From assembly GCA_002269645.1 (NCBI GenBank), contig NIVC01000173.1:186001-250000 (forward strand): a stretch of DNA of 64,000 nt, read 5' to 3'. Shown here piece after piece: positions 1-64,000 of the stretch. The number at the start of each line of letters is the position of its first letter. The stretch's first letter is position 1. This DNA comes from Macrostomum lignano (lineage: Eukaryota). The notes under the pieces are model-generated. The model saw only the letters and a list, made by a program, of their open reading frames with translations, was not told the DNA's origin and made no database searches. The translations under genes were made by a program, and so were the position numbers.

Positions 1-1113
1 GATAGTACTTGATCGCAGTGTGAACGAACTGCGAGTGTCTGGTCAGCTTGCACGTGGCTGCGTTCATATTCCACAGCATCATTTTGCTGTTGGCGGTTGG
101 AAATTACTGCTGCTTTGATTAAGTGCTTCAGTCATGTTTGCTGCTCTTCCCTTCACATGGCTGTCATCAACTGACTCTCACCTGGTCCTCGTTCTCCCCT
201 CACCTGGTCTTCCACTCTCTCCCTCTTCTGGTCTTCCGCTCTCTCCCTCCTCTGGTCTTCCGCTCTCTCCCTCCTCTGGTCTTCCGCTCTCTCCCTCTTC
301 TGGTCTTCCGCTCTCTCCCTCTTCTGGTCTTCCGCTCTCTCTCTTCTGGTCTTCCGCTCTCTCCCTCATCTGGTATTCCGCTCTCTCCCTCACCTGGTCT
401 TCCAATCTCTCCCTCTTCTGGTCTTCCGCTCTTTCCTTCACCTGGTCTTCCGCTCTCTCCCTCACCTGGTCTTCCGCTCTCTCCCTCGCCTGGTATTCCG
501 CTCTCTCCCTCGCCTGGTATTCCGCTCTCTCCCTCACCTGGTATTCTGCTCTCTCCCTCACCTGGTTTTCCGCTCTCTCTCCTCACCTAGTCTTCTACTC
601 TCTCTCACCTGGTCTTTCGCTCTCCCTGACGTGGTCTTCTACTCTCTCCCTTACTTTGTCTTTGTCTAACATTCTCCATTCCTCTGTACCAATTCTACTC
701 ACCCGCTAGCATCGGAACTAACAAAATGCCCATCCAAATCTGGTGTGGAGTCTGGCAGCGTTACAAACACTTCGCACAGAACATCAACGCTGGTGTTGTG
801 CGAGAAGTACACAAATTCAGGCTTCAGCTGTTGGTTTGGGAGAGATAACAAGAATAATTAAATTTACAAACCTGATCATTATTACTAATAAGAAGATAAA
901 TTTGAATATTGCTCAATATTTTATACAAATACCAACCTTCCATTGTTCCTGAACATCCCAGACAATAATATGTCCCTCTCTGCTACCAGTTACAATACTG
1001 CTATGCTCTGGCATGAGTATTATAGATGTGATGCAATGACTAGGTGGCTCTTTGCTCCATAGTGTCACTGGCACTATACACTTGAAGGTATCAGAGTTTG
1101 TAGAAGAAAGCAT
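1..1113 (-). CDS. WDR7: WD40 protein WDR7 / rabconnectin-3 beta, 5' exons (gene continues off the left edge)
   Basis: Exons 1113-937, 827-703 and 86-<1 have GT-AG borders and compatible phases. They translate to MLSSTNSDTFKCIVPVTLWSKEPPSHCITSI...IVTGSREGHIIVWDV / LKPEFVYFSHNTSV...VSSDASG / KMMLWNMNAATC...HTAIKYY. This is colinear with the WDR7 N-terminus as I recall it (VLPIVLWGRKAPTHCIS...IVTG..DGQICLWD...LFGHTASI...SASESGEMCLWDV...HTGIQFY). Confidence 0.88.
175..660. repeat. 24-bp minisatellite (CCTGGTCTTCCGCTCTCTCCCTCA-like) in WDR7 intron 2
   Basis: Directly visible tandem units. They explain the ORFs at 123-709 on both strands. Confidence 0.95.
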
Positions 1114-1708
1114 ATTCAATCTTAGATATTTATTTTTTGCAAGTCTGAAATAATAAAATGGTTAAGTTTCTGATATAAGAAAATATGTAAATCTCCATTT
1201 TATAATGTAAGGAAAGATACAAGGTGCATGCAAGGGGTATTAGGACATTAAATGTAGGAGGGGTGCATTGAGGATAAAGGTATATATAAGGAAGTTTTAG
1301 CATAGGTCTAACTAATTTTAGCTATTGAATTTGAATATTAGATACTATCATTACATTATGCTTAATAGCTTAGAATTAACTATTATATACAAATAAGTTA
1401 TTAAATAATTACAAAATGGATAAAATAAATTGACAATAATTAATCTTAAATAAATCTATATCTAAACAAACCTATTCAATCTAAACCCATTCAATAATTA
1501 ATCCTCAAATAGTCAATACCTACAGCTAAGATACTTGTCAACTAAAAATCATAGCCTAGTAGCAATTGCCTTGCTTTGATTTGTTAATCTTTAATATATA
1601 GGCTAGTAAATAGAAGCCTATGATTGCAGAGATACAAAACAGAAGCTGTTAGCAAAAAGTAAAGATATTTAATGGTATAGTAATGTATAAGCTTTATATG
1701 GGATAATA

Positions 1709-2387
1709 ACAACAACAGACAACAGAGTACGCTGCCAGTTCACAAAAGCAGCGTCAGATGGCGCGCTTCAAAGCTTGGGCGCGAACAAAAGCCGCACCGC
1801 CGGCAGAGTCCAGGGTGCCAGCGTCAGCCAGCAGACAGTCGACGTAGCGCCGAGTCTTCGCCTGTCCCCGCCGGTAGGGTGCCTGCAACGTAAGTAGCAG
1901 CACCTCCTGCACCGGCTCCGGACAGTAGGCCTCGGCGCGGATGACGTGGCCTGCCAGCTGGAGTCGCCGACGGCGCAGCAGATTGCTAGGACGGGCCAGG
2001 CCGGCGCGATGATAGAGCGCCGTGTTGGTGACTCGCTCGTTGCCGATCTTGAAGGCGGCGCGCAGCAGGCCAGCGTGCGCCGCGTCGACTTGAGCCTCGA
2101 GCGAGTCTGTCAGCGTCCAGGTCTCGGCGTTGTATAACAGGACGGTCTCGATCACCGCCTGGAACAGCGCCGCCCTCTGGCGGTCCGGTAGGGCCTCGGA
2201 CTGCAGGACTGACCTTATAGAATGAAAGGCAGCCCAAGCAAGTCCTCGGCGACGCCGCAGATCCTCGCGGATGTCGGGAACCAGACCGCCGAGGTAGACG
2301 AACTGCTGACATCTTGGAAGCTCACTCGCCTGTCCGTCAGCGCCTCGGCAGAAGATTGCAGCCTCGGTGTCGTCCGGCACGCATAGC
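1709..2387 (-). mobile_element. 5'-truncated non-LTR retrotransposon (RTE/CR1-like reverse transcriptase C-terminus)
   Basis: ORF 2389-1754 carries QQFVYLGG, ALFQAVIETVLLYNAETWTL and RRRLQLAGHVIR, typical of the RT thumb/C-terminus of these LINEs. It ends in a (TTG)n-like 3' tail. An 11-bp TSD ATGGGATAATA lies at 1698-1708 and 2388-2398. Confidence 0.92.
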
Positions 2388-2862
2388 ATGGGATAATACT
2401 CACTGTCATAGTCATAGGCTCATATGCTCATAAACTATTCTATTTTTCGAAATAAAACCTAAATATTTGATTAAAAAATACTTCTCTATAAAACTGCAAA
2501 GCTTCTATTTGAAGTAGCAACAAACTGTCTTAGTACCAAGATTTCTGACATTAGGCTTAACAATCTTGCTACCTTTTTGAATTAAATTTATGTTGTTTGA
2601 ATTTATAATTCATTTTATAACAATGAATTATGAATTCATTTATTTATTATTTAAATAATAAATAAATTAATTAATTCAATTTATTTAACTATGTAAGCTA
2701 TTCTATCTACTTCTACTACGAGCCTTTTGACAAAATGGGAACCATGTTTGACAATTAAAAGAAAAAAGAAATACTGTTTATTGCCTCCATTTGCCCTCCT
2801 CAGTCCTTCACAGTGTAAAAAATTGACTTCAATGCAAATGTGATCAATTGTGTTATTGTAGC

Positions 2863-3147
2863 AATGGCTAGAGTTCTGGCACTGGAACCCATTTTCTAAC
2901 AGCTATGGATCTGGAAGTGGTATTCCAGTAGTGCAATTTATGGGTATAATATAGCAGAAACATTTTACTTTTTTAATGGGTGGTTGATATTATTATTGAG
3001 ATTTTGTTCAACAAGATAAAAAAATGATGAGATTCAAAACAAGATACTTCTAATGTTCAAAGACTTCATTAGTAGATAACTGCCTGCAGAAGACTGCCGG
3101 ATCCGGAGCATTAGAAAACGGGTTCCGGTGCCGGAACTCTAGCCATT
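2863..3147. mobile_element. MITE-like foldback element with ~55-bp imperfect terminal inverted repeats
   Basis: 2863-2918 (AATGGCTAGAGTTCTGGCACTGGAACCCATTTTCTAA...) is the reverse complement of 3093-3147 apart from CpG-type changes. No clear TSD. Confidence 0.6.
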
Positions 3148-4105
3148 ACCATCAATTGCAGCTGCAGCAGATTGCAGTAGGCCCCACAGAATATATTCTG
3201 TGGTAGGCCCTTACAAAAATATTAGTCTATGCCAATGTTATTCGTGCAGCATATAACAAGAAAGTTGGTGAAAAAGAGATAGGCCTAGATCTTACAATAA
3301 AGAAATACCAGATATTATTGATATTACGATTACCAAGCAATATTACTTTTTGACGCATATTTGCTCCTTCAACTCAACTTAATGACGCCGTTAACACATC
3401 TGGTGATTCGAAGAAAAATAGGATCTCAAATTTTGTAATTTATAAAATCATAACAAATGCCCGCAATGTACCATTATTAGCAGCTGCTAAAACCCTTGCG
3501 AGAGATAGAGTGCTAAAATACTTAAAAACAGAGTAAGAGTATCTTCGTTACATGTTTGTGCTTTTTTTAAAAAAAAACGCTATTCGTCGTATACTAACCA
3601 ACCGACGGCGGCGGACAAGACAACATAAGCAGCCTAGGTTGCCAAGCGGTACATGGGGTGGAATTTGATCAATAGCTTCCTAATGCTCATGCCGGTAAGC
3701 ATGATGATCATTTTAGTAAAAAGTCATTAGTTTTTTAATATTTATTTTCAAACATGCTTAACAACGATTACAACTTCTTAGTCTACAAGACTACAACTAT
3801 TGAACTACAACTAAATACAAGACAATCCCCTGGGAGTGGGACCAATTTCATGAAGCACATGAAGTGCTTCAGCAGCAGCAGCAGCTAGGGCCTAACCGAC
3901 AGTTAAGAAGTTTTGGTTTCATCTCTGAGCTGCTTAGCTTAATTGCAGCTGCTAGTTAGTTAGCAGTAGGGTTGTGCCATAAACAAACATCTGGCATAGT
4001 TCTAGTTTACTTCGTTATATTATTTCATAATTCTACTTTACTTCGTTATATTAATTTCATGTATTTTTTTGCATCTGTACTCTTACCACAACCCTTTCAG
4101 CCATT

Positions 4106-4510
4106 ATGGCCAGTTGCCTAGCTGCACCGACAGTTATTTGTCCTGCAAATGAAATTGTTAATGCTGCCAAGCTTTTAAACTATACTAAAAGAAACTTCAG
4201 AATTCGTGAGATGGTGGAAGCCAGTCGGGATGACTTCACCACCATGAAGTGGCTTGCGAAGCATCACTTGATTTCTAACCAGTCAAGATGTAGGCCCCTC
4301 AATGTGACATAGACATGCATTTGCAATGTAGATAGGGAAGCATGTTCATTGACGGCTATGCCTGGTACACACAAACTGCATCGAGGGGACATGGGCCCTG
4401 GCCAAGAGGTGCCTGCGTGCCATGCATAGAACAAGCAATGCGCTTTTTGAGGCCCATCTTGAGGAGTACATCTGGCGCCGCATGTACCATAACAACCCCT
4501 TTGGCACCAG
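4106..4510 (+). pseudogene. Internally deleted Merlin/IS1595(ISXO2)-like DNA transposase remnant
   Basis: An N-terminal MKWLAKHHLISNQSRC segment and a C-terminal MHRTSNALFEAHLEEYIWRRMYHNNPF segment resemble the Merlin termini (..L.EF.WRR). The DDE core is absent and I could not find TIRs. Confidence 0.5.
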
Positions 4511-6213
4511 GCACCGTGCTGTATTAGGCCTCTGTTTATTATCCTGTTTAGGACTTGACTTGACCTTGAACCTGAAATTGATAGAAAAACAGGGTAAAAT
4601 AATTTAACAAAAGGCAGAATAATATAACGAAGTAAACTAGAATTATGCCAAACATCTTTGTGGCAGGAACATATAGGTTCTCAAGCCAAAATGAGAAGGC
4701 AAATATTGAATAGGCCCTATGAAGTGGCTTTTTGTGGCTTTGATTGAATTAAAATGGTGCCCATACCATAGAATAGAAGAAACTTTTTTATCCTTGATGG
4801 GAGCTTGCAAGTCAATGTTTGGAAGTTTTTCTAACATTTCTAACTAGGCCTAAGGCAGAGCAAGAAGAGAAAGGTGTAGGCCTAGGAAAATATTAGATCT
4901 ACCATGGAGTCCAATGGACTGAGCAAATCAATGTTTGCTCAATACTCATATAAAGTCAGACTTTTACTTCTTAGCTTATGGCAATGTGGCATTGTATTCT
5001 AACTCTGGGGCCTAGGCCAATATGATCTACTAGAAAATTAAATCATGTTTTTGGATTCATTTGGAAACACTACTTGAAGTCATCACTGCATCATTATTTA
5101 CATGATCTTTAAACTCTCTTGGCCAATAATTTTTGACCAGAATATCAGCAATTTTAAAATGTTTCAAATAGTAAAATTTCCATTCTTAGCTAACTCTTGA
5201 AAATGCTAAACTTTAGGCGTTTAGCAGTTAAAATTGTGTTTTTAGCTAAACAAACTGCTATTATAAAACTGCAAATTAGTAGTCTACTAAAAACTAAGCC
5301 TTTTGACCATAGAGTATAGACATTGTTTAGAAACTCCTCTTATCCTATCCCATTGCTAAGCTTAGGCTTATGAAGCCAAAAGTTAGTAGATTGGTAAAAA
5401 TTAGATATTAAACTAAAAAAAAAGCCAAGCAGGGCCTAGTAGCTAGGCTCCTACTAAATGGTAGCAGCAATGCTTCATGAAATTGCTCCTTTGCCTCTGC
5501 TCAAGTAAGGCCGAGGCCCTAGGGCCTAATCAAGTTCAAGTAGGCCCTTAGACTAATAATAAGAGTTGATAGTTATAATTTATGGGAATGACCTAGACCT
5601 ATAATTCCAGTGCAATACATAGAACCTAAGCCTAGCTAGTTGCAGTTAGAGATTATATGAACATAAACCAAAACAAAAAAACAATAGATAAAGACTTCAT
5701 AAGAATCTATGCTAGGCCTAAGGCTAAGCTTTCTGGCAATTTAATATATATATATGATAGGGGCATAGGCAATAGTAATTGCCATATTAGCAATAACAAC
5801 CTAAAAGTTTTGGCAAAAGCATATAGGCTATGATTAGAATAAATGAATAAAGATTGATAAGATGAATGAGCAATTTAAATATAAAAAACTTTTAGTTTTA
5901 GTAGACTGTTATTAGTATAATGGCAAATAAAACTATTTAGGCCTAAGTATTGTACATGATAGTTTTTCTCATGTCATTGTTATTTATAAGATATTAAAAG
6001 AATCTAGGAAATATTTATGTTTATAGGCATAGCTCAAAATCTGTCAACTAATATATATATAGGAATATAAAAGCTTTGTGCACCTATGCCAAAAGCTTGC
6101 ATTTAGAGGGAGCAATTGTAATAAATATTTAAGTAAATGACCTTTTAAACAACTATGTGTCTACTCATAAGTCATACACTCATACTTGTTACAATTATAA
6201 CAATTTTAACTGC

Positions 6214-9200
6214 ATGCATCAATTAGCAAAGTCTGGGCAGCATCATCACTCTGCTATTATGAATGGAACTCCAGCTCATAGTCAGCCCAATGCTGGGCCG
6301 CCACATCATCAGCATCATCCAGTACCAATGTCGCCTCATCAACACCTGCCACCAACACCACAGCCGCCCCCATTCTGGTGGCCATTGGGCTCCTATCACG
6401 CTGCCGCCGCTGTCTATCAGGCCCAAAGCGGCAGCAGATATGAACAATTGTATAATCCATTTAGCGGAGCAGCCTATGGCCAGCAGCAGCAACAGCAGGC
6501 TCCGTCGCCTAGTGATGACCAACGGCAGCCCGTTTCCTCTGCTGTTCAACAGTGCGCGCCGCCGCCACTGCCTCAGAATTCTACTCTGACAAGGAATAGC
6601 TCAGCGAACGAGAAGCCATTGACACAGCAGCAGCAGGGGGAGCAATCTTTTTGTGGATTTAAGTGCAAGATCTGTCAGCAGGTGAGCGTTTATTAATTGA
6701 CAGCCAATAGCGAAGATCGATGGATTCAGGATGGGTGGCACAGCTGATCACTAGCTTCAGGAATGGGTGAGACAGCTGATCACTAGCTTCAGGAATGGGT
6801 GAGACAGCTGATCAAAGAGCTTCAGGAATGGGTGAGACAGCTGATCAAAGAGCTCAGGAATGGGTGGCACAGCTGATCAAAGAGCTTCAGGAATGGGTGG
6901 CACAGCTGATCACTAGCTTCAGGAATGGGTGAGACAGCTGATCAAAGAGCTTCAGGAATGGGTGAGACAGCTGATCAAAGAGCTCAGGAATGGGTGGCAC
7001 AGCTGATCAAAGAGCTTCAGGAATGGGTGAGACAGCTGATCAAAGAGCTTCAGGATGGGTGGCACAGCTGATCACTAGCTTCAGGAATGGGTGGCACAGC
7101 TGATCAAAGAGCTTCAGGAATGGGTGGCACAGCTGATCAAAGAGCTTCAGGAATGGGTGGCACAGCTGATCAAAGAGCTTCAGGAATGGGTGAGACAGCT
7201 GATCAGCTTTAGGATGGGTGGCACAGCTGATCAAAGAGCTTCAGGAATGGGTGGCACAGCTGATCAAAGAGCTTCAGGAATGGGTGGCACAGCTGATCAA
7301 AGAGCTTCAGGATGGGTGGCACAGCTGATCAAAGAGCTTCAGGATGGGTGGCACAGCTGATCACTAGCTTCAGGAATGGGTGAGACAGCTGATCACTAGC
7401 TTCAGGAATGGGTGAGACAGCTGATCACTAGCTTCAGGAATGGGTGAGACAGCTGATCAAAGAGCTTCACGAATGGGTGGCACAGCTGATCAAAGAGCTT
7501 CAGGAATGGGTGAGACAGCTGATCAAAGAGCTTTAGAATGGGTGGCACAGCTGATCAAAGAGCTTCAGGAATGGGTGGCACAGCTGATCAAAGAGCTTCA
7601 GGAATGGGTGGCACAGCTGATCAAAGAGCTTCAGGATGGGTGGCACAGCTGATCAAAGAGCTTCAGGATGGGTGGCACAGCTGATCACTAGCTTCAGGAT
7701 GGGTGGCACAGCTGATCAAAGAGCTTCAGGATGGGTGGCACAGCTGATCACTAGCTTCAGGAATGGGTGAGACAGCTGATCACTAGCTTCAGGAATGGGT
7801 GAGACAGCTGATCAAAGAGCTTCAGGAATGGGTGAGACAGCTGATCACTAGCTTCAGGAATGGGTGAGACAGCTGATCAAAGAGCTTCAGGAATGGGTGG
7901 CACAGCTGATCAAAGAGCTTCAGGAATGGGTGAGACAGCTGATCAAAGAGCTTTAGAATGGGTGGCACAGCTGATCAAAGAGTTTCAGGAATGGGTGGCA
8001 CAGCTGATCAAAGAGCTTCAGGAATGGGTGGCACAGCTGATCAAAGAGCTTCAGGATGGGTGGCACAGCTGATCAAAGAGCTTCAGGATGGGTGGCACAG
8101 CTGATCAAAGAGCTTCAGGAATGGGTGGCACAGCTGATCAAAGATCTTCAGGAATGGGTGAAACAGCTGATCAAAGAGCTTCAGGAATGGGTGGCACAGC
8201 TGATCAAAGATCTTCAGGAATGGGTGAAACAACTGATCAAAGAGCTTCAGGAATGGGTGGCACAGCTGATTGTGGTTTGGTTGGAATTTGAACTCGCGAC
8301 AGATTCCCACGCTTTTAATTAACTTGTCGAAGCACAAATAATGGATCCCATGCAATGATGCAACGACCATGTCAAGGAAACAATGGGAATATATAAAGGT
8401 GGCAGTCCTAAACTACGCAAAAAGATTGGATAACAAATTGACCCTCACTTCCGTTTTTTTTTCAAAATTGCGGGACTTAATGCAGAGGTCGTTTAACTTT
8501 TTTTTACCTCAAGGGCTAGATGAATAATCTTTAGATAGAGAAAATAAAAGACAAAAGAGAGAAAGAGTAAAGGAGACAAGAGATTAAAGGAGAGAAGACG
8601 AGAAGAGAAAAGGTATGAGAGCTGAATATATAAACCTTGATCGGGCCGAACAGAATGAAGTGTCAAAGGACCCAAAGGCTGGATAGAGGTTTTGCAACCT
8701 ACTGAGATAAAAGGCATATAAGCGTTTGTATCAGACAGAAATGAAGTTCTGTAGCTAAAATGTATTCTCCACTTGATTCTCTTTTAACCAGAGAGGAGAG
8801 CCTTTAAAGCAGCTGGCTTAGTTATCAACTTAACGCTTTACTGTTCACTGTCTATGGCCCTAAGGTGGTCTGTTCAGCAGCCAATTAGAGAAATCAATCC
8901 TTTCCTCAGTCCGCAAGTCCTCAACAGGAAAATACCAAGACCCAGACTTAGGGTCTTTGTTCTAAACAGTCCTCTTCAAATCTTGAGTCTTGGTTGCCTT
9001 TTCTTGTTTATATAGACTTGTTTTTTTGTCCACTATAAGTCTTTGTTAGGACCAATATTGCTCCCACAATTCTTGTAGTATTATATATACTCGTAGCATA
9101 CCTCCGTGTTTCCTTGACTGGCCAATTGGGGCCAATGCTAAGTAGTGCTAAGTTCACAAGTAATATGCTGGCTTAAGGCTTTGATGTCTATTTATACGAG

Positions 9201-10196
9201 CTAGTTACTAATTTGAACCTCTTAGGAGCCTAACTTCTATAAATTCTATAGGATATACTCAAGAACTACTCAAAGTAGGGCAGGAAACTACGTTTCTTTG
9301 GAAAATTTTAGGAGCCATTTTTTACCGAAAAATTATATTACGGAGAATGGAGGTTTTCATTTTTCTAGCATAAGATTTGTAATTGCTTTTATATCGAATG
9401 TCAGCATGTCAAAAGATGAACATTGGGTCTGCCCCAGTTTTGGTTAAGACCTCAAATCTATCGAATGCGAATGCAATGTTTAATATTTGGAAGCCGGCTT
9501 TTCCCAAGCTGCAATGCATTCCCTGCCTCATCCCCGTTCACCACACGCCAACCGCAGCTCTGCTTCAGCAAGCAGGATCTGCAACAGCACAACAGTGCGG
9601 CGCACAAAACTGACGCCAGGCCGCACCAATGCGACACCTGCGGTAGGCAGTTCGCTACAGCTGCCTACCTGGGCCAGCACAGGCGAATTCACACCGGTCT
9701 GAGGCCGTACGGTTGCAAATTCTGCGACAAGCGATTCACCCAGCTGTCTCATGTGCAGCAGCACGAACGGGTGCACACCGGTGACCGGCCCTATCGTTGC
9801 TGTCACTGCGCCAAAACTTTCGCCCAGATGAGCAACCTGCAGAGTCACCAGCGCCAGCATCAGCGCGACAAGCCGCACAGGTGCGCCGCCTGTCGGGCCT
9901 GCTTTGACACTCGCGACGATTTGGACACGCACACGGCTGCAAAGCACGGCGCCAACAGGTACAGCCGGGTGCTGCTGTGTAGGATCTGCAACAAGGCTTA
10001 CAATTCCGAGACTTATTTGGCTAAGCATCTTAGTAAGCACGAGCAGCAGTATAGGCAGGCTGGCGACGTCGGCGCCGGCACTAGCAAAGATAACGCCGCC
10101 GCTAGCGACGAGGTCGGCGATGTCGGTGGAGGAGTATCGTCCTCGACTGCAGCCGCGGCAGCTGCTGCGGTGGCCGCTTTTAAGTTTCCATTCTAG
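6214..10196 (+). CDS. lin-29: C2H2 zinc-finger transcription factor, rotund/squeeze/lin-29/ZNF362-384 family
   Basis: Exon 6214-6681 (Q/P/H-rich, ends FKCKICQQ|GTGAGC) joins exon 9558-10196 in phase 0 and completes the finger CKIC-x12-HNSAAH. The following fingers (FATAAYLGQHRRIH, FTQLSHVQQHERVH, FAQMSNLQSHQRQH, YNSETYLAKH) match the rotund/lin-29 array. An upstream exon is possible. Confidence 0.85.
6728..8270. repeat. 33/32-bp minisatellite (GGAATGGGTGGCACAGCTGATCAAAGAGCTTCA) in the zinc-finger gene intron
   Basis: Roughly 46 visible units with a few recurring variants. Confidence 0.97.
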
Positions 10197-10351
10197 ATGG
10201 GTTTAAAAGACATTTGATCTTACCGACATAGCGATGGTTGTGTCTTTCTGTGTTCAAAAATTTAACACTTGTTCGATTAATTGGTATATCATTTTTCATC
10301 CTTTTTCAGCGGGATTTTCAATTTTAAATTTTCTGTACAGATATATACTTG

Positions 10352-10640
10352 CATTCATCCTTGAGAGTGGAATTTTCCATTCATCCTAGAGAGTGGAATT
10401 TTCCATTCATCCTTGAGAGTGGAATTTGCCATTCATTCTTCAGATTGGAATTTTCCATTCATCCTTGAGAGTGGAATTTGCCATTCATTCTTCAGATTGG
10501 GATTTTCCATTCATCCTTGAGAGTGGGATTTTCCATTCATCCTTAACATCCTTGGGAGTAGAATTTTCCATTCATCCTTGAGAGTGAAATTTTCCATTCA
10601 TCCTTGAGAGTGGAATTTTCCTTTCATTCTTAAGTGAAAA
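10352..10640. repeat. 26-27-bp tandem repeat (CATTCATCCTTGAGAGTGGAATTTTC)
   Basis: About 10 visible units downstream of the zinc-finger stop codon. Confidence 0.9.
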
Positions 10641-11871
10641 TTTCCAGTTGCACCTGCATTAAAAATGTTTTTGAATTAAATTTTCCAGTTAGCCTTAATA
10701 GTCGTATTAATGTAATGTTTAGCCTTGGCGATGAAATTTGAGCACTTATTATCCTTAGATGTATAAGTCTAATTGAATGAAAATTTTAGTGTCTTAGAAA
10801 AAGTGGTAATGCCTATTCCATTGTCGAAGGGTTTTTAGTGCCAAAATAATGTGTACTTTTCAAGAATTAATGTGTTACTTTTCAATAACTTGTACTTTTC
10901 AAGTTGATTGTACAAACTGTGTCAGCGTACTAATATTACTATTAATAATAAATTATTTATCAGTTTTTATTACGAGTACATATCATGTACACGAGTTACA
11001 CATCTTCCCGCTTTACTCTTGTACACATCGTATACTATAATTTATTGCACTCATTATCCTGCAATTTTCTCTCGATAATGATGCGTCCTTTTACTGCTGG
11101 ATTTGATTTCATTTATGAACAGGTGTCTCTAGTCTGTTAATATTATTAGCTTGATTGTACATGTAATGCCTAATCCTAAATCTGTACTATAAAAAGCTTA
11201 CTTAATAATAATAGTACCAGTAAGTAGTCTACAAGATGTAGCTTTTTACAGACATGCATGAAATAAACGAAATTCTCAATGCTACTCACTGTACTTTTCT
11301 GTAACTGCCTGCGCCTGAAAGCTTTTTAAATTATTTGTTAATTTTTTTATTCTTCAACCACGCCTATGCAGAAGCTGAAAAATGGGGAAAGAAAATTCCC
11401 AAAGAAACTGATGCTTTTCCCAGCCCCAATGACCCATGCAGATTTAAAAACAGTGTCATATTTACAAATCTAATCGCCTTGTCCTAAAATAATAGAATGG
11501 AAAATTGAAATTATGTGTTCTCAGCTGCATGTTCAGTAATAGATTCGTCAGTTGCGCCATTGCAAGTAGTGAAAACAATTGCGTAACAAGAGCAGACATC
11601 AATTGCAAAGTTTAGAGCATAAATTTAAGGGCGTCATAAAATGCTGTACATTATTAGATAGAAATTTTGGCAGACAACTCAAATGTACATATTTCTTGAG
11701 ATCTATTGTGATTAAGGGATTGAGAAACAATGAACAGACTATGTACATTCATAAAAGTAGAACATGCCTCTTATCACAAGTTTGCTAACACGCAGACTTC
11801 CTTTGAAAATAAAGTTGCAGTCAATTGAGACAATTACCGTCAGTACTCAAAATCAGTTCTCTGGCCTCGCC

Positions 11872-13633
11872 ATGCCAAACTTTCGACGCACACATGAAGA
11901 GAATCGTATCTGGTGCTGCATCCTCTGCTTCCGCAAAGCCGATCGCGTTATTTCAGCTGCTCAGGCAGAACTCATCGAGCAATTTATCCTGCCAGAATTC
12001 TGTCATGCCTACATCCGTAATACTCTGCCAGGAGGCATGTGCAGCTGCTGCAGCAAGAAATTGCAGTCACAGACGTCACCTGTACCACAAGAACTGCCTG
12101 CTCGACTGCCATACCTTCAAATTGTTGCAGACTTGGAGGTTTTGCCACAACTCACACGTGAGCATCCGCACTGCTCCTGCTGTATCTGCCAGGTGGTTTC
12201 CAGCCCATCAAACAAGCGAGTGGCGGTCTGGCACCCATACATGCCTGACAGCAGCCGGGCCAACCATAAATTGCCCCAAGGACGACCTGCATATGCAGAA
12301 ACAACTCGAAGCCAGGAAAGAGACTCGGAGAAGCGCTGCACTAGGTGCTAGGTGGGCAAAGGCCTGAGGCAAGAGTGCAGCGTCTCCAGCAAGTTGCAGT
12401 ACCTGCGCGCGCTCAGCCCTACATCAAAAGAGCACATCGCTCATGACGTAATGCGTGAAAAGCTAAGAGCAGCAGCAGCATCAGGACATGGATCAATGGC
12501 TTCTATTTCCAGTGCCACCGGTGGCCCACCAATGCAGCTGAGGCATGCAAATGATTCAAATGAGCAGAGAGCGCTGAGGACAGAGACACTAGTAACGTTA
12601 AAGACATCTCTCGATCTGAGTGACCGGCAGACAAACATGGCAGCCACAATTATCAGGCAGTCGTAAGGCCGTGCAACCCGGACTGCGGGCAGCCGCAGGC
12701 AGCATCGCGGAGAGTTTTTTTGAGATGCGGCAGCTCAAATTCACTCAAAAGTCCTCAGCAGTGTTGCCACGCCACACTTTGCCCATTTTTCTTCCGCAGC
12801 ATAAGAGAAATTCCGCAGGGTAGAAAAATATGTCCTAACCAATGCAAGCCCTAAAAATGAAGCTAGACACCATTTTTACTACTTTTTAGGTTCACAAACG
12901 CCCTACCCAAGGCTGTTTTGCGCTGGTTCAGATGACCCCCCTAAGCCAGTTTTGAGCTAAAACTTCATCTCGCTGCAACTGATGCAGCTAGCTGTGAATG
13001 CATGCAAGCCGCAAGCGCGCAGGTGAATGGATAAGCAAATTCCATTCTGTATGCTCAGAAATCTTGGTACGAGGAAAGCACAGGGACAGGAAAGGAAGGG
13101 AGAGGGACAGAAAAGGAGAGGACAGGAAAGGAAGGGAGAGGATAGGACAGGAAGGGAGAGGACAGGACAGGAAGGGAGAGGAATAGGAAGGGAAAGGACA
13201 GGAAGGGAGAAGACAGGAAGGGCAGGGATACAATAAAGGTGACGGTGATCAGATGACATCAGGTAGTCTGGATCGAGTATAGAAAATCAGAAAATCACAA
13301 GAACAGTGCAACAAAATCGCAGCATAACAATTTCCACAAAGATATTGAACAACAAACCGAACCAGTAGTCAGTATTGGGGTATTGGGGTATAACATGAGA
13401 GCAAATTCAGAAATGAAAAATTTCCGTAGAGTACGAAAATCCCCTTGATTTTCCGCAGGTCTACTTAAAATTTCCTCACTGCGGAAATTCCGCAGCTAGT
13501 GGGAAGACTGGTCCTCAGGTGGCAGCTTTACTGATACCACAAGATGTTCCGTCATATGCCCCAATCTGCAGGGCCTGCTGAGCTTCATTTGCTCAAAGCG
13601 AGGATTTAGTGAGATCGATGTGAGATTGAAGCT
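11872..13633 (+). pseudogene. Decayed Chapaev/RAG1-N-like DDE transposase, 5' part (interrupted by the pPolB element)
   Basis: N-terminal H-x7-C-x2-C...P-x3-C-x2-C...H-x2-C-x-CC-x-C...GRP zinc-finger pattern (THEENRIWCCILC...LPGGMCSCC...HPHCSCCIC...QGRP). In-frame TAG at 12349 and a frameshift near 12666. The last stretch 13500-13633 reads ...VICPNLQGLLSFICSKRGFSEIDVRLKL. The family name comes from motif memory and was not searched. Confidence 0.65.
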
Positions 13634-14915
13634 ACTACTAAGGACCCATTTATCCGCCCTTTTTGGAGGTGGGGTGGGTGTCAACCCTCCCCGCCTCTCA
13701 TTGGCTGGCGCTCGGCGCGCGCGCGCCGCAGGCGCGTGGCGCCAAGCGCCGACCAGCCGCAGGCGCACCCTCCCGATATGTATGACCACCCTCCCGATAT
13801 GTACCCCGATATGTACCCCGATATGTACACCCTCCCGATATGTATACCCACCCTCCAGAGCAGCAGGCGCCCATGCCGCAGACGCCCATGCCGCCGGCAC
13901 CCCGAGTGTACACTCTCCCAAGTCGCAGGCACCCCGAGTGTACACTCTCCCAAGTCGCAGGCACCCCGAGTGTACACTCTCCCATGTCGCAGGCGCCCCG
14001 AGTGTACACTCCCCCATGCCGCAGGCACCCCGAGTTTACACTCTCCCCAGTACACTCTCCCGATATGTAGTCAGCGATATTAGGCTAGTGAAAACTACTT
14101 ATAGTAGGTGAAATTGCGTATATTTGCATAAAAAAGTAGATAAAACATATTGGTAGGTGTGAATAATGACGCATAATGCATATTAAAATGTACATATTGG
14201 AGCATATGAGCAGCAAAAAACACACAATGTAGGTGCATTTTATCGATATTTTGGCAGAAAAGTAGGTGAAATAGACAAAATAGTAGGTATAATACACAGA
14301 ACCTACTCATTAGTGTAGTAGGCGCTTGTAGATGCTAGTATAATGCAGGTGCATACATACACACAATGTAGGTGCAAATTGAGTATAATACAGGAAAATT
14401 ATAATACATAGCATATAATGTAGGCGCATTTTAAACAATACATTTTGCATATTAACTCGCAGGTACAAATTTCAGTGCATAGGGTAAAATACACACACTG
14501 CAAATTGAGTATAATGCAGGAAAATTGTGACATATACAACATATGTATGCAAAATTAAGCTTATAGGTGCAAAGTAAAATATCAGGCTTCCTAGTAAAGA
14601 GACACGCCCCCAGAGCCAGGGCCGGGGGATCCTAGCGGAGTACAGTTCAGGTAGGAGCGTTCCTAGTCTGCAACCCATAGCTTCCAAATAGGGTACGAGG
14701 GGCCAATGTTTCGAGAGGGGATCCTCAGTACAGTGCGGTCAGAGAGGAGTAACATAGAGAAATTTCTCCCCAAGTCCCAAATAAGGTTTTTTCAAGGGGA
14801 TCCCAAGTACAGTGCGCTCCCTGGTGTCAAATGATGAAGGAATCCCGCCCCCAATGCACAGTGCGCTCCGGGGTGTTAAATGAGGAAGGATCCCGCCCCA
14901 ATGTACAGTGGAGGT
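13634..14915 (+). repeat. Left terminal inverted repeat (1,282 bp)
   Basis: Reverse complement of 21291-22632. Similarity stops after ...ATGTACAGTGGAGGT (14915). Confidence 0.95.
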
Positions 14916-15277
14916 AGAGTAACAGACCGCATACAAAGAGAATTCCAGTCAAACTTTACCGCAGCTCCCACCCCAAATGAGGGTTTTAGTGGATCCCCAG
15001 AGGGTAGCTCTCCAAGTTGAGGGATCCCCCAGTGTGTTGCGAGGCCCAAGTACAGTGCAGGCAGAGAGTAATAGAGTACAAAGAGAAATTCCCTTATCAG
15101 TCAAACTCGAGCTCGATCTTCAGCCAGGGCAGTCTCCTCCTCATCAGCGCTCTCGAAACATCTGTCAAAGTAAAAAATATTCAATGTAGACAGATTATAT
15201 GTAATTTATATACGATTTATATGAAATTAAGCTTACCAAAAATCGGGTTCGCGCTGTACGGATGCGGCACGCCTCAA

Positions 15278-15775
15278 TTAGCAACCCTCGTCAAACAGAT
15301 TTCCCCAAGGGTAGGGTTTGATGCTGTCAAGGCAGTCCTGCAGATTGTCCTCTGTCTTGGCTCGCTTGGCAGACGGTGGGACCTCGGGTGCCAGCTTGAA
15401 GAGCTTGTCCAAACGGGCGGCAAACATCCGGCGCCACAGTTCAGGCGTGAATTCGATCGTGTAGCGCCAATTAAACTTTGGGTCCTGATTGAGCCAATTG
15501 CGCAGCAAACGGATCCTCCCTCGCGAAGCTTCAACTGCCTTGAAATTGCCCAACAGGACCCGCTTGTTCACGTGAAGGCGGGCAGCAGCCTCCAGGTCAG
15601 GGCGCGCAGCTTCGAGCTTCTTCCACTCTGGCTCGCTCAAGTAGATTGCAGGGAAGCCGTCCTTCCACACTCCAGCCTCGTTGGTGTAGAGACGCCGAAT
15701 TTCAATCAAGTTGTGTTCAGTTTCAAATGTGGGCTTCCGCGCCACAAAGTTTTCGTATAGAGAGATAGAAGACAT
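15278..15775 (-). CDS. PC4 (Sub1/p15)-like ssDNA-binding protein with two tandem PC4-like repeats, 165 aa
   Basis: LIEIRRLYTNEAGVWKDGFPAIYLSEPEWKKLEAARPDLEAAARL aligns by eye with the PC4 core ([46 protein letters not shown]). A degenerate second copy follows (LGNFKAVEASRGRIRLLRNW...IEFTPELWRRM). A TATATAAG box lies about 50 bp upstream. Confidence 0.75.
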   Translation of the reverse strand: MSSISLYENFVARKPTFETEHNLIEIRRLYTNEAGVWKDGFPAIYLSEPEWKKLEAARPDLEAAARLHVNKRVLLGNFKAVEASRGRIRLLRNWLNQDPKFNWRYTIEFTPELWRRMFAARLDKLFKLAPEVPPSAKRAKTEDNLQDCLDSIKPYPWGNLFDEGC

Positions 15776-16018
15776 GATTTAGCAGCAGCAGCAGCAGAGA
15801 GCTCTCTGACAGCCGTGCAGCGCCTTATATACCCCCGGATGGAGGGTGGGGTGGGTGGTGATTTTGGGGGTGATTTTTGATGATTTTGGTTGGTTTTTGG
15901 CGATTTATCCAATAACAGGCGAGCTGAGCAGATTTTTTAGTATATATACAGACCCCAGAGCCAGGGTAGAGAGATAATCCTTCTCTCCGCTCGCTCTCTC
16001 ACACTCTCTGTTTGCAAA
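15776..16018. promoter_or_regulatory. Bidirectional promoter between the PC4-like and pPolB genes
   Basis: 243-bp head-to-head spacer with TATATAAG on the minus strand (15824-15831) and TATATATA on the plus strand (15941-15948), each about 50-70 bp before an ATG. Confidence 0.6.
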
Positions 16019-19000
16019 ATGGCTAAACGCAGCGCCACCGCAACTGCTTTCCTGGCTGACAAGAGGCAACGTCTTTATGGTAAGTTTTAATTAATTTCTG
16101 TCTAGACTGTAGTTGCTAGGGTGGGGGTAGGGGCTGAGCAGCAGCAGCAGCTGCAGGGTCTGTGGGACCGCAGAGTAAACAACAAAGACTGCTGCGACAG
16201 CTGCAGGGGTCTAGACTGGAGTTGCTAGGGTGGGGTGCTGCGGCAGGGTCTGTAACAGAGAGTTGCAGGGGAGGGCTAGACAAGTTTCAGCCGGGTGTGT
16301 GCTGATAAGAAATTGCTGCTAGGGGGGTGTTGTCCAGACAGGCTGCAGCTGGGGTGCAAATTGCTGCGACAGAGAGTTGCAGGGGTGAGTAAACAAAGAC
16401 TGGGGTGGGGTGTTGTCTAGACAGGGAGGGGTGTGCTGATAAGAAATTGCTGCAAAAACAGACAGTTGCTAGGGTGCTGCGGCAGATAAGAAATTGCTGC
16501 AGAATCGTTGGGGCAGGCTAGACAAGTTACAGCCGGGTGGGGGCAGAGAGTTGCTGGGACAGACTGGGGCAGACTGATAGGGCGCTACCCAGACAGGCTG
16601 CAGCTAGGTGCAAATTGCTGCGACAGAGAGTTGCAGGGGTGAGTAAACAAAGACTGCTGCGACAGGCTGCAGCGGGGGTGCAGATAAGAAATTGCAGAGA
16701 GTTGCTGCGGGGACAGCAGAGTAAACTCTGTTAAGAAATTGCTGGGGCTAGGGCGGGGAAACACGCTGGGGCCAGGAAAATGACAGATTCTTCTGGTTTT
16801 TTATCTCCTTGTGTTTTTTCAGACGCGTTTGTCCCGCCAACACAGCCGGAATCTGTTACCGGACCGGGTGAGTTATCCCGCCCCCCATTTCCCACACAGA
16901 CCCGCGCTGACTCACACTCCCCCATTCCCCCCATGCAGGTTTTACGGCCCGGCTGGATAATCAGCGTGACCTGCCCAAGTTTAGGGCAAAGGGTGTCGAG
17001 TATGTGGTGCGTATTACCAACACCGAAGATTTGCGGGAGGTGTTTGCCGACATGCTCGAAGTTTTCAAGCAAGATTTGGCTGGTGATGACTTTATGGCCG
17101 CGAAATTCGAGAGCGACAATATGCTCAAAGCGGCCCATACTCCCCCGGTGCGTGCATCCCGCATGACGGCTGAATTGTTGTTTAAGCACATCAACAAGAT
17201 TGTACAGTCGGATGCCACTGTCCTGACGGGCAACTTTTCTATCCGGTTGCTAAAGGCCTGGGTGCCTCGAGGTGGATGTGCTCTCGAGAACAAGCATCTA
17301 GAAGAGAGGCACGCTTTTTCAAAGCACTATGTCCGCATCACCAACTCGGACAAGAGATGCCTGCTGCGCGCTCTGGTCGTGGCCTGCGCCTACCTGCAAT
17401 TCGTGGCCAAGTCCATCACCGAGAAGGTGTGGCGCACAATCAAGGTCAATTCGCCCAAGCAGACTAAGCTGGTGGCTGAGCTACAAATCGAAGCGGGTCT
17501 CTACTCGGTAAGTTTCTAGTATTTTTCTGATAAGAATTTTTACGCAGTATCAGGGAATACTAAAAGAATTTTTACGCAGTATCAGGGAATACTAAAAGAA
17601 TTTTTACACAGTATCATGGAGTACTAAAAGATATATTTTCTGATAAGATTTTTACACAGTATCATGGAATACTAAAAGATATATTTTCTGATAAGATTTT
17701 TTACACAGTATCAGGGAATACTAAAAGAACCATACTCTGATAAGAAATTTTACGATAAGGAACACTAAAAGAAATATTTTACCCTCCACACAGACTCTTC
17801 AAACCGTCTCGCAGGCTGGTCCTTTCGGGGTGGATGCACTGCCCGAAGCGATCCGTGCCCTGAACCGGCTGCATCCGGGGCACGATTTTGGTGTACGCGT
17901 GTACCGCGCAGAGGAGGCCAACAGGTGCATCTTCAACCTGCCTGGCACCGAGATTCTGCACCTGCACCTGGTCGAGCAGCACTTTAATGTGGTTACCAAG
18001 CTGCCTGCGTTTTTCGGCTCCGTGCGCTACTGCCCCAAGTGCGAGATGGCCTACGACTGCGCCAACGCCAAGCACAAGTGTGCGGATGCCTGCAGTACAT
18101 GCAAGACTCCGGGCTCCAACTGTAAGGCAAACCGCGCATATGTAAGATGCCATGATTGCGGGCTAAATTGCTATAATGCTCAGTGCCTAGAAAATCACAA
18201 ACGCAAGAATAAGGCCGGCAGATCGCGCTGTGATTCGGTCCACGTTTGCGGCACGTGTGGCTATCTAGAAGAACTAAAAGTAGGCCAGCCCCCTGAGCAT
18301 CAGTGTGGTTATGCCAAGTGCCCAGTCTGCAAGCAGTACGACGAAACTGCCACCCACGAGTGCTTTGTCACCCCGCCAAAAGCCAAAGAGTCTAGCGCCC
18401 CGTATGTTTACTATGATTTCGAGACGTACTTGGACTCTGGCAAGCAGCACCGGGTACACTTGGTTACGGCTGCCACCTCCTGCGAGGCGTGTCCCAAACT
18501 CTTCCCCAGGCCCCGCTGCAGCGTGTGCGGGGGACTACACAGCTCAGCCAATTGCATTGCGGGACGCAATCTGGCGCTGGATTTTACGAGCTGTGTCTCG
18601 CACAATGACTGTGCCTGTGGGATGCGAGAGTTTGTATCTGTCGGGCCGCACTCTATCGATGCATTTTACTGCTGGCTGACTAGTGTGTTCAAGCAGGGGG
18701 CAATTGCTATTGCGCACAATGGCTCTGCGTATGACGCATTCCTCCTGCTCGGCGCCCTACTCAACGGACTGGCCAAGAAGAAGCCGCAAGTGATCTTCCA
18801 GAACAGCCGCCTAATGTACATGAAGTGCGACAAGATCACCTTCAAGGACAGCCTCAATTTCATCCCTATTGGTCTGGCGCAATTCCCAAAGGCGCTTGGT
18901 TTGGGCACCCAACTGACCAAAGGAGATTTCCCGCACGTGTTTAACCAGCCGGAAAACTGGGGGTACGTGGGACCCTACTGCTCAATTGATATGTACGGCG

Positions 19001-21154
19001 GGAAGAAGAATAAGCAGCATGACTCCATCGCCGACTGGCTGGCCAAGCAGGAGGGACAGGTGTTTAATTTCAATAAGGAGTACCTGGACTACTGCCTGCA
19101 GGACACGTTAATTTTGCGGGAAGGCTGTCTAAAGTACACCCGCCTGATTAAGGACATTTGCGGACTGGACGCATTTGTTCAATCCAACACCATTGCGGGC
19201 TTGGCTATGGCTGTTTTCACCACCAAGTTTATGGAGCCCAACACTCTTGGGGTGATTTCCCGCCGGTCCGATGTACAGTCGCACAAGGCGCGGTGCTGGC
19301 TTGCGCATTTGAATGCAACCGAGTTTGGCGGCCGGTTGCGGACAGCCGATTCTGGCGGCGAGGCTTTCGCCATGGGCCGTAAGGTCGACGGCTTCGACCC
19401 AGAGACCAGGACAGTGCTGCAGTTTCATGGCTGCTTCTACCATGGCTGTCCCAAGTGCTTCCCCAACGGCGACGTGCTGCACCCGCTCAAGAACCAGCCA
19501 ATGCGGGCGATTTATGAGGAGACTGAGCGCTTCACCCGGCTGCTCTCCACTGCCTACAATGTGCGTGTTCTGTGGGAGCACGACTATCAGGACGAGGGAG
19601 CGCCAGTCCAGCAGCCTATTCGCCTGGAGGAAGCCCTGTTTGGCGGCCGTACCGAGGCTTTTGTCCCGCACGCCGAGGCCACCGAGACTGTAGAGCTGCG
19701 CTATCGGGATGTGGTAAGTTTGTACACTTGTACACACACAGTTGACATGCGTTTGAGTTTATCTTATCCTTATCCCCTAGGTGTCGCTCTACCCGACTGT
19801 CAACAAGTTTGACAAGTACCCGGTCGGGCACCCGGTACACCACCCCGAGCCTCATCTACTGGATGAGCTGCAGCTGGCCCGGTATTTTGGCATCGCCGAG
19901 GTGTCGATTCTGCCGCCAACCAATCTCCACATCCCGCTACTGCCCGCCAAGATTAACAAGAAGCTGGTTTTCGGCCTCTGCCGCGTCTGCATGGAGACCC
20001 AGTGCAGCAGCGAGTGTACACACACTGACGCTGAGAGAATGCTCCGCGGCACGTGGTCAACCCCAGAGCTCCACAAAGCCCTGCAGTTGGGTTACAAGCT
20101 GCAGTCAGTTCATGCCCTGGCCTATTGGACCGAGACTCGCACGGGCCTGTTTGCAGATTATGTAAACACTTTTTTGAAGCTCAAAGCCGAGTCTAGCGGT
20201 TCGCCGGGGATGGCTGAGGACGCCAAGGCTGCCTACATGGCCAGCTTTTTCGAGCGCGAAGGCGTCCGGCTGGAAAAGGTGGAGGAGAATCCTGGCTTGC
20301 GCTTTGTGGCCAAGATTTTTCTAAACTCGTAAGTTTTTCTACTTGCAGTGGGGGCCGTGTTTTTCTACTTACAAAAAAAAATTATTTTTCCCTGCAGGCT
20401 CTGGGGCAAATTCTGCCAGCGCGACGACCTGACCTCCACAGAGATTGTGGACAGCTACGAGGCGTGGCTGCAGCGCCTGACCGACCCCTCGATCAAGGTC
20501 AAGTCGTGCGAGCCAATTGGGGAGAGCTTCATGATGCTCGAGTACAAGCCCCGATTTGGCGGTGCTGGCGAGCGGGCGTTCAAGTACGCTAATGTACCTA
20601 TTGGCGTTTTCACCACCTCCCACGCCCGGCTGCGACTCTACGAGGCTCTGGAGGGCCTAGGAACCCGAGTCATTTACGCCGATACCGATTCGTAAGTAAT
20701 TTTTTCACTGTCTCTGTCTCTCTTTCTCCCCTTAACACTTTATTCTCCTCCTCCTCCCAGGGTTGTATACCGCTGCTCCCCGGGCGAGTACGAGCCTCCG
20801 GGTGGTTCGAGTTTGGGGCAGTGGACTGACGAGGTACCTGCTGGCTGCCGCATGGTACAGTTCACCACGGGAGGCCCCAAGCTCTACCGGTACTTAGTGG
20901 AGAAGCCCGACGGGTCGCTGTACTCGGTGCTCAAGTGCAAGGGCATCAGAGTCACCCCCGAGATTTCCGAGCGCGAGGACGAGCTGCAGGAAATTCTGCG
21001 CCACGGCGGGACTGTACGCCTGCCCCAGGCCCAGTTCAGGCGCGATAAGGCTAGCTGTACAATCCGGACCCTCGAGATGGACAAGACTTTCCAGCGCGTA
21101 ATGACTAAGAGGGTGTATGGGGCCGCTAGCCGCCCGTATGGCTTTCGGGAGTGA
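16019..21154 (+). CDS. Protein-primed family B DNA polymerase (Polinton group-2 type), 7 exons, 1,276 aa
   Basis: Exons 16019-16079, 16823-16867, 16939-17507, 17794-19713, 19781-20328, 20398-20691 and 20761-21154 total 3,831 nt with all GT-AG borders and no stops. Motifs: ExoI YYDFET, ExoII AHNGSAYD, FKDSLNF, KGDFPH, ExoIII YCLQD, Vsr-like insert VDG...FHGCFYHGC, motif A RDVVSLYP, motif B KIFLNSLWGKF, motif C YADTDS, and pPolB-type C-terminal GPKLY, LKCKG and RPYGF. Confidence 0.95.
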
Positions 21155-21290
21155 GTGAAAGATAAGGATCTATCTTTTTTACGCCTCCCTGCCTGGGATT
21201 CCCCTATGTGCCCACTTGGGATCCCTTGACTCGTGGGGATGAAAATGGTTTTACGCCCGCACTGTACTTAGGGGTCCTTACTCATTTGGC

Positions 21291-22632
21291 ACCTCCACTG
21301 TACATTGAGCGGGATCCTTCCTCATTTAACACCCCGGAGCGCACTGTGCATTGGGGGGCGGGATTCCTTCATCATTTGACACCAGGGAGCGCACTGTACT
21401 TGGGATCCCCTTGAAAAAACCTTATTTGGGGCTTGGGGAGGAATTGGAATTTCTCTCTGCCCTCACTGTACTTGGGATCCCCTTGAAAAAACCTTATTTG
21501 GGGCTTGGGGAGGAATTTCTCTATGTTACTCCTCTCTGACCGCACTGTACTGAGGATCCCCTCTCGAAACATTGGCCCCTCGTACCCTATTTGGAAGCTA
21601 TGGGTTGCAGACTAGGAACGCTCCTACCTGAACTGTACTCCGCTAGGATCCCCCGGCCCTGGCTCTGGGGGCGTGTCTCTTTACTAGGAAGCCTGATATT
21701 TTACTTTGCACCTATAAGCTTAATTTTGCATACATATGTTGTATATGTCACAATTTTCCTGCATTATACTCAATTTGCAGTGTGTGTATTTTACCCTATG
21801 CACTGAAATTTGTACCTGCGAGTTAATATGCAAAATGTATTGTTTAAAATGCGCCTACATTATATGCTATGTATTATAATTTTCCTGTATTATACTCAAT
21901 TTGCACCTACATTGTGTGTATGTATGCACCTGCATTATACTAGCATCTACAAGCGCCTACTACACTAATGAGTAGGTTCTGTGTATTATACCTACTATTT
22001 TGTCTATTTCACCTACTTTTCTGCCAAAATATCGATAAAATGCACCTACATTGTGTGTTTTTTGCTGCTTATATGCTCCAATATGTACATTTTAATATGC
22101 ATTATGCGTCATTATTCACACCTACCAATATGTTTTATCTACTTTTTTATGCAAATATACGCAATTTCACCTACTATAAGTAGTTTTCACTAGCCTAATA
22201 TCGCTGACTACATATCGGGAGAGTGTACTGGGGAGAGTGTACACTCGGGGTGCCTGCGGCATGGGGGAGTGTACACTCGGGGCGCCTGCGACATGGGAGA
22301 GTGTACACTCGGGGTGCCTGCGACTTGGGAGAGTGTACACTCGGGGTGCCTGCGACTTGGGAGAGTGTACACTCGGGGTGCCGGCGGCATGGGCGTCTGC
22401 GGCATGGGCGCCTGCTGCTCTGGAGGGTGGGTATACATATCGGGAGGGTGTACATATCGGGGTACATATCGGGAGGGTGGGCATACATATCGGGAGGGTG
22501 CGCCTGCGGCTGGTCGGCGCTTGGCGCCACGCGCCTGCGGCGCGCGCGCGCCGAGCGCCAGCCAATGAGAGGCGGGGAGGGTTGACACCCACCCCACCTC
22601 CAAAAAGGGCGGATAAATGGGTCCTTAGTAGT
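21291..22632 (-). repeat. Right terminal inverted repeat (1,342 bp)
   Basis: Matches the left TIR except for a handful of substitutions or 1-bp indels, one fewer 12-bp GTACCCCGATAT unit and an extra 72-bp duplication (units starting at 21392 and 21464). Confidence 0.95.
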
Positions 22633-22898
22633 GAAGCTGGGGATGGATGGAGGTGGTGGCTCGCTAAAAATCTGCCTTAGTGTCGCCCCAGTACGAGCTA
22701 CTGCCTACTGAACAACAGGCAGAGTCAACACCTAAGAAGCTGAGCAGGGAGTCACAAATAAGCAACTTTGGCGTAAAAAAACTGTTTATCATCGCAATTG
22801 CTGAGGATGTCCAGGAGAACTATGCAAATGTGCGAGCACTTCTAGATGAGCTAGACTTGACATCGATTAAGTTCACAGTCGCTTGCAACACTGGCTGA
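22633..22898 (+). pseudogene. Decayed Chapaev/RAG1-N-like transposase, 3' part (catalytic-core start)
   Basis: Continues the left flank in frame as GMDGGGGSLKICLSV. After a frameshift it reads FGVKKLFIIAIAEDVQENYANVRALLDELDL...FTVAC and then breaks off. Confidence 0.7.
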
Positions 22899-22972
22899 TT
22901 ATGGTTAATGGCTAATTTGGCTACACTGGGCGTTGGCCAGAGTGCTGGAAGAGTACATGGTACCCTTTTAAA

Positions 22973-23450
22973 GTAGCTTTGGCGCCCCCTCTCAGGGTAG
23001 CTTTGGCGCCCCCTCTCACGGTAGCTTTGGCACCCCCTCTCACGGTAGCTTTGGCACCCCCTCTCACGGTAGCTTTGGCGCCCCCTCTCACGGTAGCTTT
23101 GGCACCCCCTCTCACGGTAGCTTTGGCGCCCCCTCTCACGGTAGCTTTGGCGCCCCTCTCTTACGGTAGCTTTGGCGCCCCTCTCAGGGTAGCTTTGGCG
23201 CCCCCTCTCAGGGTAGCTTTGGCGCCCACTCTCACGGTAGCTTTGGCACCCCCTCTCTTACGGTAGCTTTGGCGCCCCTCTCACGGTAGCTTTGGCACCC
23301 CTCTCACGGTAGCTTTGGCACCCCCTCTCACGGTAGCTTTTGCACCCCCTCTCACGGTAGCTTTGGCGCCCTCTTCACAGTAGCTTTGGCGCCCCCTCTC
23401 TTCCGTAGCTTTGCCACCCTCTCTTCCATGGCTAATTTGGCGCCCCTATT
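22973..23450. repeat. 24-bp minisatellite (GTAGCTTTGGCGCCCCCTCTCACG)
   Basis: About 19 visible units. Confidence 0.93.
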
Positions 23451-24439
23451 CTTTTGGCGCACATGCGTGCAACAAAAAGTATTTTATAGTTTCGCCCCTG
23501 GTTAGCAGCGTAAAAATAAAACAATGGCAAATCGAACACCAAGTTGAAAATTGCAACATCAATATACTGACAGCCATTAAAGAATGAACCGATTACCTGA
23601 AATTATATAATAGCATTTTGCACTCACATGTATAGTCAAAATCAGCAGCGTGTAGAGAGACTTAACAATTGAAAAAACAAATAGAAGTATTATAAAATTA
23701 CGTCACTACATTAAAATAGCGAAACTTGAACACTTTACCGATCTTGATTTTAACAACTTTTGAGACATTCAGATGCCACAAAAAGCTTCTATGTTTGCCT
23801 AATAAGTTTAAAAAGTTGACCAGATTAACAAATTAAAGCAAGGCAATAGTAATTAGTTAAAAACAAATTTTGCATGTAAAAACAATTCTAAAAAAATTGC
23901 TACTTGAAGTAGAACGATGAAAAAATCCGAATATTTTAATTGAAAGATTCTAAAATATTTTTCAAAGAACAGACGACCAGAAATAAGCAATTGAATTGAT
24001 CAGTTTCTCCCTTTGAAAAGCCTCTAGGAAGCGGCGGGCACGTGATCCGTATTCGAACCCGTCGACCGTTGATCAAACGGCAGCTCTTCTAAGAAATTCG
24101 ATGCGGATGCTGATTCGCTGTCGGCTACGCTGGCAACGACAACTAATGTGACAATGCCGGCAACCACTAGCATAACTAGTATCAGAACTTTTATCACACT
24201 CAAACTATCGAGTCGGCCTGATCGGCTTCTTGAACCCTGCTGCTCAGACTCGTGTTGATACAGCTGGTACCGGTGCATTGCTGCTGTTGCATGTAAATGC
24301 AATCTCTATTGTGGCAGCATGTGCTGCTGTTGTGCACCCGGAAGTTTCTCACGGATCTTTTAAAACTAAATCAGTCTGCAATAAATGAGAACGAAGCTTT
24401 GTGGAGTGAGTTGATTCTGAACATTTTCCACTCCGCTTC

Positions 24440-25860
24440 CTTTCCACCCCTGTTCCTCTCCTCTACCCCTCTTCCTTTTCTCTACCCCTGTTCCTCTGCT
24501 CTACCCCTCTTCCTTTTCTCTACCCCTGTTTCTCTCCTCTACACCTGTTTCTTTTCTCTACCCCTGTTCCTCTGCTCTACCCCTGTTCCTTTTCTCTACC
24601 CCTGTTCCTCTCCTCTACACCTGTTCCTCTCCTCTCCTCTACACCTGTTCCTTTTCTCTACCCCTGTTCCTCTCCTCTACATCTGTTCCTTTCCTCTACA
24701 CCTGTTCCTCTCCTCTACACCTGTTCCTCTCCTCTACACCTGTTCCTCTTCTCTACACCTGTTTCTCTCCTCTACACCTGTTTCTCTCTTCTACCTCTTT
24801 TTTTTCTATCCCTTTACCTCTCCTCTACGCCTCTTTCCTATACTCCTGTTCCTTTTTCTCTACCCCTGTTCCTCACTTCTACACCTGTTCCTTTTCTCTA
24901 CCCCTGTTCCTTTTCTCTACCCCTGTTCCTTTTCTTTACCCCTGTTCCTCTCCTCTACACCTGTTCCTCTCCTCTACACCTGTTTCTCTCCTCTACACCT
25001 GTTTCTCTCCTCTACACCTGTTCCTTTTCTCTACCCCTGTTCCTCTGCTCTACCCCTGTTCCTCTCCTCTACACCTGTTTCTCTCCTCTACACCTGTTTC
25101 TCTCCTCTACACCTGTTTCTCTCCTCTACACCTGTTCCTTTTCTCTACCCCTGTTCCTCTGCTCTACCCCTGTTCCTCTCCTCTACACCTGTTTCTCTCC
25201 TCTACACCTGTTCCTTTTCTCTACCCCTGTTTCTCTGCTCTACCCCTGTTCCTCTCCTCTACACCTGTTCCTCTTCTCTACACCTGTTTCTCTCCTCTAC
25301 ACCTGTTTCTCTCTTCTACCTCTTTTTTTTCTATCCCTTTACCTCTCCTCTACGCCTCTTTCCTATACTCCTGTTCCTTTTTCTCTACCCCTGTTCCTCA
25401 CTTCTACACCTGTTCCTTTTCTCTACCCCTGTTCCTTTTCTTTACCCCTGTTTCTCTCCTCTACACCTGTTCCTCTCCTCTACACCTGTTCCTTTTCTCT
25501 ACCCCTGTTCCTTTTCTCTACCCTTGTTCTTTTTCTCTACTCCTGTTTCTCTCCTCTACACCTGTTCCTCTCCTCTACACCTGTTCCTTTTCTCTACCCC
25601 TGTTCCTTTTCTCTACCCTTGTTCTTTTTCTCTACTCCTGTTTCTCTCCTCTACACCTGTTCCTCTCCTCTACACCTGTTCCTTTTCTCTACCCCTGTTC
25701 CTTTTCTCTATCCTTGTTCTTTTTCTCTACCCCTGTTCTTCTCCTCTACACCTGTTCCTTTTCTCTACCCCTGTTCCTCTGCTCTACCCCTGTTTCTCTT
25801 CTCTACCCCTGTTCCTCTATCTTCTCCCCTCCACACCCGTTCCTCTCCTTTACCGCTCTT
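24440..25860. repeat. CT-rich composite minisatellite (CTACCCCTGTTCCT / CTACACCTGTT units)
   Basis: Visible tandem units. They explain the 549-aa ORF at 24297-25946. Confidence 0.93.
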
Positions 25861-26936
25861 TTTTCTTTCTTTCCTCTACCGCTAGCTACTATTCTCCTCA
25901 TTTCTTTCTCCCCAGTAAACTATTACCTTTTGGTAGGAAAACTTAAACAATCATTTGCATTTTTAAGCAACATCAAATAAAACGCAGAAAAAATCTAATT
26001 AGATTTTATAACGAAATGTAATCTCTCTAGTGCTTTTTTATATTCGGAACCTTTAGCACACAGCTGAATTGTGTTCTGATGCTTTAAAATCAAAACGAAT
26101 AGCGGAACCTGAGGATATTAAACTGCAGGCAACAAAAATACATATTAAGATGGGTTAGAAAAGGTTGAATAGTGCTGTTTTCCTCGTTAATAATAATCTA
26201 TTATATGTATTGCAATGACAAGTAGTTAATGACTTAAAGCAAGGTAAATGGTACTTCCAAAAGTTACGAGTATTTTCTGTAAGATAGACTATAAAACGCA
26301 ATCAAGCTGTCTATTGTGATAAGGTTAGAATTGAGATTCTAAAAATCAGGAAACTAATAGTTGTTCAACAGCAATTTTTTTTCCAAAATTTAACTGAAAT
26401 CAGTGTTCTATCTCACAGATGTGTCCCAACAACTCATAAACTAAACATTCCGAAGTTAGCAGAATGCTAGCAAAACAACTTCGTCTTTATTTTTCTTTCA
26501 AAATTTTTCTGGCTTTTGAGCGCACACATAAGGTACAAAACGCTGAAAAGCGAAAACAGAGATCAAAACATACAAATTATTTAAAGAGCTGTTTTAAGAT
26601 AAAAGTACAATTGCCAGTCTAGTCAAAGACACCATAAACTTGGCGGCCACATGCAATTTTTTTAAATATAGAAATTGACTAAACACTTGTCGAATAAAAG
26701 CTCTGGCGTTAGATTTGAAATTATTGGATACCTTTGGTACGCCGAAACATCCAAAAATTAGAGAGCACAGCCGCTGTCAGGTGTTGCCGCAGCGCACAAT
26801 AAAGAATTTATAAAAGATGAAGCACTACTAACTAGAGGGAGGCCGATGTCAAGCCAATAATAATTAAGAGGGCCATGGGAGGGAAGTACATGAAGGGATT
26901 GTTGTCGTTTTTTTTTAAATTAAAATTTAATTTAAA

Positions 26937-27360
26937 AATCGATATTTTCGTCGACCCCACTCACTACACGCTCGGACACCAATAAAGCGTGGCAAGCCTA
27001 CACCGTTAATTTAAAGGGGCTATGGCAATGGGGTGGTGGTTTTTGGGCCGACAGGAAAATCGATATTTTCGACCCCACTTACTCTACACACTCGGACACC
27101 AAAAAAGCGTGGCAAGCCTACACCGTTAATTTAAAGTCAGTCGGGCTATGGCAATGGGGTGGTGGTTTTTGGGCCGACAGGAAAATCGATATTTTCGACC
27201 CCACTCACTCCACACGCTCGGACACCAATAAAGCGTGGCAAGCCTACACGTTAATTTAAAGTCAGTCGGGCTATGGCAATGGGGTGGTGGTTTTTGGGCC
27301 GACAGGAAAATCGATATTTTCGACCCCACTCACTCCACACGCTCGGACGCTAATAAAGCG
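26937..27360. repeat. ~125-bp tandem repeat, about 3.5 copies
   Basis: AATCGATATTTTC recurs at 26937, 27058, 27184 and 27309, with conserved intervening sequence. Confidence 0.9.
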
Positions 27361-27882
27361 TGGCTTTTGTGGTTTTTGTGCCCCGCCGTCCAAGAACACT
27401 TAAGTTTATCAACGAAGCCGTAAATCAACGAAAGAAACGAAGTTCCCAATTGGCGCAATATTGCCGCACTATAATATACTATCTATGTACTATTTGATAC
27501 GCAAACGGACGAATGCTAAATTGAGCACAATTGAGAACAAGTTTAAATTTCTGTTTTAAGAGATTAAGAATATAAACGATATTAAGCAAAAACAGATGAA
27601 TACTATAGACAATACGACAGGAAAAATAAACATTTGCGAGATTTTACGAGTGTAGTTAACTGACTATAACTACCAGCTGTCTCGTCTTATATATTATTAC
27701 TGTATTAAAGCCAATTAATCTGACTTATCCGATTTGTTTATATATATACTGACAGGTTACGCAGAGATTCTGTTAAGAAAATTTAATCAAAAACTAGACA
27801 AAGAAAAAATCCAGAAAAAAGCACGCAAAAATATTAACGACCGCGCCCTCCATTGGCATAAAAATGTTGCTTCAAAAGCAAA

Positions 27883-28235
27883 TTATTTGTGAATTTGATC
27901 TTCGATGTGCAGAGGCAGGGTCGACTGGATACCGGCGCACACGCATAGCAGGCCGCCAACCAGAATGAAAACCAGATTGTAATCCAAAGGGTAGGGAAGG
28001 CCCTGGTTGAAGGTGAACTGCAGCAGGCTGGTGCCGACACTGATGCCGATTATGCTGTTGGTTTTATTGGGGGGACGAGGGCCGGTTTACAAAACATTGG
28101 CCGTAGTTAACACAGAAGTAGGACTGATAGGTCGATCCTAAACAGACAGACAGACAGCCAGACACACACAAAGACAGACAGACAGACAGACAGACAGGCA
28201 GGCAGGCAGGCAGACAGACGGACACACAGACAGAC

Positions 28236-28282
<47 letters not shown>

Positions 28283-28325
28283 GCCAGACACACACAAAGA
28301 CAGACAGGCAGGCAGGCAGGCAGGC

Positions 28326-28372
<47 letters not shown>

Positions 28373-28385
28373 GAGACAGACGGAC

Positions 28386-28422
<37 letters not shown>

Positions 28423-28429
28423 GGCAGGC

Positions 28430-28486
<57 letters not shown>

Positions 28487-29724
28487 GAGACAGACAGACA
28501 GACGGACAGATAGACAGACAGACAGACAGACACACAGACAGACAGACAGACAGACAGACAGACGGACAGATAGACAGACAGACAGACAGACAAACAGACA
28601 CACAGACAGACAGGCAGGCACACAGACACACAGACAGACAGACACACAGACAGACGCAGACACACAGACAGACAGACACACAGACAGACGCAGACACACA
28701 GTCAGACAGATAGACAAACAGACAGAAACTAGGTAAGTAGCGCACACACCGCACACAACTATCACTGGAACACCCGGCAGGCCAGACACACAGCATGCTC
28801 ACCGAGACACATTAGAGAAGACAATTCCAACTCCGTTGGCGGTTCCGGCAGTGCTGGCAGACACGGAATTATTCAGCAGAACGCTGACGGTAGTGAAGCA
28901 CCAGAATAGACAGATATTCTTCACGGTGAGCAAAGTGCCGATGCCAAAGATACACGGCGTGATGTTGCTGGAGCGGCAGCCGAACAGCACGGACAGGGGG
29001 AAGCAGGTGACCGCCACTACGCCAATTAGCAGGCCGATCATGTGCATCTGGGAGAGAACGATTGGTCAGTTATGTTGCTCAAAGTTTAGCAATGATAACA
29101 AAAGAATAAAGCGTTTTTAATACGAATCCAACATTACTAAGTCCACCTAAACTATATTCAGTAGTAGCATAGGAATATAAATTTTCTATAAGCAATCAAG
29201 GCAAAATTCTTTTACAATTTAAAACTTTTACCACATGAAACGTGGCCGTTAGGTGTTAGTAATTTGTCTGTGCTTGCCTGTCCGCCTGTCTGACTTACAG
29301 ACTAAGTAGCATCTGTCTGTCTTCCTGTCTCTGTCTGTCTGTCTTCTGTCAGTCTGCCTTGGTGTCTGTCTGTTTGTCTGCCTTCGTTTGTCTTTCTGTT
29401 TGTCTGCCTTAATGTCTGTCTGTCTGTTTGTCTGCTTTAATGTCTGTCTGTCTGTTTGTCTGCCTTCGTTTGTCTTTCTGTTTGTCTGCCTTAATGTCTG
29501 TCTGTCTGTTTGTCTGCCTTCGTTTGTCTTTCTGTTTGTCTGCCTTAATGTCTGTCTGTCTGTTTGTCTGCCTTAATGTCTGTCTGTCTGTTTGTCTGCC
29601 TTCGTTTGTCTTTCTGTTTGTCTGCCTTAATGTCTGTCTGTCTGTTTGTCTGCCTTAATGTCTGTCTATCTGTTTGTTTGTCTACCGGTCTGTCTGTCTG
29701 TCTGTTTCTTTGTCTGCCTTAGTG

Positions 29725-29775
<51 letters not shown>

Positions 29776-32700
29776 ATGTATGTCTGTATGTCTGTCTGTC
29801 TGTATGTTCGTCTGTCTGTTTGTCTGTCTTAGTGTCTGCCTTAATATTTGTCTGTCTGTCTGCTGCAGTATTCCACCAGCATTCTAGGACGCAAGGGTGT
29901 TAAGAAAACGTAACTATATAATTAAGAGACGCCCACCAAAACAGGCAATGCAATCAGTCTGGCTACATCTGAAAACTGCAACTTACTGCAAAGCTGCAGT
30001 AAAAAATAACGTAGATGCGTACAGGTGAGAGTTTATTATCTCATTATTTTGAGGAAAAAAAAGATCAGCGGACTGATAAGATCAGCGGATTGTAAAAAAA
30101 TGTACAAGGGTAATCGGCTTTTTTCTGGAGCGATTAAATTGAACGAAATAAATGAATTCTTACTCGGAAATTGAAACACAAACGATCATCGCGATCAAAG
30201 CCTGCGCATCAAGATTGAAATGAATTCTTTGAAAAATATTTTTTTTAAACTAAAATTTAAATTAAATTAATTAAATTAATATCTTAATATCTTAATAAAT
30301 AAATATGATAGCGGCGATTTTCTAAGGAAGAGGCGAGTTTCTAGGAAACTAATGAGAGATTTTTAATTTTAAATGGCGGTTTTCTATAAGACTGAAACCG
30401 ATTTTCTGAGAGCCTGGGGGGGCTTTTCTAAGAAATCGAGAGAAGATTTTAAAAGAAATCAAGGGGCGACTCTATAAAAAGCCAAGGGGCGATTTAACAA
30501 AAAAGTTGAGGGTCGATTTTCTAAGAAATCAAAAGGCATTTGTAAGAATTTTTATGGCAAAGTTAAAGTTACAAGTATACCGGTATGCGTTTTATTAAAA
30601 AACTATTTTTAAAAAAGCATGGCTCTCCAAACAAAAACAGAACTCACCCTCATCGGGCCCAGTATCTTGCTCAGAGGCGGCAGCAAGGCGATAAATGGCA
30701 TCAAAGCCACCAGCGCCATAATGTTAATAAGGCCGAGGTGTTTAGACTGCAGCGCCAACCCGGCAGCCCTGTCCAATGCAAACACGCTCACGCATTCGTC
30801 AAACATAACCGTGCCCGAGCACGTCACGGTGTACACGAATAGTACAACTTTAAATAGAGGGTAGTCTGAGAATAGCCTTCGTCCAACGGTTGCTAGGCGA
30901 CGCACCAACGATAGAAAAGCTGTACAAGCGCCCAAATTAGATTTACTCGAAGTTTTGAGGCGTTTATTGCTACTAAAAGTAGTTTTAGCGACTACAATAG
31001 CATCTGAATCGTTATTATCTCCATCCAGATTGGCGCAGAATTCGACAATTGGTTGTTCAGCCAATGCGGCAACACTGTGACTCAGGGCTGCAATAGCGCT
31101 AAAAGCTCCCAGTGCAGAATTATTTTCCACTGTTAATTTTCCGTTACTATCGACGCCATCGGTTGCTAGGTGATGCTGCGATCTGGATAGCCGGTTGCCA
31201 AGGACGCTATCGTCGTTGTTGCTATGGCGACAATGATGCCGACAGTGACGACTATTGATACGATCGGCCGAACGAAACAGCAGCATACTGGCTCGCTCTT
31301 CTCCTGTTGGTTGCCATGACAACCGACAGGATGATTTGGAAGATTGGTCCGCGCAACGTTCTTCGTTGGCGTTGTTGGTCCCGCGACAGCAGTCTTTGTC
31401 GTGGTTAGCGTCCTTGGCTGCTAATTCCAGCTGTTGGAGTGTTTGAAATCTAATTGCATTTACAGTTGTTTTTAGGTAGAAGTAATTGGGACGATTCCTT
31501 AAGGTAATTAGGAGTGATTTCTTAAGGAAATCAGGGGCGATTTCTTAAAGTAATTAGGGCGATTTCTCAAGGTTATGAGGGGCGATTTCTCAAGGTAATT
31601 AAGGGCGATTTCTTAAAAAAATTAAGAGCGATTTTTCAAGGAATTTAAGGGTGATTTCTCAAAGTAATTAAGAGCAATTTTTTCTCAAGGTAATCAGGAG
31701 TGACTTCTTAAGGTAATAAGGGGTGATTTCTCAAGGAAATCGGGGGCGATTTCTCAAGGTAATTTGGGGAGATTTTTCAAAGAAATTAGGGGCGATTTCT
31801 CAAGGTAATTTGGGGAGATTTTTCAAGGAAATTAGGGGCGATTTCTCAAGGAAATTAGGAACGATTTCTCAAAGTAATTAGGGATGATTTTTCAAGGAGA
31901 TTAGGGGCGATTTTTCAAGGAGATTAGGGGCGATTTTTCAAGGAGATTAGGGGCGATTTCTAAAGGTAATTAGGGGCGTTTTCTCAAGGTAATTAGGGGC
32001 GATTTCTCAAAGTAATTAGGGGCGATTTCTCAAGGAAATTAGGAACGATTTCTCAAAGTAATTAGGGGCGATTTCTCAAAGTAATTAGGGGCGATTTCTC
32101 AAGGAAATTAGGAACGATTTCTCAAAGTAATTAGGGATGATTTTTCAAGGAGATTAGGGGCGATTTTTCAAGGAGATTAGGGGCGATTTTTCAAGGAGAT
32201 TAGGGGCGATTTCTAAAGGTAATTAGGGGCGTTTTCTCAAGGTAATTAGGGGCGATTTCTCAAAGTAATTAGGGGCGATTTTTCAAGGTAATTAAGGGCG
32301 ATTTGGCAAGGAAATTAGGGGCGATTTCTCAAGACAATTCCTAGATAACTTCACCAACAAAAGAATGCTATTAAAAGCAGTAAATAGCAGTAATGAGCTC
32401 ACAGTGACAGCTGTGGCAGAGTCGGGTTGCTTGGTCTCTTGCAGGAAAGCATAGCACAGCAGCAGAACAATCAGACAATAAGTGCAATAAACTAACGAAG
32501 GCAGGGCAAACGGGAATTTCTTAACTAACGCCATCTCCGGAAAAGTGTCGCCAAACTGATTGTAGGGATCGGACAAGAAGGCGCCCATATTGGCGGCCAG
32601 AATAACGCCGAAAACGAAGCCAAAGTTGACAACAGACATGGCCATGACCTGCGGTATTATTGAATGGAAGACAAGTCAATTGTAAAATCCCATTAATATC

Positions 32701-35700
32701 GATAGGGGCCATAAGCAAGGCAAGATCTATCAAAAGATGAGCATTGTGTCTGCCTGATATCAAAAGAAATTACGAGTTTCGTGCCGAAAAAATAGAAACC
32801 TCCTATCCCCGCAGTATATTGTTCGGTAAAACCTGCCTCCTAAAACTTTCCAAGAAGTTCTGTTCTTCTACTTGAGTAGTCCTTCTAATAAAATTATTAT
32901 TTATATTATATTATTATTATTATTATATAAATACTATATATAAGTACTTATACATATAAGTATAATTTTAATTATAGTACATATAGTACATACTTACATA
33001 TTACATAAGCTTGTCCACAAAGTACATATATATACATATACATATACACTTATATCAAAGTATTATTATTATTATTATTAATTATTTTCAACAGTAGTTA
33101 ACATACATTCCTAAACCCCGGGCTGGCCAAGATAAGTCGCAAAAACGCCGACACGACAAAATACAGACGTAGTACTAATTAGACGACGAGGCATTTCGCC
33201 TTAATAATACAGTTATAGTTACTCCTACCGTTTACTTAAAATTGCGTTAATTTTTGCTTTAGGGTTTCTTTTGAATAGGTAAGTCGCATTTTTGGTCAAA
33301 AAGTAAATTTCTAAGTTGAGCATGTATGGTTGGGAAGATTTAACACCCACAGGAAGTTTACATGCCTGACGATTAAAAAGGGACGCTGTAAACTGTTATT
33401 TTCATCTTGAAAAATCCCAACACAAAGAAATGAGTCACCTGATTATCCTTGTTAGAAATCTCGTACACAACAGTCTTGCTTAGCGGGATAACAGCAGAAG
33501 TGGCGCCAATTAGTAGGCGCGCTGCCAATGCGGAGCCAAAATTAGGCGCCAGACCGAACAACAAATTGCACGGAATTGAACAGGCCAAATTGATCAATAT
33601 GACAGCTCGTCGACCTTTTGTGTCGGACAGAGAGCTCCAGAAGATGGCGCCAAAAATGTTGCCAGCATAGCGACCAGAATTCAGTATGCCAACGTAATAC
33701 CCGATCTCCTGGTCGCTGTAGCCAAAATGCTGCGGTGGCGGATGTGAGTGCGTGTGAATTGAGTGATAATAGGAATTTAAAGTTGAGTATTAATTATGAA
33801 AAATAACTACTCACTTTTCATAGGGAGTGAGCACACACTAATCATGGGAAGTGAGCACACTAATCATGGGAAGTGAGCACACTAATCATGGGAAGTGAGC
33901 ACACTAATCATGGGAAGTGAGCACACACTAATCATGGGAAGTGAGCACACACTAATCATGGGAAGTGAGCACACTAATCATGGGAAGTGAGCACACTAAT
34001 CATGGGAAGTGAGCACACTAATCATGGGAAGTGAGCACACACTAATCATGGGAAGTGAGCACACACTAATCATGGGAAGTGAGCACACAATCATGGGAAG
34101 TGAGCACACTAATCATGGGAAGTGATCACACTAATCATGGGAAGTGAGCACACTAATCATGGGAAGTGAGCACACTAATCATGGGAAGTGAGCACACACT
34201 AATCATGGGAAGTGAGCACACTAATCATGGGAAGTGAGCACACACTAATCATGGGAAGTGAGCACACACTAATCATGGGAAGTGAGCACACTAATCATGG
34301 GAAGTGAGCACACTAATCATGGGAAGTGAGCACACTAATCATGGGAAGTGAGCACACACTAATCATGGGAAGTGAGCACACTAATCATGGGAAGTGAGCA
34401 CACTAATCATGGGAAGTGAGCACACAATAATCATGGGAAGTGAGCACACTAATCATGGGAAGTGAGCACACTAATCATGGGAAGTGAGCACACACTAATC
34501 ATGGGAAGTGAGCACACTAATCATGGGAAGTGAGCACACACTAATCATGGGAAGTGAGCACACTAATCATGGGAAGTGAGCACACTAATCATGGGAAGTG
34601 AGCACACTAATCATGGGAAGTGAGCAGTGAGCACACTAATCATGGGAAGTGAGCACACACTAATCATGGGAAGTGAGCACACACTAATCATGGGAAGTGA
34701 GCACACTAATCATGGGAAGTGAGCACACACTAATCATGGGAAGTGAGCACACACTAATCATGGGAAGTGAGCACACACTAATCATGGGAAGTGAGCACAC
34801 TAATCATGGGAAGTGAGCACACTAATCATGGGAAGTGAGCACACACTAATCATGGGAAGTGAGCACACACTAATCATGGGAAGTGAGCACACTAATCATG
34901 GGAAGTGAGCACACTAATCATGGGAAGTGAGCACACACTAATCATGGGAAGTGAGCACACTAATCATGGGAAGTGAGCACACACTAATCATGGGAAGTGA
35001 GCACACACTAATCATGGGAAGTGAGCACACTAATCATGGGAAGTGAGCACACTAATCATGGGAAGTGAGCACACTAATCATGGGAAGTGAGCAGTGAGCA
35101 CACTAATCATGGGAAGTGAGCACACACTAATCATGGGAAGTGAGCACACTAATCATGGGAAGTGAGCACACACTAATCATGGGAAGTGAGCACACACTAA
35201 TCATGGGAAGTGAGCACACTAATCATGGGAAGTGAGCACACTAATCATGGGAAGTGAGCACACTAATCATGGGAAGTGAGCACACTAATCATGGGAAGTG
35301 AGCACACTAATCATGGGAAGTGAGCACACACTAATCATGGGAAGTGAGCACACTAATCATGGGAAGTGAGCACACACTAATCATGGGAAGTGAGCACACT
35401 AATCATGGGAAGTGAGCACACTAATCATGGGAAGTGAGCACACTAATCATGGGAAGTGATCACACACTAATCATGGGAAGTGAGCACACTAATCATGGGA
35501 AGTGAGCACACACTAATCATGGGAATTCAGTACACTAATCATGGGAAGTGAGCACACACTAATCATGGGAAGTGAGCACACTAATCATGGGAAGTGATCA
35601 CACACTAATCATGGGAAGTGAGCACACTAATCATGGGAAGTGACCACACTAATCATGGGAAGTGAGTACACTAATCATGGGAAGTGAGTACACACTTACA

Positions 35701-35897
35701 CACTAACTAACCTCAATCAAGCGAGGAACAAAGACTTGCGGATACAGCAGTGATGAGGACTCGGCAATCTGAAAATTGAATAATTCTTAATGCTAAATAG
35801 GATTTACTGTGGTAATCAAAATTTATTATTAACTTGAAGCACTTACTGTTGCCAGCAGCAGAGCAATAATAACCAGCCATCTCTCTCTTGCTTCCAT
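27883..35897 (-). CDS. Major facilitator superfamily transporter (ZIFL/MFSD10/TETRAN-like), 7 exons, 614 aa
   Basis: Exons 35897-35847, 35768-35712, 33729-33439, 32648-32403, 31430-30648, 29047-28803 and 28054-27883 total 1,845 nt with GT-AG borders and no stops. Features: [11 protein letters not shown], the MFS motif-A-like [25 protein letters not shown], a long central loop, [14 protein letters not shown] and a C-terminal LP. Confidence 0.88.
28142..28730 (+). repeat. (CAGA)n microsatellite, MFS intron 6
   Basis: Directly visible. Confidence 0.97.
29310..29860 (-). repeat. (TGTC)n microsatellite/minisatellite, MFS intron 5 (inverse orientation to 28142-28730)
   Basis: Directly visible. 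Confidence 0.95.
31490..32340. repeat. 23-bp minisatellite (ATTTCTCAAGGTAATTAGGGGCG), MFS intron 4
   Basis: Period 23 (e.g. 32048, 32071, 32094). A degenerate version lies at 30310-30540. Confidence 0.93.
33830..35700. repeat. 22/24-bp minisatellite (GGGAAGTGAGCACAC[AC]TAATCAT), MFS intron 2
   Basis: About 80 near-identical units with no spacers. Confidence 0.98.
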
Positions 35898-36410
35898 AAT
35901 TCTGTTTTTCCGTTTTAGCCTAATACACAGGGTAGATTATAGTTTTGCTTTAATTGCACAAACAAAATTCTTAGATGCCAAAACTTAATGCTTGCCGCCA
36001 ATTGGCCTGGTCATTTGTGGGACTGCAAAAAAGCATTTAACTAGAATTAAAAAGCAGTTCATTGATTGAAATCTGAGATTTTGCATTGATAAATACAGAG
36101 ACAGCCCTAAGGCTATGCTTAAGCATATGGAAATCAGTAAAGCAGCTAAAGCTAATATATATATATATATACCAACAGCATACAGACTTCAAAGTGTGCA
36201 GTTAAAACTGAACACTTATAGCAAAGATCATCTTTGACTATTAGAAACTATTCCAAAATAACAATTGACAGAACTAATTATTATTTTATTTAATGCCTAC
36301 TCAATATATTTGATGATGGTGGCTCTATATTAAAAAACCTAACTAAAGACAAAAATAGAGTGGATATGGTTATAGAAAATCTAGTTCCTATATAATTGAA
36401 GTTAGAAAAC

Positions 36411-36461
<51 letters not shown>

Positions 36462-36480
36462 TTAATAATAATAATAATAA

Positions 36481-36767
36481 TTGATTACACCTGCCCAATT
36501 GGGCCAGATGTGCAACCGACAGTCAGCCGCAGCTATTGCGCGGCGCATCTGAAGGCTGCGTACGGCTGTTCAGTCCAAGGACTGGGGGGGGGGGGAGTCG
36601 CCAAACACCCTCAATTACCCCAGCTAATGCTGGCACCCATTTTACAGCTGGGTAAACTGAAGCAATGCAGAGTTAATTGTCTTGCTCAAGGACACAAATT
36701 GTTCCTAGTGGGGCCCTTGACCTTTTAGTTGTGAGTCTGATGCTCTAACCACTAGGCTACAACCCCC
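36481..36767 (-). mobile_element. tRNA-derived SINE, copy 1 (B box deleted), (TTA)n tail
   Basis: Near-identical to 43613-43905. A TAA-repeat tract abuts its 3' end at 36413-36480. Confidence 0.88.
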
Positions 36768-36805
36768 TGTTATAAACTTAACTTGAAGATATACAACTTA
36801 GTATA

Positions 36806-37591
36806 GGCTCATTCCATATAAGATGGACATATTTGGAAAATAGAAAAAAGTCAATATTTTTGCTTGCCATTGCCTAATTAGCCTATTTTTTTACCAAATG
36901 TTTATATTGTGCAATATATACAATCTAAGAATAAAGGAATGGTAAAATGTTGGATTAGTATGTTATCAATTGGCAAAAAGTCATTTTTGTAAAAATTTAG
37001 ACATTTTTCGAAGCAAAAGACATCATTAAGATTTTGTACCTTTTAAAAACAAATAGAAAGCTTTTGAAGGTTGAAACAAACTATAGATAAAAGTATAGTA
37101 CTTGCATCATCAGATAAAAGCATTGGTGACCAAATAATCTATTATATTTTTAATGTATTAGTACCTCAAAGTTACTGAATTGACAGAAAAAAATATGTTA
37201 CGACCATAATGTTACGACCATAAGGCTGCCTTTTCTTTTGTATCTTTGTTGCCTTTTGAGTTTATATATTCTAATAAAAGAGTATGATTTCTAAATATGT
37301 TCTTAGTCAAATTTTAAAAATGTATTGCAAAATATCAAAAATGAAAAATGTTATAAGACTTTTACCTTTTAGTTTCTATATGTCAAAAATCCTGTTGTTA
37401 CGACCATAAGTGTCATTTAAGGTTTAATAGCATCTATACTAATGATGATATCTATATGAAACTCTATAAATATATTCTAGACAAAATAATCTTTCATTTA
37501 AAATATTGGTTTAGTATATTCTATTATTAGATTTCATTTTATAAGTAAAAATAACCTGTCATGTTACGACCATGCTTATATGGAATGAGCC
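36806..37591. mobile_element. Non-autonomous DNA transposon (MITE), 17-bp TIRs, TA/TATA target duplication
   Basis: GGCTCATTCCATATAAG at 36806 and its reverse complement ending at 37591, with TATA on both sides. Internal GTTACGACCAT repeats. Confidence 0.72.
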
Positions 37592-37654
37592 TATAGCTAT
37601 AGAAGGCAAGCTGTTTATAGTAAATTATATTAGTAAGACTTAGCTGGTATACAT

Positions 37655-37810
37655 GCACAACCTTGGGAATCACTTGGCCATTTCTATTGGCAACATACAC
37701 ATATAAGTCACTATTGGCTAAGAGTAGTCACGTGACTACTATTCTATCCAATAGCAACTTACATGTGTGTGTTGCCAATAGAAATGGCCAGGTGAATCCC
37801 TAGGTTGCGC
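37655..37810. mobile_element. ~155-bp near-perfect palindrome (foldback MITE) centred on AGTAGTCACGTGACTACT
   Basis: Arm CAACCTTGGGAATCACTTGGCCATTTCTATTGGCAACA.. is mirrored at 37755-37810. Confidence 0.7.
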
Positions 37811-40800
37811 CAAAGCATGTTAGCTATAGTAATAATCTAAGCCTACTGTGGCTATACATACCATATGATGTTCATAGGGTTTGACTATATTGAAGATACT
37901 GCCAACTGAGGATGGCAGTTGCTTAGAAGCTTAAGTCAAGCCAAGCTCTTATACTGAGTTACTAGTCACTATATATAGCAACTAGTTTGCCACTAGTTTT
38001 TTTAGCTAACTTACCAACATGCATAGCACACCCATAGAGATTCTATTGCAACAGTTTCAACCAATGAAAGGGCTTGGATAATGCCCAATATTACATAGAT
38101 ATAAAAATACAATGTCTTTAAGACCAAGGTAGCTTGAAAGCAGAAGAATCTCTATTGTGAGAACTTAGATAAGTTCTCTATCTCACCTAAGCCTGAACAG
38201 AGATTAAAGCTCAGTGAGAATTGGAAGACACAAATTAGTTAGAGACAGATTGCTAAAAAGAAGCTGCAGAGAGCCCTATTATTTTAGGTGAGATACAGAA
38301 TCTTTTTTTAATTAGAAGCTAGGGAAATTTGCTAGAATAGAAAGAAAGTGTCAGCAACCCTATTAAATTACTTCAAGTAGTTTTAATCTCAGGATCTAAT
38401 TAGCTCAGAAGCAGAGTCTTCAAATAAGAGATGTTCTAGATAAAGTTTAGACTTAAACTCCAAATCTCACCTCATTATCTTGCCCTTTGAAGCCATTAAA
38501 TGCTATCTATAATTAGCTAAATAAGCAATTATCAATTTTCTATAGCTTCCCCATACATTTTAAGCCTAAGACTGACTTATAGGCATTGTTGCAAAGGTTT
38601 CGGCTTTTCTGGCTATAATGGATTGATTTTGATCAATAAACAAGCTGTTGAAACCCACAGATTTTCAATTTGCTGAATTTCAAGCCTTAAAACTATTTTT
38701 GCATTACATTCTTAAATTTAAAGTCATTCTCATCATTCCTAGGACAAAAAATGGCTCTTTTCTAAATTTCTAATAGCCCATCAATGTCAGAAAATCTCTG
38801 TGACACATTTAGGTAAACTAAGCCTTGAGCTTCAGTATAGAAGTTACAATTGTACAGAATGCAGCAATTAATGAAAGCCTATCTTTAGGACTGATCTTCA
38901 GTTGGTTGTTACCAATTTGCAAGAGATTGGTAAGAAATGGATAAGTCATTTTATTCATATAAAATACAACCTTCATGTTTGTTTACAAGTGTAGCTTTTC
39001 AACTAATGGCCATATGCAAACATTTGAGGCAAGCATTGATCTTATCAGCTAGGGTGCCACATGGAATGACAAGGCAACATGTTAAAAGAATACATAGGCA
39101 AACTCTGCCTTTGACTTTCTCTCTGTCCTTGAAAAAAAACTTTTTTCTTTTTTTTCTTTTTGTCTCTAACTCTTTCTATTCTTTCTTATTTTTTCTCTAA
39201 TCTTTACTCTCACTCCTCTCTTTACTCTTATCTTTTTTTCTTTTCTCTTATTTTATCTTTTTTGTCTTCTATTTTCTATCTTCTCAGTCTGCTTTCTTTT
39301 TTCTTTGTTCTCCTCTTTTATATTTTTTCTCCTCTCTCATCTTTCTTTGCTACTATTTTCTTTTTTCATCTCCTTTTCTTTCTAATCTCTTACCTCTCAC
39401 CTTTCTCACTCTCTCTCTCTTTCTTTTTTTTCTATTCTATTCTTTTTTATTTCTTTTCTTTTTAGCCTATAGCCATGACATGAGCTAGATTCTCTTTTGG
39501 GCCTTTGAGATAAAAATCTATAATCTAAGTCTAAAGTCTCTAGATTGCAACAGAGGTAACATCACAAATTGAGCCAATTGTTTTGGATTAATAGATAAAA
39601 GCCACAAAATGTATATTGTATAACAAAGATGTATAAAATGTAAAGTACAAAACATTTTGTAATATTTTATTTGTTTTTATTTATTTTTATAAGAAAGAGG
39701 TTTTTACTTTGGCAAAAAGGAGTTATCAAATAAAATAGAAAAAATTGGTCTAGAACTTTTAAAATGAAATCTTATTAGACTCCTAACTTTAAATTAGTAA
39801 CTTGTGCTATACTATTATACATATAACTTCACTCATCATATAGTATAAATAGAGCCTACTATAGTTGGTTAGGCCCTAATTACTATATATATTTTAATAA
39901 ACTTTATATTAGATTATCATTTTTCTAGCTTCTTAGTATATCAATTAATCAATTTGCCAAGAAGCCATATAATATAATATCTAGGCTACTAGTTGATAAA
40001 ATGCTAATTGACAAAGTGCTAGTTCTAATTGTAACTTAGACCCTTGGCCTTGCTTAAAAGAGAAGAACTTCAAGAAGGCTTAAATAAGAGTGAAAATTGC
40101 ACCAAAAGGCAAAATACATTAAGCCTGGTCACTAGCTTTTTAAGCATAACAAGTATAATAAATTATCTGTTTGCTACCCAATGGGGGACAGGGGTATAGA
40201 TTGATAGTCATATTATTTAATTTAAATGAAAGCACATGTCACATCATCATCACCTTCATTGGCACATAATGCCACATATGATGTGCTTTCATTTAAATTT
40301 ATTAAAAGATTATAATCCATGGACCATGCATGCATGATAAATACATGCCAATATAACCTCATAAAACCCTACAATACAAGCGTATAGTGCATTCAGCTTA
40401 ATTTGTAAGAGTAAAGAAGACTATGTATGTGTATGTGCCAAGGAGGGCCGTCAAGGCTTTATTTGAGAGTCGAAAGCGAAGTCTTAGACCTACCTACACG
40501 TGTTGCGTCATTATTTTGATTATAAATCGTAAGATATATATAAAAAGGTGAGATTGAATATTTTTTGTCGATCTATTTATACCTTGAGTTGATCTGAATG
40601 ATCAGACTCCACTCCGCTCAAGTCGTCCTTGCTGTTACCCTAACGGAGCACCCGCATATGTTGAGCGGAGTACGACTCTTCTTAAGTCGTCCTTGGGTAA
40701 CAGTTGTACAAGGCTCTTTTCTTTGAAAGTTTGCATTAAAAAAGTTAAATGTAAGTATTTTTGCTCGTCTTGCAAAAAAATCTTGCTTTAAAAACGTTTA

Positions 40801-40972
40801 AATAATTTTTCCACTATTCTAATTCGAACTTTATAAAGCTAATCGTTTCGTTTTGTTATAGCTTTAAAAAGCGATAAAGCAAAATTTACAATTTTAAGTT
40901 TCGTGCTCTTGACATGGATCATGCGATGTTGTCTCTATGCGCAAAAAGAAAGCTCCATTGATTTAGGAAATA

Positions 40973-43900
40973 ATGACAGGAAATTCTGGTATGGAGCATC
41001 TCATTTTTGTCATTAACCAACTTCAGGATGCATGCGCATCATCTGGAACGTCTATTCGAATTGATCTACCTCAGATTGCCGTCGTTGGCAGTCAGAGTGC
41101 AGGAAAAAGTAGCGTTCTAGAAAACTTTGTGGGCAGGTATGTTTCGATTTCTTCAGAAAGCATTTTTCATGTGCATGTAAATCCTAAGTTTCAGCTGACA
41201 CAAAGCCACGATGAATACTGCATTTTATTTTTTGTCGTATTTTCATTACATATTGTTTATTAATACACTGTATATTTTAATTAAATTAAAAACAGAGACT
41301 TTTTGCCGCGAGGGTCTGGAATCGTCACAAGGCGACCTTTAATTTTGCAGCTGATGAATTATCAAACCGGTAAGCGACGATTATTTAAATAATTTCTGCT
41401 GCAATACAGCAATCAATTTAAAACGATTTAAAACACTTCATCACCAGAATACGCCGAGTTCGGCCACATTCGCGGTAAAAAAATTGTGAACTTCGACGAA
41501 GTCCGTCGCGAAATCGAAGTTGAGACAGACCGTCTCACAGGGCAGAACAAGGGCATCTCAAATGTGCCTATCACTCTCCGAGTTTACAGTCCTCAAGTTC
41601 TCAACCTGACACTGGTTGACCTGCCCGGCATGACCAAAGTGGCAGTTGGCGACCAGCCTCCGGATATTGAGCAGCAAGTTCGAGCCATGATTTGGGAATT
41701 CATTTCCAAGGATAATTGCCTTATTCTGGCTGTCTCGCCGGCCAATTCAGACTTGGCGAATAGCGACGCATTGAAACTGGCGAAAGAGGCAAGCTTAATA
41801 AATAAAACTAATTGTGCTTCATCTAAATTTAGCTAGCGGTATTACAGCATTTTTTTCCTCAAACTCTGTTTTATCGTTTGTCTTTCATAAATCTTGAATC
41901 AGTCTTTATCCCAAACACACACGTTTCCCCTGTCATGACTCCCCCTTTGACACGGTACTCATTTTATTTGCTAATTCTTGCACCTAGTGAAACCCAATGC
42001 ACAGCTAGTTCCATCGAATTCATTCTATACTTTCTTTCTTCATAATTTAAACAATCCAATAAACCTGTAATATTTGCTCCATTCTTAGAATCGTATATCC
42101 TCCAATCATATTCCTAGAATGCTATCCTCCCACCAATATTCATTCTTATAATCTCATTCTCAACTCCCAAAATGTTTTTAGACTCGAATCCTCACACTTA
42201 GGATCCCATTCTCCCAATGTATTCTTAGAATCCCATTCTCCAACGTATTCTTAGAATCCCATTCCCACCATATTCTTAGAATCCCATTCCCACCATATTC
42301 TTAGAATTCCAACCCCACTGTCCCACCCAGGCTGATCCCAGCGGCTCTCGCACAATCGGGGTTCTCACCAAACTCGACCTCATGGACGCCGGTACAGACG
42401 CTCGCGATGTACTAGAGAATCGGTTCCTGCCTCTTCGTCGAGGCTACGTCGGCGTCGTTAACCGGTCGCAGAAAGACATCGACGGTCGGAAGGACATCAG
42501 CTCGGCGATGGCGGCGGAGAGGAAATTCTTTCTCGGCCATCCGGCCTACCGGCACATGGCCGAGAGGATGGGCACTGCTCACCTGCAGAGGTGCCTCAAT
42601 CAGCAGCTAGTCGGGCACATCCGGGATACCCTGCCAACGCTGCGGGCCGCCCTGCAGAGTCGCCTCACCGAGCTGGAGGCCGAGCATCGCGCCTTTGGCG
42701 GTCTTGATCCGGACGATCCCAACGCTAAGGCGAAAATTATGGCAACGTAAGACTTTTAAATTTCACCTCTTTCCCATATCCCAGATTTAAAATCCCTACA
42801 CCCTATTCCTCTTTCCCGTATCCCAGATTTAGAATCCCTACACCCTACTCCTCTTTTCCCATATCCCAGATTTAGAATCCCTACACCCTACTCCTCTTTT
42901 CCTATATCCCAGATTTGGAATTCCTACACCCTATTCCTCTTTTCCCATATCCCAGATTTAGAATCCCTACACCCTACTCCTCTTTTCCCATATCCCAGAT
43001 TTAGAATCCCTACACCCTACTCCTCTTTTCCTATATCCCAGATTTAGAATCCCTACACCCTACTCCTGTTTTCCCATATCCCAGATTTAGAATCCCTACA
43101 CCCTATTCCTCTTTCCCATATCCCAGATTTAGAATCCATACACACTACTCCTCTTTTCCCATATCCCAGATTTAGAATCCCTACACCCTACTCCTCTTTC
43201 CCATATCCCAGATTTAGAATCCCTACACCCTATTCCTCTCTTCCCATATCCCAGATTTAGAATCCCTACACCCTATTCCTCTCTTCCCGTATCCCAGATT
43301 TAGAATCCCTACACCCTATTCCTCTTTTCCCGTGTCCCCAACATTTAGAATTTCAGTGGGTTAGTAACCGCAGAAATTATTAAAGATACATTAATAAGGA
43401 ATAAATTCTCACCCAGCACCTCACTCTTTGCGCTGCAGTTTAATCAACCAGTTCATTGAGAATTTCACCAAAGCAATCGAAGGCTTCGGCGAAGTCAGCA
43501 CCAAGGAATTGTCGGGCGGTGCAAAAATTAACAAAATCATTCACGACCGATACATGTACATGCTGCATAAGGTGACTGAATTGGTTTCTTATTAAATTTT
43601 TTTATTTTTTTATTGATTACACCTGCCCAATTGGGCCAGATGTGCAACCGACAGTCAGCCGCAGCTATTGCGCGGCGCATCTGAAGGCTGCGTACGGCTG
43701 TTCAGTCCAAGGACTGGGGGGGGAGTCGCCTAACACCCTCAATTACCCCAGCTAATGCTGGCACCCATTTTACAGCTGGGTGAACTGAAGCAATGCAGAG
43801 TTAATTGTCTTGCTCAAGGACACAAATTGTTCCAGTGGGATCGGGAATCGAACCCCCGACATTTCAGTTGTGAGTCAGACGCTCCAACCACTAGGCTACA

Positions 43901-46900
43901 ACCCCTTTCTTGTTACAATACGCTTGCATGATGTTGCATGTGCAGATGAAGCCATTTAAAACCAAACTCTCTACGCACCAAACTGAGCTGATTTTTGGGT
44001 GGCCAATTCGAACACTAGGTTCTGGCGCCAATTCAAACACTAGGTTCTGGCGCCAATTCAAAACCAGATTCTAGCGCTAATTTGATACCAGATTCTGGCG
44101 CCAATTTGAAACCAGATTCTGGCGCCAATTTAAATGCAGCTTCTGGCGCTAATTGAAGACTAGAATAACATAGATAGATAGACTTAGATAGAGACAGACA
44201 AACCATTTTTTGTATTATTAGTGGATTTTTGCGCCAGATTCTGTCCAAATCCAGATTTTGGCGCCAAACCAAGACCAGGTTCCTAGCGTTAACCAAACAC
44301 TAAGCATTTTTTGTTGTTCTACAGATCTCTCGCAACTTCTATGTTTGTATATATCTATGCATTGACTCATTTTTTCATTTCAGTCTTCAAGATATATCGG
44401 CGAAAAGCACTATGTAAGTTGGGGTACATGTGTATATTGCATTTCAGTGACATTCATGCGCAGTTTATTAAACTGTAGCCTCACTTGTAACAGATGGGTA
44501 TACTGCAGCATTACATTATATGTAACAGTTTCACTATGAATGTGCCATACTCACTTTATTTTTTTTCAGACTGAATCGGACGAACACGAACTTAGACGGG
44601 AGATTAAATTTGCAATTAGAAATATTCACGGCATTCGGTGAGGTGCACTGTCAATTGCCATTTTATTGCAGCCTGTCTCTATCTTTGATATGACAAATTT
44701 TAAACAGAGATAATTACTATAAATGGTTTTGTCAGCTATTTTAACTGCGATACCCCCAGGCATGTGATCCGCCACCAGATGCAATCAGAATTTTATTATT
44801 TGGCTGAACCTAGCCAAGACCTTTATTTTCGACCAAAAATTACAAATCGTTTTCTTTACCAAATTAGCTGAACAACTCAGTGTCATCACTCCCCTCCTTA
44901 TCTAACAATTTTGCACATTTAACCGAATTAAATAGAGCTCAACGCGCCACCAAGTAACCTGACTCTTATCTCCCACCCCACACCCTAACCACCACCCCAA
45001 ACCCTAACCCACCACCCCAAACCCTAACCCACCACCCCAAACCCTAACCACCACCCCAAACCCTAACCAACCTCCCCAAACCCTAACCCACCACCCCAAA
45101 CCCTAACCCACCACCCCAAACCCTAACCCAACACACCAAACCCTAATCCACCACCCAAACCCTAACCCACCACAACCAAACCCTAACCCAACACACCAAA
45201 CCCTAACCCACCACCCCAAACCCTAACCCACCACCCCAAACCCTAACCCACCACCCCAAACCCTAACCCACCACACCACACCAAACCCTAACCCACATCC
45301 CCAAACCCTAACCCAACACACCAAACCCTAACCCACTACCCCAAACCTAACCCACCACCCCAAACCCTAACCCACTACCCCAAACCCTAACCCACCACCC
45401 CAAACTCTAATCCACCACACCAAACCCTAACCCACCACACCAACCCACAACCCTAAACTTTAACACACAACCCAAACCCTATCCACCACCCCAGAACGGG
45501 TTTATTCACGCCTGACTTGGCATTTGAAACGGTGGTTCGCCAACAAATTGGCCGCCTAAAAGAGCCAACGCTGCGCTGCGTAGAGCTGGTGACAGCAGAG
45601 CTGGGCTCAGTGGTGCACAAATGCGCCCACGAGATGCGCAGCTACCCTCGCCTCCGGGAGACAGTCGAAGGCATCGTCAGCGCTAGGATTCGCGAAAGAG
45701 AAGTGGAAGCTAAGTCTCAGCTGATGCTGACTATGGACATCCAGCTGGGGTATATCAATACTAATCACGAGGACTTTATCGGATTCGTTAAGTAAGGATT
45801 AAGGGTTTAGCCTGAGTAATCTACCTGTAATCTACTCCTAATCTACCTGTAATCCACTGACAATCTTCCTGTATTCTACTCGTAATCTACCTGTAATCTA
45901 CTGACAATCTACCTGTAATCTACTTACAATCTACCTGTAATCTACTTACAATCTACCTGTAATCCACTGACAATCTACCTGTAATCTACTGACAATCTAC
46001 CTGTAATCTACTGACAATCTACCTGTAATCTACTTACAATCTACCTGTAATCTACTCATAATCTACCTGTAATCTACTGACAATCTACCTGTAATCTACT
46101 GACAATCTACCTGTAATCTACTGAAATCTACCTGTAATCTACTGACAATATACTAGTAATCTACTGACAATCTACCTGTAGTCTACTGACAATCTACCTG
46201 TAATCTACCTGCAATCTATTTACAATCTACCTGCAATCTACTCATAATCTACCTGTAATCTACTGACAATCTACCAGCAATCTACTGAAAATCTACTCGT
46301 AATCTACCTGCAATCTACTTACAATCTACCTGCAATTTACTCATAATCTACCTTTAATCTACTGACAATCTACCTGTAATCCACTGACAATCTACCTGTA
46401 ATCTACTGACAATCTACCTGTAATCTACTGACAATGTACCTGTAATCTACTGACAATCTACTAGCAATCTACTTACAATTTACCTGTAATCTACTCATAA
46501 TCTACCTGTAATCTACTTACAATCTACCTGTAATCTACTCATAATCTACCTGTAATATACTTACAATCTACCTGTAATCTACTCATAATCTACCTGTAAT
46601 CTACTTACAATCTACCTGTAATCTACTGACAATCTACCTGTAATCTACGTACAATCTACCTGTAATCTACTCGTAATCTACCTGTAATCTACTGACAATC
46701 TACTAGCAATCTACTTACAATCTACCTGTAATCTACTCACAATCTACCTGTAATCTACTTACAATCTACCTGTAATCTACTTACAATCTACCTGTAATCT
46801 ACTTGCATACGGGCCTCAAACTATAACTAATCATCTCTAAATTTAATTTACAAATATTTCAGCGCCCAAAAATCGACCGAAAGACGCACGAAGGAGCGAG

Positions 46901-49870
46901 TTGGAAATCAGGTGACCAATTTGACCTTGACATGCTGCTCTTCATACTGACGCTGGCCGGTTAAATCCAGAGTTGACAAAAATAGTCCATATTTTCAGTG
47001 CAGATTAAGTCAACTTTTCAGGTGCATGCTGATTGTATAATTCAAGCGTGTGCCTAAACTATGTGAAGGTTAGCTTGACGTTTCACCGAATGACTATCTA
47101 AAGCATTTATCAGGCAGGAGGAATATGTGAATATGATTCGCATCATAGATATTTTTATACTGTCGTTTCCATTTTTTGATTGGCGTAATGCAGGTTGAAT
47201 TGAACTTTTCAAGCTTTTATAACAAGTAACAGCTATTCTGTAATTTATTTCACAATGTCTAACAGGTATCTCTCTGTCTAACAGGTATCCCCATATTCAA
47301 CAGGTATCACTTGTCTAACAGGTATCTCTCTGTCTAACAGGTATCACTATATCTAACAGGTATCACTATATCTAACAGGTATCATCTTATCTAACAGGTA
47401 TCATCTTATCTAACAGGTATTCCTCTGTCTAGTAGGTAGCACCTTATCTAACACGTATCAGTTTGTCTAACAGGTATCACTTTATCTAAAAGGTATCACC
47501 TTTTCTAACAGGTATCACCTTATCTAACAGATATCACCTTGTCTAACAGGTATCACCATATCTAACAGGTATCACTCTGTCCAACAGGTATCTTTCTGTC
47601 TAACAGGTATCACCATATCTAACAGGTATCACTCTGTCCAACAGGTATCTTTCTGTCTAACAGGTATCACCATATCTAACAGGTATCACCTTATCTAACA
47701 GGTGTCACCTTATCTAACATGTATCACCATGTCTAACAGGTATCCCTCTGTCTAACAGGTATCCCTCTGTTTAACAGGTATCAACCATATCTAACAGGTA
47801 TCACTCTGTCCAGCAGGTATCTTTCTGTCTAACAGGTATCACCATATCTAACAGGTATCACCTTATCTAACAGGTGTCACCTTATCTAACATGTATCACC
47901 ATGTCTAACAGGTATCCCTCTGTCTAACAGGTATCCCTCTGTCTAACAGGTATCCCTCTGTTTAACAGGTATCAACCATATCTAACAGGTATCACTCTGT
48001 CCAACAGGTATCTTTCTGTCTAACAGGTATCACCATATCTAACAGGTATCACCTTATCTAACAGGTGTCACCTTATCTAACATGTATCACCATGTCTAAC
48101 AGGTATCCCTCTGTTTAACAGGTATCAACCATGTCTAACGAGTATTTTTCTGTCTTATAATTATCACCATATTAATTTTGTAGCAGTAAAAATTATTATA
48201 CCAGGGTATTATGGCATTACAAGAAAGATTTATAATGTTTTATCAATCAAACCATCACTGTTTCATTTGAACAGGTGATTCACAAAGGCTTCCTGACTAT
48301 CAATAACAAGCACATCATGCGGGGCTGCTGCTGCTGGTTCGTCCTGTCGTCTGAGAGTCTCACTTGGTACGCGGATCAAGAGGTCAGTTTTGGTACTCGC
48401 GTAATTTTTTATTAATCTCCTCTTATCTCCTCTCTTCTCTTTCCTCTTCTCTTTCCTCTTCTCTTTCCTCTCCCCTCCTCTCCTCTCCTCTCGTCTCCTC
48501 TCCTCTCCTCTTATCTCCTCTCTCCTCTCTTCTCCTCTCCTCTCGTCTCCTCTCCTCTCCTCTCGTCTCCTCTCTCCTCTCTCCTCTCCTCTCTCTCCTC
48601 TCCTCTCCACTCGTCTCTTCCCCTCTTATCTCCTCTCTTCTCTCTCCTCTCCCCTCCTCTCCTCTCCTCTCTCCTCTCTCCTCTCTTCTCCTCTCCTCTC
48701 CTCTTATCTCCTCTCTCCTCTCTCCTCTCTTCTCCTCTCCTCTCCTCTTATCTCCTCTCTCCTCTCTCCTCTCTTCTCCTCTCCTCTCCTCTTATCTCCT
48801 CTCTCCTCTCTTCTCCTCTCCTCTCCTCTCCTCTCCTCTCCTCTCCTCTCTTCTCATCCCCTCTCCTCACCTCTCCTCTCCTTTCCTCTCCTCTCCTCTC
48901 CTCTCCTCTCCTCTCCTCTCCTCTCCTCTCCTCTCCTCTCCTCTCTCCTCTCTTCTCCTCTCCTCTCCTCTTATCTCCTCTCTCCTCTCTCCTCTCTTCT
49001 CCTCTCCTCTCCTCTTATCTCCTCTCTCCTCTCTCCTCTCTTCTCCTCTCCTCTCCTCTTATCTCCTCTCTCCTCTCTTCTCCTCTCCTCTCCTCTCCTC
49101 TCCTCTCCTCTCCTCTCTTCTCATCCCCTCTCCTCACCTCTCCTCTCCTCTCCTCTCCTCTCCTCTCCTCTCCTCTCCTCTCCTCTCCTCTCCTCTCCTC
49201 TCCTCTCCTCTCCTCTCCTCTCCTCTCCTCTCCTCTCTTCTCCTCTCCTCTCCTCTCCTCTCCTCTCCTCTCCTCTCCTCTCCTCTCCTCTCCTCTCCTC
49301 TCTCCTCTCTCCTCTCCTCTCTCCTCTCCTCTCTTCTCCTCTCCTCTCCTCTCCTCTTCTCTCTTCTCCTCTCCTCTCCTCTCCTCTCTTCTCCTCTCCT
49401 CTACTCTCTTCTCCTCTCTTTTCCTCTCCTCTCCTCGCCTCTCCTCTCCTCTCCTCTCCTCTCCTCTCTCTTCCCCTCCTCTCCTCTCTTTTCCTCTCCT
49501 CTCTTCTCCTCTCCTCTCCTCTCCTCTTCTCTCCTCTCGTCTCGTCCCTTCTCTTATCTTCTCTTATAATCTCTTATCTTACCTCCTGTTCTTTCTTTTT
49601 ATCTCCTCTTTTCTTATTTAGTCTTCTCCACTGTCTTACCTCTCCAAATCTGCACTGCAACTCTCACAGAAATCTATAATCTCTTAGAACTAAGCGAACT
49701 ATAGTTTGGAGATTGTTGCACATAAGATTGGCTACCAACTATTCAGAAAAGGCAGTTCAGTCTAAATACGGTTTCTCATGTAGCTACGAGCTAATTTTAA
49801 GCTTTGCACTTCCGTTCAATTCTGTCTTACTTCTTTGCCAAAGGCGGCAAAGCCTAAACGAAGTCCTTTG

Positions 49871-49901
<31 letters not shown>

Positions 49902-52900
49902 CACTCTACCATTTGTATTTGGAAACTATACATAACTATACATGCAAATATTATAACTTCGCTTATAATAAACAGAGCTATTATTGCATTGCCTTTGCGT
50001 TATAACAACTGAGGCTTGAATAATATTAGAGTTTCGCTACGCTGCGCATTTGCGCCGCTTGAAAATGAAGAATCAGAGCCTTCTAATTCTGCTGGAATCA
50101 ACTGCTACATTTCAACTGCCGTCGGTTGGGTAGCGGAAGAGCAGTGAAGTTTAGAAGGTAGAGGCGGAGAGACAGACCGGAGAGAAAGGAGAGAGAAGAG
50201 GGGAGAGAGAAGAGGGGAGAGAGAAGAGGGGAGAGAGGAGAGAGGAGAGGGGAAAGAGGAGAGAGGAGAAATGAGAGAGGAGAGATGAGAGAGGAGGGGG
50301 AAGATGAGAGATGAGAGAGGAGAGGGGAAAGAGGAGAGAAGAGAGATGAGAGAGGAGAGATGAGAGAGGAGAGGGGAAAGAGGAGAGAAGAGAGAGGACA
50401 GAGGACAGAGGGGAGAGAGGAGAGAGTAGAGAGGAGAGAAGAGACAGGAGGGAGGAGAATATAGATAAAAGAAAAGAAGAGAGAAAAGAGAGAATAGGAG
50501 CGCATCCTCTGGACGAGGAAGGCCAGAAGTGTTCCATAGGGCAATGTCAGATACAAACGCAACGATATGAAAGGAGCAAATACACTGCTTGAGTAGATTC
50601 AAATGGTTGAAATTCTTCTGAATGCTAAACACTGAAGAAATGTAATGAAAAGTTCAGTTTTTTGTTGCTTGTTTGACAAGTATACGAAAAGTAACTAAAA
50701 ACCAACTTAACTTCTAAACCGCGGCAATACAGGAGCGCCAGCAAAAGTACATGCTGCCCTTGGAAGGCCTTCGGGTTCGCGACGGCGAGAACCGATTGTT
50801 CAGCAAAAGAAGCGTCATCGTGCTCTTCAACGCTGATGGCAGGTTGGAGCTACGATCTGCATTAAAAACTTGAAGATTCGTAGTACTAATAGAAACATCG
50901 TATTGAAAGTCATAGTGTAACTACTGTGAGTAGAAACGGTGAAATTTAAATCTAGAAAACGTTTGAATTACCTGAACAGAAACACGTACAAAGACTGCAA
51001 GAGTCTGGAGCTTGCGGCCGAGTCAGCCGACGATGTCGACACTTGGAAGGCGGCGCTGCTTCGCGCTGGAGTTTATCCAGAGGGTGACGAGGAGGAGAAA
51101 GAGGAGGTGCGAGAAATGCAAGCAAGTGTTTGCTTTGTTACCTCACTCCGCATCCACCTCCCTCCGCACCCACCTCACTCCTCAACCACCTCACTCTGCA
51201 ACCACCTCACTCCTCGCCCACCTCACTCCTTACCCACCTCACTCCTCACCCACCTCACTCCTCACCCATCTCACTCCTCAACCACCTCACCCCTCACCCA
51301 CCTCGTTTCTCAAACACCTCACTCCTTACCCACCTCACTCCTCACCCACCTCACTCCTCAACCACCTCACTCCTCACCCACCTCACTCCTCACCCACCTC
51401 ACTCCTCAACCACCTCACTCCTTACCCACCTCACTCCTCACCCACCTCACTCCTTACCCACCTCACTCCTTACCCACCTCACTCCTCACCCACCTCACTC
51501 CTCAACCACCTCACTCCTCACCCACCTCACTCCTCGCCCACCTCGCTCCTCGCCCACCTCACTCCTCAACCACCTCACTCCGCATCCACCTCCCTCCGCA
51601 CCGTACATAATTCGTTCTCCTGTCACAGAGACTACGGATATCTATGTTAATATTTACTGCCAAGAATAAAATTATTGGATCAATACAACTCTTACTCATC
51701 AAACTCGCACTCAACCAGGCTAGAAGCAGCAGTATAGAGGAGGAAACCCTGGACCCGTCCATGGAGCGTCAAGTTGAGACAATCCGGAGTTTGGCCAAAT
51801 CCTACATGCGCATAGTGGACAAAGCGCAACGAGACTTTGTGCCAAAGACCATCATTCACATGGTGGTTAATGACGTAGGCTTTGGGATGTGCAAATTCTG
51901 TCTTAAATATGACTAATTCTTACAATTATGTCACAGTTTAGGACGGAGGTTTGTCTGGATCTAGAATGGGTTGCTTTGAATCGAGATGAGAGAATGTGGG
52001 TAAAGAGTGAGGTGGATAAGATGTGTGAAGTGGTTGAGGAATGATGCGGGTGAGGGGTGAGGTGGGTGAGGAGTGAGGTGGGTGAGGAGTGAGGTGGGTG
52101 AGAAGTGAGGTGGGTGAGGAGTTAGGTGGGTAAGGAGTGAGGTGGGTGAGGAGTGAGGTGGTTGAGGAGTGAGGTGGGTGAGGAGTGAGGTGGTTGAGGA
52201 GTGAGGTGGGTGAGGAGTGAGGTGGTTGAGGAGTGAGGTGGGTGAGGAGTGAGGTGGGTAAGGAGTGAGGTGTTTGAGAAACGAGGTGGGTGAGGAGTGA
52301 GTTGGGTGAGGAGTGAGGTGGGTGAGGAATGAGGTAGTTGAGGAGTGAGGTGTTTGAGAAACGAGGTGGGTGAGGAGTGAGTTGGGTGAGGAGTGAGGTG
52401 GGTGAGGAGTGAGGTGGGTGAGTGAGGTGGGTGAGGAGGGAGGTGGGTAAGGAGCGAATTGGTTGAAGAGTGAGGTGGTTGAGGAGTGAGGTGGTTGAGG
52501 AGTGAGGTGGTTGAGGAGTGAGGTGGTTGAGGAGTGAGGTGGTTGAGGAGTGAGGTGGTTGAGGAGTGAGGTGGTTGAGGAGTGAGGTGGTTGAGGAGTG
52601 AGGTGGTTGAGGAGTGAGGTGGTTGAGGAGTGAGGTGGTTGAGGAGTGAGGTGGTTGAGGAGTGAGGTGGTTGAGGAGTGAGGTGGTTGAGGAGTGGGTG
52701 AGTGAGGAGTGAGGTGGGTGAGGAGTGAGGTGATTGCAGAGAGAGTGATTCAGATGCGAGGCCAATACCCACCACAAAGGCACTGAAATAAAATCGCTCC
52801 CCTTCCGCCACAACGCAGCTGAGATCATTCCTGAAGACGTCGCTGCCAGTGCAGCTGTACAGCTGCTCCGACCAGGCCAGCCTGATGGAGGAATCCGAGG

Positions 52901-53238
52901 CCGAGGCGACAAGACGCGTGGAAACCGCTCGAGCCTACAAGGCCACGGTGGAAGCTCTGCGAGTTCTCAGTGAAGTCGCAATCGGGGGCTACGGCGCTAG
53001 CAGCGGCGTCGGATTCTCGTCGGGAGCTTCGACATCAGCGACAACGTCGACAGTGTCATCCGTTGGCGCGCCGCAGAGACCGCCGCCGGCGCCGCCATCG
53101 ACGCGCAAATTGTCGCCGGTGCCGCAGGCGCCGCCACCAGCGCTGCCATCGCGGCCGCCACCGAACATCACCGCGGCCGCCCTGGCCTCCGTGGCCGCCG
53201 CCACCGCCACTTCCGGCAGCTCGTCGGTGGTTCAGTGA
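40973..53238 (+). CDS. DNM: Classical dynamin (GTPase-middle-PH-GED-PRD), 13 exons, 820 aa
   Basis: Exons 40973-41136, 41296-41369, 41448-41788, 42331-42746, 43439-43571, 44570-44637, 45495-45791, 46863-46911, 48275-48382, 50733-50842, 50980-51106, 51719-51874 and 52819-53238 total 2,463 nt in frame. Motifs: [33 protein letters not shown] domain ([17 protein letters not shown]), GED ([17 protein letters not shown]) and a proline-rich tail. Confidence 0.95.
42765..43340. repeat. 41-42-bp minisatellite (CCCATATCCCAGATTTAGAATCCCTACACCCTACTCCTCTTT), dynamin intron 4
   Basis: About 13 visible units. Confidence 0.93.
43613..43905 (-). mobile_element. tRNA-derived SINE, copy 2 (intact A and B boxes), A-rich tail
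   Basis: The minus-strand head GGGGTTGTAGCCTAGTGGTTGGAGCGTCTGACTCACAACTGAAATGTCGGGGGTTCGATTCCCG carries an A box (TAGCCTAGTGG) and a B box (GGTTCGATTCC). The central GTGTCCTTGAGCAAGACA...CCAGCTGTAAAATGGGT resembles the conserved V/Meta-type SINE domains. The flanks TTTCTTATTA and TTTCTTGTTA look like a TSD with one mismatch. Confidence 0.9.
44980..45490. repeat. 20-bp minisatellite with a telomere-like core (CCCTAACCCACCACCCCAAA), dynamin intron 6
   Basis: About 24 units, each containing CCCTAA. Confidence 0.92.
45815..46805. repeat. 11-bp alternating tandem repeat (AATCTACCTGT/AATCTACTGAC), dynamin intron 7
   Basis: Directly visible 22-bp higher-order period. Confidence 0.95.
47260..48140. 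repeat. 19-bp minisatellite (TCTAACAGGTATCACCATA), dynamin intron 8
   Basis: Directly visible, with higher-order blocks. Confidence 0.95.
48410..49600. repeat. (CTCCT)n-type polypyrimidine tract, dynamin intron 9
   Basis: Directly visible. A complementary GA-rich tract lies at 50160-50500. Confidence 0.95.
51138..51602 (+). repeat. 16-bp minisatellite (CACCTCACTCCTCAAC/CCC), dynamin intron 11
   Basis: Visible units, bounded by a direct repeat CCTCACTCCGCATCCACCTCCCTCCGCACC. Confidence 0.93.
52030..52740 (-). repeat. Same 16-bp minisatellite in inverted orientation, dynamin intron 12
   Basis: GTGAGGTGGTTGAGGA units are the reverse complement of the 51138-51602 unit, and both arrays share the rare variant CACCTCGTTTCTCAAACACCTC. 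Confidence 0.93.
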
Positions 53239-55994
53239 CTATTCTGGTCATTTGGCATTGAAAATTATCGTAATGCTAAATTACTTTGCAAATTATGCTA
53301 CTTATATTGTAGTAGCATGACGCAATATTAACAGCCGTTTTCGTCTGCGCGCCAAAAACATACGCAATTATTGTAGTTTGTATCAAACAAATACAGATTC
53401 AGATTAAATATTGTACTAAATATTTGTTCCCATACTAACTGCCTCTGACTCAAATTCAAAGTTTATCATTTTTTGTTTTATCGTTGATAAGTTTAATTTT
53501 TTCACTATCACTTATCAATCACATGTGTACTTGTTCTCTGGCTTGAATTTGTAATAAAAATTTCCTGCTACGAAAAATGCAATCTCTGGTACTAATTTAC
53601 TATGAGTAGCTACTACCGAATCTATACACTCAAGACAATAGCGGAATAGCAGATCTATTTCAGCATTTTCATTCCCGTCACATGTTAACGTAAAAAAATT
53701 GTTACAGCCTGTTTCTCACAGAAATATTCTGTCTAACGTATTCTACTGATAGTAGAATCAACGACCATGGAATAAAACAGTAAAATTGACACTTCAAAGG
53801 ACATAAATTTGATTTCCTTGTTTAACATATTTTCTAAACTTCCTTGCGCTCCTCATCTCATCTTATCCAGCCCGCATTTCATTCAGTCTTTATCTTACCT
53901 TATATCATTGCATCTCATCTCATTCCATATCATCTCATCTAATCTCATCGCGTCTCATTTCATTCCATCTTATCTCACCTAATCTCATCGCGTCTCATTT
54001 CATTCCATCTCATCTCATCTAGTCTCATTGCGTCTCATCTCATATTCCATCACATCTCATCGCGTCTCATCGCGTCTTATCTCAGTCGCCCATCTCATCT
54101 CATCAGCCTCGTCGCGTCTCGTCTCAACTTGTCTTCTTTCCACAAATCAATCATAATTCTTTTATTCTTTTACTTCTATCTCTCCAAATCTCGCCCCGTC
54201 TTATAAATTTGATAAATATTTCTAGATAGCATTTGCAAAACAGCCTACTACCATAAGTAGTTTTCGCCCCAAAAAACATCGCCTTCTTGTAGCTTAAGGT
54301 TGACTATAGAAGCGATTCCATCAAGCGAGGGCACGCAGCAGAGGTCCAATTCAAGCCAGTCAGTTTATTTGACTTAAAATAAGAGTCAGAATGAGCGATG
54401 GGTGCAAAGAAAGAAATAAGAGACAGGAAAACAAATTTCTTCTTCAATGCAAAGCCCACTTTCTTCTGTCAGTCTGGCCCCCCCGTTTCGATTGAAAAGT
54501 TGAAAGAATTGACATTTCCTGCGAGCACTTACCTAATATGGAAATAGAGAGCTCTTCGCGATTTGGCTGGCTGGCTGACTGGCCGGTTGGCCAACGCGGA
54601 ACTTGAACGAAGGGAGTTGGGGACTGGCGACTCAAATTTATGTGAGAACTTTTTCACCTGCTGACTGACAGACAGCAGGTGGAGAGAAGCGGGCAGGCGC
54701 AATATCCGTGCAAAATGCGCCCTTGGGAACTGGGATGTGAGTAATTAATTCCTTCTTTGGCGGGAAGCCAGGCGGTCGTGACTCACCGCCTGAGTTCGTA
54801 ATGGGGCGGCCGGTCTGAGTCTCGCCCTTAGCTGGACTTTCTCCCACTTTCATTCCCCACTCTTCCTACATTCTCTCCTCACTTTCCCCATCTCCCTCTC
54901 TCTCATTTCTGACTCTCTCTCCTTTAATCTGATTACTGAATCTCACTCCCCTCTCTCCTCTCTCTTTTCTGACTCTCACGCCGACTCTCTGACCCTCACT
55001 CCCACTCTCTGACTCATTTCTAACTCTCACATTCACTCTCTGACCCATTTCTGACTCTCACTGCCACTCTCTGACTCATTTCTGACTCTCACTTCCCCTC
55101 TCTGACTCATTTCTGACTCCCTCTCCCTTTAATCTCATTCCTGACTCTCACTTCCACTTTCTCTTCTTCCGACTCTCACTCCCTCTCTTTTTATCTCATC
55201 CCTGACTATCCTTCCCTTTCAGGGCACTATTCGCAAAAGGAAGCTGTACTCCACACAACTACATTCAATAATTGTATTTCCAGTTGAAAAAAATTCTATC
55301 AAAGGTTTGCCATCGATAAAACAGTTAGTCCTATAGCCAAATATGGATCGCTAATCTGTATACAAACTAATAGTGCGCCCGCAACCGCAATCTCAGTATT
55401 CAGTGGTTATAATTTGGCCGGTTCATTAGGGGTCGCAATCTAGACTCAAATGAGACTAAGCCAGCTCACAGATAAGGAATTAAAGCTCCTTGTTAGCCAC
55501 CACCGCCCACACACTAAGCCTACACATGTACCCGCTCTGCTCAAGCTTATTGAGTCAAAGTCAATTAATGCAAATTTGGTGCTGGACTTGGCTGTCCAAC
55601 CCTAATGCACGCCGCCCCCCCCCCCCATTTACCTCTCTCTGTTTGACATGTTTTAGCCTCACGACCAAGGACTAGCTCTCAGGTAGTGCTTAATTATTTA
55701 ATGCTATAGTAGACTTATATAGTGTCGTATAAGGGTATATTAAGAACTATTTGTACAGGTAAAACTACTTGGATAGAACAGTCTCAGTTAGATAGAGCAG
55801 AACTTTCGTTGATGAATTGTGGCACTAAAATGAGTTTAAATCGGAGTAGACACGATAATGGGAATGAAAAGCATGCACACTGAGCTGAGCTTTTTTATTG
55901 AGATGAGGAAAGGTTTGACAGGATCGAGAGACTTAAGGGAGGGATGGAGGCTCAAAGGGGGTCGAAATGGAGAGTGAATTTCAGAGAAAAAATG

Positions 55995-56028
55995 CGGGAG
56001 AGAGAGAGAGTTAGAGAGAGGGAGAGGA

Positions 56029-56125
<97 letters not shown>

Positions 56126-56175
56126 AGAGAGAGGGGAGAGAGAGAGAGAGAGAGAGAGAGTTAGAGAGAGGGAGA

Positions 56176-56234
<59 letters not shown>

Positions 56235-56265
56235 AGAGAGAGGGAGAGGAAGAGAGAGAGAGAGA

Positions 56266-56312
<47 letters not shown>

Positions 56313-56330
56313 ATGAGAAGCAAGAATAAG
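55995..56330. repeat. (GA)n microsatellite
   Basis: Directly visible. Another (GA)n tract lies at 57905-57960. Confidence 0.97.
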
Positions 56331-57111
56331 ACAAGAGAGAAATTATGAAATGAGTCAATAAAAGGAACCACGGGCACTGCATGACTTCAATTGCCCAGCG
56401 ACACAATGTTTCCCATTTATGCCATTCCGCCTTTCCAAGAAACAATGTCCCTCCCCCGCCAATTCAAAGCAGACATACCTAACCATACCTAACCATAGAG
56501 TCATACCTAACCATAAAACTATAATTAGTTGCGACAATAAAAATTCTGTGGGAAGCTGCGCTGCATCACAGCTCTGGGACCCGGAAGAAGCAAATTAGAC
56601 AAGTGAAAGGTGGGGGAGTGGGGGAGAGAGGGGGAGACAGAGCCGCAGTGACCCAACGAGGCCCTCGATGCGGAAACCCCAGTTCAGAAGGAACCCCTGG
56701 AATTTGCGACCCAGCCAAGTCCAGAATTTCTGGCAAATCGATCGTGGCCTGTCTGGAAGGAAAAAACAATTTCTTTTACAACCTTTGACGCTGTTCTCTC
56801 AGTGGCAAGAGGAGCAAAACGTAAATTGACTTTCATTGCTGCTTTTTCAAGCTACGAAATTGATGCCGACTCTGTGTTTTTTTTGAATTAATTAATCTTT
56901 TTCTTAGCTTTGTTATAATCTTGTCTTTCTGAGTAAGGGGGTCAAATCTGGTTCACGACATTTGATGTTTAAATTTACTCAGGGCCGGCTCTGTCCTGTT
57001 GTTGTCGCTGCGAATTAATTAAAAGTGTTTGCGAGCCTGACAGGGACCTCTGTGGGCTGTGATACTTGGACTAGAAAGCGCTACGCAATCCAAATAACTG
57101 AGACCCCGTTC

Positions 57112-57513
57112 CAGGGGCGTCGCCACGGGGGGACAGGAGGACATCTGGAGACACCAAAATGGTGTCCTCGGCTCTAAAATGAGTGCCTGCGGCGCTAAAA
57201 TGAGTGCCTGCGGCGCTAAAATGAGTGCCTGTGGCGCTGAAATGAGTGCCTGCGGCGCTAAAATGAGTGCCTGTGGCGCTAAAATGAGTGCCTGCGGCGC
57301 TAAAATGAGTGCCTGCGGCGCTAAAATGGTGCCTGCGGCGCTAAAATGGTGCCTGCGCCGCTAAAATGGTGCTCGCGGCGCTAAAATGGTGCAAGTGCTG
57401 ACAACACCGATTCTGAAAATCATGTACATGTAGGAATTTAGTCATGTACAAACACATGTACAATTCTTGGCTTTGACACCCCCCTGCACCATAAAATCCA
57501 GGGTGACTCCCTT
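57112..57513. mobile_element. hAT-like MITE with an internal 21-bp tandem repeat
   Basis: 8-bp TSD CCCCGTTC at 57104-57111 and 57514-57521. Degenerate TIRs (CAGGGGCGTCGCC / GGTGACTCCCTT). Internal GCTAAAATGAGTGCCTGCGGC units at 57170-57390. Confidence 0.62.
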
Positions 57514-57906
57514 CCCCGTTCTATCAGAGACAGTTGTTATAATTTTTTCAAATTTTAATCTTTATCGAAAAGACACTTGTTCAGCGTTGAAATCTGTTGA
57601 GATATCCATGTACACGTGTAAGTAGTGTAATTTTTAGTCCAATAACGACTATCCAGAGGTCTTTGGTTCGCTGCTTCTCTCACTGTTAACTCTATTTCTT
57701 TGTATATTATTGTTATTAACATTATGGTGGTCCTTGAATTGCTGCATAAGCAACGTCTGACACTGCGGTCCTATAATTGCAATGCACATTATTATACGTG
57801 TTTACTCTAAATACATTTTTTCTACTCTCTAAATCGGGTGAGAGAGAGAGAGAGACTTTCGCTTTCTTGCATGCATGTAGGGTTGAGGCATTGTGAATCT
57901 AACAAA

Positions 57907-57961
<55 letters not shown>

Positions 57962-58949
57962 TGGCTTGCGTGTCAAGTAGAGTGTTCTGTTAACGATCAA
58001 GAAAAGAGAGGAATGGAGTGACAACCATGAGGCTCGCAAGTAGCCTTCAAGGGACTTCATTGAAAGCGAATGCAAATTCTAGTGGGCGTTATCTTCGTTG
58101 ACAGCATTTTCCTATATTTTTATTAGCCTGTTCTATCTATAGGGCATGGAGTTCTAGCATGTAGAGAGCATCTGGTAGGAAAGCTTTTGCATTATTCCAT
58201 GGGCCTAGGACTGTGTGTGTGTAACTTCTGGAACTTTTCGTTTGAAAAAATTATAGAGAGAGGGAGCGCCTCTGGTGCTGGCGCCTCTGGTGCTGGCGCC
58301 TCTGGTGCTGGCGCCTCTGGTGCTGGCGCCCCGGTCACCCTCATGATGCCACCCTCACGATGTCGCGCCCTCACGATGTCACCCCCCCCTCACAATGGCA
58401 ACGCTCCAAAATAAGCAACCCTACCCCAGCAGTCCAGACATTCATGTATTCGGCACTCTCCATGTATGAGAAAAATTCATTCGCAGCAGCTAACAGAGTC
58501 CAGCAGTCAGTTGCTGGACAAACATTTGCATTCCTCTGTGTCTGCCTGCCTATCTCTCTCTGCATGACTCTCTCAAGCGCATATCCCAAGCTCATGGTTG
58601 GTCACTCGAAACCTGTTGACAACCAATCAGAAAGCAGGAAGCTAGCTTCACGGGCGGGGTCCACCTCCGACCCCATCTCTCCACTGCTCCCTCATGCCCC
58701 CCCCCCGGAGATATAACAAGGCAGACAGACAGACAATTTCTCTTATTATAGACACATTCTTAGAAATTCCATCAGTCTCTGTAGGGACCAACGTCCCCCC
58801 CCCCAATTCTATAGTTAGGTATCGAATTACGTAATAGCAATAAATACTAGTAGCGGTCACATCAAAGGACTGGAAGAAACTGGGACAGAGAAAGGAACAC
58901 CGATTTCCCAAAGCACAATACTACCTACCTGCTACTTGTAAATCTGAGC

Positions 58950-61534
58950 ATGCCGAATCAACAATCAGTTTTTAAGCCTCTTCATCCTCATCTGTTGCTG
59001 CTGCTTATTCTGACCCTGCTATTGTCGGGTCAGCCGCAACCGGTTAACGCCTGCTTCAGCCAGTCGCACCTGTACCAGCCGAGAGAATCCTCCAACAGGC
59101 AGCGCTCCAGTCACTCCTTCGCATTCGGAGAATATCAACCGAAGACCTCCGAGTTGGCGGTTCAGGCCAGCGGGCCAGAGGGGGCCCCGGTGAGACAGTC
59201 GCGACATCTGCTGAGATCCCGATCTGATTTGCTGGAGTTCAACGGCAGGCGCAGGTCGCGGTACATGACTCGGGTGAGTTGGATTGGCTTTGCTAGGGGT
59301 CTGCAGGTATTGATCTATAGGTAGGGATCTACAGGTAGGGATCTACAGGTAGGGATCTACAGGTAGGGATCTACAGGTAGGGATCTACAGGAAGGGATCT
59401 ACAGGTAGGGATCTACAGGTAGGGATCTACAGGTAGGGATCTACAGGTAGGGATCTACAAGTAGGGATCTACAGGTAGGAATCTACAGGTAGGGATCTAG
59501 AAGTATTGATTTGCAGGTGGGGATCTACAGGTGGAGACCTATGGGTAGGGATCTAGAAGTAGAGATCTACAGATAGGGATCTACTGGTAAAAATCTTCAG
59601 GTAGAGATCTGTAGCTAGGGATCTAAAGTCACAGATCTACAGATAAAGGTAAGGATCAACGGTAGAGATTTGAAATTAGGGATCTGCAGGTAGGAATCTA
59701 CTGGTAGGAGGGATCTACAGGTAGAAATGTACAGGTAGGGATCTACAGGTAGAGATTTGTAATTAGGGATCTGCAGGTAGGAATCTACTGGTAGGAGGGA
59801 TCTACAGGTAGAAATGTACAGGTAGGGATCTACAGGTAGGGATCTACAGGTAGGGATCTACAGGTAGGGATCTACAGGTAGGGATCTACAGGTAGGGATC
59901 TACAGGTAGGGATCTACAGGTAGGGATCTACAGGTAGGGATCTACTATAAGCCCACTATAAGCCTACTACAAGCCTGCGGTAATGGCTAATCAGACTCAC
60001 TAACAGCACAACTGTCTTCTCACAACGCAGCGCTGCAAAGAGAAGCTGGAGCAATTGGCCCTGCTAGTTCGCAACCAATGGAACGGTCACGTTCGCATCC
60101 GGGTTCACCACGCCTGGATGCCGAAGCACGACGCCTATTGGGACAGCCAAGTCGGCCACCGCGGCCTCGAGTCTTTGCACTTTTCTGGCCGAGCAGTGGA
60201 CATGTCTCTGCTGAAATTGAAACCCAATCTGAATTATCGAGACGTAACCTTGGGTCGATTGGCCCAACTGGCTTACTATCAGGCCTATTTCGACTATTGC
60301 AAAGTTTTAAAGGACACTGTGCACTGTTCAGTGAAGTCCGGTGAGCGTTTCAATAATTCAAGTTTAATTGCATCATAGATACTGAGGCAGCGATGATTAT
60401 CCAAGATTTTAGTTGCATCTTAGTGACTGAGGCAGCGATGATTATCCAAGATTTTAGTTGCATCTTAGTGACTGAGGCAGCGATGATTATCCAAGATTTT
60501 AGCCACATCTTATAGTGACTGAGGCAGCGATGATTATCCAAGATTTTACTTGTATCTTAGTGACTGAGGCAGCGATGATTATCCAAGATTTTACTTGTAT
60601 CTTAGTGACTGAGGCAGCGATGATTATCCAAGATTTTAGCCACATCTTATAGTGACTGAGGCAGCGATGATTATCCAAGATTTTACTTGTATCTTAGTGA
60701 CTGAGGCAGCGATGATTATCCAAGATTTTAGCCGCATCTTAGCGACTGAGGCAGCGATGATTATCCAAGATTTTGTGCTGGTAGACTGATAATATATCAG
60801 TAGACAATTATCGATAGAAACACTCGCACCCCACCTCACCAGACGATCCCATGGACTCGGACTGGCTCGCCTGTTTTCCTTCCAAGGCGACGGTTGTCAA
60901 ACGTCACCATGGCAACAGTGGCAACCACAACAACAGCAACAACGCAGTGGTTGCAATTGACACCCTTACACCGGGAGATGAAATTCTTACTCTGGACGAG
61001 CTGACAGGAAAGCAGGTGTTCACCAGAGTTCTCGGTTATCACCATAAACTCGGAGACAGCGAGGCAACCTATCTGAAGATCCAATTAGCCAACGGACATC
61101 AGCTGGAGGTGTCGCCCAATCATCTGGTCTTCTCCACTTCGGCAACGTCGCTAAAAATTCGACCAACCTACGCTGCCGACTTATCGATTGGCGATCGTTT
61201 GATGACGCCGCAATCGTCTGACGGAGGCTGGACGGGAGTAGTGAAAATTTCCGTGAGACATCGTCGAGGTCGGTACGCTCCGATGACGTCGGCTGGTCAC
61301 CTGCTGGTTAACGGAGTCTGGGTGTCCAGCTACGCGCACACTCGTCATCAAGCCGCTGCTCATGTCCTGTTTGCTCCTCTGAGATGGTTGGATTTCCTTT
61401 GTAGCAGCGGCGGCAGGTTCTGCAACTCGATGACGTCAGATGCGTACGATAGAGACGGAGTGCACTGGTATTCGGGGTGGCTGCATCGAGCTGCTCAACT
61501 CATGGCTCCCGGTAGCGTTCTGTTTCCCAACTAA
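58950..61534 (+). CDS. hh: Hedgehog precursor (signal peptide, Hedge signalling domain, Hint/Hog autoprocessing domain), 3 exons, 441 aa, divergent
   Basis: Exons 58950-59273, 60031-60340 and 60843-61534 total 1,326 nt, with intron positions matching canonical hh genes (MTR|RCK and SVKS/D). Motifs: ASG, MTRRCKEKL, NQW, SLHFSGRAVD, HCSVK, autoprocessing CFP, GDEIL, SPNH, YAPMT and VNGV..SSYA. Confidence 0.93.
59320..59945. repeat. 14-bp minisatellite (GTAGGGATCTACAG), hedgehog intron 1
   Basis: Directly visible. Confidence 0.95.
60380..60775. repeat. 45-47-bp minisatellite (ACTGAGGCAGCGATGATTATCCAAGATTTT...), hedgehog intron 2
   Basis: About 9 units. Confidence 0.95.
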
Positions 61535-61687
61535 TTAACTATCTGATATTGTAGACTTTCATAGGATTCAGTTCGTGATTCCCAGTCCAATTTAAGTTTG
61601 CCGTAACTCTGCAGACTTGGTTTGTGCTTGTCTCTTGGGCCTAGCTTCAGTGACTGGTTGCCGATATTAACTGATTGGAGAAAGGTT

Positions 61688-62125
61688 GCTAACTGGTTGC
61701 TAACTGGTTGCTAACTGGTTGCTAACTGGTTGCTAACTGGTTGCTAACTGGTTGCTAACTAGTTGCTAACTGGTCGTTAACTGGTTGCTAACTGGTTGCT
61801 AACTGATTGCTAACTGGTTGCCAACTGGTTGTTAACTAGTTCCTAACTGGTTGCTAACTGGTTGCTAACTGGTTGAACTGGTTCCTAACTGGTTGCTAAC
61901 TGGTTGCTAACTGGTTGTTAACTGGTTGCTAACTGGTTGCTAATTGGTTGCTAACTGGTTGTTAACTGGTTGTTAACTGGTTGCTAACTGGTTGCTAACT
62001 AGTTGTTAACTGGTTGCTAACTGGTTGTTAACTGGTTGCTAACTGGTTGCTAACTGTTTGCTAACTGGTTGCTAACTGGTTGCTAACTAGTTGTTAACTG
62101 ATTGCTTTTGATTGTCAACTGATTG
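61688..62125. repeat. 11-bp tandem repeat (AACTGGTTGCT)
   Basis: Directly visible. Confidence 0.95.
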
Positions 62126-62599
62126 CTAAGCTCAACTCCGAAGCATCAGCCCAAATCAAATCAGACTTCCTCAGCCTCCTCTTCATCTTCACTTCCATGC
62201 CCAACAACCGGTTCAGTTCAACCCTAGTGAGAACTGTGTTGGGTTGCATTTTTCTGTCACGGAAAAAAACCGACTCTGCATCACCTCAGCCGTTTCAGTA
62301 AACGATGCTTTTGTTTACTGGAAGGATGGTAGTTACCTGTTATAGCTTACTCCTTGTTAGCGTTCACGCATAATCGAGTATTCAGCGTTAAACCTGTTAT
62401 GAAAATCTTTTTAGTAGTTTTGTTTAAAATCTTCAAGCAATTCGAAGCAGTCGAAAATTTGAAAGTTACGAAAATTTGAATTATATAAAAGTAGCCACAA
62501 GCGTAAATACGAGCGTATACACGTAGTTTAGCGGTAATAGAGCACTTGAAGCAGTGTAGAAAAAAATGTTTGAACTGCATACGATAAATGATCAGATTT

Positions 62600-62920
62600 C
62601 TCAACGAAGAACGCGCGCGCACAGAAATAGACCACCGGGATTCCCCCACGAGGAACGCGCGTGCACAGAAATAAACTACAGGGATTCCCCCACGAGGAAC
62701 CTGCGTGCACATAAATAGACTACATGGATTCCTCCACGAGGAACGCGCGTGCACAGAAATAGATTACAGGGATTCCCCCATGAGGAACGCGCGTGCACAG
62801 AAATAGATTACAGGGATTCCCCCATATGGAACGCGCGTGCACAGAAATCAACTACAGGGATTTCCTCCATGAGGAATATTAGATTGTAGGGATTCCCCCA
62901 CGAGGAACGCGCGTGCATAG
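62600..62920. repeat. ~42-bp tandem repeat (GGATTCCCCCACGAGGAACGCGCGTGCACAGAAATAG..)
   Basis: About 7 visible units. Confidence 0.88.
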
Positions 62921-63714
62921 CAGTTCGCGAGCAATCTTTCAAGAGAGTTCAGAAGCTCAGGATTTCAAGTTGATTTCAGTTAGTTAGGATCGACAAAATA
63001 ATGCGCAAATTATCAAACTTCCCAGTTTCGTCGGCGTTGCTGAAACGCGCAAATACGTTTTATCATTCCTTTTCACTCTCTGCACGGCCGCTTCGCCTCG
63101 TCGTTAAAGACTGACTGAGTTGCTCTCCCCAACTCCAAATATGGTTGAAATTTTGACCGTGGGATTCGTAGGTGCGCGGTGGCAACGGGCCTAAACACAG
63201 AATGCACCAAATAGCCATCGAGAATTGCGTCGAATTTTCGGTTCAATCAATTGTCTTTTTTCTTAGAAATAAAGGCAAAGGAAGGCCGAAAATGGGTATT
63301 TTTTGAAGGTCTGTCTGTCGCGCATCGCAGATGAAGGGCATAACCCGAAGTTCTATCCAACGAATATCTAAATTGGTTAGAAATATAGCATCGCATCCAT
63401 GGACAGTTGAGCGTGACGCGACACAGCCGGTCCAGTTTTTTTCTAAGATGGGATAAATGGGATAAATAGAAATTTAAGAGTTCGCAACGAAATATAGCTT
63501 TTTTTACCTACGTTTTTGTTTATAAGAGAGAGACTGGTCGCTATGCGGATGCAAGAACTTGCGGATAAGTTAAGAACTTATAGTACTTGAATATAATTAT
63601 CAATATAGCTTTCTCCACTAAACGCACAAGTAGTTTAGCTAAACTTGCAACTACGAGTATAGGCACATTGGAAACCCAATTTCATCCCCCCCCGGTTGCT
63701 AGCCAGTTTTTGGT

Positions 63715-64000
63715 GCTTAAAAGTGGCACTCCTGACCCATCAAAAAGTGGCACTCCTGACCCATCAAAAAGTGGGCACTCCTGACCTATCAAAAAGTGGC
63801 ACTCCTGACCCATCAAAAAGTGGCACTCCTGACCCGTCTAAAAGTGGCACTCGTGACCCATCAAAAAGTGGCACTCCTGACCTATCAAAAAGTGGCACTC
63901 CTGACCCATCAAAAAGTGGCACTCCTGACCCGTCTAAAAGTGGCACTCGTGACCCATCAAAAAGTGGCACTCCTGACCCATCAAAAAGTGGCACTCCTGA
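63715..64000. repeat. 24-bp tandem repeat (AAAAAGTGGCACTCCTGACCCATC), runs off the right edge
   Basis: Directly visible. Confidence 0.95.

Follow-up and report, generated by a model that had tools for sequence, protein, structure and literature searches.

The definition of a Polinton places a polymerase and an integrase on one molecule. Non-autonomous Polinton derivatives are gene-less TIR elements mobilized in trans through their terminal sequences, and the linear plasmids pGKL1 and pGKL2 each encode a polymerase of their own. The Alpha-class PolBs match bidnavirus PolB strongly (PMC8502044). Some surveys, as described in PMC10748475, demand several core genes within 20 kb; both halves of the arrangement reported here would be missed by such surveys, and pairs of this kind may thus be under-counted.

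We analyzed a window of 64,000 nucleotides from Macrostomum lignano contig NIVC01000173.1, in which positions 13634-22632 (8,999 bp) hold the element that we call segment A, or A. Its features are as follows.

13628..13633, no strand: left TSD copy, 6 bp, identical to 22633-22638
13634..14915, plus strand: left TIR, opening with a doubled ACT trinucleotide
15278..15775, minus strand: PC4-family gene, 165 aa, from a profile match to PC4 structures
15790..16018, no strand: putative divergent promoter region, with TATA-like boxes read from the sequence
16019..16079, plus strand: pPolB exon 1; joint 16078>16822 in 3 of 3 probable RNA runs and 0 of 1 DNA run
16823..16867, plus strand: pPolB exon 2, 45 bp; joint 16866>16938 in 3 of 3 probable RNA runs
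16939..17507, plus strand: pPolB exon 3; joint 17504>17793 in 3 of 3 probable RNA runs
17794..19713, plus strand: pPolB exon 4; PF03175, E 4.7e-15
19781..20328, plus strand: pPolB exon 5, palm; PF03175, E 1.2e-12
20398..20691, plus strand: pPolB exon 6, motifs B and C, from the sequence
20761..21154, plus strand: pPolB exon 7 including the stop codon, from the sequence
21291..22632, minus strand: right TIR, from TIR-to-TIR alignment
22633..22638, no strand: right TSD copy, 6 bp, identical to 13628-13633

The left and right TIRs (~1.3 kb) aligned over 1,269 columns with 5 mismatches, and they also differ by 12-bp and 71-bp indels and single-base gaps. The left TIR would be expected to serve as both replication origin and integrase end. 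Searching the genome with a terminal pattern gave 102 matches, compared with 9 for the reversed control. In a contig-level comparison, an insertion site without A was seen in all four sequencing runs. The flank of this A-free site carries several differences, and it may represent a paralogous repeat or another haplotype.

The seven pPolB exons are separated by GT-AG introns and stay in phase throughout, and together they amount to 3,831 nt (1,276 aa plus stop); an exon-by-exon check found no internal stops. Five introns were removed in the probable RNA runs, X12, X14 and X16, which were taken as RNA by guess since no run carried an RNA label. Exon 5 is flanked by joints 19712>19780 (2 of 3 probable RNA runs) and 20328>20398 (3 of 3); the intron-6 joint was absent among the joints listed (23 further ones exist). 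Exons 4 and 5 both exceed the Pfam cut-off for DNA_pol_B_2 (PF03175), and exon 4 contains a cysteine-rich region, exonuclease motifs, a VSR-like insert and the start of motif A. By comparison with the architecture in PMC11161782, exon 3 probably corresponds to the terminal-protein/vOTU region. Comparisons of exon 4 between A copies gave dN/dS of 0.06-0.16 in eight of nine cases, the remaining copy being identical. The polymerase of A is under purifying selection.

Assignment of the second gene relied on profiles. Compared directly with Pfam PC4, the small protein scored under the cut-off (E 0.034, a weak match). A six-row profile including one Polinton relative matched PC4 structures at E 1.7e-6, and a homologue in canonical Polintons (32% identity) exceeds the Pfam PC4 cut-off. 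The nearest Atlas clusters were Preplasmiviricota PC4 (0.87-0.88), taken as a lead only, and a single-sequence fold model was of low confidence (pLDDT 49.6). The gene was found in all 13 full polymerase copies fetched. Judged from these profiles, the protein belongs to the PC4/Sub1 DNA-binding family and is a candidate ssDNA-binding protein. Between the two genes, TATA-like boxes lie near 15825-15831 (minus strand) and 15941-15948 (plus strand).

An earlier note on this DNA had described a 9-kb unit with long, near-identical TIRs and a perfect 6-bp TSD, an intact spliced pPolB and a PC4-like second gene. The TIR alignment and flank identity, the open seven-exon frame with its RNA joints, and the profile search bear out this description. 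The pPolB phylogeny for which it had called, here a 51-row quick tree, places A among animal Polinton-type pPolBs, joined to a second subfamily from the same host (support 96). It had also held that A must obtain an integrase from outside and suggested looking inside for integrase or capsid traces. Neither the 14 proteins of a full Polinton from the same genome (no match at E<0.1) nor nine samples of the partner element introduced below (no match at E<=1e-4) revealed integrase, capsid, ATPase or protease remnants within A, in agreement with that view. Segment A thus fits Polintons/Mavericks in its pPolB, long TIRs and 6-bp TSD; it lacks the Polinton integrase, capsids and protease on the same element and falls below their 13-25 kb.

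Copies of A are mostly 8.5-10.1 kb long. The two-gene layout recurs at different sites in 13 of the 20 loci fetched, and all ten copies with both ends have a perfect TSD, at nine distinct sites, as expected of the multi-copy family that the note had proposed to search for. Gene-less TIR elements with the same ends (L011, L017, L018, L028) also carry a perfect TSD in four of four copies.

The partner, a family of ACT-repeat-ended elements that we call B1, measures 10.3-10.6 kb in two copies that show no evident insertion. It encodes an integrase, a double-jelly-roll capsid, a penton-like protein, an adenain-type protease, an open reading frame designated ORF X and other ORFs, on a map built from 13 samples of 0.3-0.6 kb and match coordinates. 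The distance from terminus to ORF X is 2.3-2.5 kb and that from the capsid fragment to the opposite terminus is 1.9-2.1 kb, each in five copies; the middle 6.0 kb is occupied by ORF X, the integrase, the penton-like gene and the capsid. These spacings leave no room for a 3.8-kb polymerase. The integrase occurs at 28 loci at ≥96% identity, several with open 379-aa frames, and capsid frames are open across 443 aa in many copies. TSDs are perfect in three of four copies and offset by four bases in the fourth. On these sequence criteria, both A and B1 are mobile and recent.

Individual B1 genes were assigned with differing strength. A PDB sequence search with the capsid profile gave no matches. 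A relative of the capsid (79% identical) has a fold that matches double-jelly-roll proteins of virophages and PBCV-1 (E 6e-12), which supports a predicted double-jelly-roll capsid for B1. The penton-like assignment is weak, as 1 of 200 shuffles scored equally well. ORF X had no Pfam or Atlas match; by eye, the TATA-like box and leader on the PC4 side of A look like those upstream of it. No packaging ATPase was detected in A with the full-Polinton proteins or in the B1 samples, and a genome search in which 150 of 352 candidates were scored was swamped by other families and placed none in either element. Viral contigs yielded no relatives of the B1 capsid. A metagenome search linking B-type capsids to polymerase classes recovered 23 loci (21-44% identity) as well as two polymerase contigs of 13-15 kb, from which no class link resulted.

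Polymerase and partner integrase are consistently apart. None of 56 partner-integrase loci lies within 40 kb of a polymerase when compared against 104 related pPolB loci, from a search that scored all 117 candidates and reached only to ~48% identity; three share a contig with pPolB, at distances of 44, 169 and 466 kb. Among 43 terminus pairs, 18 enclosed pPolB, 4 enclosed B1, 21 neither and none both. Sequence common to the two families was seen in the outermost 16-21 nt. By eye, the window's own 21-nt terminus also flanks one B1 copy (C4), a second variant is found on seven A contigs and two B1 copies (C2210 and C355), and a third B1 variant is one base off A termini. The first 467 bp of A found no B1 copy among the 40 of 297 genome candidates scored.

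A and B1, the latter as sampled, have complementary gene sets on separate molecules with common termini, like the segments of a bipartite or multipartite virus. They probably constitute a bipartite, mutually complementing Polinton whose genes are split over two separately integrating elements, A being the replication half and B1 the integrase and capsid half. In such a system, one copy of each would be expressed in the same germ-line nucleus. The terminal-protein/polymerase of A would prime at the common ACT-repeat ends, and strand displacement would copy A, B1 and the gene-less elements while the PC4 protein coats the displaced strand. The B1 integrase would then insert all three, and termini could be swapped between co-replicating molecules. 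The helper with the termini of A and an integrase that the earlier note had predicted does exist in B1, but B1 is without a polymerase and is not a full autonomous Polinton. The proposal that A is a satellite or hyperparasite of an autonomous helper is not supported in that form: with B1 itself polymerase-less, the relation looks mutual.

The foremost alternative, which we consider unlikely and which corresponds to the model of the earlier note, is that A, and B1 with it, are satellites of an overlooked autonomous ACT-ended Polinton. A candidate is B2, represented by 28 integrase loci that are 72-96% identical to B1; in two copies (C251 and C3051), ORF X is separated from an ACT-type end by 8.3-8.7 kb, and a distant polymerase in this extra ~8 kb could be missed by a search blind under about 48% identity. 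Three 241-bp samples of the C251 stretch gave no polymerase match, however, and the inner two have stops in all six frames. Within 40 kb of the B2 loci there is no related polymerase, and a helper owning a polymerase would leave the purifying selection on that of A unexplained.

Canonical Polintons are numerous in this genome (117 integrase and 97 capsid matches), and one of them, C664, holds integrase, capsid, protease, ATPase, PC4 and polymerase. A could in principle borrow an integrase, and possibly ATPase or capsid, from these, with B1 an unrelated, defective element. This appears quite improbable. C664 and C6, the two canonical elements examined, end in the AGT-type repeat, their polymerases belong to another class that includes an endonuclease VII domain, and neither element resembles A at the nucleotide level, whereas B1 has exact terminal variants of A and needs a polymerase recognizing those ends to replicate.

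The VSR-like insert in pPolB (cf. PMC10748475) raises the idea that A integrates by itself, through this nuclease or host repair, leaving B1 a one-way parasite. We regard this as very improbable: the perfect 6-bp TSD that all 14 A and gene-less copies carry matches the signature of the retroviral-type integrase of Polintons (PMC8097293), and B1, which encodes such an integrase, has the same TSD length. The idea that A arose from a full Polinton by simple deletion and is now decaying is scarcely credible and was already disputed in the note, since, although several copies have stops, frameshifts or insertions, the family recurs with its two-gene layout and many TSDs, its polymerase is spliced with dN/dS well under 1, and no colinear full-length parent was found.

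Other candidates were also tried and rejected. Two loci of a polymerase subfamily at 63-70% identity (A2; C2286 and C1485) were read as a possible helper and had no integrase or capsid match; a LINE insertion sits in one and a palindromic satellite block in the other, and no termini were located for either. Canonical Polintons gave no nucleotide match as colinear parents of A. An 18.4-kb terminus pair (C56), considered as a full-length helper, proved in nine samples to be gene-less TIR sequence and tandem repeats.

The bipartite Polinton reading, if correct, would mean that both replication and integration are efficient in trans in a stable split, with the terminus as the sole requirement in cis. 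It is conceivable, though we remain doubtful, that A and B1 are the two segments of a bipartite dsDNA virus belonging to the Polinton/adintovirus lineage. Each segment would then be enclosed in a small capsid of the double-jelly-roll type and would integrate independently in the flatworm germ line, and the 7-10-kb gene-less elements would be defective passengers of a size fitting the same capsid. A virus of this kind would count as a segmented preplasmiviricot and as a present-day analogue of the step behind the bipartite bidnaviruses. The literature searched contained no such two-part Polinton arrangement. As the family is transcribed and its likely host is a flatworm kept in laboratories, the long-standing questions of how Polintons replicate and whether they form particles become testable by observation and knock-down.

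Among known systems, A resembles Polintons/Mavericks, including adintoviruses with Alpha-class PolB (PMC8502044), in its pfam03175-type pPolB, long TIRs, 6-bp TSDs and trinucleotide-repeat ends. Integrase, double-jelly-roll capsid, penton-like protein and protease complete the Polinton set across A and B1. In contrast to a single element of 13-25 kb, there are here two of ~9 and ~10.5 kb, whose sum is within that range, and their ends are ACT-repeat first, the reverse of the common AGT type (PMC8097293). Vertebrate Mavericks carry a polymerase, ATPase and PZ module and an integrase, capsids and protease module on one molecule; B1 is closely like the second.

Bidnaviruses such as Bombyx mori bidensovirus (PMC4061559) also have two linear segments with a conserved terminal structure and a Polinton-derived PolB on one only. 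They differ in having ssDNA and a parvovirus-type capsid and in lacking an integrase and integration, whereas A and B1 are dsDNA inserted in the genome, and the capsid and integrase are those of a Polinton. Of the traits defining Bidnaviridae (ssDNA, parvovirus-type capsid, SF3 helicase), none was found, the partner capsid being double jelly-roll and A carrying only pPolB and PC4. Linear plasmids resemble A as capsid-less pPolB replicons that arose from Polintons when the virion module was lost; A differs in being nuclear, as its spliceosomal introns and TATA-like promoters show, in its integration with TSDs and in having a capsid and integrase partner. The pair, if real, would be an intermediate for two proposed transitions, from Polinton to capsid-less linear plasmid and from Polinton to bipartite bidnavirus. 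Finally, the gene-less elements here correspond to non-autonomous Polinton derivatives; A, in contrast, has kept a selected, spliced polymerase and so brings a function of its own instead of just exploiting one.

The earlier note had described an element with near-identical terminal inverted repeats (TIRs), a perfect 6-bp target-site duplication (TSD), an intact spliced pPolB and a PC4-like second gene, lacking integrase and capsid. This description held.

13634-22632: the element, with identical six-base flanks on both sides

The TIRs (1,282 and 1,342 bp) were mismatched at 5 of 1,269 aligned columns and differed by two larger indels. pPolB comprised seven exons and six GT-AG introns, all in phase, giving 1,276 open codons. 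Exons 4 and 5 both passed the cut-off for PF03175, and the best relatives of exon 4 outside host-like matches were ~30-40% identical. The second gene (165 aa) is transcribed divergently from pPolB. Alone it matched PC4 weakly (E 0.034); as a profile it matched PC4 structures clearly (E 1.7e-6), and by these comparisons we assign it to the PC4 family. The closest database proteins were labelled Macrostomum lignano (66-100% identity for this gene), making that flatworm the likely host. Neither 14 proteins taken from a complete Polinton in this genome nor nine partner-element samples matched anything inside the element. The terminus (window 13634-13680 and all copies) varied from subfamily to subfamily at positions ~8-29; its first seven bases and a GC-rich block after the variable stretch were nearly invariant. 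Dense minisatellite arrays occupy 24400-62200 of the window, including 16-bp arrays as an inverted pair at 51140-52700.

Genome searches returned at least 70 matches to exon 4 (69 of 229 candidates scored) and 113 to part of exon 5 (117 of 117 scored). Terminus matches led to 20 retrieved loci: 13 had the PC4 + pPolB layout, five were gene-less TIR elements, and the retrieved range or the end of the contig truncated the other two. Wherever both ends were defined (14 elements), the 6-bp TSD was perfect; four of these elements were gene-less and 10 carried the polymerase, at nine distinct sites, giving the copies of one layout with different TSDs that the earlier note had proposed to count. Relative to the window copy, exon 4 dN/dS was 0.06-0.16 in eight of nine ungapped copies, the ninth being identical; the small PC4-family gene was under weaker constraint. 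Introns 1, 2, 3 and 5 were joined in contigs of three probable RNA runs (three studies) and intron 4 in two of the three, while none of the joints of introns 1-5 was present in a DNA run; the intron 6 joint was absent among the rows listed. As the spliced transcripts carry other letters than the window copy, they indicate expression of the family rather than of this copy. Layout, TSDs, selection and splicing bear out the view that this is no decaying deletion product: the element is a member of a family (here A), not a relic.

One A copy, which the assembly contains two times with an identical TSD, is inserted in a capsid gene (L015:60-233 and 9054-9212; L021:102-1046 and 9625-9819). This gene belongs to a third Polinton family, and its product has ~30% identity to canonical as well as to B capsids. 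An intact-looking LINE frame (L029:1110-5783; 1,558 aa; endonuclease, reverse transcriptase, RNase H) lies within the first-exon region of the polymerase gene of A2, a second polymerase subfamily, in frame with the apparent start. Copies of a further PC4-like family (38% identity; C1753:183984-211974 and C1176:237401) are partly scattered and partly in tandem, and two lie at a distance of 10-11 kb from broken PC4 genes of the A type.

Canonical Polintons are abundant in this genome (at least 117 integrase and 97 capsid matches). The two examined had AGT-type terminal repeats and no nucleotide similarity to the window element, and the polymerase that one of them carries belongs to another class and includes an endonuclease VII domain. 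One, at C664, carries unusual cargo, a TATA-binding-protein-like gene (L034:579-1091; Pfam TBP E 3.9e-24). Because the canonical elements differed from the window element, all termini of its own ACT type were listed. Two patterns gave 102 and 26 matches, versus 9 and 0 for reversed controls. When the three longest unexplained pairs were sampled, C56 was gene-less in the samples, while C4 and C2210 contained capsid and integrase genes.

The latter two define family B1, with at least 28 integrase loci at ≥96% identity; a sister family, B2, has at least 28 (the two families account for 56 of the 150 rows, obtained by scoring 150 of 285 candidates). Each has matching capsids and matches to ORF X, a gene without Pfam or Atlas match, and the B1 copy C976 contained an adenain-type protease. 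A 79% identical capsid relative is predicted to fold like the double-jelly-roll proteins of Sputnik, PBCV-1 and mavirus (E 6e-12; model pLDDT 54), and its profile matched the canonical capsid (E 2.5e-49). Perfect 6-bp TSDs flanked three of four B1 copies; the fourth repeats six bases after four extra. B-type capsids (P0196, P0197, P0198; 77-79% identity) also occur on environmental or run contigs of 1.8-3.9 kb, placing B-like elements outside this genome. Many of the ACT-ended pairs that contain no polymerase and no B genes (C93, C176, C303, C558:43471, C1575, C1607, C2944) cluster at 8-10 kb, close to A and B1 sizes; they might be gene-less passengers subject to a size limit, or else represent a third segment. 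Fetched loci of similar size (L011, L028) were mostly long palindromes, and another gene-less ACT-ended element has a 338-aa frame (L018:1317-2330) that resembles a mariner-type transposase.

A and B1 share their ends. In the terminus listing, read by eye, the 21-nt terminus of the window element recurs unaltered at the B1 copy C4; seven A contigs have a second variant in common with C2210 and C355, both of them B1; and the third B1 variant differs from A termini by one base. Sharing was established at the tips only. In several A copies the two ends belong to different variants. C1165 has its two variants the other way round, with respect to the genes, from C24, C811, C2932 and C4072. Such mixed ends would fit end exchange between co-replicating linear molecules.

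Related polymerases and partner integrases lay apart. None of the 56 partner integrases lay within 40 kb of 104 polymerase loci (100 from the exon-5 search, 13 second fragments dropped, plus four from exon 4); the three cases sharing a contig were 44, 169 and 466 kb apart. Likewise, 43 terminus pairs (from 126 listed termini) comprised 18 with polymerase, four B1, 21 neither and none both. On a B1 map built from samples and match coordinates, ORF X started 2.3-2.5 kb from one terminus in five copies, and in five the capsid fragment ended 1.9-2.1 kb from the other. ORF X and the integrase, penton-like and capsid genes together fill the middle 6.0 kb. Total lengths were 10,568 bp (C976) and 10,304 bp (C1711); C4 and C2210 are ~3.4 kb longer, with a P-type transposase in C4. 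On this sampled map B1 lacks a polymerase. A packaging ATPase was not located among 150 scored of 352 candidates, in a search crowded by other families. ATPase fragments (C841:424117, C2255:124039; 83% identity to canonical) precede degenerate copies of ORF X by ~1 kb and are possibly chimeras or a hint of a former B-type ATPase position. Two B2 copies have an unexplained 8.3-8.7 kb stretch; three short samples of it matched no polymerase, and there is a smaller chance that B2 carries a distant one below the reach of our search.

Gene content, partition, TSDs, selection and splicing are observed, and they are most simply explained by a Polinton in two parts, A + B1. A would contribute the polymerase with its terminal protein and a PC4 protein that coats the strand, and B1 integrase and virion genes; the shared ends would serve as the cis signal in both reactions, with gene-less elements carried along as passengers. 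Protein priming and the terminal-protein/vOTU architecture of the A polymerase are presumed by analogy with PMC11161782. We infer complementation between A and B1, free linear DNA and particles. The earlier note's model of a self-replicating satellite was half right: the element is real, belongs to a family and finds an integrase-bearing partner with the same termini, but that partner itself lacks a polymerase. The window element is most likely one half of a bipartite element whose parts depend on each other; that A + B1 make up a genuine segmented dsDNA virus is more doubtful.

Such a split pair is not described in the passages retrieved from PMC13215967, bioRxiv 10.64898/2026.10.13.758929, bioRxiv 10.1101/2022.07.12.499685 or PMC6431247. 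A full-text literature search, covering few subscription papers and no supplements, Repbase or Dfam, listed neither a split Polinton nor any work on Polintons in M. lignano; A or B may thus already be catalogued there as separate repeats. A alone departs from Polintons in its size and in lacking integrase and capsid; A and B1 together have the expected content and summed size, apart from the packaging ATPase, which was not located. B1 matches the one-strand integrase-capsid-protease module of vertebrate Mavericks (PMC8097293), and the VSR-like insert of the A polymerase recalls marine mollusc and nematode polymerases (PMC10748475). Segmentation has its nearest precedent in the ssDNA bidnaviruses (PMC4061559), viruses with a polymerase close to the Alpha class (PMC8502044).

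Follow-up and report, generated by a model that had tools for sequence, protein, structure and literature searches.

The Polinton-type element and its polymerase gene

The window, by which we mean the whole 64,000-nucleotide stretch of DNA analysed, carries an element of 9.0 kb (13634-22632) whose inverted repeats measure 1.18 kb and which is flanked by a 6-bp target site duplication. Between the repeats we find only a pPolB gene and a PC4-like open reading frame (ORF), with no retrovirus-like integrase; the virion module (MCP, mCP, ATPase, protease) is likewise absent from the element. The features are listed here, intron sites being given as profile column and phase; X1, X2 and X4 denote the sequencing runs discussed in the next section.

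13628..13633, no strand: 6-bp target site duplication, left copy (identical 6-mer at 22633-22638)
13634..14814, + strand: left terminal inverted repeat, beginning ACTACT (1,181-nt alignment, 98.6% to the right arm)
15278..15775, - strand: intronless PC4-like ORF, putatively ssDNA-binding (Pfam PC4 E 0.034, under the cut-off; best Atlas matches PC4 clusters at 0.87-0.88, a lead only)
16019..21154, + strand: pPolB gene (PF03175 on two exon blocks; homologues; splice joints)
16080..16822, + strand: intron 1, 743 nt, with internal repeats, in the variable N-terminal region (GT..AG joint in X1, X2 and X4)
16868..16938, + strand: intron 2, 71 nt, in the variable N-terminal region (GT..AG joint in X1, X2 and X4)
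17508..17793, + strand: intron 3, 286 nt (119-320 across copies), outside the motifs (joint across it in X1, X2 and X4; shared by the sister family)
17794..19713, + strand: exon 4, with Cys-rich region, exonuclease, Vsr-like domain and first residues of motif A (1,920 nt, 640 codons stop-free; PF03175)
19714..19780, + strand: intron 4, 67 nt, in Pol motif A, phase 0, site 809.0 (joint in X1 and X4; 30/30 copies; spliced aligner)
20329..20397, + strand: intron 5, 69 nt, in Pol motif B, phase 2 of Ser, site 995.2 (joint in X1, X2 and X4; 30/30 copies; spliced aligner)
20692..20760, + strand: intron 6, 69 nt, in Pol motif C, phase 2 of Ser, site 1091.2 (30/30 copies; spliced aligner; RNA support indirect)
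21464..22632, - strand: right terminal inverted repeat (alignment to the left arm)
22633..22638, no strand: 6-bp target site duplication, right copy, matching the left one

The pPolB protein matches PF03175 in a Pfam search (E 5e-15 and 2e-14), and its top protein matches carry the label Macrostomum lignano. A 6-bp target site duplication surrounds all eight elements examined that have the window's end type, four of which bear a pPolB. The pPolB with exonuclease, Vsr-like and Pol A/B/C motifs, the long terminal inverted repeats, the 6-bp duplication and the multi-copy state all liken the element to the Polintons/Mavericks, as these are portrayed in excerpts of PMC8097293, 10.1101/2022.07.12.499685 and 10.1101/2023.08.22.554363. 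Polinton core genes are, however, described as intronless in the available text of the first two of these sources, whereas the window gene has six introns, three of them in catalytic motifs. The element differs further in that its integrase and virion genes are found on a separate family with matching ends, and in that it ends in ACTAC, whereas the complete Polintons of the same genome begin AGTAGT.

Splicing of the active-site introns

Introns 4, 5 and 6 all have GTAAGT donors, with TAG, CAG and CAG acceptors in that order and a pyrimidine tract at each. They interrupt RDV/VSLYP in phase 0 and LNS/LWG and DTDS/VVY each in phase 2 within Ser. A spliced aligner that we wrote for this analysis was given a profile built on 70 pPolB proteins from outside Macrostomum (the ruler for sites such as 809.0 in motif A, 995.2 in B and 1091.2 in C); it recovers all three at exactly these positions, and the coordinates, lengths, splice signals and junctions given by an earlier sequence-only reading of this DNA are all correct. 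That reading was also right that the 1.9-kb exon with the exonuclease and Vsr-like domains is free of introns, and that no polymerase can be made without the spliceosome: reading through introns 4, 5 and 6 meets a stop within 32, 1 and 1 codons, respectively. Since introns 1-3 by themselves already impose this dependence on splicing, the placement of the others in motifs is needless for it.

Splice joints were sought in contigs from four of the 24 listed runs (X1, X2, X4 and X17), whose kinds are guesses made by the search tool, none being recorded as RNA. X1, X2 and X4 are RNA-type runs from three different studies; X17 behaves like DNA and has no GT..AG joint among the matches listed. The proposed check of junctions against transcripts thus bears out introns 1, 2, 3 and 5 in three runs and intron 4 in two (X1 and X4, not X2), and introns 4 and 5 are precisely removed from RNA. 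For intron 6, no joint occurs among the matches listed (15 of 19) in the four runs; one X4 contig leaves the window sequence at 20691, the last exon base before the intron, with 133 letters remaining, and this supports its removal only indirectly. The RNA-type runs also cover intron sequence, for which either DNA or unspliced RNA could account.

The chance that six randomly placed introns would fall in motifs A, B and C is, for the window gene alone, 4e-5, or 0.006 when any three of 11 motifs are allowed; the remaining three of its six introns (1-3) lie outside motifs. The sequence-only reading had proposed this comparison, and the placement it reported is indeed not what chance would give.

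Copies of the element and a sister family

At least 40 copies of the element are listed at 90-100% identity, a count that is a lower bound. One near-identical copy sits at a different target site, which indicates recent movement. All three motif introns are kept in 30/30 of the best copies examined, with lengths of 65-121, 67-83 and 67-75 nt that are often not multiples of three; the donor of intron 6 is GTGAGT in 9/30 and GTATGT in 1/30. Codon differences in exons 4-7 of 29 copies are mostly synonymous (1,423 versus 389 non-synonymous), and 12 of the 29 have neither frameshift nor stop in these exons. A frameshifted pseudogene, or recoding instead of splicing, is ruled out by the joints, the conserved copies and the selection data; the motif introns are ordinary U2-type introns of a transcribed Polinton-type polymerase under purifying selection.

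A sister pPolB family (62-74% protein identity) has introns at the identical three sites and in the same phases, and the intron sequences of the two families are wholly unlike. Because the sites are shared, motif placement in the Macrostomum lineage counts as one inherited event: the introns are fixed in the family and were inherited from the ancestor of the two subfamilies. Two gene calls from other samples, at 61-65% identity, span exactly the segment from VSLYP to KIFLNS. The genome also holds several further pPolB families, which are intronless. One locus (L097, G000:C234:57207-58499) is a single AT-rich, degraded pPolB, 36-46% identical to the window gene, with A, B and C unbroken by introns. 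Nested and inverted copies of the sister polymerase family are clustered at G000:C157, about 54-87 kb (L066, L127-L129), and a 2.3-kb insertion within intron 6 of one sister-family copy contains no convincing ORF.

Motif introns in distant polymerases

To look beyond Macrostomum, metagenome contigs were scanned for motif B followed within 0-7 nt by GTAA. Of 91 matching loci, 67 were not pPolB and were dropped; the 24 that were all have a motif-B intron, at 995.2 (eight loci), 996.0 (one) or 997.1 (15). Since every locus was chosen for this intron, the enrichment of motif B itself stays outside the test, which rests on the loci's other introns. Macrostomum was left out of the counts, near-identical loci were collapsed to one lineage, two doubtful introns (764.2 and 790.2) were retained as non-motif, and twelve gene calls that stop just before motif A, along with other stop-only ends, were left uncounted, there being no DNA to check.

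On these terms motifs A and C hold 7 of the 22 lineage-by-site events, where 0.54 would be expected, and the Vsr-like motif holds three more. Scattered introns in related elements would have made the pattern in the window a matter of chance; what the distant pPolBs display instead is motif bias. The excess also holds against a null confined to conserved positions (the top quarter of columns), where 7/19 events are in A or C versus 1.35 expected (P 0.0002), and it remains after weighting by proto-splice context with general background frequencies. Same-site pairs number 8 against 0.2 expected, and such same-site events may be inherited rather than independent. With each site counted once, 3/17 lie in A or C (P 0.004) and 6/17 in the catalytic motifs (P 0.0002); against the conserved-only null the single-count figures are marginal (A/C, P 0.056; catalytic motifs, P 0.021; clustering, P 0.04).

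Two of the metagenome loci are interrupted in A, B and C alike (811.1/997.1/1090.1 and 810.2/996.0/1090.1). Introns in all three motifs are thus seen in three lineages; five of the six B/A positions differ, and none of the sites is one that the window element uses. In seven loci, whose closest named proteins include coral, the motif-B intron is the sole intron over most or all of the gene. The motif introns measure 41-225 nt across lineages, too short for a nuclease ORF, of which none was found in any of them; two are of the GC-AG type (L155, motif C, 1090.1; L224, motif A, 810.2). No intein was seen in any pPolB motif. When 58 introns were compared, sequence matches were confined to close relatives at one site, apart from one match of 14 nt. 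An introner origin is ruled out, no similar intron sequence recurring across sites or lineages in this set.

A protein search made without motif selection points to the Vsr-like motif as well: about 38 of 120 truncated gene calls stop there at a donor-like signature, although they belong mostly to one clade and are without confirmation from DNA. They comprise P0188, P0248 and some 36 related calls, a large clade ending at the Vsr-like His-Gly motif; P0219 and P0245 read through an in-frame intron-like insert at that motif. ORF-based screens therefore split intron-bearing pPolBs at their motifs and score them as dead. Motif introns are nonetheless a minority state, A, B and C being unbroken in 70/88 homologues, some of which are gene models. 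An unselected search of viral contigs gave 42 loci, eight with the polymerase domain aligned and none of these eight with a motif intron (two weak in-frame intron calls at variable columns were set aside). The motif-B donor pattern found nine loci in viral contigs, none of them pPolB, and the motif-C donor pattern matched 0/242 loci, being too strict to be informative. Taken together, the introns of pPolBs pile up in the catalytic motifs (the Vsr-like His-Gly motif and Pol A, B and C), each of which has two or three insertion positions close to one another.

In our trees the carriers of motif introns are interspersed with intronless ORFs, which means that gain (or loss) happened repeatedly. 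AU tests were made on 46 of 122 rows picked for coverage, the first tree having been seen beforehand. They reject the monophyly of all 14 motif-B carriers (p-AU 0.0004) and of the eight carriers of 995.2 (p-AU 0.0014), and do not reject that of the six carriers of 997.1 (p-AU 0.245). The rejections fit either repeated gain or repeated loss. That there are several positions per motif, and that 995.2 is found on both AGY and TCN serine codons, favours several gains.

Comparison with known intron and intein systems

According to the available parts of PMC2814812, spliceosomal introns have no preference for conserved sites, which inteins and group I introns do prefer. The pPolB introns resemble the latter in being insertions in the most conserved active-site motifs, PolB inteins having three strictly conserved sites (excerpts of PMC2814812 and PMC549080), and the distance from the PolB intein site YGD/TDS to the motif-C introns of the window and of other lineages is 4 and 8 nt (PMC549080, in part). 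Unlike these elements, they are short GT-AG (some GC-AG) introns with neither an ORF nor a self-splicing domain, and their positions vary inside the motif. The other two PolB intein sites are presumably motifs A and B.

The spliceosomal homing introns (shintrons) of mirusviruses carry HNH, GIY-YIG or VSR-like nucleases. In the portions of PMC12768974 consulted for this, they are like the pPolB introns in that a nuclear DNA virus bears spliceosomal introns in its key genes; different introns at one site and, apparently, a preference for certain genes are further parallels. The pPolB introns, in contrast, encode nothing and appear to favour the polymerase, which in the loci examined is the only gene with introns: next to four pPolBs that have introns, the genes for integrase, ATPase and capsid are each a single frame, and their invariant integrase and ATPase motifs are intron-free. 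Dinoflagellate introners are another case of host-type introns inside Polinton-like elements (PMC12166617, in part); they are, however, repeated sequences, whereas the pPolB introns share none between sites or lineages, and the word 'motif' does not occur in that paper. The text available from PMC2777158, PMC11296320, PMC12220804 and PMC11244446 contains nothing on polymerase introns. Our literature search, confined to text outside subscription journals, the 2024 MMBR review, Repbase and supplements, brought up no paper that deals with introns placed in pPolB motifs, with Polintons of Macrostomum or with a Polinton in two parts.

Origin of the motif introns

We tentatively attribute the motif introns to site-directed gain at invariant motif DNA followed by trapping, with a confidence somewhat short of even. 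Intronless alleles would be cut by an agent that recognises invariant motif DNA, for which a homing-type nuclease from the Polinton pool is the most plausible candidate, and repair insertions at motif codons would survive only when cleanly spliced. An intron anywhere within the recognition site would render the allele resistant and so let it spread in a multi-copy family; once trapped, it would be removable only by exact deletion. The motif introns would then be scars or shields rather than a regulatory switch. Site-directed gain is favoured because inteins and group I introns, which home into conserved sites, show just such a pattern. Polinton polymerases do bear inserted HNH or VSR domains (10.1101/2023.08.22.554363, in part), and there is precedent for an intron and an intein being mutually exclusive at one codon (PMC3749507). 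The weak point of this explanation is that neither a nuclease nor an intein nor any shared intron sequence turned up in our comparisons.

Trapping without any targeting agent would be simpler: insertions could occur anywhere, with loops absorbing them as coding insertions or losing them by imprecise deletion, and invariant codons keeping clean introns alone, which could be lost only exactly. The introns do follow conservation in general (mean column identity 0.78 versus 0.52), in-frame insertions of 12-53 residues do occur at variable pPolB columns, the excess of distinct sites over the conserved-only null is the marginal one noted above, and a like argument has been made for inteins in the accessible text of PMC2814812. 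Yet five windows as conserved as A and C hold none of the 22 events, identical sites recur, and the invariant motifs of integrase and ATPase have no introns in the loci examined, so that we think trapping by itself rather unlikely. Perhaps, instead, an early pPolB already had the introns, most lineages lost them, some introns slid by a few bases and recombination moved others, in which case their placement would be one old accident. The recurrence of 995.2, 997.1, 1090.1, 810.2 and 701.1 across distant lineages, the pairs of sites one base apart (995.2/996.0 and 701.0/701.1) and the possible single clade of 997.1 carriers are what such ancestry predicts. It would also require many losses, given the large unbroken majority of homologues, and introns that slid by 2-5 nt across invariant codons; the presence of 995.2 on two classes of serine codon points to separate gains, and the first placement (P 4e-5 to 0.006) would be left unexplained. 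We therefore regard shared ancient introns as quite unlikely.

The sequence-only reading had offered functional explanations, of which a tissue- or germline-specific splicing switch finds no support: donors are near consensus and spliced forms occur in three studies. More broadly, retention in the soma or under stress might silence the polymerase, or yield terminal-protein/exonuclease forms that lack it. The early stops in retained introns would serve such a switch, as would the intron coverage in RNA-type runs (ambiguous, as stated) and the restriction of introns to polymerase genes with none in virion genes. However, any intron upstream of motif C would suffice, so that motif position is not predicted, none of the window gene's six introns contains AATAAA or ATTAAA, and intron sequence differs wholly between the two subfamilies; a switch thus seems very unlikely. 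The same reading's suggestion that introns protect long intronless transcripts from silencing fares no better, for the 1.9-kb exon stays whole and the genes of the partner family described below are intronless. A different escape from silencing may be imagined, in which small RNAs or repressors primed by other Polinton families target conserved stretches and an intron splits the target in DNA and nascent RNA. This would predict a motif bias with flexible position, and the genome does have several other, intronless pPolB families, one of them at 36-46% identity. But the target is restored in spliced mRNA, and families with 40% protein identity are probably too dissimilar in nucleotide sequence; we consider this, too, highly improbable.

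The origin and site choice of spliceosomal introns are a long-standing question, and these introns are reported to lack a preference for conserved sites. Since many pPolB lineages have introns in the same motifs, at a small number of adjacent positions, the question becomes testable by census and biochemistry. If a nuclease arms race is really at work, it would offer a natural system for intron gain at predictable sites.

A polymerase-less family with matching ends

A genome search with the window element's end led to a second family, whose sequence in common with it is confined to the terminal 23 bp and which likewise has 6-bp duplications. Its members are polymerase-less 10-10.5-kb elements with integrase and virion genes and ends like those of the window element (L121-L124, L241-L242):

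G000:C4:378061-392019
G000:C976:136034-146601
G000:C1070, about 37.7-47.8 kb

This family carries an rve integrase and a double jelly-roll-like capsid gene, and further ORFs were called minor-capsid-, protease- and ATPase-like by position, motif and similarity to genes of complete elements, with no Pfam match over the cut-off. No pPolB was found by profile search in the three copies read. Repeat pairs span 10.3-10.7 kb in 10/12 cases, and those of a second capsid subfamily, of which one complete copy was read and the others are known by coordinates, span 9.7-10.4 kb in 11/16; such spans leave no space for a 5-kb polymerase gene. Near-full-length matches to the capsid gene number 31, at 86-100% identity, and none of them, among the matches listed, adjoins an intron-bearing polymerase. 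The end type ACTACTA is common to the window family and one capsid family, while the end type ACTACGTA occurs in the sister polymerase family and in the one read copy of the second capsid family. In the partner family, the genes for integrase, capsid and ATPase each consist of one frame without introns. The claim that the introns confine the element to nuclear Pol II expression stands for the polymerase gene alone.

The window element resembles the replication half of a Polinton but has no integrase, and falls outside the group on that count. It is reasonably likely that the polymerase-less capsid family is the other half of a two-part Polinton, the two complementing each other; alternatively, help could come from complete Polintons. 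As the group is defined by having polymerase and integrase together, a two-part Polinton would strain that definition. In the available text of PMC8502044, the bidnavirus genome also comes in two segments whose termini match, and one of them carries a pPolB related to that of Polintons. They are ssDNA viruses, whereas the Macrostomum parts are integrated dsDNA elements with target site duplications, the second of which carries an integrase and a double jelly-roll capsid gene. As to the wider picture, in which a nuclease repeatedly primes or selects A/B/C introns in an arms race over the polymerase active site and Macrostomum has a two-part Polinton with shared, shuffled ends, we hold it rather improbable that both parts are true; the arms race taken separately is possible, if not probable.

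At the element ends (window 13634-13660 and about 45 copies), the terminal 27 nt consist of short modules in a mosaic that is reshuffled from copy to copy. These modules are common to the polymerase and capsid families and are usually identical at both ends of a copy, which suggests that ends may be swapped during replication. Two palindromic elements, L125 (G000:C1944, 5.7 kb) and L126 (G000:C1607, 9.4 kb), have the same end type and target site duplications without polymerase or capsid genes and are probably non-autonomous derivatives.

Within the capsid family, the copy on G000:C4 contains a THAP/P-element transposase insertion; the left end of the family has a Fic-domain gene (L121:1265-2044), and a stop-free frame (L121:3581-4114) has a weak TBP match (E 1e-4, just under the cut-off). 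A 117-aa ORF of the partner family was considered as PC4 and dropped, not being similar to the PC4-like ORF of the window.

Other features of the window

Outside the element, the window contains, all on the + strand, a host C2H2 zinc-finger exon (9420-10196), a host dynamin-family exon (41432-41836) and a host Hint-module (hedgehog-type) ORF (60818-61534). Many minisatellite arrays with units of 8-43 nt occupy 24300-62200, and among them is a pair of inverted arrays of a 16-nt unit at 51060-52700.
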